Shown here: positions 1 to 64,000 of the stretch, in pieces
Numbering within the stretch: position 1 is the stretch's first letter
Layout: each line of letters begins with the position of its first letter
Origin: Pseudovirgaria hyperparasitica
Taxonomy: Eukaryota
Reading direction: 5' to 3' (one strand)
Length of the DNA: 64,000 nt
NCBI GenBank assembly: GCA_010093815.1
Contig: ML996566.1
Notes under the pieces: generated by a model
Told to the model about the DNA's origin: nothing
Database searches by the model: none
The model's input: the letters and a program-made list of their open reading frames with translations, nothing else
Program-made: the position numbers and the translations under genes

Positions 1-2525
1 GAGTTGTGATTCTATTGTGTTCCTCGTTGCAAACCTGTACACAATCACGTTGCGCGTCTGTCCGATGCGATGTGCTCGGTCTTGGGCCTGGAGATCTTGC
101 TGCGGATTCCAATCGCTGTCGAAAAGTATTACTGTGTCTGCTGCAGCAAGGTTTATACCTTGTCCACCAGCCCTAGTGCTTAGTAGGAACAGATTGCGAA
201 TATCGTCAGCTTCTGTATCCTTAGTCGCAGGAGTGTTGAAAGCCTTGATTTGTGCATGCCGTTCCGACTGTGGTATACTACCGTCTATCCGACAGACAGG
301 CCAACCTCGGAGGGCAGTGGCATACATTTCCAAGAGGTCGAGTTGGGTCTTGAACTGACTAAAGATCAAAACCTTGTGTCCCCGGTCAAATAGTGCTGTT
401 AGAAGGCTGTCAAGTAGGTGCATTTTGCCCGAAGATGTGACTAAGCTTTCGTCCGGGACTATGTCTCCATCATCCGAAGCTCTCGCCAGAAATGGATTAA
501 AGAAATTATAAGGGCTGTTGCAGCAAAGCCGTAATTGCATCACCGGGTTCTGCAGCTTTTTTAATGCTATCTGTCGCTTTGCCAACTGAAGATTCTCTGC
601 CTGTATCCGTTCGTCTTCGTCCTGGGACTCCTCGGGATCAGACGCCGGGGTATCGTTGGCTTCGTCTTCGAGAGATGCGAAGTAGGCCCGGTCACTGACT
701 TCTTCATAGCTCTTGCGTGCGGCTTTTCGACGACTGCGTGCACTCATGGTGGAGGCTGGCGTAGCTTCACGGCTTGACTTGACGCTCTTGCTTGGCGTAT
801 TAGCTCTACTGTCCCAAAGAGCTTTACGTTTTCGACTTGCGGTGCTCGTAGCACTCTGCGGAGTTGCAGTGCCACTGATGGACTCAAGAGCCTTTTCTTC
901 GAGATATGAGCGTGTAGTACCATCAAGAATGGCCTGGTATAGTTCTCTCTGCATGGGCGAGAGAGGTGCAAACAAGACGTACTCCCGTTTCCTAGGCATC
1001 ATGTTTTCGACATCAGTCTTTACGCGCCGTAGCAAGAACGGCTTCAAGATCGCATGTAGTGAGGAGACTAATTGCTGCTGGCGCTTCTCCGATAGAATTT
1101 CCTGGTAGCCATTACGTTCCTTGAGTGCAGAGAAATCAAACCAGCTCTCGAATGCCTCCAGTTTGTCGAAAATGTTGGGCATCAGGAAATGAAGGAGAGA
1201 CCATAGCTCGGTCAAGTTATTCTGCAGGGGCGTTCCAGTAATCAGTAGTCTGTTGGCAGACTGGTAAGATTGGAGTTCTCTAATCAGTCGACAATTAAGA
1301 TTCTTAATACGGTGTCCCTCGTCCTGATAAAGTTAGTTGACGCGCCTGTAACATAGATGGTTGACATACTATGATGATGAATTTCCAACCAAAGTTCGCC
1401 AGGTGTTTGCGATCATTCATGCAAATTTCATAGCTAGTCACCACTACTGGAAATTTATCCCCTCCTGGACTACTTAGTCGGGTCTTCCTTAGCTCTTCCC
1501 GCTCCTGTTTTGATCCATGATATAGCAACACAGGAATGTCTGGAGTGAACTTATTGAACTCATCGACCCAGTTGCTTGTAGTGCTCAGCGGTGCCGCAAT
1601 TAAGAATGGCCCATAAGAATGTTTCTCTCTCAAAAAAGCTAGAAATGAGATGGTTTGTATTGTCTTCCCGAGGCCCATCTCATCAGCAAGAATGCCATTC
1701 AACCCGTTCTCGTAAAGGGATATAAGCCATTCTAGGCCTTCCAATTGGTAAGACCTCATGGTACCACCGGATACCAAAGCGGGCTGTCTGGCAGACCTGA
1801 GGTTCTGTATGCCTATATCGCTCGTCTTTACATCTGATTCAGCGGCCTGCTGAAGGGCTTCCTTAATATCTTTTTTGCCAGCTTTTGCCTCGACGTCTTC
1901 TCTTTTTAGATAGTCAGATATCTTTCCATAAGGCTTACCCTTTTTCCCAGATCGCCCGCGTTCCTTTGTCTTATTCAGTTTCGACTGCGCATTATTGTCA
2001 ATTTGACTCTCGGGGTCTTCCTGTTTCAGATTGCTTCTGCCCGTTCGCGTTGACCGCCTCTGAGCAGCTGCAGCAATCTCCTCTGCTTTCTCTTCTCTCT
2101 TCTGCGCCCGTTTGCGACCCTTCTCGTCGTTTGCAATCTCCGTTTCTTCTTGCTGTTGCATCTGAGACAACATAATGGTGGAATAAAGCTAGAATTCTTT
2201 GTTAGTGTGTCTACATCGCACCAGTGATCTTTGGGGTTTTCTAGATCTGGACCGCGCACCTTGCTTTGGTTCAAGAGGTACTCCAATGCCTTGAACTTTT
2301 TATCGATTACTTCCTCTCCACCTTGCTTGTCTTCCAGTACTTTCATTTGCATCTTCTCTTCTCGCTTCCTGTCTTCATTCTCGCGACGCTCGCGCATTTC
2401 TTCCTCCTCTTTCACCATACTTTCTGAAATTTCTTTGAAACCCATCTCGAGTGACTCTAGGGCGGCGGCGACGATGCTGGGGTAGATTTGCGCGTGCTTG
2501 AATATGTAATTGAACTGGTAGGCAT
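1..2525 (-). CDS. IRC5: SNF2-family chromatin remodelling helicase of the IRC5/LSH(HELLS)/DDM1 subfamily; C-terminus runs off the left edge
   Basis: YQLEGLEWLISLYENGLNGILADEMGLGKT (motif I), IIDEGHRIKN across an intron, LITGTPLQNNLTELWSLL, FLLSTRAGGQGINL and DSDWNPQQDLQAQDRAHRIGQ in the reverse strand. Two GT-AG introns. Start is ATG 2445 or ATG 2525 (see findings). Confidence 0.92.
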
Positions 2526-3379
2526 AACTCGTGTGATGCTTTATTCCAGATAGTATTACTGCTCAGGCCGCGTAGGCAAACAGTGCGCTTCTGAGAGCCC
2601 GGAAAGAGCTGTGAACGGATGCGCGAAACAATTGACCGTGTAGTCTGAGGTGCACTAGCCCGTCGCGTCGCGTCAAGTGGTGTCGTCATTGCGAGAGATC
2701 CATACATGAGCGCTAAGCGCGTCCACACTAACGCGCTACCGTGGACCCTTGCATTTGGATCTCGATTCTACAGAGTCAGACAGAGTGACGGCTATTTGCG
2801 TGGAGTGAGTGAGTGATCTTCGAACCCTGAATTAGCCATAAGCCAACGCTAATGATAGAAGCATTCATTATATTTGATTCAAATGGCATCACAATGCCCG
2901 TCCTTGCCACCTACCTCAATACACATGCATTATAGCTCAACCCACAAAATATGGTCAACATCAATGTCTAAGCGTACAGGACCTAACCATGGGGAAAGTT
3001 TGGTCGGTCTTCAAATCGCTGGTCGGAGCTATAGACTGCCTGTCAGGTAAATATCGAGTTTGCATGTTATAATAGTCCAGGAGAGCTGTGAAAGCGTGAC
3101 TGTTCGAACCAGACACCAGACGCAATATGACTGACCATTCTAAAAGCAGAGAGAGTAGCCTGATGTGCTGACACCTGAGCAGTAAGCTTCAGCCTGGTTT
3201 TGAACAACTTATCTCCTACGTTTAGACTCTCAAAGCTTATTACCCAACACGCGTTATGAGCTCTGCTGCCTCGGATGGAAGAGCAAGAAAGTGTAGCACA
3301 TTCTCTTCTGATCACATTTATAGCTCGATCATCTGTGCCACCCCAGCTACACCGGACAGATCCTTGCTGCAGACGTTCA

Positions 3380-3895
3380 CAAGGAAGGTCGATGGCTTTC
3401 GCGACACCAGTGAGTCATGGCAGCGTGTAGCTACAATGAAGAGCGACTCAGAAATTGATGGGGAAAACGACGAGCGAGTAATACCTTTAGGACCCTCAGT
3501 ATCCTCATCTATCCTCTCAGCATATTGTCGATAGTATCTGTGACTCATATCGGCGTGTTAAAAAAGGCCGCAGTTCGTCGTCAGACACTCCACCGACCTT
3601 CTTCAGCCGATCAAATCTATCATTCTATGACGCAAAGGCTTCTTCGAGAAGTTTTCTCAACCACATTCTACTTAGTAGATGCCTCGCCCTTAGAAATCAG
3701 GTTTTGAAGATCAGGTGAACTCAGAAGAAGTTTGTGGACTTGACAAGTTTAATGTTGCTATAATTATCACACTTGCGGCCCGTAGACAGGCATCTCCTGC
3801 AAGAAGGCTTTCCTATCACATTTAATACGTACACCTGTAAGATGCATGAGTGAACATCCAATGGGCGAACAGGCCTAGAGACTACATTGCACGAC
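3380..3895 (-). pseudogene. Relic Zn(II)2Cys6 transcription factor gene
   Basis: RIKCD-(frameshift)-GKPSCRRCLSTGRKCDNY at ~3762-3830. C-terminal motif remnant LFIVATRCHDSLV-(frameshift)-KAIDL at ~3385-3445. Stops between them; the middle region appears deleted. Confidence 0.65.
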
Positions 3896-4972
3896 GGTCG
3901 TAAAGGGCCCCCGATCAATCCTTGCTAGGTTCCTTATCAGATTCAGACCATCCCCTTGTATGCCCATTATTGCTAGAGCAGAGGGCTGGGGCCACTTGGG
4001 GTCCATCAACGCTAGTGCACTCTTTTCCCATTGGTTTGTCCGTATACTCTTCTAAGCATAGCGTGATAATGGAATGCCTACTCGGTACAAAAGAAAACAT
4101 TCCAACCAAAAGCACTAGCATGCCTTTGTGGTATTCAGTCCGTATGAGGTCTAACAAGGTCGATTCACTCCATAAAGCAGGAGTCCTCTTTGCTCATTCA
4201 CGGTTATCATTATGACCTGTATATATGAATCGCAAGCCTGCTTGGCAAGTGATGTACAGTGCATGTTTCCTTATAATATGCAGAGCACAAGATTAAGGGA
4301 AGATCCCGATGCTGGTCTAGACTCTAGACCGCTGCCCGATAGCTTCCCCACAGGAGCATCTAAATATAGGATACCGTACGACCTGCCGGCCACCAGCGGA
4401 GACTGCGAATAAGGCTTAATTTCAACCTTAAATCTACTTCAAATGTCCTCTCTATTCAAAGAACCATGTCGTACAAGGTGCAAACACGTGGGAGATGTTC
4501 TTCAGCTTCATGATTAAGAGGCGGCACGGAACATCTCTCTCTGCTCCACATTGACGAGCTTTCACCCGACTTATTGCCTCGGGGCAGCTAGACTCTCTGC
4601 GGCCTGATCTGCGAAATCCAAACAAGTAACGACGCCGCAGAAACCGAGCTGTTACATCTAACGTCGAAATTCCTCGTATGAAGTCAAACAACGCAACATT
4701 GACGGTTTGCCATCGTTGCTTGTCAGCTGATCTCCTACATCCTCTCGGAGCTCGAGTCACGCATTCTCTAGCACACTCTGCGCGTGCGTGTGTGTCTGGT
4801 GCTCCGTGCACAGGTGGTGCTAATTACTTCTATCTATCCATTGCTGTTCTTCGTCAGCTACCACCAATCCCACGAACAAAGTTTACACCGCCCTCGACAA
4901 CGTGCCCCTAGTCTTGTCTTGCGTCGCACTTCAAGGTTATGTTGCTGACTAACCACCGGACCAACTCTTTTC

Positions 4973-6300
4973 ATGGTACCCAGGCGAACGCATAAGAAGT
5001 CGCGCAATGGATGCGTGCAATGCAAGCAGCGTAGGGTCAAGGTAAGTCTCTGTGAGGTCAGGCAACACCAGCTCTCTCATCGTCACCCCCTCAGATCAAA
5101 GCGCGTTTCTCACATTGCATGTAGTGTGACGAGAAAGGGCCCATTTGCCATAATTGCACAAAACGACAGTTACCATGCAGCTTCAAAGACGCGCCTCCAG
5201 AGTCGCCAGTTGACTCGCTATCTGAGAAGAGCGCTGATGTTTCCTCCACGGCCCGGGAGAATCAAGCTACCACTCGACGCTCAACCGTCTTGACAATCAA
5301 TAAACGTCTAATCACCCCGAACGATGCCAACGCAAAACAGGTCCGGTCACTGGAACTGGGACTACTCCACCACTGGACCACCGTCACATATGCGACGCTC
5401 GCGCAGGACCGCTTCGAGCATGGACCCAACATAGAGTACAGACTCTGGCAAATTGACGTTCCCAGAGAGGCCATGAAGCATGAATACCTCCTGAACGCCA
5501 TCCTCGCCGTCGCCGCCCTCCATGTGCTCTCCCTGCCTCCAGAAAAACAATACGTCCCCGTCACCCTCGCCCACGCCATCGAATACCACACCGCATCCTG
5601 CGCCACCCTGCGCTCCGAACTAGCCACCGTCAACGACAAGAACTGCCACGCCGTCTTCGCCTGCTCCATCCTCATGATCCTCTCCGTGCTAGCCCTTCCG
5701 CCGCCCGCCGACGAGCGCACGGGCCATACGTCCTCTCTATCCGCAATCTTCGCCTACACAGACATCCTTACCGGCACCCGTGATGTGCTCTACTCGCTGC
5801 AGGCGCAGCTCATCGAGGGTCCCTTTCGCCGCATGATGGACTACTGGCAGACCCGCTTCGAGTTCCACGCGCGCCCGGACACTAAGGCTGCGATTCAGAT
5901 CTTGCGCGGGCTGAATCACGAGACACATGTCGAGAACAACCCCATCCAGTGCGCGACCAATGCCATGGCCATTGACATTCTCGAGACATGCTTTGCCGAG
6001 CTGGACAATCGTCCGGATTTCGGGGTTAGTATTGCTTGGCTTGGCAGTCTGGACGGGAGCGTGATTGCGAATTTGCAGCGGCATGAGCCGGTCGCGCTGG
6101 CCATGCTGATTTGCTGGGGCGTCATGTTGGAACAACCTAGTCCGATGTGGTTCGTTCATAGGCCCGGAAAAGCTCTTATACAGGAGATTCTCTCGCTGAA
6201 GCTACATGAGGAGAAGAAGTGGACGTTGCTAGTCGCGTGGGCGAAGGACAGAGCAGGCATGGAAACGTCTAGTATTCCGGTGACATGCGAAGCTTCATAA
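4973..6300 (+). CDS. Zn(II)2Cys6 transcription factor, UPC2/sterol-uptake-control-like
   Basis: MVPRRTHKKSRNGCVQCKQRRVK|intron 5042-5124|CDEKGPICHNCTKRQLPC, followed by LELGLLHHWTTVT and YLLNAILAVAALH typical of this class. Confidence 0.9.
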
Positions 6301-6945
6301 GTGAGGATGCCTTTGAATATTTTCTGCAGCTCATTTGTCCATAATAGCTGGCGTTTGGGTAATTTTTAACCAGATCGCATTGGCGTGGGTCACGGACGTC
6401 GTGTTTCCCTTGATAACGACAATGCAACTTATACTACGATACAGACGACACGTCAATATCGTGACATACAGCAACAAGTTCGTCTTGTTAGGATAGAGAT
6501 CATAGGTAGACGAGCAACTTGTCATCATCTCCACATCCCGTGTCGATCCCTGCGCCACAGTCCCTCTCGCCGTTCCTCATCGTGAGTACAAGACTAGTGC
6601 TAAACTTCCATTTGAATGCTGAGTATCCTGTAACCAACATCCAAAACGACGCATATGCGTCTCCTCTTAACGTTCCATGCGAAGGACACACAACCACAAC
6701 ACATTCTAGTGTAAGACAACGTGAACCCCCACGGACAAAACAACGCTAATGGCGATGTGTGAAGAATGAAATGAGCCAAAGCAATGCGACCCTGAGATGA
6801 TTGCGTGTCCGTCATGCCATTCGTGGAGTACAAGTGATAAATATATAGACAGTGAAAAGAATATGGTCAATCATGGTCAGTCAATAAGTGCGCTGCTCTC
6901 GATGACCTATGCGGCGGGATATATGTTAGCAAAAGTCTACTAAGG

Positions 6946-9660
6946 TCACTCGCCGCTGACCATTGCAGAAAGGTTTTTCCACCTCTGCTTTAAGGTTTCA
7001 TTTTCAGCATCCGTCTGATGAAGTCGTTAGTAAATTACTGATAGTGGCGCTCATGGCTGACTTTACCTCAGCATTTCTCATTTTCGACTCAACGAGCGCT
7101 TTCTCTGTTTCTGCCAGCTGTTCTTCCAGCGAACGGTTGCTGTTCTGGACCTCCATGTTACGCGCCATGAGACTATCAAGTTGTGCCTTGAAGCGCTCTT
7201 CAACCTCTTGAGGCTGCTTGTCGACAATCTTCTTCAGCTCGTCGACTTGCCCTTGCAGACTTTCGTTCTCGTCTCGAAGGTTTTCATTCTCAACTTTAGT
7301 CCGTACAAGATCTGAAGCAACCTGCACGTGTTCAATGTCGGCGTTCTCGATTCGACCTTCCAAACTGCGTACGCGCTTCTGGAAATCCGCATTCGTCTGA
7401 CGTAGGTTCTCTAGCTCAGACTCGCGTTCTTTCTCTATGCGCTGTTTCTCGTTCCATTCAGCTGTGTAGACCTTTAGCATCTCGGGTGTGATCTTGATAG
7501 CACATGCGTCCTGTACGAGCGTATCTGCTCTGTATACATCTTTGTCCACACCACCAGCACTGCCAAAGAACCCGGAGTCTAGTAATGAACCAGCATTAGG
7601 CGACTTGTCTATGTATATATCGAAGATGCGTTCTTTCAAGAAGACACTTAGTGAACTCATGTCTTTCATGCCAAGTAACGTTTCGGCATTCTTCTGCATC
7701 AGAACGATGCCGAATTTCAGGATAGCTCCCTCCAAGCCTTCGCTCAGAATCAAATCATAAATTCGCAAGACGAGTTGTAGTGGAAATCGATAAGCAAACA
7801 GAGTGAGAAACCATTGTGTTGCGTAGAGCTGTGGGCTGACACCGCGTCGATGCAGGTGGCAATAAAGTGCAGGCTCAAAATCTTCTAGCAGTCGTTCGAA
7901 TTGATAGAGATGTAGGTGCAAGCCTGGCATATCCTGAATAAACATCTCCCGCAATCCGTACTTGTTCATGAGCTTGACGAGCAGGCAGAATGCTTCTTCC
8001 TCCGTCATATTAAATAAGAGTGGCATTGCAATGAAGTTCATGCCTTGTGCATAGCCAACAGCTTCGTCGAAGAGGGCATAGGCCTTACATACTCCAAAGA
8101 GACCTTCTTGAAGACCCGCAGACATGAGGTATTTCGAATAGCTCGTCCTCGCGCCAAGATCGCGTCGTATCACCTTCTCGAGTTTCATGATTGCAGCCTT
8201 GTCCTCCTTTTGTCTTTTAGACCTTTCTGCCTGTAGCTTTGCGATCGCATCCGCAGCCTGCCCGTCGCTTGAAGAGGGTGAAGCTAGAGGACTTCCTTGC
8301 GCTGTCGATGTCGTGGTGGCCGGAGTGGAATAGTTTGAGTGTATGCTTGAAGCAGACGATTTGATCGAGTCCCCTCGCTCCTTGATACTATGCGTTTGAC
8401 CTGGCAAGCTAACTCTCTCTTTGTCCGTACCTCTAACCACCAGCTCTCTGTACATCGATTCGAGGTCGTCATTCTTGCTTTCAGCCAGCACTTGCCAGAC
8501 CACACCCCGTATAGCCTGTGGAATCCCACTAGCAATGGCTTGGTTCAACTCTTCTGCGCTTGTACGTGCAACCGCCGCCGGGCCTTCGTAGACCACGGAC
8601 TGCCATAAATCCCAGTCGACTGGGGTAGCTTTCCCGACTGTTGGCCCTACACCCATGCCTGCGGCGTTTCCTGGTGCTAGACCCTGTGTCATTGATACTT
8701 GTCTACTTGGGCTATGTGGTCCCGGACTCGATCGGACTCGATGCATCGGCGGAGGCGACCCTTGGTTTTCATCTGCCGTGTTGCCAGGACTTGCCATTCC
8801 GATTCCTACACTCATTGAGCGTCCAATAAGTCCAGCCAAGGCTCCACCATTCTTGTCTGACCCGTGGCCAAGCTCATCGTCCAAAGAGGTAATACCAGCT
8901 TCTTCTCTCATTCGGAGCAATTTAAAGCGGTCTTTCAAGCTATTGCGCCCAGAGCCTTTGGTTGAAGGACTTTCCGATCCTTCACCATCTAATCTGTTCA
9001 CCATAAGCTCGGGATTACTGTTGATAGTATTGATTGACGTCACGGTGCCCGTTCTGTCTCGGGTCGCACTAGTGGGCTGCGTATTCTTGTCGACCTTTTC
9101 TGTACTGGCAGAGTTCCTTGTAAGCCATGAGAATGGACTTGTATATTTACGCGTTGTGGGAGGCGGAGCGATGTTCTCAGATTTAGCTGGCGCAAGAGGG
9201 AGAGGAGGGGGTGGAGGAAATTCATTGATTGGGACCTTCCCGGAGAGGCCTGTGGATGCAACATCCTTGTCGGCCTCCGTTCGAGGCGGCAATGGGGGTT
9301 TAGAGACATGTTCAGAAGTCGTAGGCGTCTTGTTAGAGTCTGTGAGATATAAGTACTCATCATCGCAAGGGGTGCGGCAGACACAGCTGTGCCGCTTACT
9401 ATGCACTTACCTTCGAGATTCACTTCGTCCATACTCCCTACAGATATTCTTTTCGCAGAGCTCTGTGGGCTGGGAGGCGCTTGGCTTTCATGATTCTGCT
9501 CATCTACTCCATCTACGGCTGAGCCCGTAGTCTCACCATAGCTTGAAACAGCGTCCTCATTTTTTTCTTCTCTCGTTGCCGTATCTGCTGAGGTAGATCG
9601 ACTCCTATTGGTGAGGGACCGGCCGGGACTTCGTGTCTGCGTAGAGTTACGATGGCTCAT
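6946..9660 (-). CDS. GYP5: TBC-domain Rab GTPase-activating protein (Gyp5/EVI5-like)
   Basis: GIPQAIRGVVWQ, IRRDLGART, VGYAQGMNF, LYATQWFLTLFAYRFP, then a C-terminal coiled coil. Introns near 9341-9410 and 7016-7066. Confidence 0.92.
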
Positions 9661-10983
9661 ATCAGAGGCATCCTCGAAGTTGTCCTACCCAAGAGCGTAT
9701 TAGCAAACAGACGAGTGACATGCAGCTGTCTGCAACATGAGGGTCAAAGTACCTCGCGATCAGAGCCAGGATCGCTTCGAGGCTCCATGGATATCGTGCG
9801 AGGGGACTATCTAGAAGTAAGGTCAATCGTCGGGTCGGATCTCCTTGCGCTGGTGACCGGACTTGGGACAAAGGAGCTGCACCGTGGCAGATACAGGACT
9901 GTGTGGGAGATATGCAGAGAGATTCTTAGAGAAGGTTAAGGTAGTTCAGGGAGCGACGGACATGCCAGAGGGGAGTGATATGAAGCGAAGAGAAGAGATA
10001 ACTATGGAGCTGCACGCGAGTTTTTTAATTATTGCAGCGGTGGACACTTTTTCCCGGGATAGGGATATGGACGTCCTCTGATGGCACACAAAGCACAAAG
10101 CAACTCAAAGGAAGGGACGGGCCACGCAACACGCATGCTAAAGTTGGCTGGGTGCTGGCGCCTTTGGGGGGGCGGATGGGCATTCGGGAGGGGGTTGAAC
10201 ACCGGGCTGGGCTGGTGGTCTGGTGGGCTGGTGGGCAGGGAAGCCACCCGTTGCGTACCTTACTTGACCGCCACCACTAACACCCTCCTCAATAATAATA
10301 CATGGCACATTCCTGAACAAAACACCACAATAGTCTGGTACTTATCTGGCGTTATGCGAAAGACACGGTGGGCCCAGATTGCGAGAGTAAACGCTGTAAC
10401 CAGAGCGGTTCTGTTATTACATGACTTTTGCTTCAGACTCGTCCGACCTCGAGATCCTCTTTGGCCGCTTTGATATAATTATCTTGACAGCCAGAACTGC
10501 TCACTTGGTTGCAGCTTGCGATCCTGGATTGACCCTGGAAGCGGCAGGTTTACACCCCACTGTTTTGGCGGAGACGTTTCACCCTCCTTCTTTGCACCCA
10601 CCAGTCACGCCTTGTCTCCAGCCACAACTTGCGACGAGCGTCCTGTCTGCCCGGCTGACTGCGGGCCTGTCCAGAATATACGGATTTATCTTGGAAAGCA
10701 ATCTTTCGGCCTGTACCACCTCGCCTGCTTCATGTTATTTGTCCCATAATCCATGCTTCAAATGGGAACGATTACTTTATGCCGTGAAACAAAGGGGTTA
10801 AGGGGCACTACGCTTTTCTGGCGACGGAGCCCCTAGGGAATCCCAACTCCGCAAACGACAACACTTACCACATCCGGTCAAATTTTACTTTGGAAATCTT
10901 TCATTCACCATATGCATTGTGGTCAACTCCTCTAATTGACATGATCTAAGCCAAACAGACACGCCATGTCGACAAGAATTGCC

Positions 10984-13045
10984 TCAGAACCCAGGTCTGA
11001 CCTTCTGTACCCGTTGCACTGGGCCTCCCTTTGCAAACATTCCTGGCATACCAGTCTCTTCTGGCAACGGGACATATGGCTCAGTATGAGTTGAGTTTGC
11101 ACTGCCCTCCGAGCTCAGGTCGGCCGTCACCATCTCGTTGCCGTCTGCAATTGAGAAATGATTAATCGTTCTGTTGAACATGGCCAGACTGGCTTCAGGC
11201 TGGTAGTACGGTACAAGATGACCAGCTTCGTATATTCTCAGGAATGAGAAGTTACCGTACTGTCTGACTGCACCATATTCGACGCCATTGACAGTAAAAG
11301 GCTCGTATCCAGCCGCGGTGAATTGTTTACTGTGCGTGTAGTTCACGGCCAAGGATATTGCTTCTCCACCAAACCAGTTACAGATGTACTAATGGACAAG
11401 GTCAGACATATATTCAGGGAGCATGAAGAACTGCTTACATCAGCGTCACCGTAGTACAATGCTACGCGCACACCAGCATCGAGAAGCATCTCAAGGTCTT
11501 CAATGAAGTTTGGATAAACAAAATCTGCATCGTTGTGAGTAGAGCGCAAAGACAACTGTGCCCATAGAGTCTTACCTCCAGTCTGCTGGAAGGCCCAGTA
11601 CACCTCGCTATTGCTAGATGTGTAGTTCAGATTGACTCCGAGTGCATCTTGGACTTCCGGCTGGTTCAAATACTCGGGGAAGTAGCCTGCGGGTTCAGGA
11701 TCGTCAAGTGGATGACGAATGTCGTAGACACCCCGGTTTCCGACAGCATAGTACGGTCCCTCGACATTATCACGGCACATTGATTGCGCCTCACTGCAGA
11801 TAGCCTGATCTGATAGCGTGGTGCGGTTGGTAGTTCTACAAGCCTTGACTTGGTCCAGACATCCCATTCCAGGCATATTCAGAGCAAACTTCATGTAATT
11901 ATACACAGTGTCGTTGATGGCTTTGATTCCGTATGTATTGTTCGTGGCGAACTCTGGATAGTAGGGTGCTTGAATTAGCTCGTCAATTATACCGTTACCG
12001 ATCTAGATCTCGATTAGCTGCCCGATTGTACGCTTCAACGTTTGAGACATACCCCAAGACTGTTCAGGTTCAGCTCGACGCCTTCTACGGTACCGTCGGA
12101 GATCAGCTGGTTCTGCTCGTAGAAGTAGTTGTAGAAAGCAGGTCTAGCAGACAGTCAGTAGTGTCAACAACATTCGTCAGGGCGTAGTGAAGCTCACCCA
12201 TAGTGGCCACCATAAGACTCTGTCCAGAGATTGAACACTTTCGATGTGATTGTCGAGGCAAGTTGAGGCAGTCCGCTATAAAAACCCTGGAGAACATGAT
12301 AGGCAGCCACGGCAGAGAGATCTGTGGTGTCGAGCAGTTGTGCGTCAATGACAGGATACCTTCCGGTGACATCCTGCACGGTAGAATTGACAAAAGCTCC
12401 AGTGAATTCATCATACGAGCCTGCTTCTGCTTCCGAGTACGAGTATCCTACACCCAGGGGCTGCGAAAGGAAGAGTAAGTTCGAAAATGCATTCCACGAG
12501 TAAGGATTCAAAGCTGTTTCGAGATCTTCTGTTACATTGCAAGGGCCAAGTTCTGTATAGCGTGTCAACGATATGCACCGCAGCCAGTGTTGATGAGACT
12601 ATTCACCTTGAAAGAGCCCGATCAAAGAATCGCTTCCCGGTCCTCCGTTGAGCCAAAGAGTAATTGGATCGTTTGCGGGATCATTTCTGCTCTCGAAGAA
12701 CCAAAAGAAGGTCTAGCACAGCGTCAGTCAAGTCCTAGCAGGGGATTGAACTCCATACGTGGGCATTAGGCGCAATGTCGATGTAACCAGCATATGAATT
12801 CACTCCTTGAATGAATGGGTAAGTATGTCACGGTCCCTTTGGTGCTCTTGCTGACCTTCAGTAGTCTCGCAAACACCAGCTTCTCCTGGATGTTTGTATC
12901 GTATTTGCACACCAGTGGGGGTAGTAATAGTCTTCACGCCAGTCGCATTTGCGGGTAGCTGTCTGGCACCGAGAGGAAGCTTGATGAACGCGTCGATTGG
13001 CGATGCCAGAAGCGCAAACACCGTAATACCAAGTTTCCCTAGCAT
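10984..13045 (-). CDS. Secreted serine carboxypeptidase, family S10 (carboxypeptidase S1-like)
   Basis: Signal peptide, [32 protein letters not shown] (nucleophile Ser), [18 protein letters not shown] (catalytic His). Multiple introns. Confidence 0.93.
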
Positions 13046-14134
13046 ATTTTCGACACAATCAGGCTCTTGTTGGAAGACACACCAAGCATTTAGACTCCGG
13101 CAATCGGCGACTGTTCATCCTTTTAAAGCTGGGTCCGCTGCTGTTCTACTATGTTGCCTCCGCACATCAATCCTGGTAGCAGAAAAGTTCCTGCATTTGG
13201 ATCCTTTCAACAATTTGGGTAGCGTATCATAAGCCCAACCCACCAGCGGATATGCCATCCTAGACCAAGAATGTCAAGTGTCAAGGGCGCATCCAAGCAT
13301 CAAATCCTGCAGGCCCTAGAAATGATAAGCTTCCTGCAAGGCCTTGGTGAACAGGAAGTGCTAGGCAAGGCCGAAAGAGGAAGGTGAAGTAGCCGACGGA
13401 CAGGAAGAAGCTGCGGCGTAGGTTCCGGTTGGCGCGGATGCCAAGTCAAAGAGGCCGAGAACGGGTCGTAGATGTTGATTTTGACGTCGATGTGTTCTAT
13501 CGATTACGGGGAGATTTGCGGTGTAATATCGCCATTGCGCCTATGAAATGCATCCCGCCATCCACGTTCCACGAGCCTTGGGAGGCGGGGGCAAGGCAAG
13601 CAAGGTAACTGTTTTGCGGGAGCTCTGTACGTAGTAACAGTACTTAAAGGCGGATGAGATGTTAGATCCTAGGTCTCAGTATTGTCGACATGATTGCTAG
13701 TCGCACTGAGCCCACGGTCGAAGACAAAGGTGATCATGCGAAGTCCTTGGAACTCCCTCTTTCTCCACGACTTTGTGCGAGTCCATCTAAAGAATGGAAC
13801 TTGAGAGTTGCCTGTATGATAGATCTATCGATTCAATCCACATGTGCTGATGTCGAATGACATATCAAAATTTTAGATTAACATAATATAATAACAATAA
13901 TTATTGAGCTTTCGACCCATCCATTTTTAGCTAGACTCGCCTCCTGTCTACTTCCGACGCTAGGTTCGCGGGCGGCTCTGCTATCAGTCTCCCAATACCA
14001 CCAGTCAGTCGGACGGGGTAGTTCCAATGGTCCCTCAATATTACGACTTTTCATGTACGCGTTCTGAAATGAGGCTATGATGGTCTCGAGATTACAAACT
14101 AAGCTCACATCGGTCTATTGGTTCTTACCTCGCC

Positions 14135-15574
14135 ATGTTCACTCGCAGACTCGTATTCATCCTGCCGCTGGCAGCATGTCTCGTCTTCTTCGGTTTTATT
14201 GCACAGCGCCTCCTCCTGGAAAGAGGAGCGGTACGATACCCATCAGTGGTGACCCCAGATCATCCTCCCGATTCATCAACATCATCCTGGCGCCCAGGAA
14301 CCCCACGGAATGCGTGGGATACAGGCAAATATGAACTCATGAGACGGCCGAAAGATGCCTCTGCCCCATGGACGCATCGCGAATTAGTGTCGCTTACAAC
14401 ACCAGGTGGGGAATACATCATGATCAATTTCGGAGTCGTCGAAGGTGCCATCAATCCAAACATGTTACCACATCCTAAATTGAACGACACATGGATCCTC
14501 GTTGCACAACACGGTAAACTAAAAGGATTCCCGAATTTCTCTCCCGAGGAATCATTTTACTTTGATGAATTGACATGCCTGGCAAATTTCACGTCTCCGG
14601 GAACATTACAATGCATGACTCCGCCTCTGCTACTCCCGATAGCCAATGCACCAAACAGCCATGGGTGTGTAGGCAAGAGTATCTGGATTCTTTCTACCAA
14701 TATTGGTCCTCATGATGCTCGAGTGGTCTATGGTCCGGAGTTTCCAATCATTGTATACGGAGAGAAATCACAATACACCTGCTTCAGTCTATGGATGCAA
14801 GATTTTCGCGTCCTTGTGGACTGGGAATACGACACATCTTGGGACAGAGTAACGGCAGTCAATACCTCTGGCTTACGGCATGCTGTCGAAATGCAGCGCC
14901 CGCCGCCTATTGGAATTGTAGAGAAGAACTATTTTCTTTTCTGGGATTTCGAAAACCAAATGTACGCTCATTTCGATATTGCACCTGAACGTGCTTTCGC
15001 AAAAATCGAGAACGACGGCTCTGTGGGCCCAAACCTCGCATCCGATGTGTCCATCACCGATCTGGAGTGTATGAACAAGTATATGCCCAAGACTGGTCCA
15101 GAATTGGAGGACATCCACCAAGCAACGAATTCTTTGTCCATCACCCTTTGTGACCGCGCGGATCCCAAATGTAGTCCAGACACTGAGAACACCTTCATAA
15201 TGACAATATGGCAGTGGAAATCCTACCATTCCTTCCATGGTGCTTACGAGCCATATCTTGCACTTTTTAAGCGAATGGCACCCTTCGAGCTCTATGGCTT
15301 GACCACGAAACCTTTCTGGATGCGAGGCCGAGGCGGATTTGGCGAGGGAAGGCTGCCTGATCCAAACGCAAATGACCAGATAAAGGCTGAATGGAACCAG
15401 ACCGAGATGCTCTACGTTACGAGTATGGCCTGGAAAGAACCTGGTCTTAGATATCATGGCTTCCTGGACGATATCATCTGGATTGGTTTTGGTATCGAGG
15501 ACAACTACACCGCGGCTATGGACGTGAAAGCAAGAGATTTGTTTCCCGATCTGCAGCGATGCCAGTTGCCATGA
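14135..15574 (+). CDS. Fungal type II membrane protein, probable beta-propeller carbohydrate-active enzyme (GT91/GH130-like)
   Basis: Intronless 479-aa ORF with an N-terminal TM anchor and motifs INPNMLPHP, GPHDARV, EKNYFLF and GFGIED. Function is inferred. Confidence 0.75.
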   Translation: MFTRRLVFILPLAACLVFFGFIAQRLLLERGAVRYPSVVTPDHPPDSSTSSWRPGTPRNAWDTGKYELMRRPKDASAPWTHRELVSLTTPGGEYIMINFGVVEGAINPNMLPHPKLNDTWILVAQHGKLKGFPNFSPEESFYFDELTCLANFTSPGTLQCMTPPLLLPIANAPNSHGCVGKSIWILSTNIGPHDARVVYGPEFPIIVYGEKSQYTCFSLWMQDFRVLVDWEYDTSWDRVTAVNTSGLRHAVEMQRPPPIGIVEKNYFLFWDFENQMYAHFDIAPERAFAKIENDGSVGPNLASDVSITDLECMNKYMPKTGPELEDIHQATNSLSITLCDRADPKCSPDTENTFIMTIWQWKSYHSFHGAYEPYLALFKRMAPFELYGLTTKPFWMRGRGGFGEGRLPDPNANDQIKAEWNQTEMLYVTSMAWKEPGLRYHGFLDDIIWIGFGIEDNYTAAMDVKARDLFPDLQRCQLP

Positions 15575-15857
15575 GAGTGACAGCCAAACTTGTATTACTT
15601 TTATGAATCATGTAAAACCATGCGCTTGATGTAAATTGGATGATACCCTCATACATGATCGAGCTAAGATAGCGACGATTCGGAATAGATATCATTTACT
15701 ACTATTTGTGCTTGTTACAGCAACATGTCGAGCCTTAGGCATCAACATCACCCGCGAAGCTACCACCGCGCGTTATCAACATCCCGCGACCCATCGTACC
15801 ACTTGTAAATCCACGTCCTGTCGGCTCTCTGTACTATTGTAATACAATCGAATCACA

Positions 15858-17369
15858 ATGTCTAGGCAATCGATGGCCCCGTCACGCAATCCTTCTCTGC
15901 TCGAAGAACTAGAGAAGCTTGAGCAATCTATAACTTTGACGCTTCAAGGTATGTACTATGTTGTTCCTCCAAGCGACAGGGTCTCACACCGTTCCCAGAA
16001 ATCGATTCGAACTTTAGTCGCGCACACCGTATTGTAACCACATCGATTATACCAGTGGTACAAGAATATGCCAAACATTCTGAGGCCGTGTGGGAAGGTT
16101 CGAAGGTACATTTCGACCCCGCAGCACTTTTCTGCCAGCATAGACTGACGCTTTTATACACTCACAGTTTTGGAAACAATTCTTTGAATCCAGCGCGAAT
16201 GTCTCTCTCGACGGATATGAAGTTGCGCCGCCAGAAGATTCCATCATTCCGGATGAGAACAACACCACTCAACAATCCTCTAGCTATGACACGAATGTCG
16301 ATGAAGATACCATAACAGGCTCCTCCATAACCCCTCCCAAACCTGCTCCCACCGAAGCAGACGATGAACTCTCCACCGAAGTCCTCTCTTCTCCCTCCGC
16401 CGCGCACGCGCACAGTACACCCCGCCAACCAGGCGCTGCCGGCACATCATTCGCATCCTACGGCTCGCCGTACGAGTCCATGAAGCGCTCCATGGCCGGC
16501 CTATCCACACGCAGTCCCCCATCCTCTCCTATAATCGACCCCAGAACGCCCGCAGGCAACACCCGCGCCACGCTTCCAGATACCTCCATGACCCCTGAAT
16601 CCTCCCCTTTCAATCCGCCCACATCCACAGCAACACGCACAAACGTCAATCAAGATCCGTTGCTCCACCAGATGTTGGACAAAACCTATCGTATTGCAGC
16701 GACACCTCATACTGCCCGCAAGCAAGCCCAGCCTCCAGCGTCCCGCACAGGCTTGGGCCCAAAGCAAAGAGCTCACAAGCCGTCCACGGGCTTGACGCCC
16801 TCAACGCGCGGCCATCAGTCTGCGCCATCAGCGCTCGATTCCTCGCCGTTTGGCTCGTCGCCTGAGATCGCGGCGCCGCAACTGCGTGCGGATATATTTT
16901 CTAGTCCCATAAAGGGCGGGTTCGGAGGCCCGCGAACACCGGGTGTGAGTGTGATGGCGTCGGCGCGGAAGAATATTGCGACTCCGGCGCAGAGGGAGGG
17001 TGTGGTTGGCGCCGGCGCGAATTTGTTTAGCCAAAACCGTACGGACCGTACGGGTGGTGGCTTTGGGGCCGAAAAGACTTTGGAATGGGATAGCGACGAT
17101 GATTTCGAGGAAGAGCTGGGCTTCAGTCCACCTAAGACTATGCAGTTCCATGTACCGCAGAGCCGCCTTCTACAGACACCTGGTAAGTTCGTGTTATGCT
17201 GCGTATGTTACATTCTAACAGACATACAGCACGAGAGGCAAGCAAGAGAATTGTAGAGGACCTGCTACTGACCGCCGGAGCCGACTTCACAGACGAATTG
17301 GACTCAAAGCAAGAGGATGATAGTCCTAGCGTGGTGCGCAGGCACAATGAGATGGATGACACCTTTTGA
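15858..17369 (+). CDS. ASK1: DASH/Dam1 complex subunit Ask1
   Basis: Spliced N-terminus EELEKLEQSITLTLQ|EIDSNFSRAHRIVTTSIIPVVQEYAKHSEAVWEGSK|FWKQFFESSANVSL; C-terminal SPPKTMQFHVPQSRLLQTP|AREASKRIVEDLL. Three introns. Confidence 0.92.
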
Positions 17370-17576
17370 GGAACAGAACAGTATACGTTCCAGAACTCCG
17401 ACAATGCATTGTACGACGTGTACGTAAGACTACAAATTTCAGCGAGTGTAATACTCCTTAACGAAAATCCGCGAGGCCAAGATTTGCACCAGTATCTTCC
17501 AAACGCCAATTCATCATTCTGCGCCAAGTGTAATTTGGGTATAAAGCTGTCCCACGCGTTCAAACTATGATGCCTC

Positions 17577-18581
17577 TCATTGGCGGTGTTCTAAGTCCCA
17601 TTCGCTCCCGGCTTCACTCCCAACATCTGTCCAGCTGGAGGGAGTATCTCGCCCGTGCCCAACCTCACTAAATTCACTCATGGCATCGTCATCATTGTGC
17701 AACGAGTGCAGGGAGGGTGACATAACGGCGATGTCATCAGCGTGTGTTCCGACAACGGAAGCACCAGTCGCAAACCCATCTGACGTCGGTGTAAGGATAC
17801 CGGATGACATGGATGCGGCTCGGGAGTGGGGAGGAGAAACGAAGGAGTGGTAGGATTCTTCCGTGGAATAGACAGAGGCATCTTGAGAATGTATGGCAGT
17901 AGCCCCGGCATCGTGAGCAAGGCTCTGATCAGGAATCATCTTAGGTGTATCGGCTGCCAGAGTCGAGGGTGACTGCAGGGCTTCCTGTGTATGATCATCG
18001 GCCGTTCCAATCAAGCTTTCATCATGTAGACCATCCAACTCATCAGCGAAAGGATTCGCAAAGTGAGTACCACACTTCAAACCCGCTTCGGCACGTCCTC
18101 TAGCTTTGAGTCCACTGTGATCTTCGGTCGTCTCTCTTGCAGTTGTGGCGGCTTTGTCGGCTTTATTTCTCGCCCTTCGCTCCGACTTGAGCATGCCATC
18201 AGCACCAACAATGTCGTCGAAACTCTTGCCACTGTCAGCTCTCTTGACAGTGCGGTTCGTATGCCAGCCTTCGTCTTGGCCTACGCTTGCCAGCTCGTCC
18301 AAGTCAACAGCTACACCCTCGTCCCTCGCCTTACGAATTATAGCTGATCGTCGTCTTCGAATGAGCATCTCCTGTAGTCTGCGACGCTCTTCTTCCTCGG
18401 TCGTGCCACTGCTTGAATGTTGTGACCTTGCCGAACTATCGCCCTGGCCGTTCCAGGCTACGGCGATCTTTCGGCGGTTTTGTTCGAGCCATCGTCGAAA
18501 TTCAGGGCTCTCGTAGATGGCGATTCCGGCGGCTATGATGATGCCGGACGCGAGGATGATGCCTGGGTGGCGAGTCAGCAT
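17577..18581 (-). CDS. Conserved fungal hypothetical protein with N-terminal signal-anchor and Ser/Asp-rich tail
   Basis: Intronless 334-aa ORF; GIILASGIIIAAGIAIYESPEFRRWLEQNRRKIAVA, FANPFADE, TPSSWTDVGSE. Confidence 0.75.
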   Translation of the reverse strand: MLTRHPGIILASGIIIAAGIAIYESPEFRRWLEQNRRKIAVAWNGQGDSSARSQHSSSGTTEEEERRRLQEMLIRRRRSAIIRKARDEGVAVDLDELASVGQDEGWHTNRTVKRADSGKSFDDIVGADGMLKSERRARNKADKAATTARETTEDHSGLKARGRAEAGLKCGTHFANPFADELDGLHDESLIGTADDHTQEALQSPSTLAADTPKMIPDQSLAHDAGATAIHSQDASVYSTEESYHSFVSPPHSRAASMSSGILTPTSDGFATGASVVGTHADDIAVMSPSLHSLHNDDDAMSEFSEVGHGRDTPSSWTDVGSEAGSEWDLEHRQ

Positions 18582-19369
18582 TTTCAGGGTCTGAGGGGTC
18601 TGAAGAGGAGAATAAATGGTAGCGTAGAGTGTACAAGGCTTTTATGCAGGTTTCAGGATCGAAAGGCCTTGTCACACGACTTGATCTACTGTTGCGGCAG
18701 TGCTTCGCCACGGGCGGCGTCATTGGTGCGATGGAGGGGCAAATACCTTTGGCAAGTGGGGCAGGCATATCGACTGTTTCGTCCTCAAGACAGCAGTATC
18801 TGCGATGATAGATGTCTGAACTATATTCAGATTCAGTTCACTCACTCGCTCGGAGAAGGAGAAGAAGACGAAAGCAACCTCGAGTAAGCTGATGAGAGCG
18901 GCCAATGTGGCGGTTAAGTAGGCATTGTGCAGTGGCGGCCCAGAGCTATGGCCGCGTATCCACCTGCCCCAGCTCACAGAACCTTGGAACGGAGGTTGGT
19001 TCGAAGGTTCATAGTCGCGATGATTGGCTTGGTATTCGGACACTAGCCACAGTGCTTCCCAATTTTGATGTTGACGGTGACATCCTGTCTCAAAGTGTGA
19101 CTTTCGTAGTGGAGTGACATGCAAGTGGACTGAATGCAAATTTGCCCAGATGTAGACCGTGAGCTTTTACTACCCTGTTACTGTAGCTTATTAGTTCACG
19201 AGAAGAGCCGTTTCACGCGAACATATCTAATTTTACAACAAATTATTGAGACAAGTACAAATCCTACAAATCCTATTCCGAAGCTCCGTATATATGCTAT
19301 TTATTGAATCTACTAGATTGTTAGATGAACCCTTTGTTTGCCCACAATCTACTGTCATATATTTCTCTA

Positions 19370-21521
19370 TTAGTAGGATCTCTTCTTTGGTGGCACATGC
19401 TGATGATAATTATCAGTACAAGAATTCACGATACTAAACAGGAGACTTGACTCACTTCGCACTCGCTCTGATCAAGCGTGTTCATCTGTACGGCTCTCGT
19501 CCCAAGTCGGACTTTGTCCGTGATGTCCTTTTGCCAACTCAAGCTGTGTTTCATCCACTTCTCATCTATCCGGTCAGGAAAGTCGTCTCGGGCGTGGCTT
19601 CCTCTGCTTTCCTGTCGCTCTAGAGCTGAGGACACAGTCTGTGCTGCATTAGTCAGGAGGTTCCGCGTTTCCAGTGTCTCGATCAAGTCCGAATTCCAGA
19701 TTAGAGACTTGTCCCGAACGTTCACATCTTCAGAGAAATCGTGACAGATCTTTTCCAGCTTCTCAACGCCTGTGGCTAGTGATTCTTCTGTTCTGAAGAC
19801 GGCTGCGTTAGCCTGCATGTTCGTTTGCATATCACCCCTGAGAGATGCGGTCAAGGTCTTGCCGTCAGCGTTCAGGAACTTTAGGACGTCCGTCAACGAA
19901 TCATTTCCAATGTCCTTCGGTGCTGGTTCGTGCTTTTCACCCGGAGAGAATTTTGCTTGAATGTCCAATGCTGCGGCGCGCCCGAATACGACAATGTCTA
20001 ACAGCGAATTTGCGCCTAGACGATTGGCACCATGAACACTAACGCAGGCGACTTCGCCAACTGCGTAGAGTCCCGGAACGGCATGTTCAGATCCGTCAGT
20101 TGAAACGTCGAGCACTTCGCCTTTGTAGTTTGTGGGAATACCACCCATGCAGTAATGCACGGTTGGTAGAATTGGAATCGGCTCTTACAGAGAGTCAGTT
20201 CTGACTCTCGTTTTGGGATTTCGTTACTCACGTTTTGTAATATCAACGCCCGCAAAGATAGCGGCTGTCTCCGCAATACCAGGCAGTCGTTCCATGATGA
20301 TATCCTTAGGAAGATGGGATAGTTGCAAATGTATATGATCTTTATTTGGTCCAACGCCACGGCCTTGTAGAATCTCGAGGTTCTCAGATCGTGATACAAC
20401 GTCTCGGGAGGCCAGATCTTTCGCCGTTGGAGCATATCGCTCCATGAACCGCTCTCCCTCGCTGTTTAGGAGGAAACCACCCTCACCTCGGGCGCCCTCT
20501 GTGATAAGCACACCGGCACCATAAATACCAGATGGATGGAACTGCACAAATTCCATGTCCTGGAGAGGTAAGCCTGCGCGTGCTGCCATAGCCGTGCCGT
20601 CTCCAGTTGAAGTATGCGCACTTGTGCAGCTAAAGTATGCCCGACCGTAACCTGAACGTTTGTTAGATAATCAAGATCGTATCGATTGCGACATTGTATT
20701 TTACCTCCGGCAGCCAGCACAGTATTCTTCGCGAAGATGCGATGGAAAGTCCCATCTTCCATCGACATTGCAGTCACACCAACACACTTGCCGTCAATCA
20801 TCATCAGGTCCTGAGCGAAATACTCAATGAAGAACTTGCAATCATGCTTTAATGATTGACCGTATAGAGTGTGCAGCATAGCATGCCCTGTTCGGTCTGA
20901 CACACATGCTGTTCGATAAGCCTGTCCTCCAGTCCCGAACTGTTGACTTTGTCCTCCAATAGCACGCTGATAGATCTTACCCTCTGACGTTCGTGAGAAA
21001 GGCATTCCATATCTCTCGAGTTCAATGATTGCTTCCTCTGCCTCGCGCGTCATGTAATGGATAGCATCTTGGTCGCCAAGCCAATCTGATCCTTTGACAG
21101 TATCGTACATATGCCATCGCCAATCGTCGTGATGGATATTTCCAAGCGCCGCGTTAATGCCTCCTTGCGCTGCTACAGTGTGTGATCTAGTTGGGAACTA
21201 GGTTCAGGTTAGAAGAGATGGACAAGTCTCGTGATCATGGCTCCCTACCAATTTTGTTATACATGCTGTATTCATGCCAGCTTCAACCAGACCCACAGCA
21301 GCCCTGAGGCCTGCACCACCAGCACCAATGACTATCGCGCTACAAAATGTCAGCTTCGTGCAACTTGTATAAAGAATGCCATACTCATAGTGATGGTCGA
21401 CGACGGTGTAATCCTTGAGATTAATTGAGGTCGCATAAGTGTGTCTTGCGCCTGGTAATGTTTTCCATTGATGTGCTTTATATCTAAGAAGGCCACGTAA
21501 CGTAGAGCTTGAGGTGCGCAT
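19370..21521 (-). CDS. SDH1: Succinate dehydrogenase flavoprotein subunit (SDH1 family, probably a second paralogue)
   Basis: Presequence, [30 protein letters not shown] (FAD-binding His), [41 protein letters not shown]-terminal VPPKKRSY*. Five introns. Confidence 0.95.
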
Positions 21522-23868
21522 GATGGAGAGTAGGCCCAAGTCTCACGCACACATGCTCATACTGTGAAGGTGAAAGAAGAACACCTTTTTGACACGATCC
21601 ACTCCCATCGACATTGGTAACGCCCCGCGTGGCTCACCCAAAGTGCCGACGAAACCAAGGTAATTGAATGATCTCCCGGCTAATGGGTTGAATCGTAGGG
21701 CTAGTTATGTAGATTTAGTCTTGGTTTATTTCCTCCAATCAGCGCTCGTGCATTTTGAAGCTTAACGGAGACTTATAGTTAAACGCTTCGCGACATGAGT
21801 TTTATTTCCCATGATGCACATGTCTTGTCTAATTAGCCTTTGCGGGGAAACAGCTCTCGGGAATAAAATATACACCATTGTTATCTCCAGATATATGTGC
21901 CGAATCGAGACTAGCTCCACTCCTGAATTGAGAAACACCCAAAATGAGCACCACGTTTGAGCAGAGTATATCATCGCATTGATATTTCAGTCCAGAACCT
22001 GTCGCATGCTTTTTACCATATTGAAGTTTTGAAACATACATGCAGCCCATGAAACTTCTGGATAAACACCAGACTTCATCGTTAAGATTGAAAACCCACG
22101 CCAACGCTGCATCATGCGACTTCTCAGGCTCAGAGCAGCTATACGGGAGCCTCGGGAGCCTCAGGGGGTAATTCCATGTAAAGTGCAGAACACGGCCTGG
22201 AATAATAATCTAAGATGTATACTGATGGACATTCGATGACTCGAAAGCTAGAGCCTCAGGCTGCCTGGTCGTCGGTGCCTTAGCAAATTAGGTAAGCTTC
22301 GCACGCATCGCAGTCTATGTCTTTGGTATAATTAGAAGCATCAAGTAAATTGACCTATAGCATGCAAAGATAGTTTCGGATGGGATACGCTCAAGTTGAC
22401 TGCAATTATAGCTTTGCTATGATTGCAGTCAGCAGTGACGGTGGAAACTATGCAAATGCTCTGTAGAATACAAAACAAAGGTTTGTTTTGCAATATAAAT
22501 GCTGCGAATCTCTATGCACTGATTCTCGGGTAGCCGGCGAAGCTTTCAGCAATGTGTTCTCGGTTTTTTTATCCCAATTTACTGCTCAGCTCAGCACTCT
22601 TGGAGCGAAACAACTCCGTCGAGACCCAGACTTCTATTATCACTCAATATCCTTATGGCGCTCTTCTGTGTCCGCAGCGTACATGAACTTAAAGGGGTAT
22701 AACAGGCAGTTTTCGAATCGGATACTAGTCACTAATTAACCTTCCGACGTGGATTCCGCACACTTTCTGCGCATTTCCTAGCCCGTCAACGCCCATACAT
22801 AAAAACGAATATAAAAAGAATAATGAACATCAAGACAAGAGCTGATTGGCTCTTACATCTCCGGAAGGCTACATGCTGGAGCCTGGACGTATGCACGCAG
22901 CCCCCAGATCACCCGCTCAGCCTCAGCGGCCGCCCCCATTCTATATCGAGCTTCGCTAAAGGCCCCCAAACATATGCATGCATCCTCGGAGCCTTGTTTT
23001 CTCAGCCTTCATGTCCCCTTGGGATCCTGGCCTGTACCAGTGGCTTACTGGAGACAAATCAATTGACTTGCTTCATGTCACATCACATATTGGGCCATTC
23101 AGATGGCCGCACGTCCGGAGAGTCTCGCTTTAGCAGGCGTTAGCCCCAATGCATCAAGCTGCAGTTACAGTCATGATAGCGATGCGTCTCTACGACTTTC
23201 TCCTTTTTGTGGCCAAGATCGTCTCGACGTCGACTCTCGATGGATGATCGACTCAGCTGGACCACGACTCAGCTTCAGTGTGCACAAAATAGTACAACCG
23301 ACACATTTCCCGGCAGCGATGAGGATCGTTGCCAGTTGTATGCGCGAACTCGTGAGGCAACTCACCAAACTGACCGGTCAGTACCCAATGCATATGCGCA
23401 TCTATACATATCTGTCAGCCCCTCAATCTGGTTCTGTGATTGGAACGAAGATTTTATGCCAAGGAGTTATTACAGGGGTCTAGAGCTTCGCCAAAGTTGT
23501 ATCGAGATAGGTAGTCATTTGGAGGCGTGTGGTTCCGTTTCTCCCAATGCTATGGAATCTCGCCTCCAACTGCAGCCAGCTTGAGGCGTTTGGGCTGGAC
23601 GGAGTCGATCCTTTTCTAATGCTCTATTCGCCTATTTTGGCTAGATTCTCTCCCAAGATCTCGGTGGCTGAATTTCAGATCTGTTCATGGCTCTGCTTCT
23701 GGGGTTAGTTGGATGCATGCTTGTTGTTGGGCTTGATGGCCTTGACCGGGCATCTCAAGAATATAAGGCCCAGGCAAAAGCCCATTGGTAAGAGCAAGTA
23801 CTGTCCAACACGGGAATCCTCACCTCATTCCTTCAATTCTGTTTCAATTCCTCTCTTGAACAGATCAA

Positions 23869-25823
23869 ATGGCACACTCACACGAAGAGCATCATCATGA
23901 GGAGGAGGAGAAGCTCAGGTTCTTCTCCTCACCCCTGAAACATGAACCAGCTTCCTTGCCAAGGCATGAATCCAAGATCAGCGACGAGGAGAACAGGAAG
24001 GATGGTCCACATACAACGAACAATGAGATACCCTGGAATCGGGACGGCCAATTACACGAAAGCCCTGAGTTTCATCGTCACGAAGCAGCTCAGTCAATTG
24101 AGCTCTTCTATGACCTGTTCTTTGTTGCTAACCTTACGACTTTCACTGCGAATCACAACATCAATACAGTTCGAAGTGAGTTTTGCTTACGCTTTCATTC
24201 CAAAAAGGAGGCCTCGTTACTAATAATTGCTTAGCCTTGTCCTCATATGTCGGGTTTTTCTGTATTTTGTGGTTCACTTGGTACCAATCCACACTCTACG
24301 ACGTTCGCTTCGCTGTCGATAATGTTGTGGAGCGTGTCTTCAAACTCGTAAACTTCGGTGTGATGATGGGACTTGCTGCCGTGGGATCCGGATTTGATCC
24401 CGACGATACGGCTAACAAGTGGAAGACATTCAGAGAATTGACTCTTATACTGATGGTTTCGAGACTGACGCTCGTTGCTCAGTACTCCTTCACGCTGTTT
24501 TGGACCAGAAAGTATCGGCAAATCGTACTCCCTCTTTTGATGGTCATCGCCATGAGCTTCATCGCGAGCATGGTATATCTTGGTCTGTACTTTGCTTTCC
24601 AGGAAGGCAAAGACACGAATGCTTATGTCGCCTGGTACATCGTTGCTGTACTCGAAACTGTCCTCACCACTTGCGTGTCTATGAAGTGGCGAGTCATCAG
24701 TTTCAAAGGTACCCATATTCAAGAGAGGTATGCGGCATTCTTGTGTTCATGGAATGAATCAGCACTGACCTTGCTTTAGACTGAGTTTACTGACCTTGAT
24801 TATTCTTGGCGAGGGTATAATCCTTCTGTGCAAGAGTATATCATACATCATCAAGGGTTCGTGGGTCTTCACTTCCGATACCATTGGTAGCATCATAGCT
24901 GCTCTTTTGATCATATACGGTGAGTTCATCCCGAGTAGGCTCGCCAACAATCACTGACACCTACCACAGGCCTTTACCAGGTGTATTTTGATAGAGTAGT
25001 CGAACATCATTTCGGTACGATCAGGCAGCAAATATGGTCGTTCGCCCATTTCCCTATGCATATTGCGCTTGTACTGGCTCTCGAAGGTACCCGTCAATTT
25101 GTCATCTGGAGACAAGCGATTCCTATGGTGGATACAGTCTACGCCAATGTTTTTCAATGGGATTTTACAGTGCCTCAGGCACCAGAGGTCTTCGAATCCG
25201 CCATCACCACGATATGGGACTATGCCGTGTACTCTTTCTCGTTTGTGAAAGACGCGGATATCTCCAGCACGAACCAAACAGTCTACGATAGTCTGGCAAC
25301 GATTGCAAACTTGACGAACACAGCTGACCTCGCCTGTAACGAGGATTTCACGGTCTGCACTGACGACGTGTACACTATCGACGGAGCTCTCTTCGACATA
25401 TTTGTTGCGATTACGAAGTTCGAGTTCGACTTGCTCGGAATAAAGGCTCCTAAGCCAAAGGGCGACAAGAAGCCAACTCAATCAGACGTCATCACATCGT
25501 ATAGCGCAATCTTCGACATGATCTTTACATATTTCTTCATCACGGCCGGTCTCACTCTCATCCTGATAGGTATGCTGCACTGGATAGCCACTCCGCCGAA
25601 GAAACTTGGCGACTACCTTCGTGGTGGTTCGAACTTTGTTATTGGTCTTGGTCTGTGTCTGCTTTCAACAATGTCACTAGCACGAAGTCCCGACACTTAC
25701 GGCAGCGTGGACAAGTACCAATATGGGTCTTGGGTTCTATCAACATTCGTATTCGCGTTGTTCGCTAACGTTGTGCTAAACCATGTTCGCCGGCCTGCGT
25801 TCATGACGAAGACGCACAATTGA
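23869..25823 (+). CDS. LtrA (low temperature requirement A)-family multi-pass membrane protein
   Basis: IELFYDLFFVANL, ER|LSLLTLIILGEG, HFPMHIALVL and many hydrophobic segments. Three introns. Confidence 0.82.
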
Positions 25824-26243
25824 AGTTACGAGATCAAACGGCGCAAGATGAGAGAAGCTGTATGATTTATACCAGTTCCTTTCCTGCCCACAGGGTAATG
25901 GCGGTATTTCCTGTTGGATATTGTTGTCCTGTCACGGCATCTGATCCGATACTTGTTCTCATTTATAGAGTTTGTAGCGATTTTGTTAATGCCCTGCGAC
26001 TGAATTAAGATACCACTTGCTTCGCCTGATTCATTGACGCTTCATCGGGTATGGGAATTTACTTATAAACCTCATATTTACTACATGTCATACAAAATGA
26101 TCTGTCACGCACTCCTCATTACCTAAGTCCCATACGTGCAAGCTTCATGGATAAAAGTTTCACAGTTGGCATTTCCTCCCAGCGTAAGCTGTTCAGCGTC
26201 TGTATAGACAGGCTCCTCAGCTATCATAGATCCATAGTACATC

Positions 26244-27242
26244 TCAGGTGTATATAATTCCGCCATCCACTACCACCGTCTGTCCTGTCATGAAGTCGCT
26301 ATCATCACTAGCCAGGAAGCCAACCACGTTGGCCACGTCCTCCGGCGTACTCGTCCTCCCCAGAGCCGTCAACTCCTCTACATACTTCTTAATTGTCTCG
26401 CCACGCTTGCGCCCATCCAGCTTCCCTAGCCCCTCATCGATCAAGTCCCACATCGCCGTGCCTACGATCCCCGGCGCATACGCATTGACAGTGATCTTAT
26501 GCCGCGAGACTTCCATCGCAAAGGCCTGCGTAAGACCTCTCACTAACACACCGAGTCAGCCACAATTCACCATCGCTGTGCCTGTCAACAGGAAACGAAA
26601 TACTAACCAGCCCACTTCGATGCGCTGTAATGGCTCAACATGGGAAACGGCTTAAACGCCACGATACTCGCCGCGCCCAGAATCTTCCCACCGCCTCCCT
26701 GTGCAATCATCTGCCGTGCTGCGCTCGCGTAACAGTTGTACACACCGAACACGTTGACCTCAAACATGCGGCGTAAATCCTGTTCGCTGAGATCGAGCAG
26801 TGGCTTGACCTGCGCGATGCCAGCGTTCGCGACCATGGTGGATAGGGGCCCGAGCGAGGATACCGAGTGCGCGACGAGTGCCTCGACTTCCGGGAGAACC
26901 GAAACATCGGCGGCATAGGTGGTTGTTTGCACAGAGTGGATGGACGAGAGAGAAGATGCGACCGAGGCGAGGTCGGCGGATAGGGCAGGTACATCATTTA
27001 GGCAGAGGGCGTAGCCATCAGATGCTAGACGTGTTGCAATTGCTTTACCTCTGTTGCGAGTGTCAGATGGTTCGAGATGAGGGTCGAGGGTGTAATGAGT
27101 CTTACATCCCTCGACTTGCGCCTGTCACGATAGCTGTCTTGTCACGACGCACTGAGGTGCTGAAAGCTGCACGAGAAAACCGAATATTGGCAGGTCGGAG
27201 GCTCGAACATCTTCGCACGAACAAGTGACGGCTCAGTGCCAT
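26244..27242 (-). CDS. Short-chain dehydrogenase, acetoin/diacetyl reductase (BudC-like), with predicted mitochondrial presequence
   Basis: MALSRHLFVRR...TAIVTGASRG|IG, VANAGIAQVKP, YSASKWA|VRGLTQA, VNAYAPGIVGTAMWD, MTGQTVVVDGG. Confidence 0.88.
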
Positions 27243-27739
27243 ATCTGTGAGTTAAACTATACGGAAGATTGGTCCGAGGCAGCTGCAAGCTTCCAGTGAT
27301 CAGTAGTTGTGAAGTGAATGAAGTGCTGTGCCATGAATTTGAGTCGGGACATTAATGCTCCGCCGGCGGAGTGGAAGACGTATTGCCCCCCTGCAACCTG
27401 GTACTACCATCACCCCACAACGGACGACATTGAAGTTGCGATACCTGCAACATCATCTACTTTATATAGTAGGTACCCCGATCAGCTATTCCGGGGAACG
27501 TGTGACCGCTCGCCCTAGCCTTGTTCCGTCCTCGGTCGTGCTCCTCCTGAATCCGCTATAAAATCCAAAATCCCACTGCTCCTTCGTTTTCTATTCTGCT
27601 GTCTGCGTCCTTCCCTCCTCTACTCGATGCCATCAACTCGTTCGCCCTGTGACTCTCTAGGCTGCTCCGCCTCCTCATCGGTGATCCGCCTTCCGGATCA
27701 TGTGCGTTGCACCACACCCCCTGGGGCCTAGAGTCTGAA

Positions 27740-29307
27740 TCATAGCACTTCTGCTCTTACAAATTCTAATGTTTTCATCTTCGGTAACTTCATTAAACTC
27801 AAAGCTTCTCTAGCCTCCTCAAGCGACTTCGGTATGGTGTGAGCCGCAACAGCTGGACCCTTCCGGCTTGCTTTTGTTTCTGGCCAGATTATCCTGCTGT
27901 GGTCTCCCAAGCTCCACCAACCTTTCCCTCCCATCATATAGATTTTAGATCTAGCTTCCCATGACGCCTCCATTTCAGCGCGACGCTGGATACAAGCCCT
28001 CGAATCCTCTTCGTTAGGATATGGTGGCTCCCAACTGCTGTGGAATATGGCGCACTCCTCAAGTCGAGCGCGATCCCACATGACATATCCCCACTCTCGC
28101 AGAGTCTCCCGATTATTTTGATTGACGAAATGGGCCCAGGTCTCATCCTGGTGTGCCCACCGCCAGATATCATCAGGACCAGTATCTGCTTCAGCGACGA
28201 ATGGCCGATTTATATGGGTTCGCTCGATGGTTGGGCTAAAGTCAGATAGGTAATTACCATCATCTCTCCTGTTCGCATGATTCAATGCTTCACAGAGGAA
28301 ATTAAATCTGGTTTTTGGGTACACGCCCGAGTACAGACGCTCATACCGAGTTTCATACGATTTGGCCGCCATGATTCGTTGTAGCTTTTCTAAACCAAGC
28401 GAAAGGACATATTGGATGAAGGGAGAGTCCCGTTCATCGTCGTACTCAACCCTAAATTCGCCCCAGGCTATATCGTGTTCGGCTATGTCGTTGAATGCTT
28501 ACTTAATTTAGCAACTTGCACATGTACAGTAAATATGCTCATACCGGGATAGACTGCCTGGGCAAAGTAGTCATGAACACAGGCGAGTTGCTCGTTCTCC
28601 CACGGAGAAAATTTCAAGAAGAAAGCGTCCCAAGTCTGTGTCGGAGCAGGGTTTTCAAAGCCGCGGAACAAGTTACAAAAGATTTCGAACCGATACATAG
28701 CCCGTTGGATTCGAGTTTCTTCCGTGCGCGTTGCAGGTCTGTAATTACAGCCAGGAAATTTCGTTGCGGCGGTGTTTATGAACTGCGATGCAAGCTCGCT
28801 CACACATACATGGACGTTGGCGACGGCTACCGCATCCTTGAGCGTCCAAGCTTTAGGGGGAAGCTGTCTGTTCTCGAGATGTGTTGTGATAAAGGCCTGG
28901 ACTTGGTCTTCGGTACAAGGCTTCAAGCGCAAGGCCTCCTGCGCAATGTGGGCTTCGGGAAGCACGTCGTCCATCTGCTTGAATAGCACGGTCGTTGTCG
29001 TGAGTATTTCAGCGCCGCGAACAGCGGCTAAAAATCTACGGCAAACCAGCATCGACGATCGCAAAGATAAAACATCTGGCAGGTTGGATAGTATGATTTG
29101 TAACACTTCAACAGGAAGTTTTTCGAACGGAGATGAGAGTTGCTGGTCCATCGTAGTAGGTATTGTGGCTTTGAGAGCAGTGACTGGAGCGCGCATGGGC
29201 TGACGGCGGGTTGGTATCGTTGCCAAGTTATCGCGGTCTGCGGTTTGTGAAGGGGAAGCCTCTCCATAAGAAGCTGCTGATTTGTCATCATCAGGGCGGA
29301 GCTGCAT
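27740..29307 (-). CDS. F-box-like domain protein
   Basis: FEKLPVEVLQIILSNLPDVLSLRS, RIQRAMYRFEIFCNLF, FSPWENEQLACVHDY, LREWGYVMWD. One intron joins the two ORFs in frame. Confidence 0.8.
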
Positions 29308-30100
29308 ATGGCTGCCTGGAATTTAGAAACGTAGAACGGACTTCACCAAGCCACCTCCCTGTCTGATATTAATAGTCTACCAAATACTAAGACTAGCGAT
29401 ACGCGCGGTAATCTGATACAGCGAGACGCTAGGCATAGCGCCCGAGCCCGTTCCCGTCCAGATTAGTGGTTTAGGGTTGCCCTGGTTGACGACTGGACAT
29501 TGCTGCATGCGACATAATAATTATCCTGCAGTGCTGCCTACCTCATGATGATCTATATTTGCAGTTTGGGGCACGGTTACACAATCTTGATTGGCCATCG
29601 TTTCCTCTGGTTCTGCATCCCACAGTCGCTCCCAATCGTCTCTGGTCCTTGAGTTGATAATGAGGCTGTGAAGCGATGCGTCCCCGTCTTAGCCGGACTC
29701 ATCGCTCCTGATAACGTCGCTGCTACTCATTAAGAGGATCTAGATTCTCAGACCGAGTTGTCGCACCCGATCGATCTAATATATGTGGTGGTGGAGGCAC
29801 GTCTAATTGTTGAATAGTTTCAGCCAAGCCGAGCATGTTTGTCGCATTTGAAACTGTACACAAAGCCATCAACGTGGACTTAGGGAAGCTTCTGGCCGTT
29901 GATATACTGAATCACCTGTCCGGCACATCCCTCGGTCGCAATCTGGCTACCGTTCTTTATGATGTGAAGATATTGCAGCTTCCCCTAGAGGCAACGCCAT
30001 TAATGTTTAAATATCGGAAGGAACTATGGAAGGAGGGCGGATGGGGAACCGAACCAGTTTAGGGCGAAAGATCCCTGGCGTTGCAGTATCACTCTGCTTT

Positions 30101-32037
30101 CTATGCTCCGCGGTGGTCATCCTGTCTCTCTTTTTCTAGCCGTTGCTGCACGGTACGCTGATGCCTCACACCCCACCAGGAAACCGCTATGCCCGCTATG
30201 CTCGCAAAGAATGTCAATATGTAAGCTTTCTTGAAGCATGCTAGACCATCTCCACACTCACGCTCGCCACCCGCCGCGACGGTCGAGTGATGGTCATAGA
30301 TTACTCCGTAGAATAGATTGAAGATATTCCCGGATACAATCGGCGCCAAAGTGATGAAACCCCAATTCACTGACAAATTACTCCCACCGAAAGAATCCAC
30401 CACTAGGGCAGGCATGACTCCAAATAAGAAGCCGTATGCCAGTCCAGTAAGACTGGATACTATCCACAGCTTGTGCGGGTTTTCGATGTTCATTGCTGCG
30501 ACCTGTGCGAGGGCAAAAATAGTTCCAGCGGCAGTAGCACACCAGAACCGACTTGCATGCAGTCTCTTAACGAGTATGTCTGAGCTGACGCCGGACAAAA
30601 GACGCCCTGTGAATGACATGAACGATAACACCGAAACATGGAACGACTGCTGATTCATAATGGTGGCCTCAGGTACTGAAGTATCAAAGTGCCTCCAAAG
30701 GGCTTGAGTCTTGAATGACGTTAGTCTAAAGCCAGAAGCAGCTCTCCTTTCTTGCTTACATTGTTGCCAATATTGTTGATGGTCATGAGGCCTATACCAG
30801 ATAGTAGACCCATTTGTAACCAAAGTTGCCAGAATTCTTGCTTCAATAGAAGGGCAAGTCCCGACATATCTACCCAACGTGAGCATTTGCTCCTCATATT
30901 CTGGACGGCGTCGTCCGGGATCGAGGCTACGGAAGCGATATCGTCATCTGCGGTGGACGCTGTGGCAAGACCGTCGTTTTCTGTTCATGATAGTCCGCAA
31001 GAGTCTCTCAGATTCACAAGGATATACATAGAGTGAAATGTAACCAATACAGACAGATAGAGCAGCCAGTCGCAGCAGGCCTCATCGAATCAGGAAATCA
31101 CACGCGTAAGATGGACTGCTCTCCTGGCATGACCACCTTCATCTGTATCTGCACGATGTGGGACGGAGGGTCTCTTACCTGGTTCATTTAGCACGGGCTG
31201 GGTCGATCGGCTGGATGAAGTAGAGTGAGTGCGATATAGCTCGGTAGAGTCTACCCTTCGTCCCCCATCACTACTAGGTATTGCTGTATACGGAGAGTGC
31301 GCAGGTACGATGTGTAGAAAGAAGATAGAACCGAAGACAATAGCGGACGTGCCGATCGCTAAGAGTAGCAGGAAACCGGAAGTGTTATCAGGGAACACTA
31401 TGCTGGAGATCGTTGAGAAGAAGAATGCGCTGAGACCGAACGCTGCGACTGGGAAAGCTGTTGCTGTCCCACGATGTTGTGGCCAGTTCAATGCAGCTAC
31501 TAACTGTGAGCTCCAGTTTCTGAGCCAGCTGCCACTACCTACCAGTTTTCAGAGACGCCTGGAAAGAGCTGCAGCTGCCCATACCAGTCAAAAACGAGAA
31601 GAAGCACAACAACGAGGTGCTCATCCCGTCCATCCCTCTGTCATATGCTTGATGGATTGGGAAGTATCCTGCGGCGAGACAAAGGGCACCTATCAAAGCA
31701 GCTGCTCTTGGTCCTTTCTGGTCCACAAGTATTCCAAACGGTATTCCCGTGATGTACATGCCCAAGTTCCCAAATGTCCCCTGGTTGAACTCAGTATGTA
31801 GAGGCTTGGTTTGCGGCGAGGAGCACGTACGATAAGCTCACCTTCGGTGGCGGAGAGCTTCAAACGCTCAGCAAGCTGAGGCTCCCATGCTGAATATGCA
31901 TACTGCTCATTGCTTTATCAGCATTAGGACACTATGGCAGCTATCGTACGTACGTTTGTCCCGCTTGCAAGTGATGCTGCAGTTGCTGCCACGAGGGAAA
32001 CGATGCGTATGGTGTTCTGAGCTTTGATTGAACCCAT
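30101..32037 (-). CDS. MCH1: MCH1-like / nodulin-like MFS transporter
   Basis: LASGTN|YAYSAWEPQLAERLKLS, GILVDQKGPR, NWPQHRGTATAFPVAAFGLSAF, GIGLMTINNIGN, GRLLSGVSSD. Multi-intron. Confidence 0.88.
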
Positions 32038-32421
32038 GTCGCATCTAGACGCCTAGAAGATGCGCACGCCAGGACAATCACTCAGATCACCGAGAGCCCA
32101 TAAGTGAAAGCTCAGTATGTATGTCGGCTGAGGAGGTCGCTACAAAAGTGGTAGAGAAGTCGCGACAAACACGTTTGCTTGACCGGACGCGCAGCTGAGA
32201 ATGGCGAACCGGTGGTAGGAGGACAGACAATGGTTTTATAAGCGAGTGGTTCTGTCACCGGGAGTGTTTATCAGTTCCTAATGTTTATTCTTGACTAGCG
32301 GTATCTCCGACGATCACGTGTCAGAATCTAGCGTCGTATGTCATTTGGAACCTCTGCTGTGCACGAGGTCAACGCTGTTCAGGCTTCAACACACTCAACG
32401 TCGATATACCCTACCACGATC

Positions 32422-34018
32422 ATGGGCGCGCTACTTTCTATACCGCTGCTTGCTGTGCCAAGTATTGGCACTGTATGTTATCACTTCAGGATGTTTCTTG
32501 CGACTTCAGAGACTAACGGTTGCTTAAACAGATCGGAACCTTTGCCGCTTCATGTTGCGGAGCCGCGACATGCTCTGCTGTCTTCAGCGCCTGTGGAAAA
32601 TGTCAAAACAGGTATGCGGAAACTGCTTAGAGTATATTCGTTGCCCCAAATGTTTACGTAGAATAGCATGGCTACTCGTATCGCATACGCACTCATACTC
32701 CTCGTCAACTCAATCATATCTTGGCTTATGCTCACGGACTGGGCAATGAAGAAGTTGGAACACTTGACGCTTGACTACATGCACTTTTGCACCGGCGGAG
32801 ATTGCTTTGGGTTCGTCGCAGTACATCGAATGAACTTTGCGTTAGGTATCTTTCATGCGATCATGGCTACAATGTTACTTGGCGTTCGCTCCTCGAAGGA
32901 CGGTCGCGCGCCCATCCAAAACGGCTTCTGGGGCCCAAAGATACTGGCCTGGGTCGGTCTTATCGTCGTAAGCTTCTTCATACCGGAGACCTTCTTCGCG
33001 ACGTGGGGCAAGAACCTAGCTTTAATCGGCGCCATCCTCTTTCTCTTCATCGGCCTAATACTACTCGTGGACCTCGCGCATAACTGGGCCGAATTTTGCC
33101 AGGAGAAGATCGAGACTGCCGAATCGAGAGTATGGACTGGTCTGCTTGTTGGAACTACGTTGTCCATGTACTTGGCTTCCTTTGCGATGACCATCGTCAT
33201 GTATATTTTCTTCGCGAAGAGCGGATGTCAAATGAATCAGGCTGCAATCACGGTATGTAGCTTCGGCTCAGACACAAACATTTCTGACAGAATAACAGAT
33301 CAATCTTCTCCTTGTATTCATTGCTTCGATTGTATCGATCCACCCAGTTGTTCAGAACTACAACACTCGCGCAGGTCTAGCCCAGTCGGCCATGGTTGCA
33401 GTGTATTGCACATACTTGACGATGTCTGCTGTAGGGATGGAGCCGGACGATCACCAATGCAACCCTCTTATCCGCGCTCGAGGCACACGTCGCGCTTCAA
33501 TTGTTGTTGGAGCCATTGTGACTTTCGTAACTGTTGCATACACCACGACTCGGGCCGCCACTTATGGCTTGGCCCTAGGAAGCCAAGGCAACTCATACTC
33601 ACAACTCGCAACCGAAGATTACGAGGCAGGCCCAATCTATACCCAACCCGAAAGCCGCCGTGAATTACGAACGGCTGCACTACGCGCTGCAGTCGAAAGT
33701 GGAAGTCTACCGGCCAGTGCTCTCGATGATGATTCTGACGACGAATCCGACGACGGCAAGAACCATCCACGAGACGATGAACGTAGCCAGACACAGTACA
33801 ACTATGCCATGTTCCACATCATCTTCTTGCTCGCCTGTTGCTGGGTATCGACGTTGCTCACAATGAACTTCGACGAAACGAGTCACGACGACTTTGTTGC
33901 AGTCGGAAGGACTTATTGGGCAAGCTGGGCAAAGATCGTCAGTTCTTGGGCTTGCTATGGTATCTATATCTGGTCTCTGGTTGCGCCAGTGGTGGTGCCT
34001 GATCGATTCGATTATTAA
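32422..34018 (+). CDS. TMS1: Serine incorporator (SERINC/TMS1) membrane protein
   Basis: MGALLSIPLL, SCCGAATC, ATRIAYA, AVHRMNFAL, IQNGFWGPK, GLAQSAMVAVYCTYLT, WSLVAPVVVPDRF. Confidence 0.93.
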
Positions 34019-34593
34019 ATATTGTACGTCCGTCCAGGGAGCATTGTACTGTATAGTTTGTCATTGTCCTCTCGTATTCCTAAATCCCTACAACTACCAA
34101 TTTACCTTGATGTCTTGGCTTTCACTGCACATGTCTAGGCTCTGTTTAAGTATTTATTAACCACGCAGTGATAACTGTCTGATATTCTGAGCTTGTTTGA
34201 GGTTTGAACAAGAATCTTGAAACAAACACACGTCTATCTCACCAAATCACTATTCTATCGATGCATGCGATGTGGCTTGGAGCTAGTAATAAAAGGGGAG
34301 TCGTGCTCTACGCTCCAACGCGGCTAGCTCACTACTTAGCAGAACTTCTGCTAATAGCTACGAGATCTGCCGCCAATTTGGGAGGACACAATTGTGTGTA
34401 CACTTTTGGCTACGTGTCTAACCAGAAGACAGCATACAAGCACGATACGCAGACCCACCCACCCACTCATACAATCAAAACACTTTTCAACACGCCCAAT
34501 GAAATACGAGAAGTAGATTTACATGCCCCCCGATGCCCCCCCTAACTGTCATATACATATGTAAATCCCCCCTCAAAGGAACACTAGCGTTAG

Positions 34594-37302
34594 CTAGTAC
34601 CATTGAATATCCTGCATAGCGTTTCTGAGGACCTCTGTCCGTGTCTTTTGCATTTCCGGCGCGTTTGCACCAATCTGCTCCACGATCTCGAGCATGCGTC
34701 GTATATCGATGCGTACGAGCGCGTGCAGGGGATCCGAGACGAGAGGAGTGCCTGAGACGGCTTCCTGTTCGATAGCAAGGATACGCGCCATCATAAGCTT
34801 GGGAGAAAAGAATCACGTCAGCAATAGATTCGCGAGTTGGAGCAGGGTCGACCAGGGGAATAAAAGGATTCGGCGTGGAAGGATGCATAGTAGAGGAGAT
34901 CGTGCGCTTACCGCTTCTTCGAACGCGCGGTGCTGAAACACCCACCATACCCCGGCGTCGACCTTCATGTACTCCCACATCTGGAAATACGTCTCGAGGC
35001 CCATGCGCGCAGCCTCGAGGGCGCCGCGCACATCACAGGCTACCCCAGCGGCCTCGTTTTCGTCGGCCTGTAGGATCATGTAGCAGTGCCAATACACACT
35101 GCGGCAGAGCATGTTCTGGCGGAAGCCGCGCGGGTCTGCCACGGCCAGACTGCTAATCGAGTCGCGGTCGCCCACGGTGAGATGCGAAGGAAACGAGGAA
35201 AATAGGTCCCGGAACGCGCCGCTCAGGTCCTCTTTCTCGCGCTGCGAGTTGCATAGGGGTCGTGTGAGGGACCGGGGCATGCAAATGATGCGCTGAACCA
35301 AGTTTCCCATGCGCCACATGCATCGTATGTATTCGCGATCGGAGAGCTCGTATGGAGGATAGGGATTCGACGGAGCGATATTGCTGATGCTCATAGGGTT
35401 GATGTTGATATCACTGTCACCGTTGATGGAAGAACTGGTGTTGAATGGCGAGTTGGAAAGATTATCGGTGAGGAATTCTACAGGTATATCCGAGAACGTG
35501 CCGGTGGGAGGAAGTTTAAGAAGGACGGTGAGGAAAGTATCTTGTACCATGACTGCCTGCCAGACCTTCAGCCGTGACAGTTTCTCTTGTGGTGTCCCTC
35601 TTGGCACAATGGTTTCGGGATCTCGATTAAGCCCCATGGCATAGGCCTGCCGCATGAGTACACCCCCAAAAGACCATGCGTCCGAAGCATGGTTATCGTT
35701 CATAAGGAAGTAGCAGTGGAGTATCATGGCTTGGATTGTTCGTATTGACACTCGACTGAGATAGCTGGATATGCGAAGAGCCTGGTGTGCAGCAGAGACA
35801 TAAAATTCAGCCATTTGTGATCTTTCCTGCTCAGACGTGCCTGTCACGAAATGCAGCCCCATTGCGTACATGACTAGATGCAAGGATAGTAGAGCAGGAT
35901 CTGCTGTGTGTTTTTCTTCCTGTGGCATCGCCCAGAAGTCTTCGTAGTCAACATAAAACGAATGACGTTCTATCATTGGATACACAGGGTCGACTGTGTC
36001 GAAATATGTCGAAATGAGAAAGTCTGCCTGGTCTTTACTAGGCAGTACGCCGATGACCTCGGAAAGACCCCCTTTACTTGTCCAGTAATTCGCAAATGGG
36101 TGTTCGGCACTGAAGCCGAAAACCGGAGACGGCGCATGCTTTGTGTTAGGAATGTTGGATAGGAGAAATGGTGACGAAGATGTTGAAGAAAGAGAATTCT
36201 GTCGGAACAGAGATCGTGGAAGGGGTATCTAGGCAACACTAGGGTTAGTACAGAGAGTACTTATAGGAGTTGGGTTACCGCTGCGACTTAAGACATCGAA
36301 TTTTGCGAACCAATAAGAGGCCGAGGGGGTTAATCAAGGATTCAAATGAGAGTCTCTCGGCCGGGCAATGTGCAATAGACCGAAGGCACGGAAAAGCCCG
36401 TGAAGGTGTAGAGAGATTCGAGATCTTCAGATTGTGGAAGCACAACAAGGTACCCGCAAAACGGCGGCGCGAGATTGACGAATTGACATACCTCTGGCGG
36501 AACAGTCACATTTGTGGGATCTGGTGGAGGGAAGACGGACTCTTTCTTAGTTCTTTGGGGCACTCTGGGGGCTGATTTGCTGTATAGCGTGCATCAGCGA
36601 GGATCTTCCCGATAGTGAAAGTCGGGCTGCAGATCCGGGGATAAAGATGATGCCGAAGATCAGCAAACGGCTATAAGAGCGGGGACGTACTCTACGGATG
36701 CTATAGCATTGGCGACGTCTGAGTACTTGCATTCGGACATGCGCTTGATACATGCTAAACATTGTGGTCGAGCGCGATCGCACTATATGAGATTCGGTCA
36801 GTCTCAGTATGCCGACGACGATGAATTGCGACGTCTGATTGAGCGAGTAGAGAATGGGACGTCATGTATGTATATTGAGTGCTGAGTCGTGCCCCCACGT
36901 AATATTTGCTTGAGAAGCGCATTTGTATGTTGTTGCATATTGCTATAGTCGCCTATACCACAGAAGGCCGTAACCCCTTGTCGTGTGCTTGTGCAACACT
37001 TGTAGCAGACAACAGGGGATTAAATTAATGGGATCATAGTGACAAACCTTTGTCTTCCTTTCCACACATTCGGCACAGCTCAAGGTGGGTTTGTTACGCT
37101 TTTGCTTCTTCTTTGGCGGAACATCGCATTTCTTGGACCTGGATACCCCAGATTCCTGCGGAGATGCAGTACTTGGGCTGCTATGTGATGGCGCAGCAAC
37201 CAGACCAACAACACTCAATGCTGATGACGGGGAAGGAGAGGGCTGATGCTCATGCTGATGGTGTTGGTTGATATTGGAGCCGGCTCCAGCGTTGTCAGCC
37301 AT
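34594..37302 (-). CDS. Zn(II)2Cys6 transcription factor with fungal-specific TF middle domain
   Basis: KRNKPTLSCAECVERKTK|CDRARPQCLACIKRMSECKY, then LPSKDQADFLISTYFDTVDPVYPMI and LMRQAYAMGLNRDP. Four introns, two of them ~265 nt. Confidence 0.9.
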
Positions 37303-37969
37303 CTGGCTTATCTGACAGCCGCATTGGCATTGGAAATTGACTGTGCGTCTGCGGTGCAAGTGTGTCGCGTTGCGATTGAAGAGTTATTTCCGTCTGCTTC
37401 TGCTGGAAATAACTTGCGACGGTCACGCCGTATTCAAGGCCTGAAGCTTCCTGGAACGCAGAGCGGGGAAACAGAGACCCACTATTTCCTAACCGAATAT
37501 TCCCAAGGACTGTCATTGGCCACATTCTTGAATCGATCCACTGCATTGTTCGTCTGTGATATATACATACCTATTACCTGGTAAATGAGAGCAAAGAAAG
37601 AAAATTTTGTCTGTCCTGACTTGCAATACAGCCTTACTGAGGACATCTGAACCAGGTTCCGGCTTGCGATCCGAGACTGTACACGGTCGGAGCATTGCCT
37701 TGCCCTGCAACGTAATTAAAGCAAAGGTTTCATGCAAATGGAGGTCCGATTATCATCTTGTTTTTTTCAGGCTTCTTTCAAGCATACCGTCGACAAGACA
37801 ACCTCCCTATCAAAAGCAACGACGAGCTTTCTATCCGAATGTGAATTTATCTCATTTAATGTGATAGTGTTCGAACAACATCCCCGCCGTTGTTTCGTAA
37901 TGTTGGTTCGCGAAGCTTCGCTCACATACTATGACATCGCGAAGTTGTCACTTCTGTCTGATATGAAAC

Positions 37970-39019
37970 TCAGGTTCTCTCGGGTCGCAATTTGGTCTCT
38001 TGGGCTTTGGTTGCAGTATCAACCATTGGTGCTTTGGCGGCAAGGCTCTTGATAGGCCAACCATTATATGTCAAGCATATCTTCGTGTTCACGCATCCGC
38101 CTCCGTCTCCGCTCGCGCTTGAGGAATCACTGCTGCCATAGTTGAGTGACACTCCCATTCCCTGGAGTCCTATCCCGGTCGCCTTCCGATTCCAGTGAAA
38201 TTGCTCTACCACACCATCCAAGCTAATTTTGAGAAATCCCATGGGCATCTCGCTTTTCTCAATTGCATCCCTGACACCGTTCGTGACGTTGCCTGGACTG
38301 GCGACCAAACCAAGGACGTCTTTTTTAAACCATGTCGGTATGCCTGTGAAGGCTCCAGCTAGCTCGCGAACATGGCTAGGGAAGAGACCAGAATTAAGTG
38401 CCTTACATTGTATGAAGATACGAAGAGGCTCTGCGGAACTAGGTACCGACCATCGGCCGATCAAGTCTATACCCAGATCTGACCGACGACCTGTCCGTGT
38501 CAGGTCGAAATGGTATCGCCGCAGTGTGTCGGCAACTGTGTACTCGTATTTTGTGCCGTTGAAGACGGTCGTTGACCGACCCAGATTCTCGCGTTGCGCA
38601 TATTGTAAGAAGCTCTCGAGATCGTTATGGTGACTTGAACCAGCACTAAAGCGAGGTTCTGATGCCATTCGCATGTCGTCAAACCCTTGCACGACTTCAT
38701 CCAGTGCAGTGGCGGAAGCAGTGCTGACTTCGTCCAAAATTTCAGTTTTGATGGGAGATTTGCTTCTGATATTCTTCTCTTTTCTGGGTCGACCTCGTTT
38801 CGGAGTATCGAGGATCAAGGTTGGCTGCGCCTTATTATCATTAATAGGGCGTTCGTGCAATCTTTGGGAAATGTCACGAGCTTCATCTGACATGAATCTA
38901 GCCGCACATGGCCCTCGCTGGAGAAGCCATCGCGAGCGTAAACGCGACGATGGCCTCGTTCGGGAATGTAATGTCCACGCAGCTTGTGCTCGAGAGACGG
39001 GAGAGACGGAAGTGAACAT
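37970..39019 (-). CDS. RRG7: RRG7-like (DUF2034) mitochondrial protein, restriction-endonuclease-like fold
   Basis: Arg/Ser-rich presequence from ATG 39019; STTVFNGTKYEYTV, GRRSDLGIDLIG, IQCK, PSHVRELAG. Confidence 0.8.
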   Translation of the reverse strand: MFTSVSPVSRAQAAWTLHSRTRPSSRLRSRWLLQRGPCAARFMSDEARDISQRLHERPINDNKAQPTLILDTPKRGRPRKEKNIRSKSPIKTEILDEVSTASATALDEVVQGFDDMRMASEPRFSAGSSHHNDLESFLQYAQRENLGRSTTVFNGTKYEYTVADTLRRYHFDLTRTGRRSDLGIDLIGRWSVPSSAEPLRIFIQCKALNSGLFPSHVRELAGAFTGIPTWFKKDVLGLVASPGNVTNGVRDAIEKSEMPMGFLKISLDGVVEQFHWNRKATGIGLQGMGVSLNYGSSDSSSASGDGGGCVNTKICLTYNGWPIKSLAAKAPMVDTATKAQETKLRPERT

Positions 39020-39088
39020 CCAGATCACAAGATGAAGTCTAGCAATGCATGATGCTGTTGGCAACTGGGTTGACGTCGAAACGCGCGT

Positions 39089-39142
39089 GCCCAGTAAAGT
39101 GTGGCGCCGGGGGCCCAGTAAAGTGTGGCGCCGGGGGCCCAG
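39089..39142. repeat. Perfect 24-bp tandem duplication (2.25 copies) in the RRG7/MED21 divergent promoter
   Basis: gcccagtaaagtgtggcgccgggg at 39089-39112 and 39113-39136, then gcccag. Confidence 0.95.
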
Positions 39143-39323
39143 GCCGAAGCAAGCGCTTGACGCTTAACCTCACCTTAAAATCGCGATCACCAACTTGTTC
39201 ATGAACTAACATCCTACGCAAAGCTGGACACCAAACAGCGCACTCACCGCTACGGTACTTTCAAACTTCGCCTACAGCTTGTCAAATCATTCGCTCAGAC
39301 CACCTAGGCAAAGTTTTATTGAC

Positions 39324-39857
39324 ATGGCAGATCGATTATCGCAACTCCAGACCTGTCTGGACCAGGTACGGCTAGTATGACCTGGCAGTCGAAATTGCCC
39401 ACTCTGACAATGCACATAGCTCACAATACAAATGTACTCTTCCCTTATGTATATTAACACACGTGCTCCGTACCGAGCGATAGATGGTCAGCCAGACTGG
39501 GATCCTCTGAAAGAAGACGAATATGCGAAACAAGACACCCAAACACAGTCTCAGACAAAGTTGTCCAAAGATCCGGACTCGGCAGAATATGATCCAGAGA
39601 AGCCGCACCCTCCAGAATACTTTTACGCTTCAATGCGAGAGCTGTCGAGAGATCTTGTTACGAAACAGCAGCAGATCGACTTTCTGATAGATGTGCTCCC
39701 TGGTATTGGACAGAGCGAGCAACAGCAGAAGAAGAGGCTTGAAGAATTGGAACAGCAGCTAGTAGCAATGGAAGAAGATCGGTTGGCATCTCTGAAAGAG
39801 AAGGATAGACTATTGGAGAAGCTGGATGAGGTTGTCTCCAAAGTCAAGCGGATCTGA
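39324..39857 (+). CDS. MED21: Mediator subunit 21 (Srb7)
   Basis: MADRLSQLQTCLDQ|LTIQMYSSL ... ELSRDLVTKQQQIDFLIDVLPGIGQSE. Confidence 0.92.
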
Positions 39858-40008
39858 GCTGTTGGGCGATACACGAGACGACCTAAACATTCTCGCCACG
39901 AGCCACAGCTGGGGTCTGGTGCTGGCACATGGCTCATTTGAGCAAGGAGAGATCTATACAATCTAGATACCCAGCAGGACTTTTCATTCTTCACAGGCGT
40001 CCCATCAG

Positions 40009-41021
40009 TCATTCTCCCCCTGGCAAGATTCTACCCTCGGCCTTGTCTGGAAATCCAAAGTTCACACCAAAAGCAGGGTACACATAGCGAGTAATGCCCT
40101 TCTCTTTGTGGATCTTCTCCAGCGATTCAAGCTCCTCCCCAGAAAGCACGATCAACTTCGTGTTTTCCTCGATTCGCGAAGGCGTTACCGATTTGGGAAT
40201 GACGACGATGCCTCTCGCAATAGCATAGCTCAGGAGTACTGTGCCGGGCGATACTTTGTGTTCGTCTGCCACAGACTTGACGGCGACCTCATTGAATAAT
40301 GGACTCCCGGTGCTGCCGAAAGGACTATAAGCTGTGACGAGAATGTTGTTCTGCCTGCATGTGTCGACGACCTCTTGCTGCGGAAGATACGGATGGTTTT
40401 CGATCTGGTTTACTGCGGGCACAGTCGTAGCATGCTTCAGGAGAATTTCGAGGTACTTCTTCGAATAGTTTGAGACTCCAATGGCACGGGTCTTCTCTTT
40501 GGGAATCTTCTCCATCCGTTTCCAGGTCTCGATGTGCGAGGTGGAGACGTCCAGGTCTCTGCTACCGTCCTCAAGCTTGGGAAACAAAGGATGGTTACCT
40601 GCACGTTCAGTTATTCCCACTTTGTGGCACGTAGGCCATGAATCTATTTACCTTTTGGATTCATGGGACAAGGCCAATGCATCAAGAACAAGTCGACATA
40701 ATCTAAGCCCAAGTTCTTCAAGCTCTCGTCCAGACCCTCCTCAACGCGTGTGTGAAACGTGCACCACAACTTGGTTGTTACGAAGATGTCCTCCCGCTTC
40801 ACAGCACCCGAGGCGATGGCGGCTTTGATGCCCTCACCAACCTCATTCTCATTCTGATAGCAGTATGCGGCATCGATGTGCCTGTAGCCACTTTTTAGAG
40901 CATGTTCGACGGCCTGCTTGACTTCGCCAGGCGATGATTGCCAGGTGCCTAACCCCAAAGCTGGGATAGTGGTGCCGTTGTTAAGGGTGAAGCGGGTGTT
41001 GATATCTGGACTTGGCGACAT
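40009..41021 (-). CDS. gar1: Aldo-keto reductase, GAR1-type NADPH-dependent D-galacturonate/D-glucuronate reductase
   Basis: AKR tetrad (HIDAAYCY, TKLW, MHWP). NPK|GNHPLFP, GVSNYSKKYLE, NQIENHPYLPQQE and C-terminal RYVYPAFGVNFGFPDK closely follow Trichoderma reesei GAR1 as I recall it. Confidence 0.82.
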
Positions 41022-41270
41022 GACGTGTGATGATGTGATCTAAAGCAGGCGTCAGGTTGTCTTTCGCGAGCGAAGGTCACAGCCGGTCTTTTAGGATAAG
41101 ATTCTTAACAGCACGACGACGGAGAAATATGCTTGCACAGTCGGCGACGCAGCTGCTACGGAATGTTTGCCGGGCTTCTAGCCGCATAGATCATCAAATT
41201 AAGGACAGTGGTCGGTGCTTTCAGCTCAGAAACCGACGACATTTCGCTGCTTGATTGCCCGAGATTCTTG

Positions 41271-41280
41271 GTGGCGGGGT
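41271..41280 (+). promoter_or_regulatory. GTGGCGGGGT, contains CreA/Mig1 consensus SYGGRG
   Basis: In the AKR/MIOX divergent promoter; identical 10-mer at 44941-44950. Confidence 0.5.
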
Positions 41281-42175
41281 AGCAGTACCTTAGCAGTCGA
41301 ATATCTGCCTGAGGGCATTTAGGCTTTTATGCCTGAGGCTCAGATACTTAAAGATCAGCGCGGACAACTCACCTCATATATTGTTCTCTTATCCTCATCC
41401 TTCATCCGCACGCCGCTTACAGATTTCGAACATGTATAATACGCATTTCGAAGATCATCACGCATCATCATCCATGCGTGTGCAGAAGCCCGACATGTCA
41501 CTACGTTCCCTGACCATGCCAATAGCCTTACCCCGCTGGCCAAGGAGGAAATTTTCGCCGCAAGGTCAAAACTTCAACCGCCAGACTTGCTCCACCTATA
41601 TCCGCGCCTCATGCACGTTGAAACTTCTATGCTATGATACATGTGCCTCTTCGGGCGTTTTTCTACTTTTTTCAACTTATGGGAACGCGCGTGGTGCCTA
41701 GAGATTTGCCTCCCCATGGATCTGGTGGCTAGGCTAGCCGTCCACCCTGGAACAATATGGAGACTTGGAGCGTCACGACACGCAGCATGATCATGGCACG
41801 GTCTTTATCCCGGCCACTTTACATCTATCAATTTTCTCGAATGGCGTACATGGTAAGTGGGTTCTCGTCAGGTTTGTTCACCACTTTCGACTCGGCAGAC
41901 GAGGTAATATCTTGGTGGTCAACACCATCTACTTTCCCTGCTCGTGCTGGCTCCACCTGGGGCTGCTAGGATGGATTGTCTGCGGATGTACGGGCTACAT
42001 ATACTCAATGCTACGTTCAAATCTATTGTTTCTCCCCAGACCATAGAATTCCCAGTCTCTGTCTCTCTCCGCAATTAAGCACCCAGAATTAGCAATCACT
42101 CTTCATATCTCGTGGGTTTGTTTTCTCGAAGTCCAAATAAATACATTGTCGCATACATACACACACATCTGCATC

Positions 42176-43153
42176 ATGGCCCCTGGCGCTATATTCGAAG
42201 CTCCCAACGTTGCCGAGGATTTCAACAGCCATCGAGATGGCCTCGCGCTAGAGGCTACATCCGATGCCATTGACGAAGTCAACGTGCTCAAAGCTGCCAT
42301 GAAAGTCAAGCAAGGCAGCGCCACCCAGAAAGAAAAGGACATCTACGAGCAATCCCAGTTCGATGCCGAGAAGGACAAGACGCAATTCCGACAGTACGAG
42401 GAGGCATGCGACCGGGTGAAGAACTTCTACCGTGAGCAACACGAGAAGCAGACCGTAGCATACAACCTCAAAGCCCGCAACGACTTCCGGAGCAAGACAC
42501 GCGCCGAAATGACAATCTGGCAGGCAATGGAGAAGCTCAACACCCTCATCGACGAGTCCGACCCGGACACTTCCCTCTCCCAAATCGAACACCTCCTACA
42601 GGCCGCCGAAGCCATCCGTCGCGACGGCAAACCCCGCTGGATGCAACTCACAGGCTTGATCCACGATCTCGGCAAGCTGCTCTTCTTCTTTGGCGCCGAG
42701 GGCCAGTGGGACGTCGTTGGCGACACGTTCCCCGTCGGCTGTGCGTTCGACCGCAAGATCATCTACCCGGACACCTTCGCCGGCAACCCGGATTCTCGAG
42801 ACTCGATCTACGCCACTGAGCATGGCATCTACACGCCTGGCTGCGGCCTCGACAATGTGATGCTGAGCTGGGGCCACGACGAGTATCTGTACCACATCGC
42901 AAAGGAGCAGAGCACGTTGCCGGACGAGGCGCTGGCCATGATCCGCTACCACTCCTTCTACCCGTGGCACAGCCAGGGCGCATATATGTGGATGATGAAT
43001 GCGAAGGACAAGAGGATGCTGGAGGCTGTGCGGGCGTTCAACCCCTACGATCTGTACAGCAAGAGCGACGACGTGCCCAAGGCTGAGGAGTTGAAGCCCT
43101 ACTACATGGAGCTGATTGACGAGTATTTCCCGAATAAGGTCATCAAGTGGTAG
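42176..43153 (+). CDS. MIOX: myo-Inositol oxygenase
   Basis: LIDESDPD, QIEHLLQAAEAIR, GLIHDLGK, QWDVVGDTFPVGC, MLSWGHDEYLY, IRYHSFYPWH, FNPYDLYSK (di-iron ligands intact). Intronless CDS. Confidence 0.97.
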   Translation: MAPGAIFEAPNVAEDFNSHRDGLALEATSDAIDEVNVLKAAMKVKQGSATQKEKDIYEQSQFDAEKDKTQFRQYEEACDRVKNFYREQHEKQTVAYNLKARNDFRSKTRAEMTIWQAMEKLNTLIDESDPDTSLSQIEHLLQAAEAIRRDGKPRWMQLTGLIHDLGKLLFFFGAEGQWDVVGDTFPVGCAFDRKIIYPDTFAGNPDSRDSIYATEHGIYTPGCGLDNVMLSWGHDEYLYHIAKEQSTLPDEALAMIRYHSFYPWHSQGAYMWMMNAKDKRMLEAVRAFNPYDLYSKSDDVPKAEELKPYYMELIDEYFPNKVIKW

Positions 43154-43950
43154 GAGACACACTGAGATACCGTTGTTTCTTGTATCTTGTAATTGTTCTT
43201 TATTGTCATTCTCCCTTTGGGTTTTTACTAGATAGAGCATAGGCTTGATTTGCCTGTGTCCGGAATACGGACAGGCTACGAATAATGACCATGACACTTC
43301 CTCCTTGACTATTGGACGCTGGTCTGTTTTGCAAATGGTGATTGAACCTATGTATGTGCATATCTGCCCAGCCACCTACACGCACGGCACTTGCGCCTTT
43401 TAAAAAAGACTGGAAATACAACATACATAGCGCTCCCTCCGCGCGGGGCCGCACGGCATTCACAATCGGTGTGCGGCGCTGAGAGGTACGCAGACCTTAC
43501 TTCCCTGATGCATAATCTAGCGGCCAATGGAAGTCCGAGCACGGTAGCTACCGCCCACATCTACCAATGATGCAGCAAGCTTTGCAATCCTGTGCAGCCT
43601 CCGGTGGACACCGGTAGGGATGTCGACACGTTTTCTCATGGCACGAAGACTCATCATGGGGACGGAACCACTTGCCTGCGCAAGGAGAGACTGGCCAATC
43701 GAGGCCTTTTCCGGATGGATGTCCCTGCGGCTGATAGTCGGTGTGGACTATGGATTCCGGTACTACCTTGCCTACCTTAGCTTGCAGGAGCTGGAGGACT
43801 CTCCGGTGCGGAGACTCACGACGAACGGCTGTACTACTTGCCAGAAATAAGTCGAGACGACCAATGAGGGATTAGTCACACAGTATTCTCTTCGAAACAC
43901 GAGCAAGTCTGGCAAAACAGAGCATCACGGCCGCCTCGGGCTGTTCCGAC

Positions 43951-44799
43951 CTATCTCGCCATCCATCCCCCGTCAACAGTGAGAATCTCTCCTGTCACAT
44001 ACGCACTCGCTCTCCCTGCAAGAAACACCACCGCTCCCTTGAAGTCCTCCGGCCGTCCCCACCGCCCGGCCGGAATCCGCTCTAGAATCGACGCTGCCCT
44101 TTTCTCGTCGTTGATTAATGCTGTATTCATCTCCGTCGCAATGTAACCTGGCGCGATCGCATTCACATTGACCCCTTCTCCGGCCCACTGGTTCGACAGC
44201 GCCTTCGTAAGCTGCGCAATGCCACCCTTCGACGCAGCGTAGGCCGGGACGTTGATGCCGCCCTGGAAGGAGAGCAGAGAGGCGACGTTGATGATGGAAC
44301 CGCGCTGGTTCGTGGTGTTAGGAAGCGGAGGTAGGGTACGCATGTGTGCGCCTACGTCGCGGCAGAGAACGAAGTTACTTGAGAGATTGACTTGCAAGAC
44401 CTCGTCCCAGTCCTCAATCGGGAACTCGTGTGCTGGGTGGCGGCGCTGGATACCTGCGCAAGTGAGGAGGATGCGGATCTGTAGTTCTGGGCTTTGAGAG
44501 AGGAGAGTTGGGACGATGCTGGAGACGGCAGCGCGGTCGGAGAGCTCGGCGACGTGGATAGTGCATTTGCGACCGAGGGCTAAGATTTGGTGCTGGGTTT
44601 CAGTGTTGGATGTGTCGCGCTGGAGTAGATGTGAGTTGCTTGAATGATTAAAGACGAGAGAGGAACGGACCTGGATGAGGATAATGTCGGCGCCAGCTTC
44701 AGCTAAGGCTAGGGCCATTGCTTGCCCGATTCCTCGAGTTCCGCCTGTGACGAGGGCGGTTTGGCCCTCGAGAGAGAAGAGTTGCTGGATCGAGCCCAT
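43951..44799 (-). CDS. SDR of the KduD/IdnO type; probable 5-keto-D-gluconate 5-reductase (GluF-like)
   Basis: [21 protein letters not shown] (IdnO-like), [31 protein letters not shown] (KduD-like). Intron 44620-44670. Confidence 0.85.
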
Positions 44800-44940
44800 G
44801 ATTGGGGTTGTGCTGTATTGCAAACTGATGCTGCCCTCAATACAATAATATGAGTAGAAAGGAAAGGGTGTGATATATCAGAATCTTCTAGACCCGATCG
44901 GCAAGACAAGCCGCCAAACTCAGGAGCTCAAGGAGGCTTC

Positions 44941-44950
44941 GTGGCGGGGT
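44941..44950 (+). promoter_or_regulatory. GTGGCGGGGT CreA-type site in the SDR/MDR divergent promoter
   Basis: SYGGRG match; a second inverted GCGGGG lies at ~44961-44966. Confidence 0.5.
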
Positions 44951-45188
44951 GTGAAGACTGCCCCGCCAAAATGAGGCCTCCGTCGGCGTTTGCTTCCCCG
45001 ATTTCTGAGTCTCAATTGCCGACACAGCGGAGTCTTAGCCGCTTGTGTAGCCGCTTTTCCTCCCGATGACTGCAGGACGCAGTAACACATGTACGCGCCT
45101 TTGGAAATGCCTCTTCACATCAAGCATTTTTTATCTCTTGAGAAGCCTCCTCTCTACGATTGAAATATCGCATTGAGATTTACTGACA

Positions 45189-46477
45189 ATGGCTCAAGCA
45201 AATGGATCTGGTGCAAATAGCAAGATCAATGCATCAGTGCTCCACGGGGCCAAGGACCTAAGAATTGTAAAGCGCCTCATTCGCAGCCTCCAAGCTCAAG
45301 GACTGACAGAGAACACAGGAGCAACGAGGAATCTTCCCTCCGGATCCACATGAGGTTCAAGTCTCTGTCCGCGCGACTGGGTTATGCGGCTCCGACCTCC
45401 ACTATTACCGCCACGGTCGCAATGGAGATATCATCATGAAAGAGCCCATGTCGCTCGGACATGAATCTGCTGGAGTAGTGGTAGCTGTGGGATCAAAAGT
45501 GACGGACCTCAAGGTCGGAGATAAAGTGGCCATGGAGGTCGGACTCCCTTGCACACAATGCGAGAGATGCGCCGAAGGACGGTACAACATCTGCAAAGAC
45601 ATGCGCTTCGCTGCTTCGGCAAGAAACTTTCCACATACGCAGGGTACTCTAAGGGATAGGATGAATCATCCAGCGAAGATGTGCCACAAGTGAGTGCCCA
45701 AGCTTAGAGCTAGCAGGACATATTTGCTAACACTCAATCAGGCTTCCTGAAAATGTTTCCTTGGATCTGGGGGCACTACTAGAGCCACTAGGTGTTGCTA
45801 TCCACGGCACGAGACGAGCTCAAATTAGCACAGGTTGCACAGCGGTGGTGTTCGGCGCTGGTGCTGTCGGCCTGCTTGTCGCAGCAATGACTAAGATCTC
45901 CGGTGCTGGCACCGTAGTCATTGCAGATATAGATCCAGGACGAGTGAACTTTGCAGTGCAGCACAATTTTGCGGACCATGGATACACTGTCCCCATGAAG
46001 AGGGGGAATACGATCGAGGAGCAGTTTGACATTGCTCGTGAGACGGCAGGCAACATTGGCAAGATCCAGCGCACAAGACCAGATACCCTCGTCGGAGAGG
46101 CTGATGTTTCATTCGAATGCACAGGTGTTGCGTCATGCCTGCAAGCAGCCATCTTCTCGACGCGACCGGGTGGAAGAGTCATGATGATCGGAATGGGCAC
46201 GCCGATTCAGACTCTTCCAATCTCAGCTGCTGCTCTACGAGAAGTTGATCTCGTGGGCGTCTTCCGCTATGCGAACACGTATCCTACTGGGATTGAGGTT
46301 GTGTCGAAGACCGGTCCGAATTATCCTCAATTCTCCAAGATGATAACGCATCGTTACGCCGGATTAGACAACGTAGAGAAAGCATTCGAGATGGCAGCGA
46401 AAACGAAAGACGATAAAGGTGAACTGGTATTGAAAGTGATGATTGATATGGACGATAGTGACAAGGCTAGGCTTTGA
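45189..46477 (+). CDS. Zn-dependent medium-chain dehydrogenase; probable L-idonate 5-dehydrogenase (IdnD/GluE-like)
   Basis: GLCGSDLH, LGHES, CTQCERCAEGRYNIC (structural Zn), GAGAVG, ADID. Substrate loop MRFAASARNFPH resembles E. coli IdnD (MRFFGSAMYFPH, from memory) more than sorbitol/xylitol dehydrogenases. Two introns. Confidence 0.85.
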
Positions 46478-47061
46478 AGTATCTGATTGTTTATGTCTTG
46501 CATATAATGGGGAGTATGGATCTAGGAGCTGCGTTAGTTGTCACAGAATACATACCATTGAGGACCCCGCGACATTCATGCGATCAGTCACCAACAGAAC
46601 CAAGCGATGTTGTTCGAATGTCGATGTGTACAGTCAGCCTGGCGGAACATGTGTTCCGCCAAGGCAGGAGAGATCGACGAGTCGGCGAGAATTCCTTCAT
46701 CCGCAAACCTCCATGACCCACAAATACCCGCCCAAAGCTTCGTCGCCGTGGCCCCTGAATGTGATGCTGTGAAATATGCCATAGAGCGCTGTGATTCGCT
46801 CTTTGATTGAGGGTCTGCCTCCGAAATGGCCCATCCACATCTGTCTTGTGGCATAATTACACAATCCGGGGTTTGTCAACAGATTCCTGTTCTGGTGCTG
46901 ACGGCGCAAGTTGGAAGTCGTCGAGACAGAACTGCAGTGTACGTTTGCTAGACGCGTCCCAAGGTCTTCTTACATCATCACTATTTACAAATCACTGATA
47001 CTCTCGTTGTAAAGGCCAACGTTCCCATCCACCACCATCTCGAAGTTTCACAGTCCACTCA

Positions 47062-48185
47062 ATGGCACCTCGACGTCTCAAGGTTGCCTGCTCCGGCCTC
47101 GGCCGCATGGGTTCTCGCCATGCCCTCCATTTCCTCAATCGCACACCCCGAGCAGAGCTCGTAGCAGCCTGGACACCAGATGAGAAAGAGCTGGCATGGG
47201 CCAAGCAGAACCTTGAGCCCTATGGCACCACACTTTACACTAATTACGAAGAGATGCTCAAGCATCCAGGCCTTGAAGCTGTTGTGATTGCCACGGTGAC
47301 TACTGCGCACGCTCAGCAAGCCATACAGGCCATCGAGGCAGAAAAGCATGTGCTTTGCGAGAAGCCGCTGAGTACGAGCGTCGAGATTGTAAGCCCTGAG
47401 ACTTGAGGTGCCGGAACAGAGCAGGATGCTGACAAGGTGATCAGTCACAGACTGTTGTTGACGCTGCGGCTAAGAAGCCTCATCTGAAAGTCATGTGTGG
47501 CTTCTCCCGCCGCTTCGACGACTCCTACCGGGACGCCTTTGAGCGCATGGACTCGGGCGCCATCGGTCGCCCTACGATCGTCAGGTCGCAAACGTGCGAC
47601 ATGTACAATCCGACGCCGTTTTTTGTTGAGTACTCCCAGTTCTCAGGAGGTATCTTCGTGGACTGCAATGTGCACGATATTGACCTTGCATTATGGTTCT
47701 TCGGCCAGGACTCGCAAGTCAAGAGCGTCGCTGCGTTTGGTGTCACGGCTATCGAGCCCGACTTGAAGAAGTACGGAGACGTTGATAACGGTGTTGGTGT
47801 GGTGGAGTTCTATGGCGGCAAGATTGCGTACTTCTACTCATCGCGCATGAACGCGCCGGGCCAGCACGATGAGACGGAGATTATCGGCACCAAGGGGAAA
47901 CTGGCTATCAATACGCGTCCGCAGAACAATTTGCTGGAGGTGCATGAGGCGAACGGTATCCGACGTGAGATTCCTTTGACATACTATGGTCGATTCGAGA
48001 ATGCGTTTGTGAAGGAGGCAAATGAGTTCACGGCGGCATGTCTAGATAACAACAAGCTTCCATTTAAGCTGAGCGGAGCTGTACAGGCAGTCGTAATTGG
48101 ATGTGCTCTTCAGGAGAGTCTGAGAAGTGGGAGGAAGATCTTTTTCGACGAGACTGGCAAGCAAGTGGAGCAGGCGAAGTTATAG
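47062..48185 (+). CDS. Gfo/Idh/MocA oxidoreductase, inositol 2-dehydrogenase (IolG)-like
   Basis: GLGRMG, HVLCEKPL, GFSRRFD, GGIFVDCNVHDID. One intron. Confidence 0.9.
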
Positions 48186-49035
48186 ATAATGGCAGACATG
48201 CTGGTCAATAGATGCATAGCAAGATAAGATAATGATAATACAAATTTTCAAGCTGCAGAAGTAATTCTGGTGGGCTCTCCATACGGTAGAGTAATGGTAT
48301 GTCACTCACAACTGGTGGACACCGTGCGCTGTCCCGGCCTCAGTGCCTCTACTTACCGACTATAATTACTCTCCAAAGAAGCCTGAACGGTTTTGTGCCA
48401 CCATCGCCAGCACAACGTCAACCTCACTCAGCATTCTCGCCAAAACGACCCAAACAACAACGGACGGATCCGCATCCAATAGACGCAAGGCCGATCCCCT
48501 AGCCGCAAAAAGCACAGCCAAGAATATTGGCTCGACGCCCGCGTAAGACCCTCCAGGGCTGAGCGAACCACGCGCCGCATCGGGACAATGATTTCATCGG
48601 GCGATGACGTCTATCCCCAACTTTTCTCCCGTCACCGCTTGCTGTTGTTCACAAAGGCTATTATCAGGTAGGAATGAACGGATACCACACCACCACACCA
48701 CCATCACGATGCCCGTCCCCATCATACTACCGAATAATCCTGTGCCTTTGTGTAGCTGCGTGGCTATCCTTGTGCCGCAGAACCGGACGAGATGCGTCGT
48801 ACGCACGTCCTTTTCGGGGCCGTTTTGCCATACACACACACACTACGTACAGACCGTTTTCTGGAGACGGGGTCCTCGCTATAGAAACTCTGGGAGCTAA
48901 TTAGTGCGTTGATGTTGAGTGGCGCGGTCGGCCGATCCGTACCTATTGTCTGCACTGTGTGTCTACGACGCAATACTGTAACATCGTGACTCTGTGGTCG
49001 GCGTCTTTGTGGGCCATTCGTTATAGTTGTAGTGC

Positions 49036-49059
49036 GTGTGTGTGTGTGTGTGTGTGTGT
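49036..49059. repeat. (GT)12 microsatellite
   Basis: Seen directly; it runs into a TATAAA-like element upstream of the AA1-like gene. Confidence 0.95.
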
Positions 49060-49194
49060 ATAAAGAGACGTCGAATACTTACACTCAGATACTCGAGCAT
49101 CAGTATAAGCAAACTCGCATCTCAAGCCAACAGCCATCTACATTCTACACAAACACCACATCCACCCTCCCAAACCATCACAACAACCACCACA

Positions 49195-49767
49195 ATGTCC
49201 CTCAAATCCACCATCCTCAGCCTCCTCCCCACCGCCCTCCTCCTCACCAGCAGCACAACCGCCGCCCCTCTCGCCCCACGCGCCGGCTGCCCAGGCGCAA
49301 CAACATCCTTCTCCTTCGACGTCAAAAACTTCGACTACCACGACGGCACCACCTTCTCCACCCCCGCGCACCAAATCCCGGGTGGCTTCGTCGCCTTCAA
49401 CCTGACCTCCGCCGCGGACGTGGTTCCACGCCAATGCAACGCCTACTCCACCCAGCTATCCGACTTCTACTACGGCACGCTGAACTACACGTGCACGACC
49501 ACGACCGCGGACGGGGAGGTGGTGCAGACGGGCAGTCTGTTCACGTATGACACGCCGGGGGAGACGCTGGTGCTTGTGGAGCCGTTTGAGTGTGATGGGC
49601 AGAAGTACGTGGCCAAGGGGACGTATACGTTTGAGCCGCCGTTGCAGTGTGTGACGGAGGAGTATCAGAATGATGATTGGCAGCAGGGGGAGATTTATAG
49701 CTCGCGGAAGAGGACGTGTGAGGAGAGGGACTTTGCGTTCTTCGCGGAGGTGGAGAAGGTTGAGTAG
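49195..49767 (+). CDS. Small secreted Cys-containing protein, Alt a 1 (AA1)-like domain
   Basis: Signal peptide MSLKSTILSLLPTALLL, FSTPAHQ, QLSDFYYG, YQNDDWQQGEIYSSR, six Cys. Confidence 0.75.
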   Translation: MSLKSTILSLLPTALLLTSSTTAAPLAPRAGCPGATTSFSFDVKNFDYHDGTTFSTPAHQIPGGFVAFNLTSAADVVPRQCNAYSTQLSDFYYGTLNYTCTTTTADGEVVQTGSLFTYDTPGETLVLVEPFECDGQKYVAKGTYTFEPPLQCVTEEYQNDDWQQGEIYSSRKRTCEERDFAFFAEVEKVE

Positions 49768-49913
49768 GGTTGACTAAGGGGAGAGTGAAAGGGAGGAGAA
49801 AGGGGGCAATGAGGCAGTTTGCATGATGATGTTGATTGTTGTTGTTTATTTTGATTGCGATTGTAGTATACTAGCATGGTAGGTAGCATACAGAGCGAAT
49901 ATCAGTCTGCTTT

Positions 49914-52900
49914 TTAGACATTTTCAAAGACAAAGGTTGGGGTGCCGGGAATGCTGCCTTCGGCTTGCACCGGCAGGCTATCCCTCTTCTCGCCGTTCTT
50001 CGACTCCGGGAACACCACCGTTCCGCTCTTGCCTCCGTCGTCCACGCTGACAATCTCTACCTCCACTAGCTTGACGACGGGCAGCACAGGCACCATCTCC
50101 TTTAGCACAGCCAACTCGTCGAACGGCAACTTGCGGCCAAATACCGCCTCCGGCAGCTCGCCGCCCGTCAGACGCTTCGCCAAGCTCTGCACAAACGGCA
50201 TCGCCTTCTTCATGTCTGGCTTGGGGATCTTGGCCGTCACGGCCTTCATGTTGATAGCCATGTCCTTGAACGCGTCCTGCACCATGGCGATGTACTGGTC
50301 CTGCCACGCGGGGAACTTCTGTGCCGCAAAGATGGTCAGCTTCTTGTCCTTCTTCGGGTCAAACACCATCTGCTTGCCCTTGGCGGCTTTCTTGACTTGC
50401 GCGCCCTCGGCTGATGTGATGTTGCCGCTGGTGGTGCGCACATAGGTGCGAGACGCGCTCAGTGTGGCGTCTGGAGCGGGCACCTCGGGGAAGGTGGCGC
50501 TTTGGATGGTGCTGGGCTTCTTGAGGACTTCCAGCCAGAGATATTCGGCAAAGTGGGGCGCGATAGGGGTGAGGAGGAGGGCTTGGAGCTCGATGTAGCG
50601 GAGGGTGAGGTCGCGGTGCATGCCTATGCTCTTGGTCGCCTCGCGGTACGAGTCGCGCGAGGATGTGAAGTCGTAGAAGCCGAACTTCAGGGCGAGCTTG
50701 TACATGGAGCTGATGATGTTAGTGAGAAGGGCTGGGCGGTGTTGATATTTGCCACTTACAGGTCGTATTGCTCGTAGGCGTCTTTCGCGATGACATTCAT
50801 CTCATCTTCAAATAGATTGTCCCAGAAGTTGCGCTCGCCGGTGCGTTGCGCGTTGTCCTTGCCCGTTCCTGTGACGGCGCTCTCGCACCAGTTCTTCAGC
50901 TCATACAGCTTCAAGATGACGGCATTGGCTACGCTTTCCTCGAAGTTGGCATCTTCGAGCGCGTCGCCAGCATCAGCCAGGGCGATTCTCGTCGCATCCG
51001 AGCCAAACTTGGCTATCGCCGCGTTCAGGGTCAGGAAGTTACCTGTGCTCTTGCTCATCTTCTCGCCGTTCAACATTAAATGACCGTTGATGCGGATCGA
51101 TTGTGGCCAGTTGTTCTTTGGAAAGAGAGCGGCGTGGATGTAAAGACAGAAACTCAAGTGGTTGTTCACCAGGTCCTTTCCGGAGATGCGGGAATCGAGA
51201 GGATACCAGTATTCGAAGCTGCGCTTCATGGTTTGCAAATGCTCATGGCTGATCTTCGTCTCGGGGAACGCAGCATCCTGCGGTGCGAACAGGTAGTCCC
51301 ATACCTCATCGGTCATCTGGTCTGGAGTGATGGGGAATGCGCCAGGCTTGGTGCCATAAAGATCCGAGTGGAGGTAATGCGCGATCGTATAGTACGATTG
51401 GTAGATGGTCGAGTCAGAAAGAGACTCGACCATGACGGAAGGATCCCAAGGTAGTTTAGAGCCGAGACCATAGCTTCTTGCACAAGACCATTGGGCCAGC
51501 CAGTTTACAGTCCGGACGAAGGAATTCTTTGCTTCTGGGTAGTACGTGTTCAATCCGTCCTCAAGGTAGTCGAGGACTTGTTGACACCACTCTCCATCAC
51601 CGCCATTCGCAGTAGTGCCGTAATTGAAGTACCATTGGTCGAGGAGGGCTGCTACGCATACGTCTGCTGATCTGGAAACGACCATACCATCTGGCTCGGC
51701 GTAATTGAATGCAAGTCCCGACTCAATGAGTTGTTTCTTCACCAAAGCCTTTGCTTCGGCGACAGGCTTGCCTTTGTGTTCACCTATAATCATCTTTCCT
51801 TGATAGAAGCCTTCCTTGTAGGCTAGATCCTTGGCTTCAGCCAATTTGGCGTCTTTGGAAGAGTTAATCTTCAGCTGCTCAACCAGGGTCTTCGCGGTCA
51901 AGTTGCCGTAAGTAGGGGTCTCGATGATTGGAATAATTTCAAGTTCGGCCCATTCCTTCTTTATGCCATAGAAATCAGCCTTCTTTTGTAGCTCGAGAGT
52001 GGTCGCGTAATCGTCGGGGCTGTCGCTAGGAACGCAAGTCACAACTGCCGTGCCTTTTGTATCCTTTACTGTATCCATGGGCAGAATTCTTACTCCTGAC
52101 GTATGAACGGACATGGGTGCGTTGACCAAAGTGCCGACAACGTCTGAACCCCTAAATTCTGCAATCTTTGGGAAGTTGCCCCACGTCGGGAAGATCTCTT
52201 GGAATGCCATGTTCCGGGCAGCTCTCTCGCTGTTGAAAAAGTATTCATTGTCCTTCACATGGTAGATGCCATAGACTATATTAGGACCAACGAAGCAACA
52301 CGTTTGACCGTACATAGTCTCTGGCCGGAGAGTTGCAGGGATGAAGTAGACTTTGGCGCCCTCTGGTAGTTTTCCTGCGAGAATCTCCTGGGCCTTCTCT
52401 GGCCATTCTTTGACCTCCAGCTTCAGCGCAGTATACTCCTGCACCGTCACACCTTCACCTGAGCTGCGATCATGATCCAAACAGGCTTGGCCATCCTTGG
52501 GACTGTATACAGTGTAACGTTTGCCGAACTTGATCTTGCCCATTTGCTTCAGGTGCACCATCTGCCACCTTATGAAAGTATCAAAGTAAGGGTTGGCGTC
52601 TGTGGTAACGAATTGCCTACGCCAGTCGATGCGGAAGCCGAAATCTGTCAGGTCCCTCTTTGCCAACGGCGGAAAGTACGTCAGCCACTTCTGTGGATCC
52701 GCAAAGGTGTGAATCTCCTCGAGTGGGATGCCTAGAGAAAGCATTATCTGGAATTGATAATTCGTCTTGACCGTTTTCGCAGCTGCTTTGCCCTTGCTTG
52801 CTTGAAATTTGGTTACATCTGCCCTGGTTTCTTGTGTCGGCGGAGGAGCAGCATCTTTGTCGTCCTTTTGTACATCTTCTAGGTTACACCTTTCGAAGTT

Positions 52901-53421
52901 CTTACCGAACAGCTCGACCTCACGTTCGAGCTTATCTGCACAGGCCTTTATGGGCATACCAGTACAGTGAAAGCCCAACGGGAAAAGAGTCCGCTTGCCT
53001 TGGAGACGGTTGAAGCCTGCTTGGAATTCTGCTTTACTAAAGGTGAAGGCGTGGCCCATGTGTAGAGTACCGTTCACTGCATATGTCAATACTGGTGATT
53101 GCAATAACCATGATGGTCCTTACTGTAGGGGAAGGCGACGGTGACCATGAACTTGGGATATTTCTCGTGCAGCTGCTTCTGTGTCATGGAGCCAAATGGT
53201 ATCTCCTCCAGACTTGGGGCCTCGGGCTCGAAGACTTTGTCAGACTGCCACTTCTTCTGGTAACCTTGCTCAATGGAAATGAGAGCATCACGTTTTTCCG
53301 TCTAGAGCTGTCAGCTAGGAGAAATCCTTGGTGGGCGCAAACATACGTTTTCGATTTTCATGGTTTTGGTTGACGCATGGTCAGGATGCATTGCATCTAG
53401 GGTTGCCTTTGCGGCCGCCAT
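49914..53421 (-). CDS. CDC60: Cytosolic leucyl-tRNA synthetase
   Basis: FPY|MNGTLHMGH, GFHCTGMPI, ATLRPETMYGQT, VPSDSPDD (editing domain), ESLSDSTIY, KMSKS. Three introns. Confidence 0.97.
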
Positions 53422-53902
53422 GTCCGAAATACAGAGTCTCCTTTAATTCTTGCAGCTGCACAGTTGTTTGTTCTCGCGGTGGAGTCCGAATATCAACGAG
53501 GTCTTGGCGCGCGGGACATGCACTTTTTGCGTTGGCAGTTGACCGGTCGCGCGAGCTCTGACCAAGAATCGAAACAGAACGCAGTCTAGCAATTCTACTG
53601 GGGATATCACAAAGTTGAAGGAGTGGAAAGTTTTCAGACACAGTCAGTGTTTTGTTTGACCTGCGATACAAGTGACTCAACTCTGATACACCCTTGCTTT
53701 TCTTGTCCGCACGACCAAGCTAGGGCTAGCGAGATCACGTGCGACGTCATACCTGGCCATCATCTTTGCTTACCTAAGATATGCTTCAGTCTCAGTCTGA
53801 GGATTACTACAGGTCGACAGGCTTCTTTCCACGGCTTCTGTCAATTACAAGACACATTTGTGCAGCCCAATTCCGAACCGCGGGCGCAGTCTTTGCTCAA
53901 AC

Positions 53903-54396
53903 ATGTTATCTTTCCTGTTCCGAAAACCCTCTGCTGGACCTCCGTACGACATTACGAAAAATCCATGGCGCGCGAAACGGAAGTGGCCTCCTGATTTCGA
54001 ACAGCTATCACAGAAAGAGCAATTCAAGTTCGAAAGGCGGTTCAGACGCAGACATAAGCTGAAATGGATGCGACCTGCATGGACGAAGGGTGTGAAGATC
54101 ACGCAGTGGGGATCAATCACAGGTAGGGCTCATGATTTGTCGCTTGAGTAAAACTAGCTGATATGGCGCAGCGATACTGTTATATGCAGTCTTCGTCTAC
54201 GAAGATCCGAAAGCGGGCTCCAGAGACCAACCATTTGCATTTGTGAGTGAACCATCGACGTCTGGCATAGGCAATTGCTTACGAACAGGCTCGTCAATGG
54301 TACAAGGAAAGCATACGACCGTTACTGCCCTTTGCGAAGAGCCACACCTCTTCGCCGCCACACCGAGGCGACCAAGTCAATAGCCAAACTTCATGA
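53903..54396 (+). CDS. Small conserved fungal single-TM hypothetical protein
   Basis: MLSFLFRK...NPWRAKRKWPPDFEQLSQKEQFKFERRFRRRHKLKWMRPAW, then two GT-AG introns giving a TM segment and ...NSQTS*. Confidence 0.7.
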
Positions 54397-55855
54397 TCAG
54401 CTTGGCAACGGATGGCTCATTGAGGGCCTTATATTCGGAGCAGACGGCCAGGCATGTGGAATAGCAGACAACAGGCTTGCGGACAAAGCCGAATGGACAT
54501 GCTTCTGACTGCCAGTGCAGACGGACACATTACGTTCAGGCCACAATACCTCTGCTTAGCAGACTTGAAGCACTCGATCATATGATCAAATCAACGAGAA
54601 GCCTCGTTTCCTGCAAAGAACGGCACCAAGATGGACATCTGGCCTAGCCGACTCTACGACGTGTTTGACACACTGCTCCCGGATGAGTATATGTGTCGAA
54701 TATTACACTCAAACCAGGCAAAGAGGGCGTCTGGACACCCGAAATGAATGGGCTTGCTTGATTCGACTCGTGCTTGGAGCCGGGCTCGCGTGATCTGTTT
54801 GGGTTTATTTACGTGGCTGCTCTGGGTATGGCCGGCAGATGGCAAGCTCAACGCATGAATCTCTGCGTACTGGGCCTGACACCATTTCTTGTGGCAGAGG
54901 ACCTCGGGCTGCGTGCACTCACTCCAATACGCCAGCTAACATGGTTACCAAAGCCTTTATGACATTGATCGAAAGCTTTGAAATAATGTCTGTAGACTTC
55001 CTAAATAGTGGTATCGATGGCAAGAAACCAGATCAAGTGCAGTCTTCAAAGTCTGATGTGCAGCCAGCCACAAGCCTGATGGTATACAGGCTGAGGCTAT
55101 TACCACCTGACTAGGCATGAAGTTACGTCGATAGGCTGACTCCGCTAATGTTTCGAATAGGAGGCATATCAAGGGTGTCAGGGGCGTGGATCTATGCAGA
55201 CTGGACTTCCAACCAGGTGATATCACACTCCATGCTGCTATGCAGCATATGTGATATGAATAAATGATCCGCTATGGCGTACGGAAGCTCGTCTCTTCGT
55301 CCACGATGAAGCTAAACGCGTGTTTATCGCACACGTTGGAGTTGAAATGGACTTCATAGCCTCGTCAGGACGTGTAATGGAACATCCATATGCCTGCCTG
55401 TGCCCCTGTCAGCGTTCTTGGTCGTCGCCGGGCGGACGGACCGCGGTGCGGCCCCAGCTGAGGCACCCGCTACATACAGTAGCGAGGCAGCTTAGTAGCT
55501 AGCCTTACGCTCCTAACCTCGATCGGAATGTGACGTAACGATCCCTTGCAGCACTCAGCTGCCAAATGTATAGCCCACTGTAGCCAGGTCCCGTAGCCTC
55601 GTCTGTCTAACTGACTGCCTTTTCGCCTTTCGTCTGAGCCACACACTCTCTCTCACACTCTCTCGCTTCCCTCGATCGTTTATGCGCTGCTCAGCTAGAT
55701 AAATGCCGAGACCTGTCGCTCGTTGATCTGCTTGATCTCTCGTTGTGAATAGTTACGCGAAGTAAGCTGCTCGATACGCGCGAGCGAGGGCTTGGGCGCA
55801 GAAGGCTCGTACGGCGAACAGACTCTACCGATCGCTTCCACGTATCCATACAGAC

Positions 55856-57598
55856 ATGGTAACAGCGTCTCAAAAGCCGATCATAGGGACAGGACATCAC
55901 TAACAAAAACCACAAGGCCTCGATCCTCCGACAAATCGTCGCCGGGCCACGCGCACCCCACCCAGAAGCCGGCCTCGATCTCTGCTACGTGACAGACCGA
56001 AGCAAGTCTTCCCCTCCCACCAAACCCCTGAAAACAGCCAATCTAACCAGACCCTTTTCCCCCCTCCAGTCATCGCAACCTCCGGGCCCAGCGGCACCTA
56101 CCCGCAGCGCGCATACCGCAACCCGCTCTCCTCGCTCGTCAAATTCCTCGACTACAAGCACACGACAAACTGGGCGATCTGGGAGTTCCGCGCCGAGGGC
56201 ACCGGGTATCCGGATGAGGACGTGTACGGGCGGGTCTGGCACTACCCCTGGCCGGACCACCACCCGCCGCCGTTTGCGCTGATTCCGAACATCATGGCGA
56301 GCATGCGGAATTGGCTGCACGAGAGCGCAGACCGGGTAGTGGTGGTGCATTGCAAGGCTGGCAAGGGGCGCAGCGGGACGGTGAGCTGCGCGTATCTTGT
56401 GAGTGAGGAAGGGTGGGCGGTGGAGGATGCGATTGCGCGGTTTACGGAGCGGCGGATGAGGCCTGGGTTTGGGGCGGGCGTGTCGATTCCGAGCCAGTTG
56501 CGCTGGCTGTCGTATGTGGACAGGTGGACGAAGGGCGGGAAGAGGTATGTGGAGCGGCAGGTGGAGATTGTGGAGGTGAAGGTGTGGGGCCTGCGTGACG
56601 GGGTCAAGATTACGGTGGAGGGGTTCGTCGACGACGGCAAGCTGATTAAGAACTTCCATGTCTTTGGGCTGGAGGAGCGCGAGGTGACGCGCGGGAAGCT
56701 GAAGGACGGCACGGGGTTCGCGGGCGTGGTGGCAGACGTCATGGGCCGCAGCAACAGCGTCAAGAAGAAGGCATCACCATCAAACCCAGCCGCCGAGCTA
56801 CAGAAAAGCACAAGCGCCACTGCATCCCTCAGTAACACCACCACTACTACAACCCCAGACCCATCAGCCACCGCAGAATACATCGGCGCAGACGCAACCT
56901 TCACGCCCACCACCCCCGTCGTCCTCCCGACAAACGACATCAACATCGACTTTGAGCGCCGCAGCACGGCCGCCTACGGCCTCACAATGGTCACGGCCGT
57001 GGCGCACGTCTGGCTCAACGCCTTCTTCGAAGGCCACGGCAGCGAACAAGCCGGCCGCGCCGACCCCGAGGGCGTCTTCGCGCTCGACTGGGACAAGATG
57101 GACGGCATCAAGGGCAGCAGTCGCAAGGGCGCGCAGGCATTCGACCGCTTCGAGGTGCGGTGGAAGGTGCACGATTTGGGTGGCGAGGTGGTGATTGATG
57201 AGCCTGCGGTGGGCGAGGAGGTCGGGCAGGCGGCGCCTGCGGACTGGCATGGGAATGCCCAGGCGGGCGAGGAGAATGAGAAGGATCTGGGGATTCGCAC
57301 CACGTCGCCGACGGGGCGGGAGGGGACGGGCAGCACGACGACGATGAAGAAGGAGAATAACATGATAGTGAGTGTTCCGCAGACGGGGAGCACGGGCAGT
57401 GACGGCACCAAGGCGCATGGGGTGGTGGCAGATGTTGCGGGTGAGAGCACGCATGGAGATGGGGATGGAGACGGACATGGACATGGACATGGACATGATC
57501 ATGTATCGACAACGGACTTGCCGGGCGGGAGGCCGGAGGCGGAGATGAAGACGGCCAAGGAGCATTCGCTGGGGCATCTCGGACGGGAGAAGAAGTGA
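55856..57598 (+). CDS. TEP1: PTEN-family phosphoinositide 3-phosphatase
   Basis: M|ASILRQIVAGPR...LDLCYVTDR|IIATSGPS...YRNPL, WPDHHPP, HCKAGKGRSG (PTEN P-loop). Confidence 0.93.
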
Positions 57599-57752
57599 CA
57601 TGGATGGACGGGGGATAGGATAGAACTGTGGCTGGAGCTGGGGCGTTGGATGTGGCTGTGGCTATGGCTGTGGCTGTGGCGGGTGGCGGTGCACCTGTTC
57701 GTCCAATTACCTAAGGCACAGAACAAAGCAGTCTGATAAGACAACATGATGC

Positions 57753-57920
57753 AAAATTCCAAGAATCCAAGAATCCGAGAATCCAAAAAATAAAATAAAA
57801 ATAAAAATAAGAATAAAAATCCGAGAATCCAAAAATCCAAGAATTCCCCCCCCCCCCAAAAAAAAAAGAAAATCCGAAAAAAAGAAATATTGAAAAACAA
57901 AAAAAAATAACAAGAATTCC
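57753..57920. repeat. A-rich low-complexity patch with degenerate AATCC(A/G)AG units and C/A homopolymers
   Basis: Seen directly between the convergent PTEN and nuclease-like genes. Confidence 0.85.
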
Positions 57921-57940
57921 ATGGATATATTCAGTTATAG

Positions 57941-59377
57941 TTATGCAAGAGTCTTCGTCACCGAGTAGTCGACCGGCGGCGCTGGTCGTCGCTCCATAAA
58001 CTGCGACATGACTCGCGCCAGCTTTTTCTTAATGTCGTCCATGAAACGGCCTCCGCCCCATTGAAGAACGTTGTGCAGCAGAGACAGGAAATGCTCTGTC
58101 CGCTCGGGCTGTGTCGCGCTAACGACATCAAGCAGCCACATGTTGTATGTTCTGCACTCGTCTTCGACCAGTGACCAGTGTGCCCAGAGCTCGTGTAGTG
58201 GGCCCTCGGTACAGATGGAGAAGAATAAGGGGGTTGGAGGGGGTTGAGGAGCAGCGAGAGAGGCGGAAGGGGATGTGGTGGTGGTGGTGGTGGTGGTGGT
58301 GGTGGTGGTGGTGGTGGTGGTAGCTTCACCACTTTGCCCCGAAGAGGAAGAGGACGCTGTACTCGTACGTCGCGCAGCCAGTTCCTCCAGCCGGACTTGA
58401 AGATTCAGCGCACAGGCACCAGCAACGGCAGCCTGGTTCTCGGCGTCGGCGATGTGGGACCCTGTGGTGTAGGCCTTGCCCTCGACGACGGCAAAGGGGA
58501 AGACGAGATCGGAGGTGTCTGTGAGTGCACAGGCTAGAATGGGCTTGCCTTTGCAGGTGTCGGGTCTCTTTGGGATCTTTGGCTTCATTTGCAGCACGGT
58601 GAGAAAGCTCTCGGCCTTGAGCGTGCTCACGCCTTGACCGACGAGGGAGTGTTGCACGGCCTCTCTTTGCAGGCCTATGGATATGTCTGGTCGTGGGGTT
58701 TTGAGAGGAGAGTCTGTGGGCGTTGCGTATTGTCCTTCTGCAGAAGAATCGATGCGTTGTCGTTTCGAGAGCGAGTCTACAATATCCTCCGTCGTGATAG
58801 CATCGAGTGGAAAGAAGTCAAAGGTTGACGATGTAGGCTTCAGGTCTTCCGGCCAGTCTGCATTCTGACGCGTACAGATGGAGTCGGGTTTCAGGTCCTC
58901 GATAGCAATCGCCAAAGGACTCACGAAGTCAGCCTCTCGTACCGACGAACGCGATAGAGTGGTGCACTTGGCCGTGAATGCGCCGGCGACTCGCGACACG
59001 ATATGTTTCCGATGCTCTGGTAGTGCTTGGTGTATGATTGCATTGACGGCCTCTCTCACACGATCAGGAGGAGATTGGTGAAGTCGAATTTGACAGTCCC
59101 TAAGAGATAGGTAGCGGTATGTGGAGGTGGAGGTGGATGTCGATATGGATGTGGAGTCGATAGTAGCAGACTCGGTCTCTCTACGACTACTACTACTACT
59201 ACTACTACCACTGCCCTCAGAACGCGCCGACATGCGATCCAGCAGCCGTTTATTCTGCTCGGTGAGTTGGCCGCAGATGGGAGTGGGCGAGAGACAAGGT
59301 CGCTTTGCAGATTCGGGGGGACTGTCCTCTTTCTCTACCGACAGTGCTGGGCGCTTCCGCTTTGTGCTTGTGGTCAT
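57941..59377 (-). CDS. Fungal PD-(D/E)xK nuclease-fold protein (DUF7924-like)
   Basis: Intronless 478 aa; LKTPRPDISIGL, FPFAVVEGK, AENQAAVAGACAL, FFSICTEGPLHELWAHW; N-terminal basic KRKRP. Confidence 0.75.
   Translation of the reverse strand: MTTSTKRKRPALSVEKEDSPPESAKRPCLSPTPICGQLTEQNKRLLDRMSARSEGSGSSSSSSSRRETESATIDSTSISTSTSTSTYRYLSLRDCQIRLHQSPPDRVREAVNAIIHQALPEHRKHIVSRVAGAFTAKCTTLSRSSVREADFVSPLAIAIEDLKPDSICTRQNADWPEDLKPTSSTFDFFPLDAITTEDIVDSLSKRQRIDSSAEGQYATPTDSPLKTPRPDISIGLQREAVQHSLVGQGVSTLKAESFLTVLQMKPKIPKRPDTCKGKPILACALTDTSDLVFPFAVVEGKAYTTGSHIADAENQAAVAGACALNLQVRLEELAARRTSTASSSSSGQSGEATTTTTTTTTTTTTTTTSPSASLAAPQPPPTPLFFSICTEGPLHELWAHWSLVEDECRTYNMWLLDVVSATQPERTEHFLSLLHNVLQWGGGRFMDDIKKKLARVMSQFMERRPAPPVDYSVTKTLA
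58275..58321. repeat. (GGT)n trinucleotide run encoding poly-Thr in the nuclease-like gene
   Basis: Seen directly. Confidence 0.95.
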
Positions 59378-60877
59378 GATGCTTGAGAGGGTAGGAGTGA
59401 GGTCAAGAGTTGGTATAGAATGAATGGGTGGAAGTGGTAGCTTAGGTGTATACTAACAACTATTAATTAAGGTGGAGCCTGGAGTGGTGCGGGGGCCCGG
59501 GGGGCGTTGGGTGCCTCAGGCTGAGATGGAGCAGAGGGAACGAAAGGACTACTACTGTATTGCTGGTAATTACAGTACCTAGTCTAGTAGTAGCCAGGAC
59601 ACACACTACTGTAGCTGCTCTCATCGTCTCGTCTGTAACCCTACTCACCGCCCAGAGCCATCAACAGTTCATTAATCGTCCATTTCACAATTATTTTATT
59701 TTATTTTGACCATCCTCTTTCAATTTAATCCCTTAGTGACTGAGTGTGTAGTGTATAAAGTAATTATACGAAACCAACAAACGGTGTGCTGGTGCGGTTG
59801 GAGGGTGCATGAGCGTGTGTGCATATGTATGTGCAGATGGGATGGGGATGCATAATTATATAGACATGTCAAGTGCCGAACAGGGCAGGCATACGCACAC
59901 AAGGCACCAGGCATAAGGCGTAGGGATGGAGGTATATTAGTGGAGTGGAGTGTACAGTAGTGGAGTGGAAGGGATCAAGGATTGTGTGGGTCGTCGTGTG
60001 GATGGATGGATCGGTGGATGATTATGCATTGGTGGGATCGCGGATCGTGCATTAATGGAGATGTACAGGATCGCGGATTGTGGGCTTGTGGGCTTTGGGG
60101 CATCGTGGGCATTGTTGGACTGGACTGGCCGAGTTTGGGTGGGTTGGCGGCCGCTTTTTGCTGACTTGCGGGCGGGCGGACGGGCTGACTGGCTGGCTGT
60201 TGGCTGACTGACTGAACGTTTTTGGGGGGCTTGACCGGGCTTGGGGCAGCTGTTTTGCAGTGTTTTGGCGGTGCTGGCGGTGCTGGCAGGGGGCAGTTTT
60301 GGGGGAGTTTGGGGAGTTTGGGGGGGTTTGGGGCAAACTGTGGGGGCGGAGAGTGGCTGCTGGGAGTCTGGGACTGACTGGCGGTGGTCAACTACTACTG
60401 CTGCTACTACTACTACTCCTACTCCTACTAATTACTGTAGGTAAAGTGTAGCGCCCACACAGTCGGGTTGGCAGTAAGTATAGTAATATATTGGATGACT
60501 TGTAATAATAGCACGAGAATACCCTTGAATTCACTACATTCTACTCAGTCGTCAGTAGTGCTTCGCCTCACTTCCTCTCTACATTCCTCCTTCATCCATT
60601 CATCCTCCATCATCACCACCTTTGCATCACTCTTCTTCTTCTTCACTCTACCTACCATCCATCCATCCACCATTCAACGCGCTGCTCCTGTACACAACTG
60701 TCAATCCCCAACCTCAACCTCAACCTCAGCCGCTAATTGTCCCTTCCACCATCGCCATCTTCTCTTGCACATCTTGCATCGTGCATAATCCCTCGTGCAT
60801 CGTGCATCTTGCTTCTCGCTTCTCGCTTCTTGCATTCTTCATCCTTCCTTGCTTAATCCTTCTTACTTCTTCTGAAT

Positions 60878-60950
60878 CTTCTTCTTCTTCTTCTTCTTCC
60901 TCTTCCTCCTCCTCCTCCTCCTCCTCCTTCTCCTCCTTCTCCTCCTTCTC
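60878..60950. repeat. Pure polypyrimidine tract ((TCT)n/(TCC)n)
   Basis: About 70 nt containing only C and T, upstream of the AAA ATPase gene. Confidence 0.9.
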
Positions 60951-61626
60951 TGCAACACTCTCACACACACCACCACCACCACTACTAATCATCATCGTCA
61001 TCACCGTCATCACCGTCATCACCGTCATCCCCAGCATCACATACCACCACCAATCCCGCCGATCCTGCTGCCTTCCACGCCAACTACCACACCACCGATA
61101 CCCCGTCCGCCATCCGCCAGACGCCAGACGCCAGAGAACCCGCTCTCAACGTGTCACTCTCCCACTCCAGCCACGCATCTACTCTCCCCCCTGCCTTGCA
61201 TATTCGCAAGCCTCGTCCGCCGCGCGCTTGTCACTTTACTCCCGACACTCCTCTCCCTCTAATTACTCCACTGTTCATTCATCCCCCTTCACTATTCTTC
61301 ATTATCGCAATTGTCTGGCTGGCTGTCTGTCTGTCTGTCCGTCTGTCTTGTCTCTCTGACTGTTCGACTGCCTGACTGTCTGCCTGATTTGACTACCGGT
61401 CTGCTGCCTGCTGTCTGCCTACTGCCTGCCTACAAATACTACTTCTGCTCCCCCGCCACACACCTAATTACCTTGCCTGTCTCACTCTCTCTCTCTCTCG
61501 TCTCAATCTTCGGCACCCTTTCCTGCCTACCTGCTCTTACTTTCTCCGCTCCATGCTCCCGCCTCTATCCCACCCTCCAGTCCACCGTCTTGATTTGTCT
61601 GCCCTCCCCTGCCTGCTATCGTCAAC

Positions 61627-64000
61627 ATGGATACCGCAAGGACCGATCAGCCGGCCAAGGATGAAGTCCTGCTGAAGCCCGAAGACGATCAGAGTAGTGC
61701 CGCCACCGCTCAAAATACCACTGCCGACCCCAACAACCCTTCGCCAAACGCCGACGACCACAAGCCCGCCAAGAAGTCGCCCTCTCAAAAAAAGAAAAAG
61801 ACCTCCAAGTGCAAAAAGTACGTCTCCGTCAAGTCAAAGAAGGCTGCTCGCCGGAAGGCAAAGGCCAAGCGCGATTCTTCAGACAGCAGCGACTCTTCCA
61901 GCGATTCTTCAGACGACTCGGATTCCGACGACGACGACGACGACGATGATGACGACAAGGATGCTGCTGGGACGTCCAGCTCCGAGGAGGAGGATCGGAA
62001 GAAACGCAAAGAGCGCAAGAAGAAGAAGGCTGCAAAGCGTGCCTTGAAGGCAAAGAAGCAGAAACGCCCCTCGAAGCGTCGTAATTCCTCCGACGACTCC
62101 TCCGACGACTCCTCAGACTCCTCCAGCTCAGACTCTGACAGTGATTCCTCCGACTCGGACTCGGACCTGGACGACAAGCGCTCGCGCAGGCGCAAGAAGA
62201 ACAAGAAGAACAACAAGCGCCGCCGCGCCTCTGAAACTGACGGCACCGCCACCGACGCCTCGCTTGACAGCCCCGACCCCGAAGAGCCAAATCCCTTTGC
62301 CGCCAGCATGGCTGCTCTCGAGGCGCAGTTCGCTGCCCAGATAAACGCTCTCAAGATCTCCATGCTGTCGCAGCAGGCTGCCAGCGGTACCGCCAAGAAA
62401 TCGCGAGATGCGCCTGCCGATTCGGGAAAGAGCAAGAAGCGGTCAAAGAAGCAGCACAAGAGTAGTAGTAGTAGTAGTGGTGGTAGTAGTGGCAAGAAAA
62501 AGGGCAAAAAGGGCAGCACGCTCGAGTTCAAGCGCGTCGACCAGCTCTGGGACACCACCATCCACAACTACAAGCTGACCGAGAGCGCCGAGGACCAGGT
62601 CGACGAGTTTGACGAGTACGTCTTCACGGTCCGGAGAAAGTTTGACTGGGAGAACAAGTACCGCAACACCGTCGTCGACATCAAGTCAAAGGTCCTGCGC
62701 GACGCCCTCAAGGAGATTATGAAGGAGGTCAAGAGCGTCTCCCTGGTCGAGGACGAGCCCTGCATCGACCCCAACATGCTCTTCCTCTACCTCGAAGAGA
62801 TGCGCGTCCATCGCAAGAAGACGCTCAAGCCGCGCCTCAAGAAGGAGAAGAAGAAGAAGCTCAAGCGCCGTCTCAAGATGCAGATTTCCCACCTCAAAGT
62901 CCTCGAGTCCTACCTCGACGAGGACTACGCCGACACCAAGAAGACGCTCTATCCCATGCTCGAGGCCGGCAACATCACCTTTGACCTGCTCTGGGCCCTC
63001 TTCAAGCCAAACACCATTGCCTTCTGCGCCACCTACGGCTCCAAGGACGATCCGCGATGCTTCAAGGTCGACTACGCCAACAAGGAGTCCTCCTTTCTCA
63101 AGGGCGAGTGGTACAGCATCGAGGGCCGCTATCTCGAGTATGACGGCAAGAATTTCGGGCACGGCGAGTTTGAGCAAACCGTCGAGTCGTTCAAGGGCCC
63201 GCGCAAAATCACCTCGCTGGCCGTCTATCCGCTCAGCTACCACAAAGACCCCGATGGGATGAAGAAGACGCTGGTCGAGCGCGGCCAGAAGTTTGTCACC
63301 CTCCAGGGCATGAACTACAAATTCCTCAACGGCCTCGGCTTCCAGAAGAAGAAGAAGACCGTTGCCAAGGTCAACATCAAGGGCCGCGTCATGATTGACC
63401 CGGCCATCTTCCGCCGCATCAACCCCAACTACCACATCTCCGTCGTGCGGAACCGTGCGGGTGATGATTTTTTGTCGGATGACGAGGATAATAGTGACTG
63501 CTCCGACTGCTGCTGTTCCGACTCGGACGACAACAACTCTGCCTCTGCCCCGGTCGCCCCTGAAGACGGCGGCGAGGGCCCGAGTCTGCCCACCGACGCC
63601 GACGAGGAGGTCGAGCGGTTCAAGTACACGGTCGTCAAGGACCGCGACCAGACCTATCGCGTCGTCCGCGTGCCCGTCGATGCAAACGGCCGCGCCCTGC
63701 AGGTCGAGCGTCTCGAGACGCTCGCCACGCCCTCGTCCTCGGACGGCACATCCCCCTCCGACCCCGTGCCCGACGAGACGCCCCCCTACACCCCGACCTC
63801 TTTCAGCCCCGAGGACCTCTTGATCGCATCGCCTGTCGTGCTCGGCTTCGCCTTTAGCGAGAAGCTCTGGCTCGAGCTCAGCCTCAACGGCATCAGCGAG
63901 ATCTCCTGGAATACCGAGGCCTTTTCCTCCCTCGTCCTGCCGCCCGCCCAGAAGTCGATTGTCAAGGGCATGGTCAGCTCCCACAAGTTCCACGCCGCCC
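61627..64000 (+). CDS. Fungal AAA+ ATPase (DUF7025-type N-terminal region); ATPase core lies beyond the right edge
   Basis: Open frame from ATG 61627 to the window end (absent from the ORF track because it has no stop). K/S/D-rich N-terminus, FKRVDQLWD, ITFDLLWALFKP, RVMIDP, SPVVLGFAFSEKLWLE, WNTEAFSSLVLP. Confidence 0.85.
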   Translation, partial: MDTARTDQPAKDEVLLKPEDDQSSAATAQNTTADPNNPSPNADDHKPAKKSPSQKKKKTSKCKKYVSVKSKKAARRKAKAKRDSSDSSDSSSDSSDDSDSDDDDDDDDDDKDAAGTSSSEEEDRKKRKERKKKKAAKRALKAKKQKRPSKRRNSSDDSSDDSSDSSSSDSDSDSSDSDSDLDDKRSRRRKKNKKNNKRRRASETDGTATDASLDSPDPEEPNPFAASMAALEAQFAAQINALKISMLSQQAASGTAKKSRDAPADSGKSKKRSKKQHKSSSSSSGGSSGKKKGKKGSTLEFKRVDQLWDTTIHNYKLTESAEDQVDEFDEYVFTVRRKFDWENKYRNTVVDIKSKVLRDALKEIMKEVKSVSLVEDEPCIDPNMLFLYLEEMRVHRKKTLKPRLKKEKKKKLKRRLKMQISHLKVLESYLDEDYADTKKTLYPMLEAGNITFDLLWALFKPNTIAFCATYGSKDDPRCFKVDYANKESSFLKGEWYSIEGRYLEYDGKNFGHGEFEQTVESFKGPRKITSLAVYPLSYHKDPDGMKKTLVERGQKFVTLQGMNYKFLNGLGFQKKKKTVAKVNIKGRVMIDPAIFRRINPNYHISVVRNRAGDDFLSDDEDNSDCSDCCCSDSDDNNSASAPVAPEDGGEGPSLPTDADEEVERFKYTVVKDRDQTYRVVRVPVDANGRALQVERLETLATPSSSDGTSPSDPVPDETPPYTPTSFSPEDLLIASPVVLGFAFSEKLWLELSLNGISEISWNTEAFSSLVLPPAQKSIVKGMVSSHKFHAA

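Follow-up and report, generated by a model that had tools for sequence, protein, structure and literature searches.

A conserved fungal cluster of five oxidoreductase genes with a probable role in myo-inositol catabolism via glucuronate and an idonate-type route to D-gluconate

The stretch of DNA analysed here (64,000 nucleotides, hereafter the window) contains, at positions 40009-48185, a locus of five consecutive oxidoreductase genes, one of which appears to encode myo-inositol oxygenase (MIOX). This raises the question of whether the locus ties cleavage of the inositol ring to the breakdown of the sugar acids that follow from it and, if so, by which route. The genes are of the intron-bearing type, MIOX itself being without an intron, and their order is AKR(-), MIOX(+), SDR(-), MDR(+) and Gfo/Idh/MocA(+), the last abbreviated as GFO:

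41021..40009, minus strand: AKR, one intron (40599-40651), spliced model of 319 aa
41022..42175: divergent promoter region of AKR and MIOX, 1154 bp
42176..43153, plus strand: MIOX, no intron, model of 325 aa
44799..43951, minus strand: SDR, one 51-nt intron (44620-44670), spliced model of 265 aa
44800..45188: divergent promoter of SDR and MDR, 389 bp
44984-45000: CGG-N11-CCG element in the SDR/MDR spacer; its extended form, CGGGNNAG-N6-CCGA, lies at 44983-45000 on the lower strand
45189..46477, plus strand: MDR, two introns (45267-45318 and 45690-45741), spliced model of 394 aa
47062..48185, plus strand: GFO, one intron (47389-47444), spliced model of 355 aa

Pfam domains and spliced models agree with the positions and orientations originally predicted for the five genes, and each of the five family assignments is backed by a Pfam match; five intact oxidoreductase genes of these families sit together in the window. 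The SDR model matches at every residue an NCBI protein (P0001) from the dothideomycete Pseudovirgaria hyperparasitica, and the models of AKR, MIOX, MDR and GFO were built from canonical GT..AG sites and continuity with homologues only. The spacers between the genes measure, in order, 1154, 797, 389 and 584 bp. The claim that nothing lies in between holds for gene-sized features, of which the spacers have none; small ORFs do exist there. Housekeeping genes unrelated to the cluster flank it, as had been predicted: Med21 and RRG7 on the left, and on the right genes for an AltA1-like protein and for a tRNA synthetase of class I (leucyl-type). Pfam and flank annotation likewise bear out that the cluster contains no transporter, regulator or 2-hydroxyacid-dehydrogenase-type 2-keto-L-gulonate reductase.

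The MIOX protein covers the whole of Pfam profile PF05153 (1-249 of 249, E 2e-129), is 77-88% identical to its fungal homologues among the 120 matches listed, and contains HLLQ, IHDLGK, WGHDEY, RYHSFY and NPYDLYSK, which we take to be the metal ligands. It is assigned as a myo-inositol oxygenase, the enzyme that cleaves the inositol ring to D-glucuronate. Both exons of the AKR match Aldo_ket_red (E 5e-22 and 3e-23), and the protein contains HIDAAYCY, TTKLW and LMHWP, presumably representing the Asp-Tyr-Lys-His tetrad. Among solved chains it comes nearest to yeast Ara1 (4ijc, E 5e-33) and the animal glucuronate reductase/aldehyde reductase AKR1A1 (E 6e-29), and we propose that it is an NADPH-dependent D-glucuronate reductase yielding L-gulonate.

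The MDR matches ADH_N and ADH_zinc_N (E 4e-27 and 1e-16) and contains GLCGSDLH, LGHESAG, LLEPLG, CTQCERC and IADID. Sorbitol dehydrogenases 3qe3 and 1pl6 are its nearest solved chains (E 7e-35), with E. coli IdnD (6dkh, E 1e-12) far behind; it also resembles L-arabinitol 4-dehydrogenase (3m6i, E 5e-30) and xylitol dehydrogenase (7y9p, E 5e-27). The top NCBIfam match is IdnD, at 108 and 78 bits, below the cut-off of 469. Aspergillus is absent from the 120 MDR homologues listed, and the termini of GluE, the MDR-family enzyme of the Aspergillus niger glucuronate pathway, were found in none of 150 library representatives. We propose that the MDR is a zinc- and NAD-dependent hexonate 5-dehydrogenase of the sorbitol-dehydrogenase kind, acting on L-idonate and possibly on L-gulonate.

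The SDR matches adh_short and adh_short_C2 (E 5e-43 and 5e-45). Among solved chains it is nearest to KduD (4z9y, E 3e-50), followed by gluconate 5-dehydrogenase (1vl8, E 2e-43), and in NCBIfam it scores higher with KduD, its top match (246 bits on exon 2, under the cut-off of 339), than with gluconate 5-dehydrogenase. The primers used for A. niger gluF give a 265-aa protein with peptide ends MSAAVASLFSL... and ...GWMGR, which match a Eurotiales group of 264-265 aa. The window SDR has 70% identity to this group and the same N-terminal LFSL, C-terminal GGWM-R and 265-aa length. It belongs to a tight subfamily that appears to hold A. niger GluF. Its best A. niger match is a 257-aa paralogue (EHA20545.1) and not GluF itself (EHA27001.1), and the SDR tree singles out no one Eurotiales paralogue as the true orthologue. 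On this indirect but reasonable basis, the SDR is proposed to be a GluF/KgrA-type 5-keto-D-gluconate reductase, of the KduD/gluconate-5-dehydrogenase kind.

Is the arrangement itself maintained? Absence of the linkage from every other genome was among the outcomes named as counting against the original prediction; the linkage is, decisively, widely conserved. When metagenome contigs were scanned with an MDR alignment (A1), 80 loci came up; these represent 56 lineages, 7 of which have all five genes linked. Fifteen lineages are fully informative, with at least 5 kb on either side of MDR: three have all five genes, two have AKR, MIOX, SDR and MDR, one has AKR, SDR, MDR and GFO, one has AKR, SDR and MDR, three have SDR and MDR, and five have MDR alone, the last being mostly the most distant (47-62% identity). 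AKR and MIOX are divergently oriented in all 15 metagenome loci that have both, as are SDR and MDR in 29 of 32, and these pairs are kept as modules across three gene orders with differing flanking genes. GFO lies immediately 3' of MDR in 17 loci and adjoins SDR in another (L009). MIOX has dropped out of the cluster in one group of lineages (L062) and GFO in others (L035, L008 and L039), while L076 has the layout SDR(-) MDR(+) AKR(-), with neither MIOX nor GFO within 10 kb. Among named species, SDR and MDR have adjacent NCBI locus tags in four, and MIOX is 1-3 locus tags from SDR or MDR in seven, drawn from Dothideomycetes and Lecanoromycetes; in three, MIOX is on a different contig from SDR and MDR. 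Many other ascomycete contigs keep these five genes together although gene order and flanks have changed, and a linkage that recurs this often across fungal contigs and genomes is not due to chance. As predicted, MIOX is physically coupled to genes for uronate/hexonate oxidoreductases, both here and elsewhere, and our literature searches, in keeping with the original prediction that the five-gene arrangement was undescribed, found no published account of a MIOX-containing cluster.

The two divergent promoters share a sequence element. CGG-N11-CCG was picked from 52 patterns tried on related sequences, with mononucleotide shuffles as the control. It occurs in the SDR/MDR spacers of 12 of 18 lineages (2.6 expected from shuffles), in the AKR/MIOX spacers of 9 of 13 other lineages (2.8 in shuffles) and in one of 13 MDR-GFO spacers. 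A search of the window's own AKR/MIOX spacer found none; the element in its SDR/MDR spacer lies in the block that is best conserved across a 13-lineage alignment, and the extended form was derived post hoc. The presence of this Gal4-like element in both divergent promoters in most lineages suggests a single zinc-cluster regulator, which would be encoded outside the cluster.

We consider it fairly probable that this is a conserved fungal catabolic cluster for myo-inositol, leading through glucuronate and an idonate-type route to D-gluconate. MIOX would convert the inositol ring and O2 to D-glucuronate, which the divergently transcribed AKR would reduce with NADPH to L-gulonate. Oxidation of L-gulonate at C2 would follow, by the product of a gene outside the cluster; we know of no gene identified for this step in any fungus. 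A GluC/GluD-type reductase encoded elsewhere would then convert 2-keto-L-gulonate to L-idonate, the sorbitol-dehydrogenase-like MDR would oxidise L-idonate at C5 with NAD+, and its divergent partner, the GluF-type SDR, would reduce 5-keto-D-gluconate with NADPH to D-gluconate, which would enter the pentose phosphate pathway. If true, this reading links the use of inositol to a sugar-acid pathway of fungi in which one step is still missing. The cluster encodes neither the conversion of L-gulonate to 2-keto-L-gulonate nor that of 2-keto-L-gulonate to L-idonate. The predicted pathway is partly supported but, because these two needed steps lie outside the cluster, the coupling to the idonate route is one that we infer, and it has a live rival.

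Several known systems resemble parts of the cluster. In the E. coli GntII system, idnD, for an MDR-type L-idonate 5-dehydrogenase, adjoins idnO, for an SDR-type 5-keto-D-gluconate reductase, in a bacterial operon whose other genes encode a transporter, a kinase and a regulator; the chemical logic is that of the SDR/MDR pair, but IdnD itself is only distantly related to the window MDR. The A. niger D-glucuronate pathway (GaaA, GluC, GluD, GluE and GluF; Kuivanen et al. 2016-2018) likewise begins with an AKR-type uronate reductase and uses MDR-family GluE and SDR-family GluF. There, gluD-gluE (gurB-iddA) is also a divergent pair with a short common promoter and an MDR-type hexonate 5-dehydrogenase, but gluE is paired with gluD, which encodes a 2-hydroxyacid dehydrogenase, whereas the window MDR is paired with the SDR. 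Relative to that pair the window cluster adds MIOX, AKR and the inositol-dehydrogenase-like gene and has no GluC/GluD-type gene, and the A. niger counterparts, compared by family, are scattered (NRRL3_00319, 02652 and 06930 in the PMC13158570 supplement). The same 2026 supplement lists predicted orthologues of kgrA/gluF, iddA/gluE and garB as NCU01904, NCU01905 and NCU01906 in N. crassa and as TrC1352W, TrC1351C and TrC1350W (GAR1) in T. reesei. Since the gene numbers are consecutive, they imply that the SDR-MDR-AKR trio is adjacent in both species, and the T. reesei strands match those of L076; the available part of PMC13158570 makes no remark on this adjacency, and the set in its supplement has no MIOX or Gfo/Idh/MocA gene.

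In structure, L-gulonate is sorbitol whose C6 is a carboxylate, and L-gulonate/D-mannonate and L-idonate/D-gluconate are pairs of C5 epimers. In a shorter, self-contained route, which we regard as unlikely but worth weighing, the MDR would oxidise C5 of L-gulonate, giving D-fructuronate (5-keto-D-mannonate) for the SDR to reduce to D-mannonate, with no 2-keto-L-gulonate or L-idonate. AKR and MDR would then be a fungal two-step stand-in for the bacterial uronate isomerase, much as the pair of xylose reductase and xylitol dehydrogenase takes the place of xylose isomerase. The stereochemistry is parallel, L-gulonate being to D-mannonate as L-idonate is to D-gluconate, and the far greater closeness of the MDR to sorbitol dehydrogenases than to IdnD fits. 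The cluster would also be complete, and no 2-hydroxyacid dehydrogenase gene was found in or near it at any locus examined. In one lineage (L077-L079), moreover, SDR and MDR adjoin genes for an enolase-superfamily sugar-acid dehydratase and a DHDPS-type aldolase, enzymes that a hexonate product needs; however, the L077 dehydratase is nearest to galactonate-type dehydratases and not to ManD, and the window's cluster has no mannonate dehydratase. The accessible portions of reports on GluE mention no activity on L-gulonate and do not state the composition of the substrate library. Finally, at least one fungus does use the idonate route, since its gluD mutant accumulates 2-keto-L-gulonate (PMC5306355, PMC5814732).

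Much less probable is the animal-type glucuronate-xylulose route, in which L-gulonate would be decarboxylated via 3-keto-L-gulonate, the SDR would be an L-xylulose reductase and the MDR a xylitol dehydrogenase. Animal myo-inositol catabolism does open with the two steps proposed here for MIOX and AKR, catalysed by the same enzyme families (MIOX and AKR1A1), and the resemblance of the MDR to 7y9p and 3m6i fits; we know of no clustering of the animal genes. But L-gulonate 3-dehydrogenase and 3-keto-L-gulonate decarboxylase are absent from the cluster, CRYL1, C11orf54 and DCXR have no counterpart in it, and the SDR is of the KduD/gluconate-5-dehydrogenase kind, its 60 best solved chains including no L-xylulose reductase. 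The set of CRYL1, BKGD and DCXR is, moreover, typically missing in fungi, according to the part of PMC12337341 available.

Least probable of all, the five genes might be neighbours without a common function, their order kept merely by the shared ancestry of close genomes, as could be argued from the abundance of oxidoreductases in fungal genomes, from the five informative lineages with MDR alone and from the bias towards related lineages of a scan anchored on relatives of the window MDR, but the linkage holds across three orders, varied flanks and two fungal classes, the MDR-alone lineages are mostly the distant ones, and both divergent promoters share a conserved element.

Within the favoured idonate-type reading, the fifth gene, to which the original prediction assigned no role, would broaden the supply of substrate. 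GFO matches GFO_IDH_MocA and its C-terminal domains (E 2e-23 and 3e-24); among solved chains it is nearest to inositol dehydrogenase of L. casei (4n54/4mkx, E 1e-36, with hardly a gap across 219 residues) and to myo-inositol 2-dehydrogenase of L. plantarum (3cea), and the sole NCBIfam match of its exon 2 is IolG (TIGR04380; 166 and 83 bits, under the cut-off of 355). Most likely, to judge from these resemblances, it is an inositol dehydrogenase that would bring other inositol isomers into the pool open to MIOX. A fungal MIOX and IolG-like Gfo/Idh/MocA dehydrogenases also figure in inositol-isomer use in the D-pinitol response of Leptographium procerum, for which the available part of PMC9788770 reports neither a physical cluster nor downstream glucuronate enzymes. 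According to that source, pinitol induces MIOX, iolG and iolT in this fungus, and growth on myo- and D-chiro-inositol requires MIOX.

Genes were called by combining stop-to-stop ORFs with Pfam matches and splicing the models manually at canonical GT..AG sites. The ORFs, Pfam matches and spliced models bear out the five oxidoreductase genes of the original prediction, in the same order and orientation, namely:

41021..40009, minus strand, aldo-keto reductase (AKR), 319 aa
42176..43153, plus strand, myo-inositol oxygenase (MIOX), 325 aa
44799..43951, minus strand, short-chain dehydrogenase (SDR), 265 aa
45189..46477, plus strand, medium-chain dehydrogenase (MDR), 394 aa
47062..48185, plus strand, Gfo/Idh/MocA oxidoreductase (GFO), 355 aa

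The divergent AKR and MIOX genes are separated by a 1154-bp spacer and the divergent SDR and MDR genes by 389 bp, while 584 bp lie between MDR and GFO. As also predicted, the immediate flanking genes are unrelated: the cluster is bordered at one end by Med21 and RRG7 and at the other by an AltA1-like gene and a class I tRNA synthetase. The AltA1-family (Alternaria allergen 1-like) gene, at 49033-49764 (+), lies directly 3′ of the cluster. The SDR model is identical to an NCBI protein of Pseudovirgaria hyperparasitica, a member of the Acrospermales within the Dothideomycetes. Among the homologues listed there is no 100% match for MIOX (best 88%) or MDR (best 76%), and in the public record both genes may lack annotation or have different models.

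Every catalytic or cofactor motif checked was found in the five proteins; their functional meaning is presumed here. MIOX matches Pfam PF05153 with 431 bits (cut-off 25) over profile positions 1-249 of 249 and, judged from its sequence, its family assignment is unambiguous. Its motifs HLLQ, IHDLGK, WGHDEY, RYHSFY and NPYDLYSK include what we take to be the iron-binding His/Asp ligands of the di-iron site, as in the mouse and human structures. Three entries labelled as trees, Carpinus fangiana and Quercus suber (P0289, P0357 and P0360), are 78-83% identical to the window MIOX and are probably fungal DNA within plant assemblies. The AKR has a Pfam match on both exons and carries HIDAAYCY, TTKLW and LMHWP, presumably the Asp-Tyr-Lys-His tetrad. 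Its nearest relatives are yeast Ara1 and the aldehyde reductase AKR1A1, the latter described in the available text of one report as the animal glucuronate reductase (PMC12337341). By Pfam and motifs (GLCGSDLH, LGHESAG, LLEPLG, GAGAVG and IADID), MDR has the catalytic Cys/His/Glu and the NAD-type Rossmann fold of zinc-dependent MDRs, and we infer that the Asp of IADID is an NAD marker. Sorbitol dehydrogenases are its nearest relatives (E 7e-35), with E. coli IdnD far behind (E 1e-12). The SDR, also matched by Pfam, has the classical TGxxxGIG and Ser...YxxxK elements, including YAASK, and is closest to KduD and gluconate 5-dehydrogenases.

For GFO, the best NCBIfam match, and the only one for exon 2, is the IolG family TIGR04380, with 166 bits for exon 2 plus 83 bits for exon 1, together short of the equivalog cut-off of 355. 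The nearest solved relatives are inositol dehydrogenases (4n54/4mkx, E 1e-36; 3cea, E 6e-29; 4hkt; 3euw), and the alignment with the L. casei enzyme 4n54/4mkx is nearly gapless across 219 residues. CEKP and DCNVHD are present, the EKP and D-x3-H motifs being common to the whole Gfo/Idh/MocA family. The ESM Atlas matches to exon 2 are all generic bacterial Gfo/Idh/MocA clusters, apart from a single ‘inositol 2-dehydrogenase family’ cluster, and they add nothing beyond the family level.

Conservation of the cluster was followed in metagenomes and in named genomes. Alignment A1, comprising 30 MDR sequences, gave 80 metagenome loci, whose flanks extend to at most 10 kb, and the five window proteins were compared with these by tblastn. 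SDR is found near MDR in 32 of the loci, and MIOX and GFO in 18 each; since the scan is anchored on relatives of the window MDR, these counts do not measure the frequency of MIOX elsewhere. In each of the 15 loci with both AKR and MIOX, the two are neighbours transcribed away from each other. Of the 32 loci with both SDR and MDR, 29 have the pair divergent and 3 have it co-directional, and GFO lies directly 3′ of MDR in 17 loci. Collapsing near-identical loci leaves 56 lineages, 7 of which hold all five genes. Where at least 5 kb is available on each side of MDR (15 lineages), three have the five genes, two lack only GFO and one lacks only MIOX; the rest comprise one with AKR, SDR and MDR, three with SDR and MDR, and five with MDR alone, at 47-62% identity and in housekeeping surroundings.

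The genes occur in three architectures: [MIOX- AKR+][SDR- MDR+] GFO+; [AKR- MIOX+][SDR- MDR+] GFO+, found in the window and in metagenome locus L060; and GFO- ... [SDR- MDR+][MIOX- AKR+]. The flanks differ from lineage to lineage (tRNA synthetase, TPR protein, Cdc73, HIM1, GET2, PGA2). The divergent pairs thus stay linked through rearrangement and amid varied flanks, and AKR/MIOX and SDR/MDR behave as modules, the signature of a selected cluster. Variants of the cluster also occur: L062, L045 and L046 keep AKR, SDR, MDR and GFO, with MIOX absent within 9.5 kb, and in L039 a tRNA synthetase gene directly follows MDR, with GFO missing between them. L009 has a second SDR (L009:2960-3772(+)) and a second MDR (L009:3938-4843(-)) just upstream of GFO, which is there on the SDR side.

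In named genomes, NCBI locus tags were compared across three homologue searches, using the best 120 matches of each. Among the matches listed, SDR and MDR have adjacent tags in Coniosporium apollinis, Cryomyces antarcticus, Neofusicoccum ribis and Alternaria ethzedia, and lie on contigs of equal size in at least 11 further species. Within the same best 120 matches, MIOX is 1-3 tags from SDR or MDR in at least seven species, namely: N. ribis (tags 008157, 008158 and 008159 for the MIOX/SDR/MDR neighbourhood), Bathelium mastoideum, Bogoriella megaspora, Plenodomus lingam, Neodothiora populina, and the Lecanoromycetes Lignoscripta atroalba and Trapelia coarctata. By contrast, Rhizodiscina lignyota, Lepidopterella palustris and Glonium stellatum carry MIOX on a contig other than that of SDR and MDR. 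A linkage absent from every other genome would, by the original prediction's own terms, have counted against it; instead, the linkage recurs across lineages in both the metagenome loci and the named genomes.

The cluster was also predicted to lack a transporter, a regulator and a 2-hydroxyacid dehydrogenase, and none of these is a conserved member in the loci scanned; by Pfam, no flank scanned holds a 2-Hacid_dh domain. In the window itself, a gene with a fungal-specific transcription factor domain (Fungal_trans) lies at 34816-36228 (-) and MFS/Nodulin-like ORFs at 30104-31548 (-), at distances from the cluster of about 4 kb and about 9 kb. Both were considered as cluster members; counterparts are found in none of the 80 loci, so they probably lie outside the cluster.

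The spacers were searched for 52 combinations of half-site and spacer length, with 30 mononucleotide shuffles as background. CGG-N11-CCG is found in 12 of 18 SDR/MDR spacers (2.6 in shuffles) and 9 of 13 AKR/MIOX spacers (2.8 in shuffles), and in 1 of 13 MDR-GFO spacers. When the SDR/MDR spacers of 13 lineages are aligned, the element sits in the block that is best conserved, and in the window it is located as follows:

44984-45000 (extended form from 44983), CGG-N11-CCG element in the SDR/MDR spacer

It is absent from the AKR/MIOX spacer of the window. In its extended form, CGGGNNAG-N6-CCGA, the AKR/MIOX element equals the SDR/MDR element on the opposite strand. Eleven of the 14 matches to this form in 704,177 bases (loci and window) fall in the two divergent spacers, a count from related lineages with a pattern built from the same data. 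The region upstream of GFO has no element in common with the two divergent promoters. The presence of CGG-N11-CCG in both of these is suggestive of one zinc-cluster regulator for the two pairs, GFO excepted. In a k-mer search for shared promoter words, CreA-like CCCCGC words were at or below the shuffle maximum, and the top words came partly from unannotated first exons. In the MDR-GFO spacer of the window, 419 bp upstream of the GFO start, the 16 bp at 46643-46658 also form a perfect CGG-N10-CCG palindrome; the 12 other lineages examined do not share it.

The fungal D-glucuronate pathway was elucidated in A. niger, with glucuronate viewed as a plant cell-wall sugar. We compared the SDR and MDR with its enzymes GluF and GluE. 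According to the available text of the A. niger studies (PMC5306355, PMC5814732, PMC4870679), GluF is a 265-aa SDR catalysing the NADPH-dependent reduction of 5-keto-D-gluconate. Among A. niger proteins, the closest to the window SDR form a cluster that holds a 257-aa paralogue, EHA20545.1, and not GluF (EHA27001.1); primer-derived peptide ends were then used to look for GluF. As deduced from the gluF primers and guide RNA, GluF begins with MSAAVASLFSL and ends with GWMGR; these ends and the 265-aa length fit a second Eurotiales group (P0061, P0070, P0115 and P0116; 264-265 aa), with 70% identity to the window SDR. An LFSL signature near the N-terminus and a GGWMGR signature at the C-terminus are common to the entire subfamily. 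On the basis of these ends, the length and the signatures, the window SDR therefore appears to belong to GluF's immediate family, within which the Eurotiales have a duplication. A quick-method tree of 44 rows, hand-picked among the best 120 homologues listed, has an unresolved backbone, groups the window SDR with Stachybotrys on a weakly supported branch and does not single out an orthologue among the Eurotiales paralogues.

The same A. niger studies, as far as their available text goes, place gluD, the gene for a D-2-hydroxyacid dehydrogenase, next to gluE, the two diverging from a 455-bp spacer (PMC5306355, PMC5814732, PMC4870679). In the aspergilli gluE is paired with gluD, whereas the window MDR is paired with SDR, as in 29 of 32 loci. 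The GluE ends derived from primers P22/P23 (MTVNST... and ...ESGDD) are absent from the best 120 MDR homologues and from the 149 other representatives examined, and no Aspergillus proteins are among those best 120. Pfam analysis of 116 + 77 ORFs around metagenome MDR genes that have no SDR neighbour found no 2-hydroxyacid dehydrogenase, so that context did not reveal any GluE-type locus among them.

Orthologues predicted in the available part of the PMC13158570 supplement are, for N. crassa, NCU01904 (kgrA/gluF), NCU01905 and NCU07022 (iddA/gluE) and NCU01906 (garB), and for T. reesei, TrC1352W (kgrA/gluF), TrC1351C (iddA/gluE) and TrC1350W (garB, GAR1). Apart from NCU07022, these gene numbers run consecutively, and to judge by them the SDR, MDR and AKR genes appear to be adjacent in two Sordariomycetes. 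The strand letters of TrC1350W-TrC1352W match the layout of metagenome locus L076, in which an AKR 49% identical to the window AKR adjoins the SDR-MDR pair.

Family assignments, conserved clustering and A. niger biochemistry together argue for a core mechanism in which MIOX would convert inositol to D-glucuronate, AKR would reduce this to L-gulonate, and the MDR/SDR pair would invert C5 of a hexonate. The original prediction coupled inositol cleavage to the idonate route, in which C2 is inverted beforehand (L-gulonate to 2-keto-L-gulonate to L-idonate) and the MDR/SDR pair would then yield D-gluconate. The physical coupling of MIOX to uronate/hexonate oxidoreductases stands; the cluster does not supply the whole idonate route, for the C2 inversion requires two enzymes that have no gene in it. 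For the first of these, from L-gulonate to 2-keto-L-gulonate, the gene was still lacking in fungi in April 2026 according to the available text of PMC13158570. N. crassa has the pathway genes yet does not grow on glucuronate. L-gulonate itself is made in A. niger by GaaA and at least one unknown reductase, as stated in the portions available of PMC5306355, PMC5814732 and PMC4870679, and the window AKR is a candidate second glucuronate reductase.

Alternatively, the MDR/SDR pair might act on L-gulonate directly, via D-fructuronate to D-mannonate. The cluster would then be self-sufficient, L-gulonate is the carboxylated analogue of sorbitol, and the L-gulonate and L-idonate substrate series differ at C2 alone, distant from the reacting carbon. 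However, experimental support in fungi exists for the idonate version only; for this reason we favour the latter for the cluster, and direct action on L-gulonate is the less favoured reading. Whether MDR and SDR use L-gulonate/D-fructuronate besides L-idonate/5-keto-D-gluconate is the biochemical question that this raises.

GFO is a candidate for either of two roles. Most simply, it would be an inositol dehydrogenase, acting on inositol isomers so that more inositols could be used. Leptographium procerum, whose MIOX and iolG respond to pinitol in the available text of PMC9788770, suggests such a role. In every architecture seen among the metagenome loci, GFO goes with the SDR-MDR module and not with MIOX; in the L062 group it is retained beside SDR-MDR although MIOX is not in the cluster. 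This association leaves room for another role, in the missing L-gulonate step, either as the enzyme forming 2-keto-L-gulonate or, with a tightly bound cofactor, as a C2 epimerase from L-gulonate to L-idonate, for which glucose-fructose oxidoreductase and its tightly bound cofactor provide a model. We consider this second role improbable; if true, the five genes would encode every step between inositol and D-gluconate.

The enzymes, the pathway and the notion of fungal catabolic clusters are already known. What is new is the composition of the cluster, its breadth over two classes, and the implied link between inositol catabolism and the fungal glucuronate pathway. The five-gene arrangement had been predicted to be undescribed, and the literature searched by full text indeed yielded no account of a fungal cluster that joins MIOX to genes of the glucuronate pathway. 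The joining of MIOX to a GluE/GluF-type pair in many Dothideomycetes and in lichen-forming Lecanoromycetes suggests that a main physiological role of the glucuronate pathway may be the disposal of inositol-derived glucuronate. The cluster enzymes are also relevant to bioconversions involving glucuronate, gluconate and the vitamin C precursor 2-keto-L-gulonate.

Finally, one metagenome lineage (L077-L079, including L078) has co-directional SDR and MDR genes, the latter 57% identical to the window MDR, followed by genes for an enolase-superfamily dehydratase and a DHDPS-family aldolase (L077:1524-2330(-), L079:1339-2097(-) and L079:3569-4696(-)). The nearest match of the dehydratase is 3rr1 (E 2.5e-68), a putative D-galactonate dehydratase, and the locus looks like a wider hexuronate/hexonate catabolic cluster.
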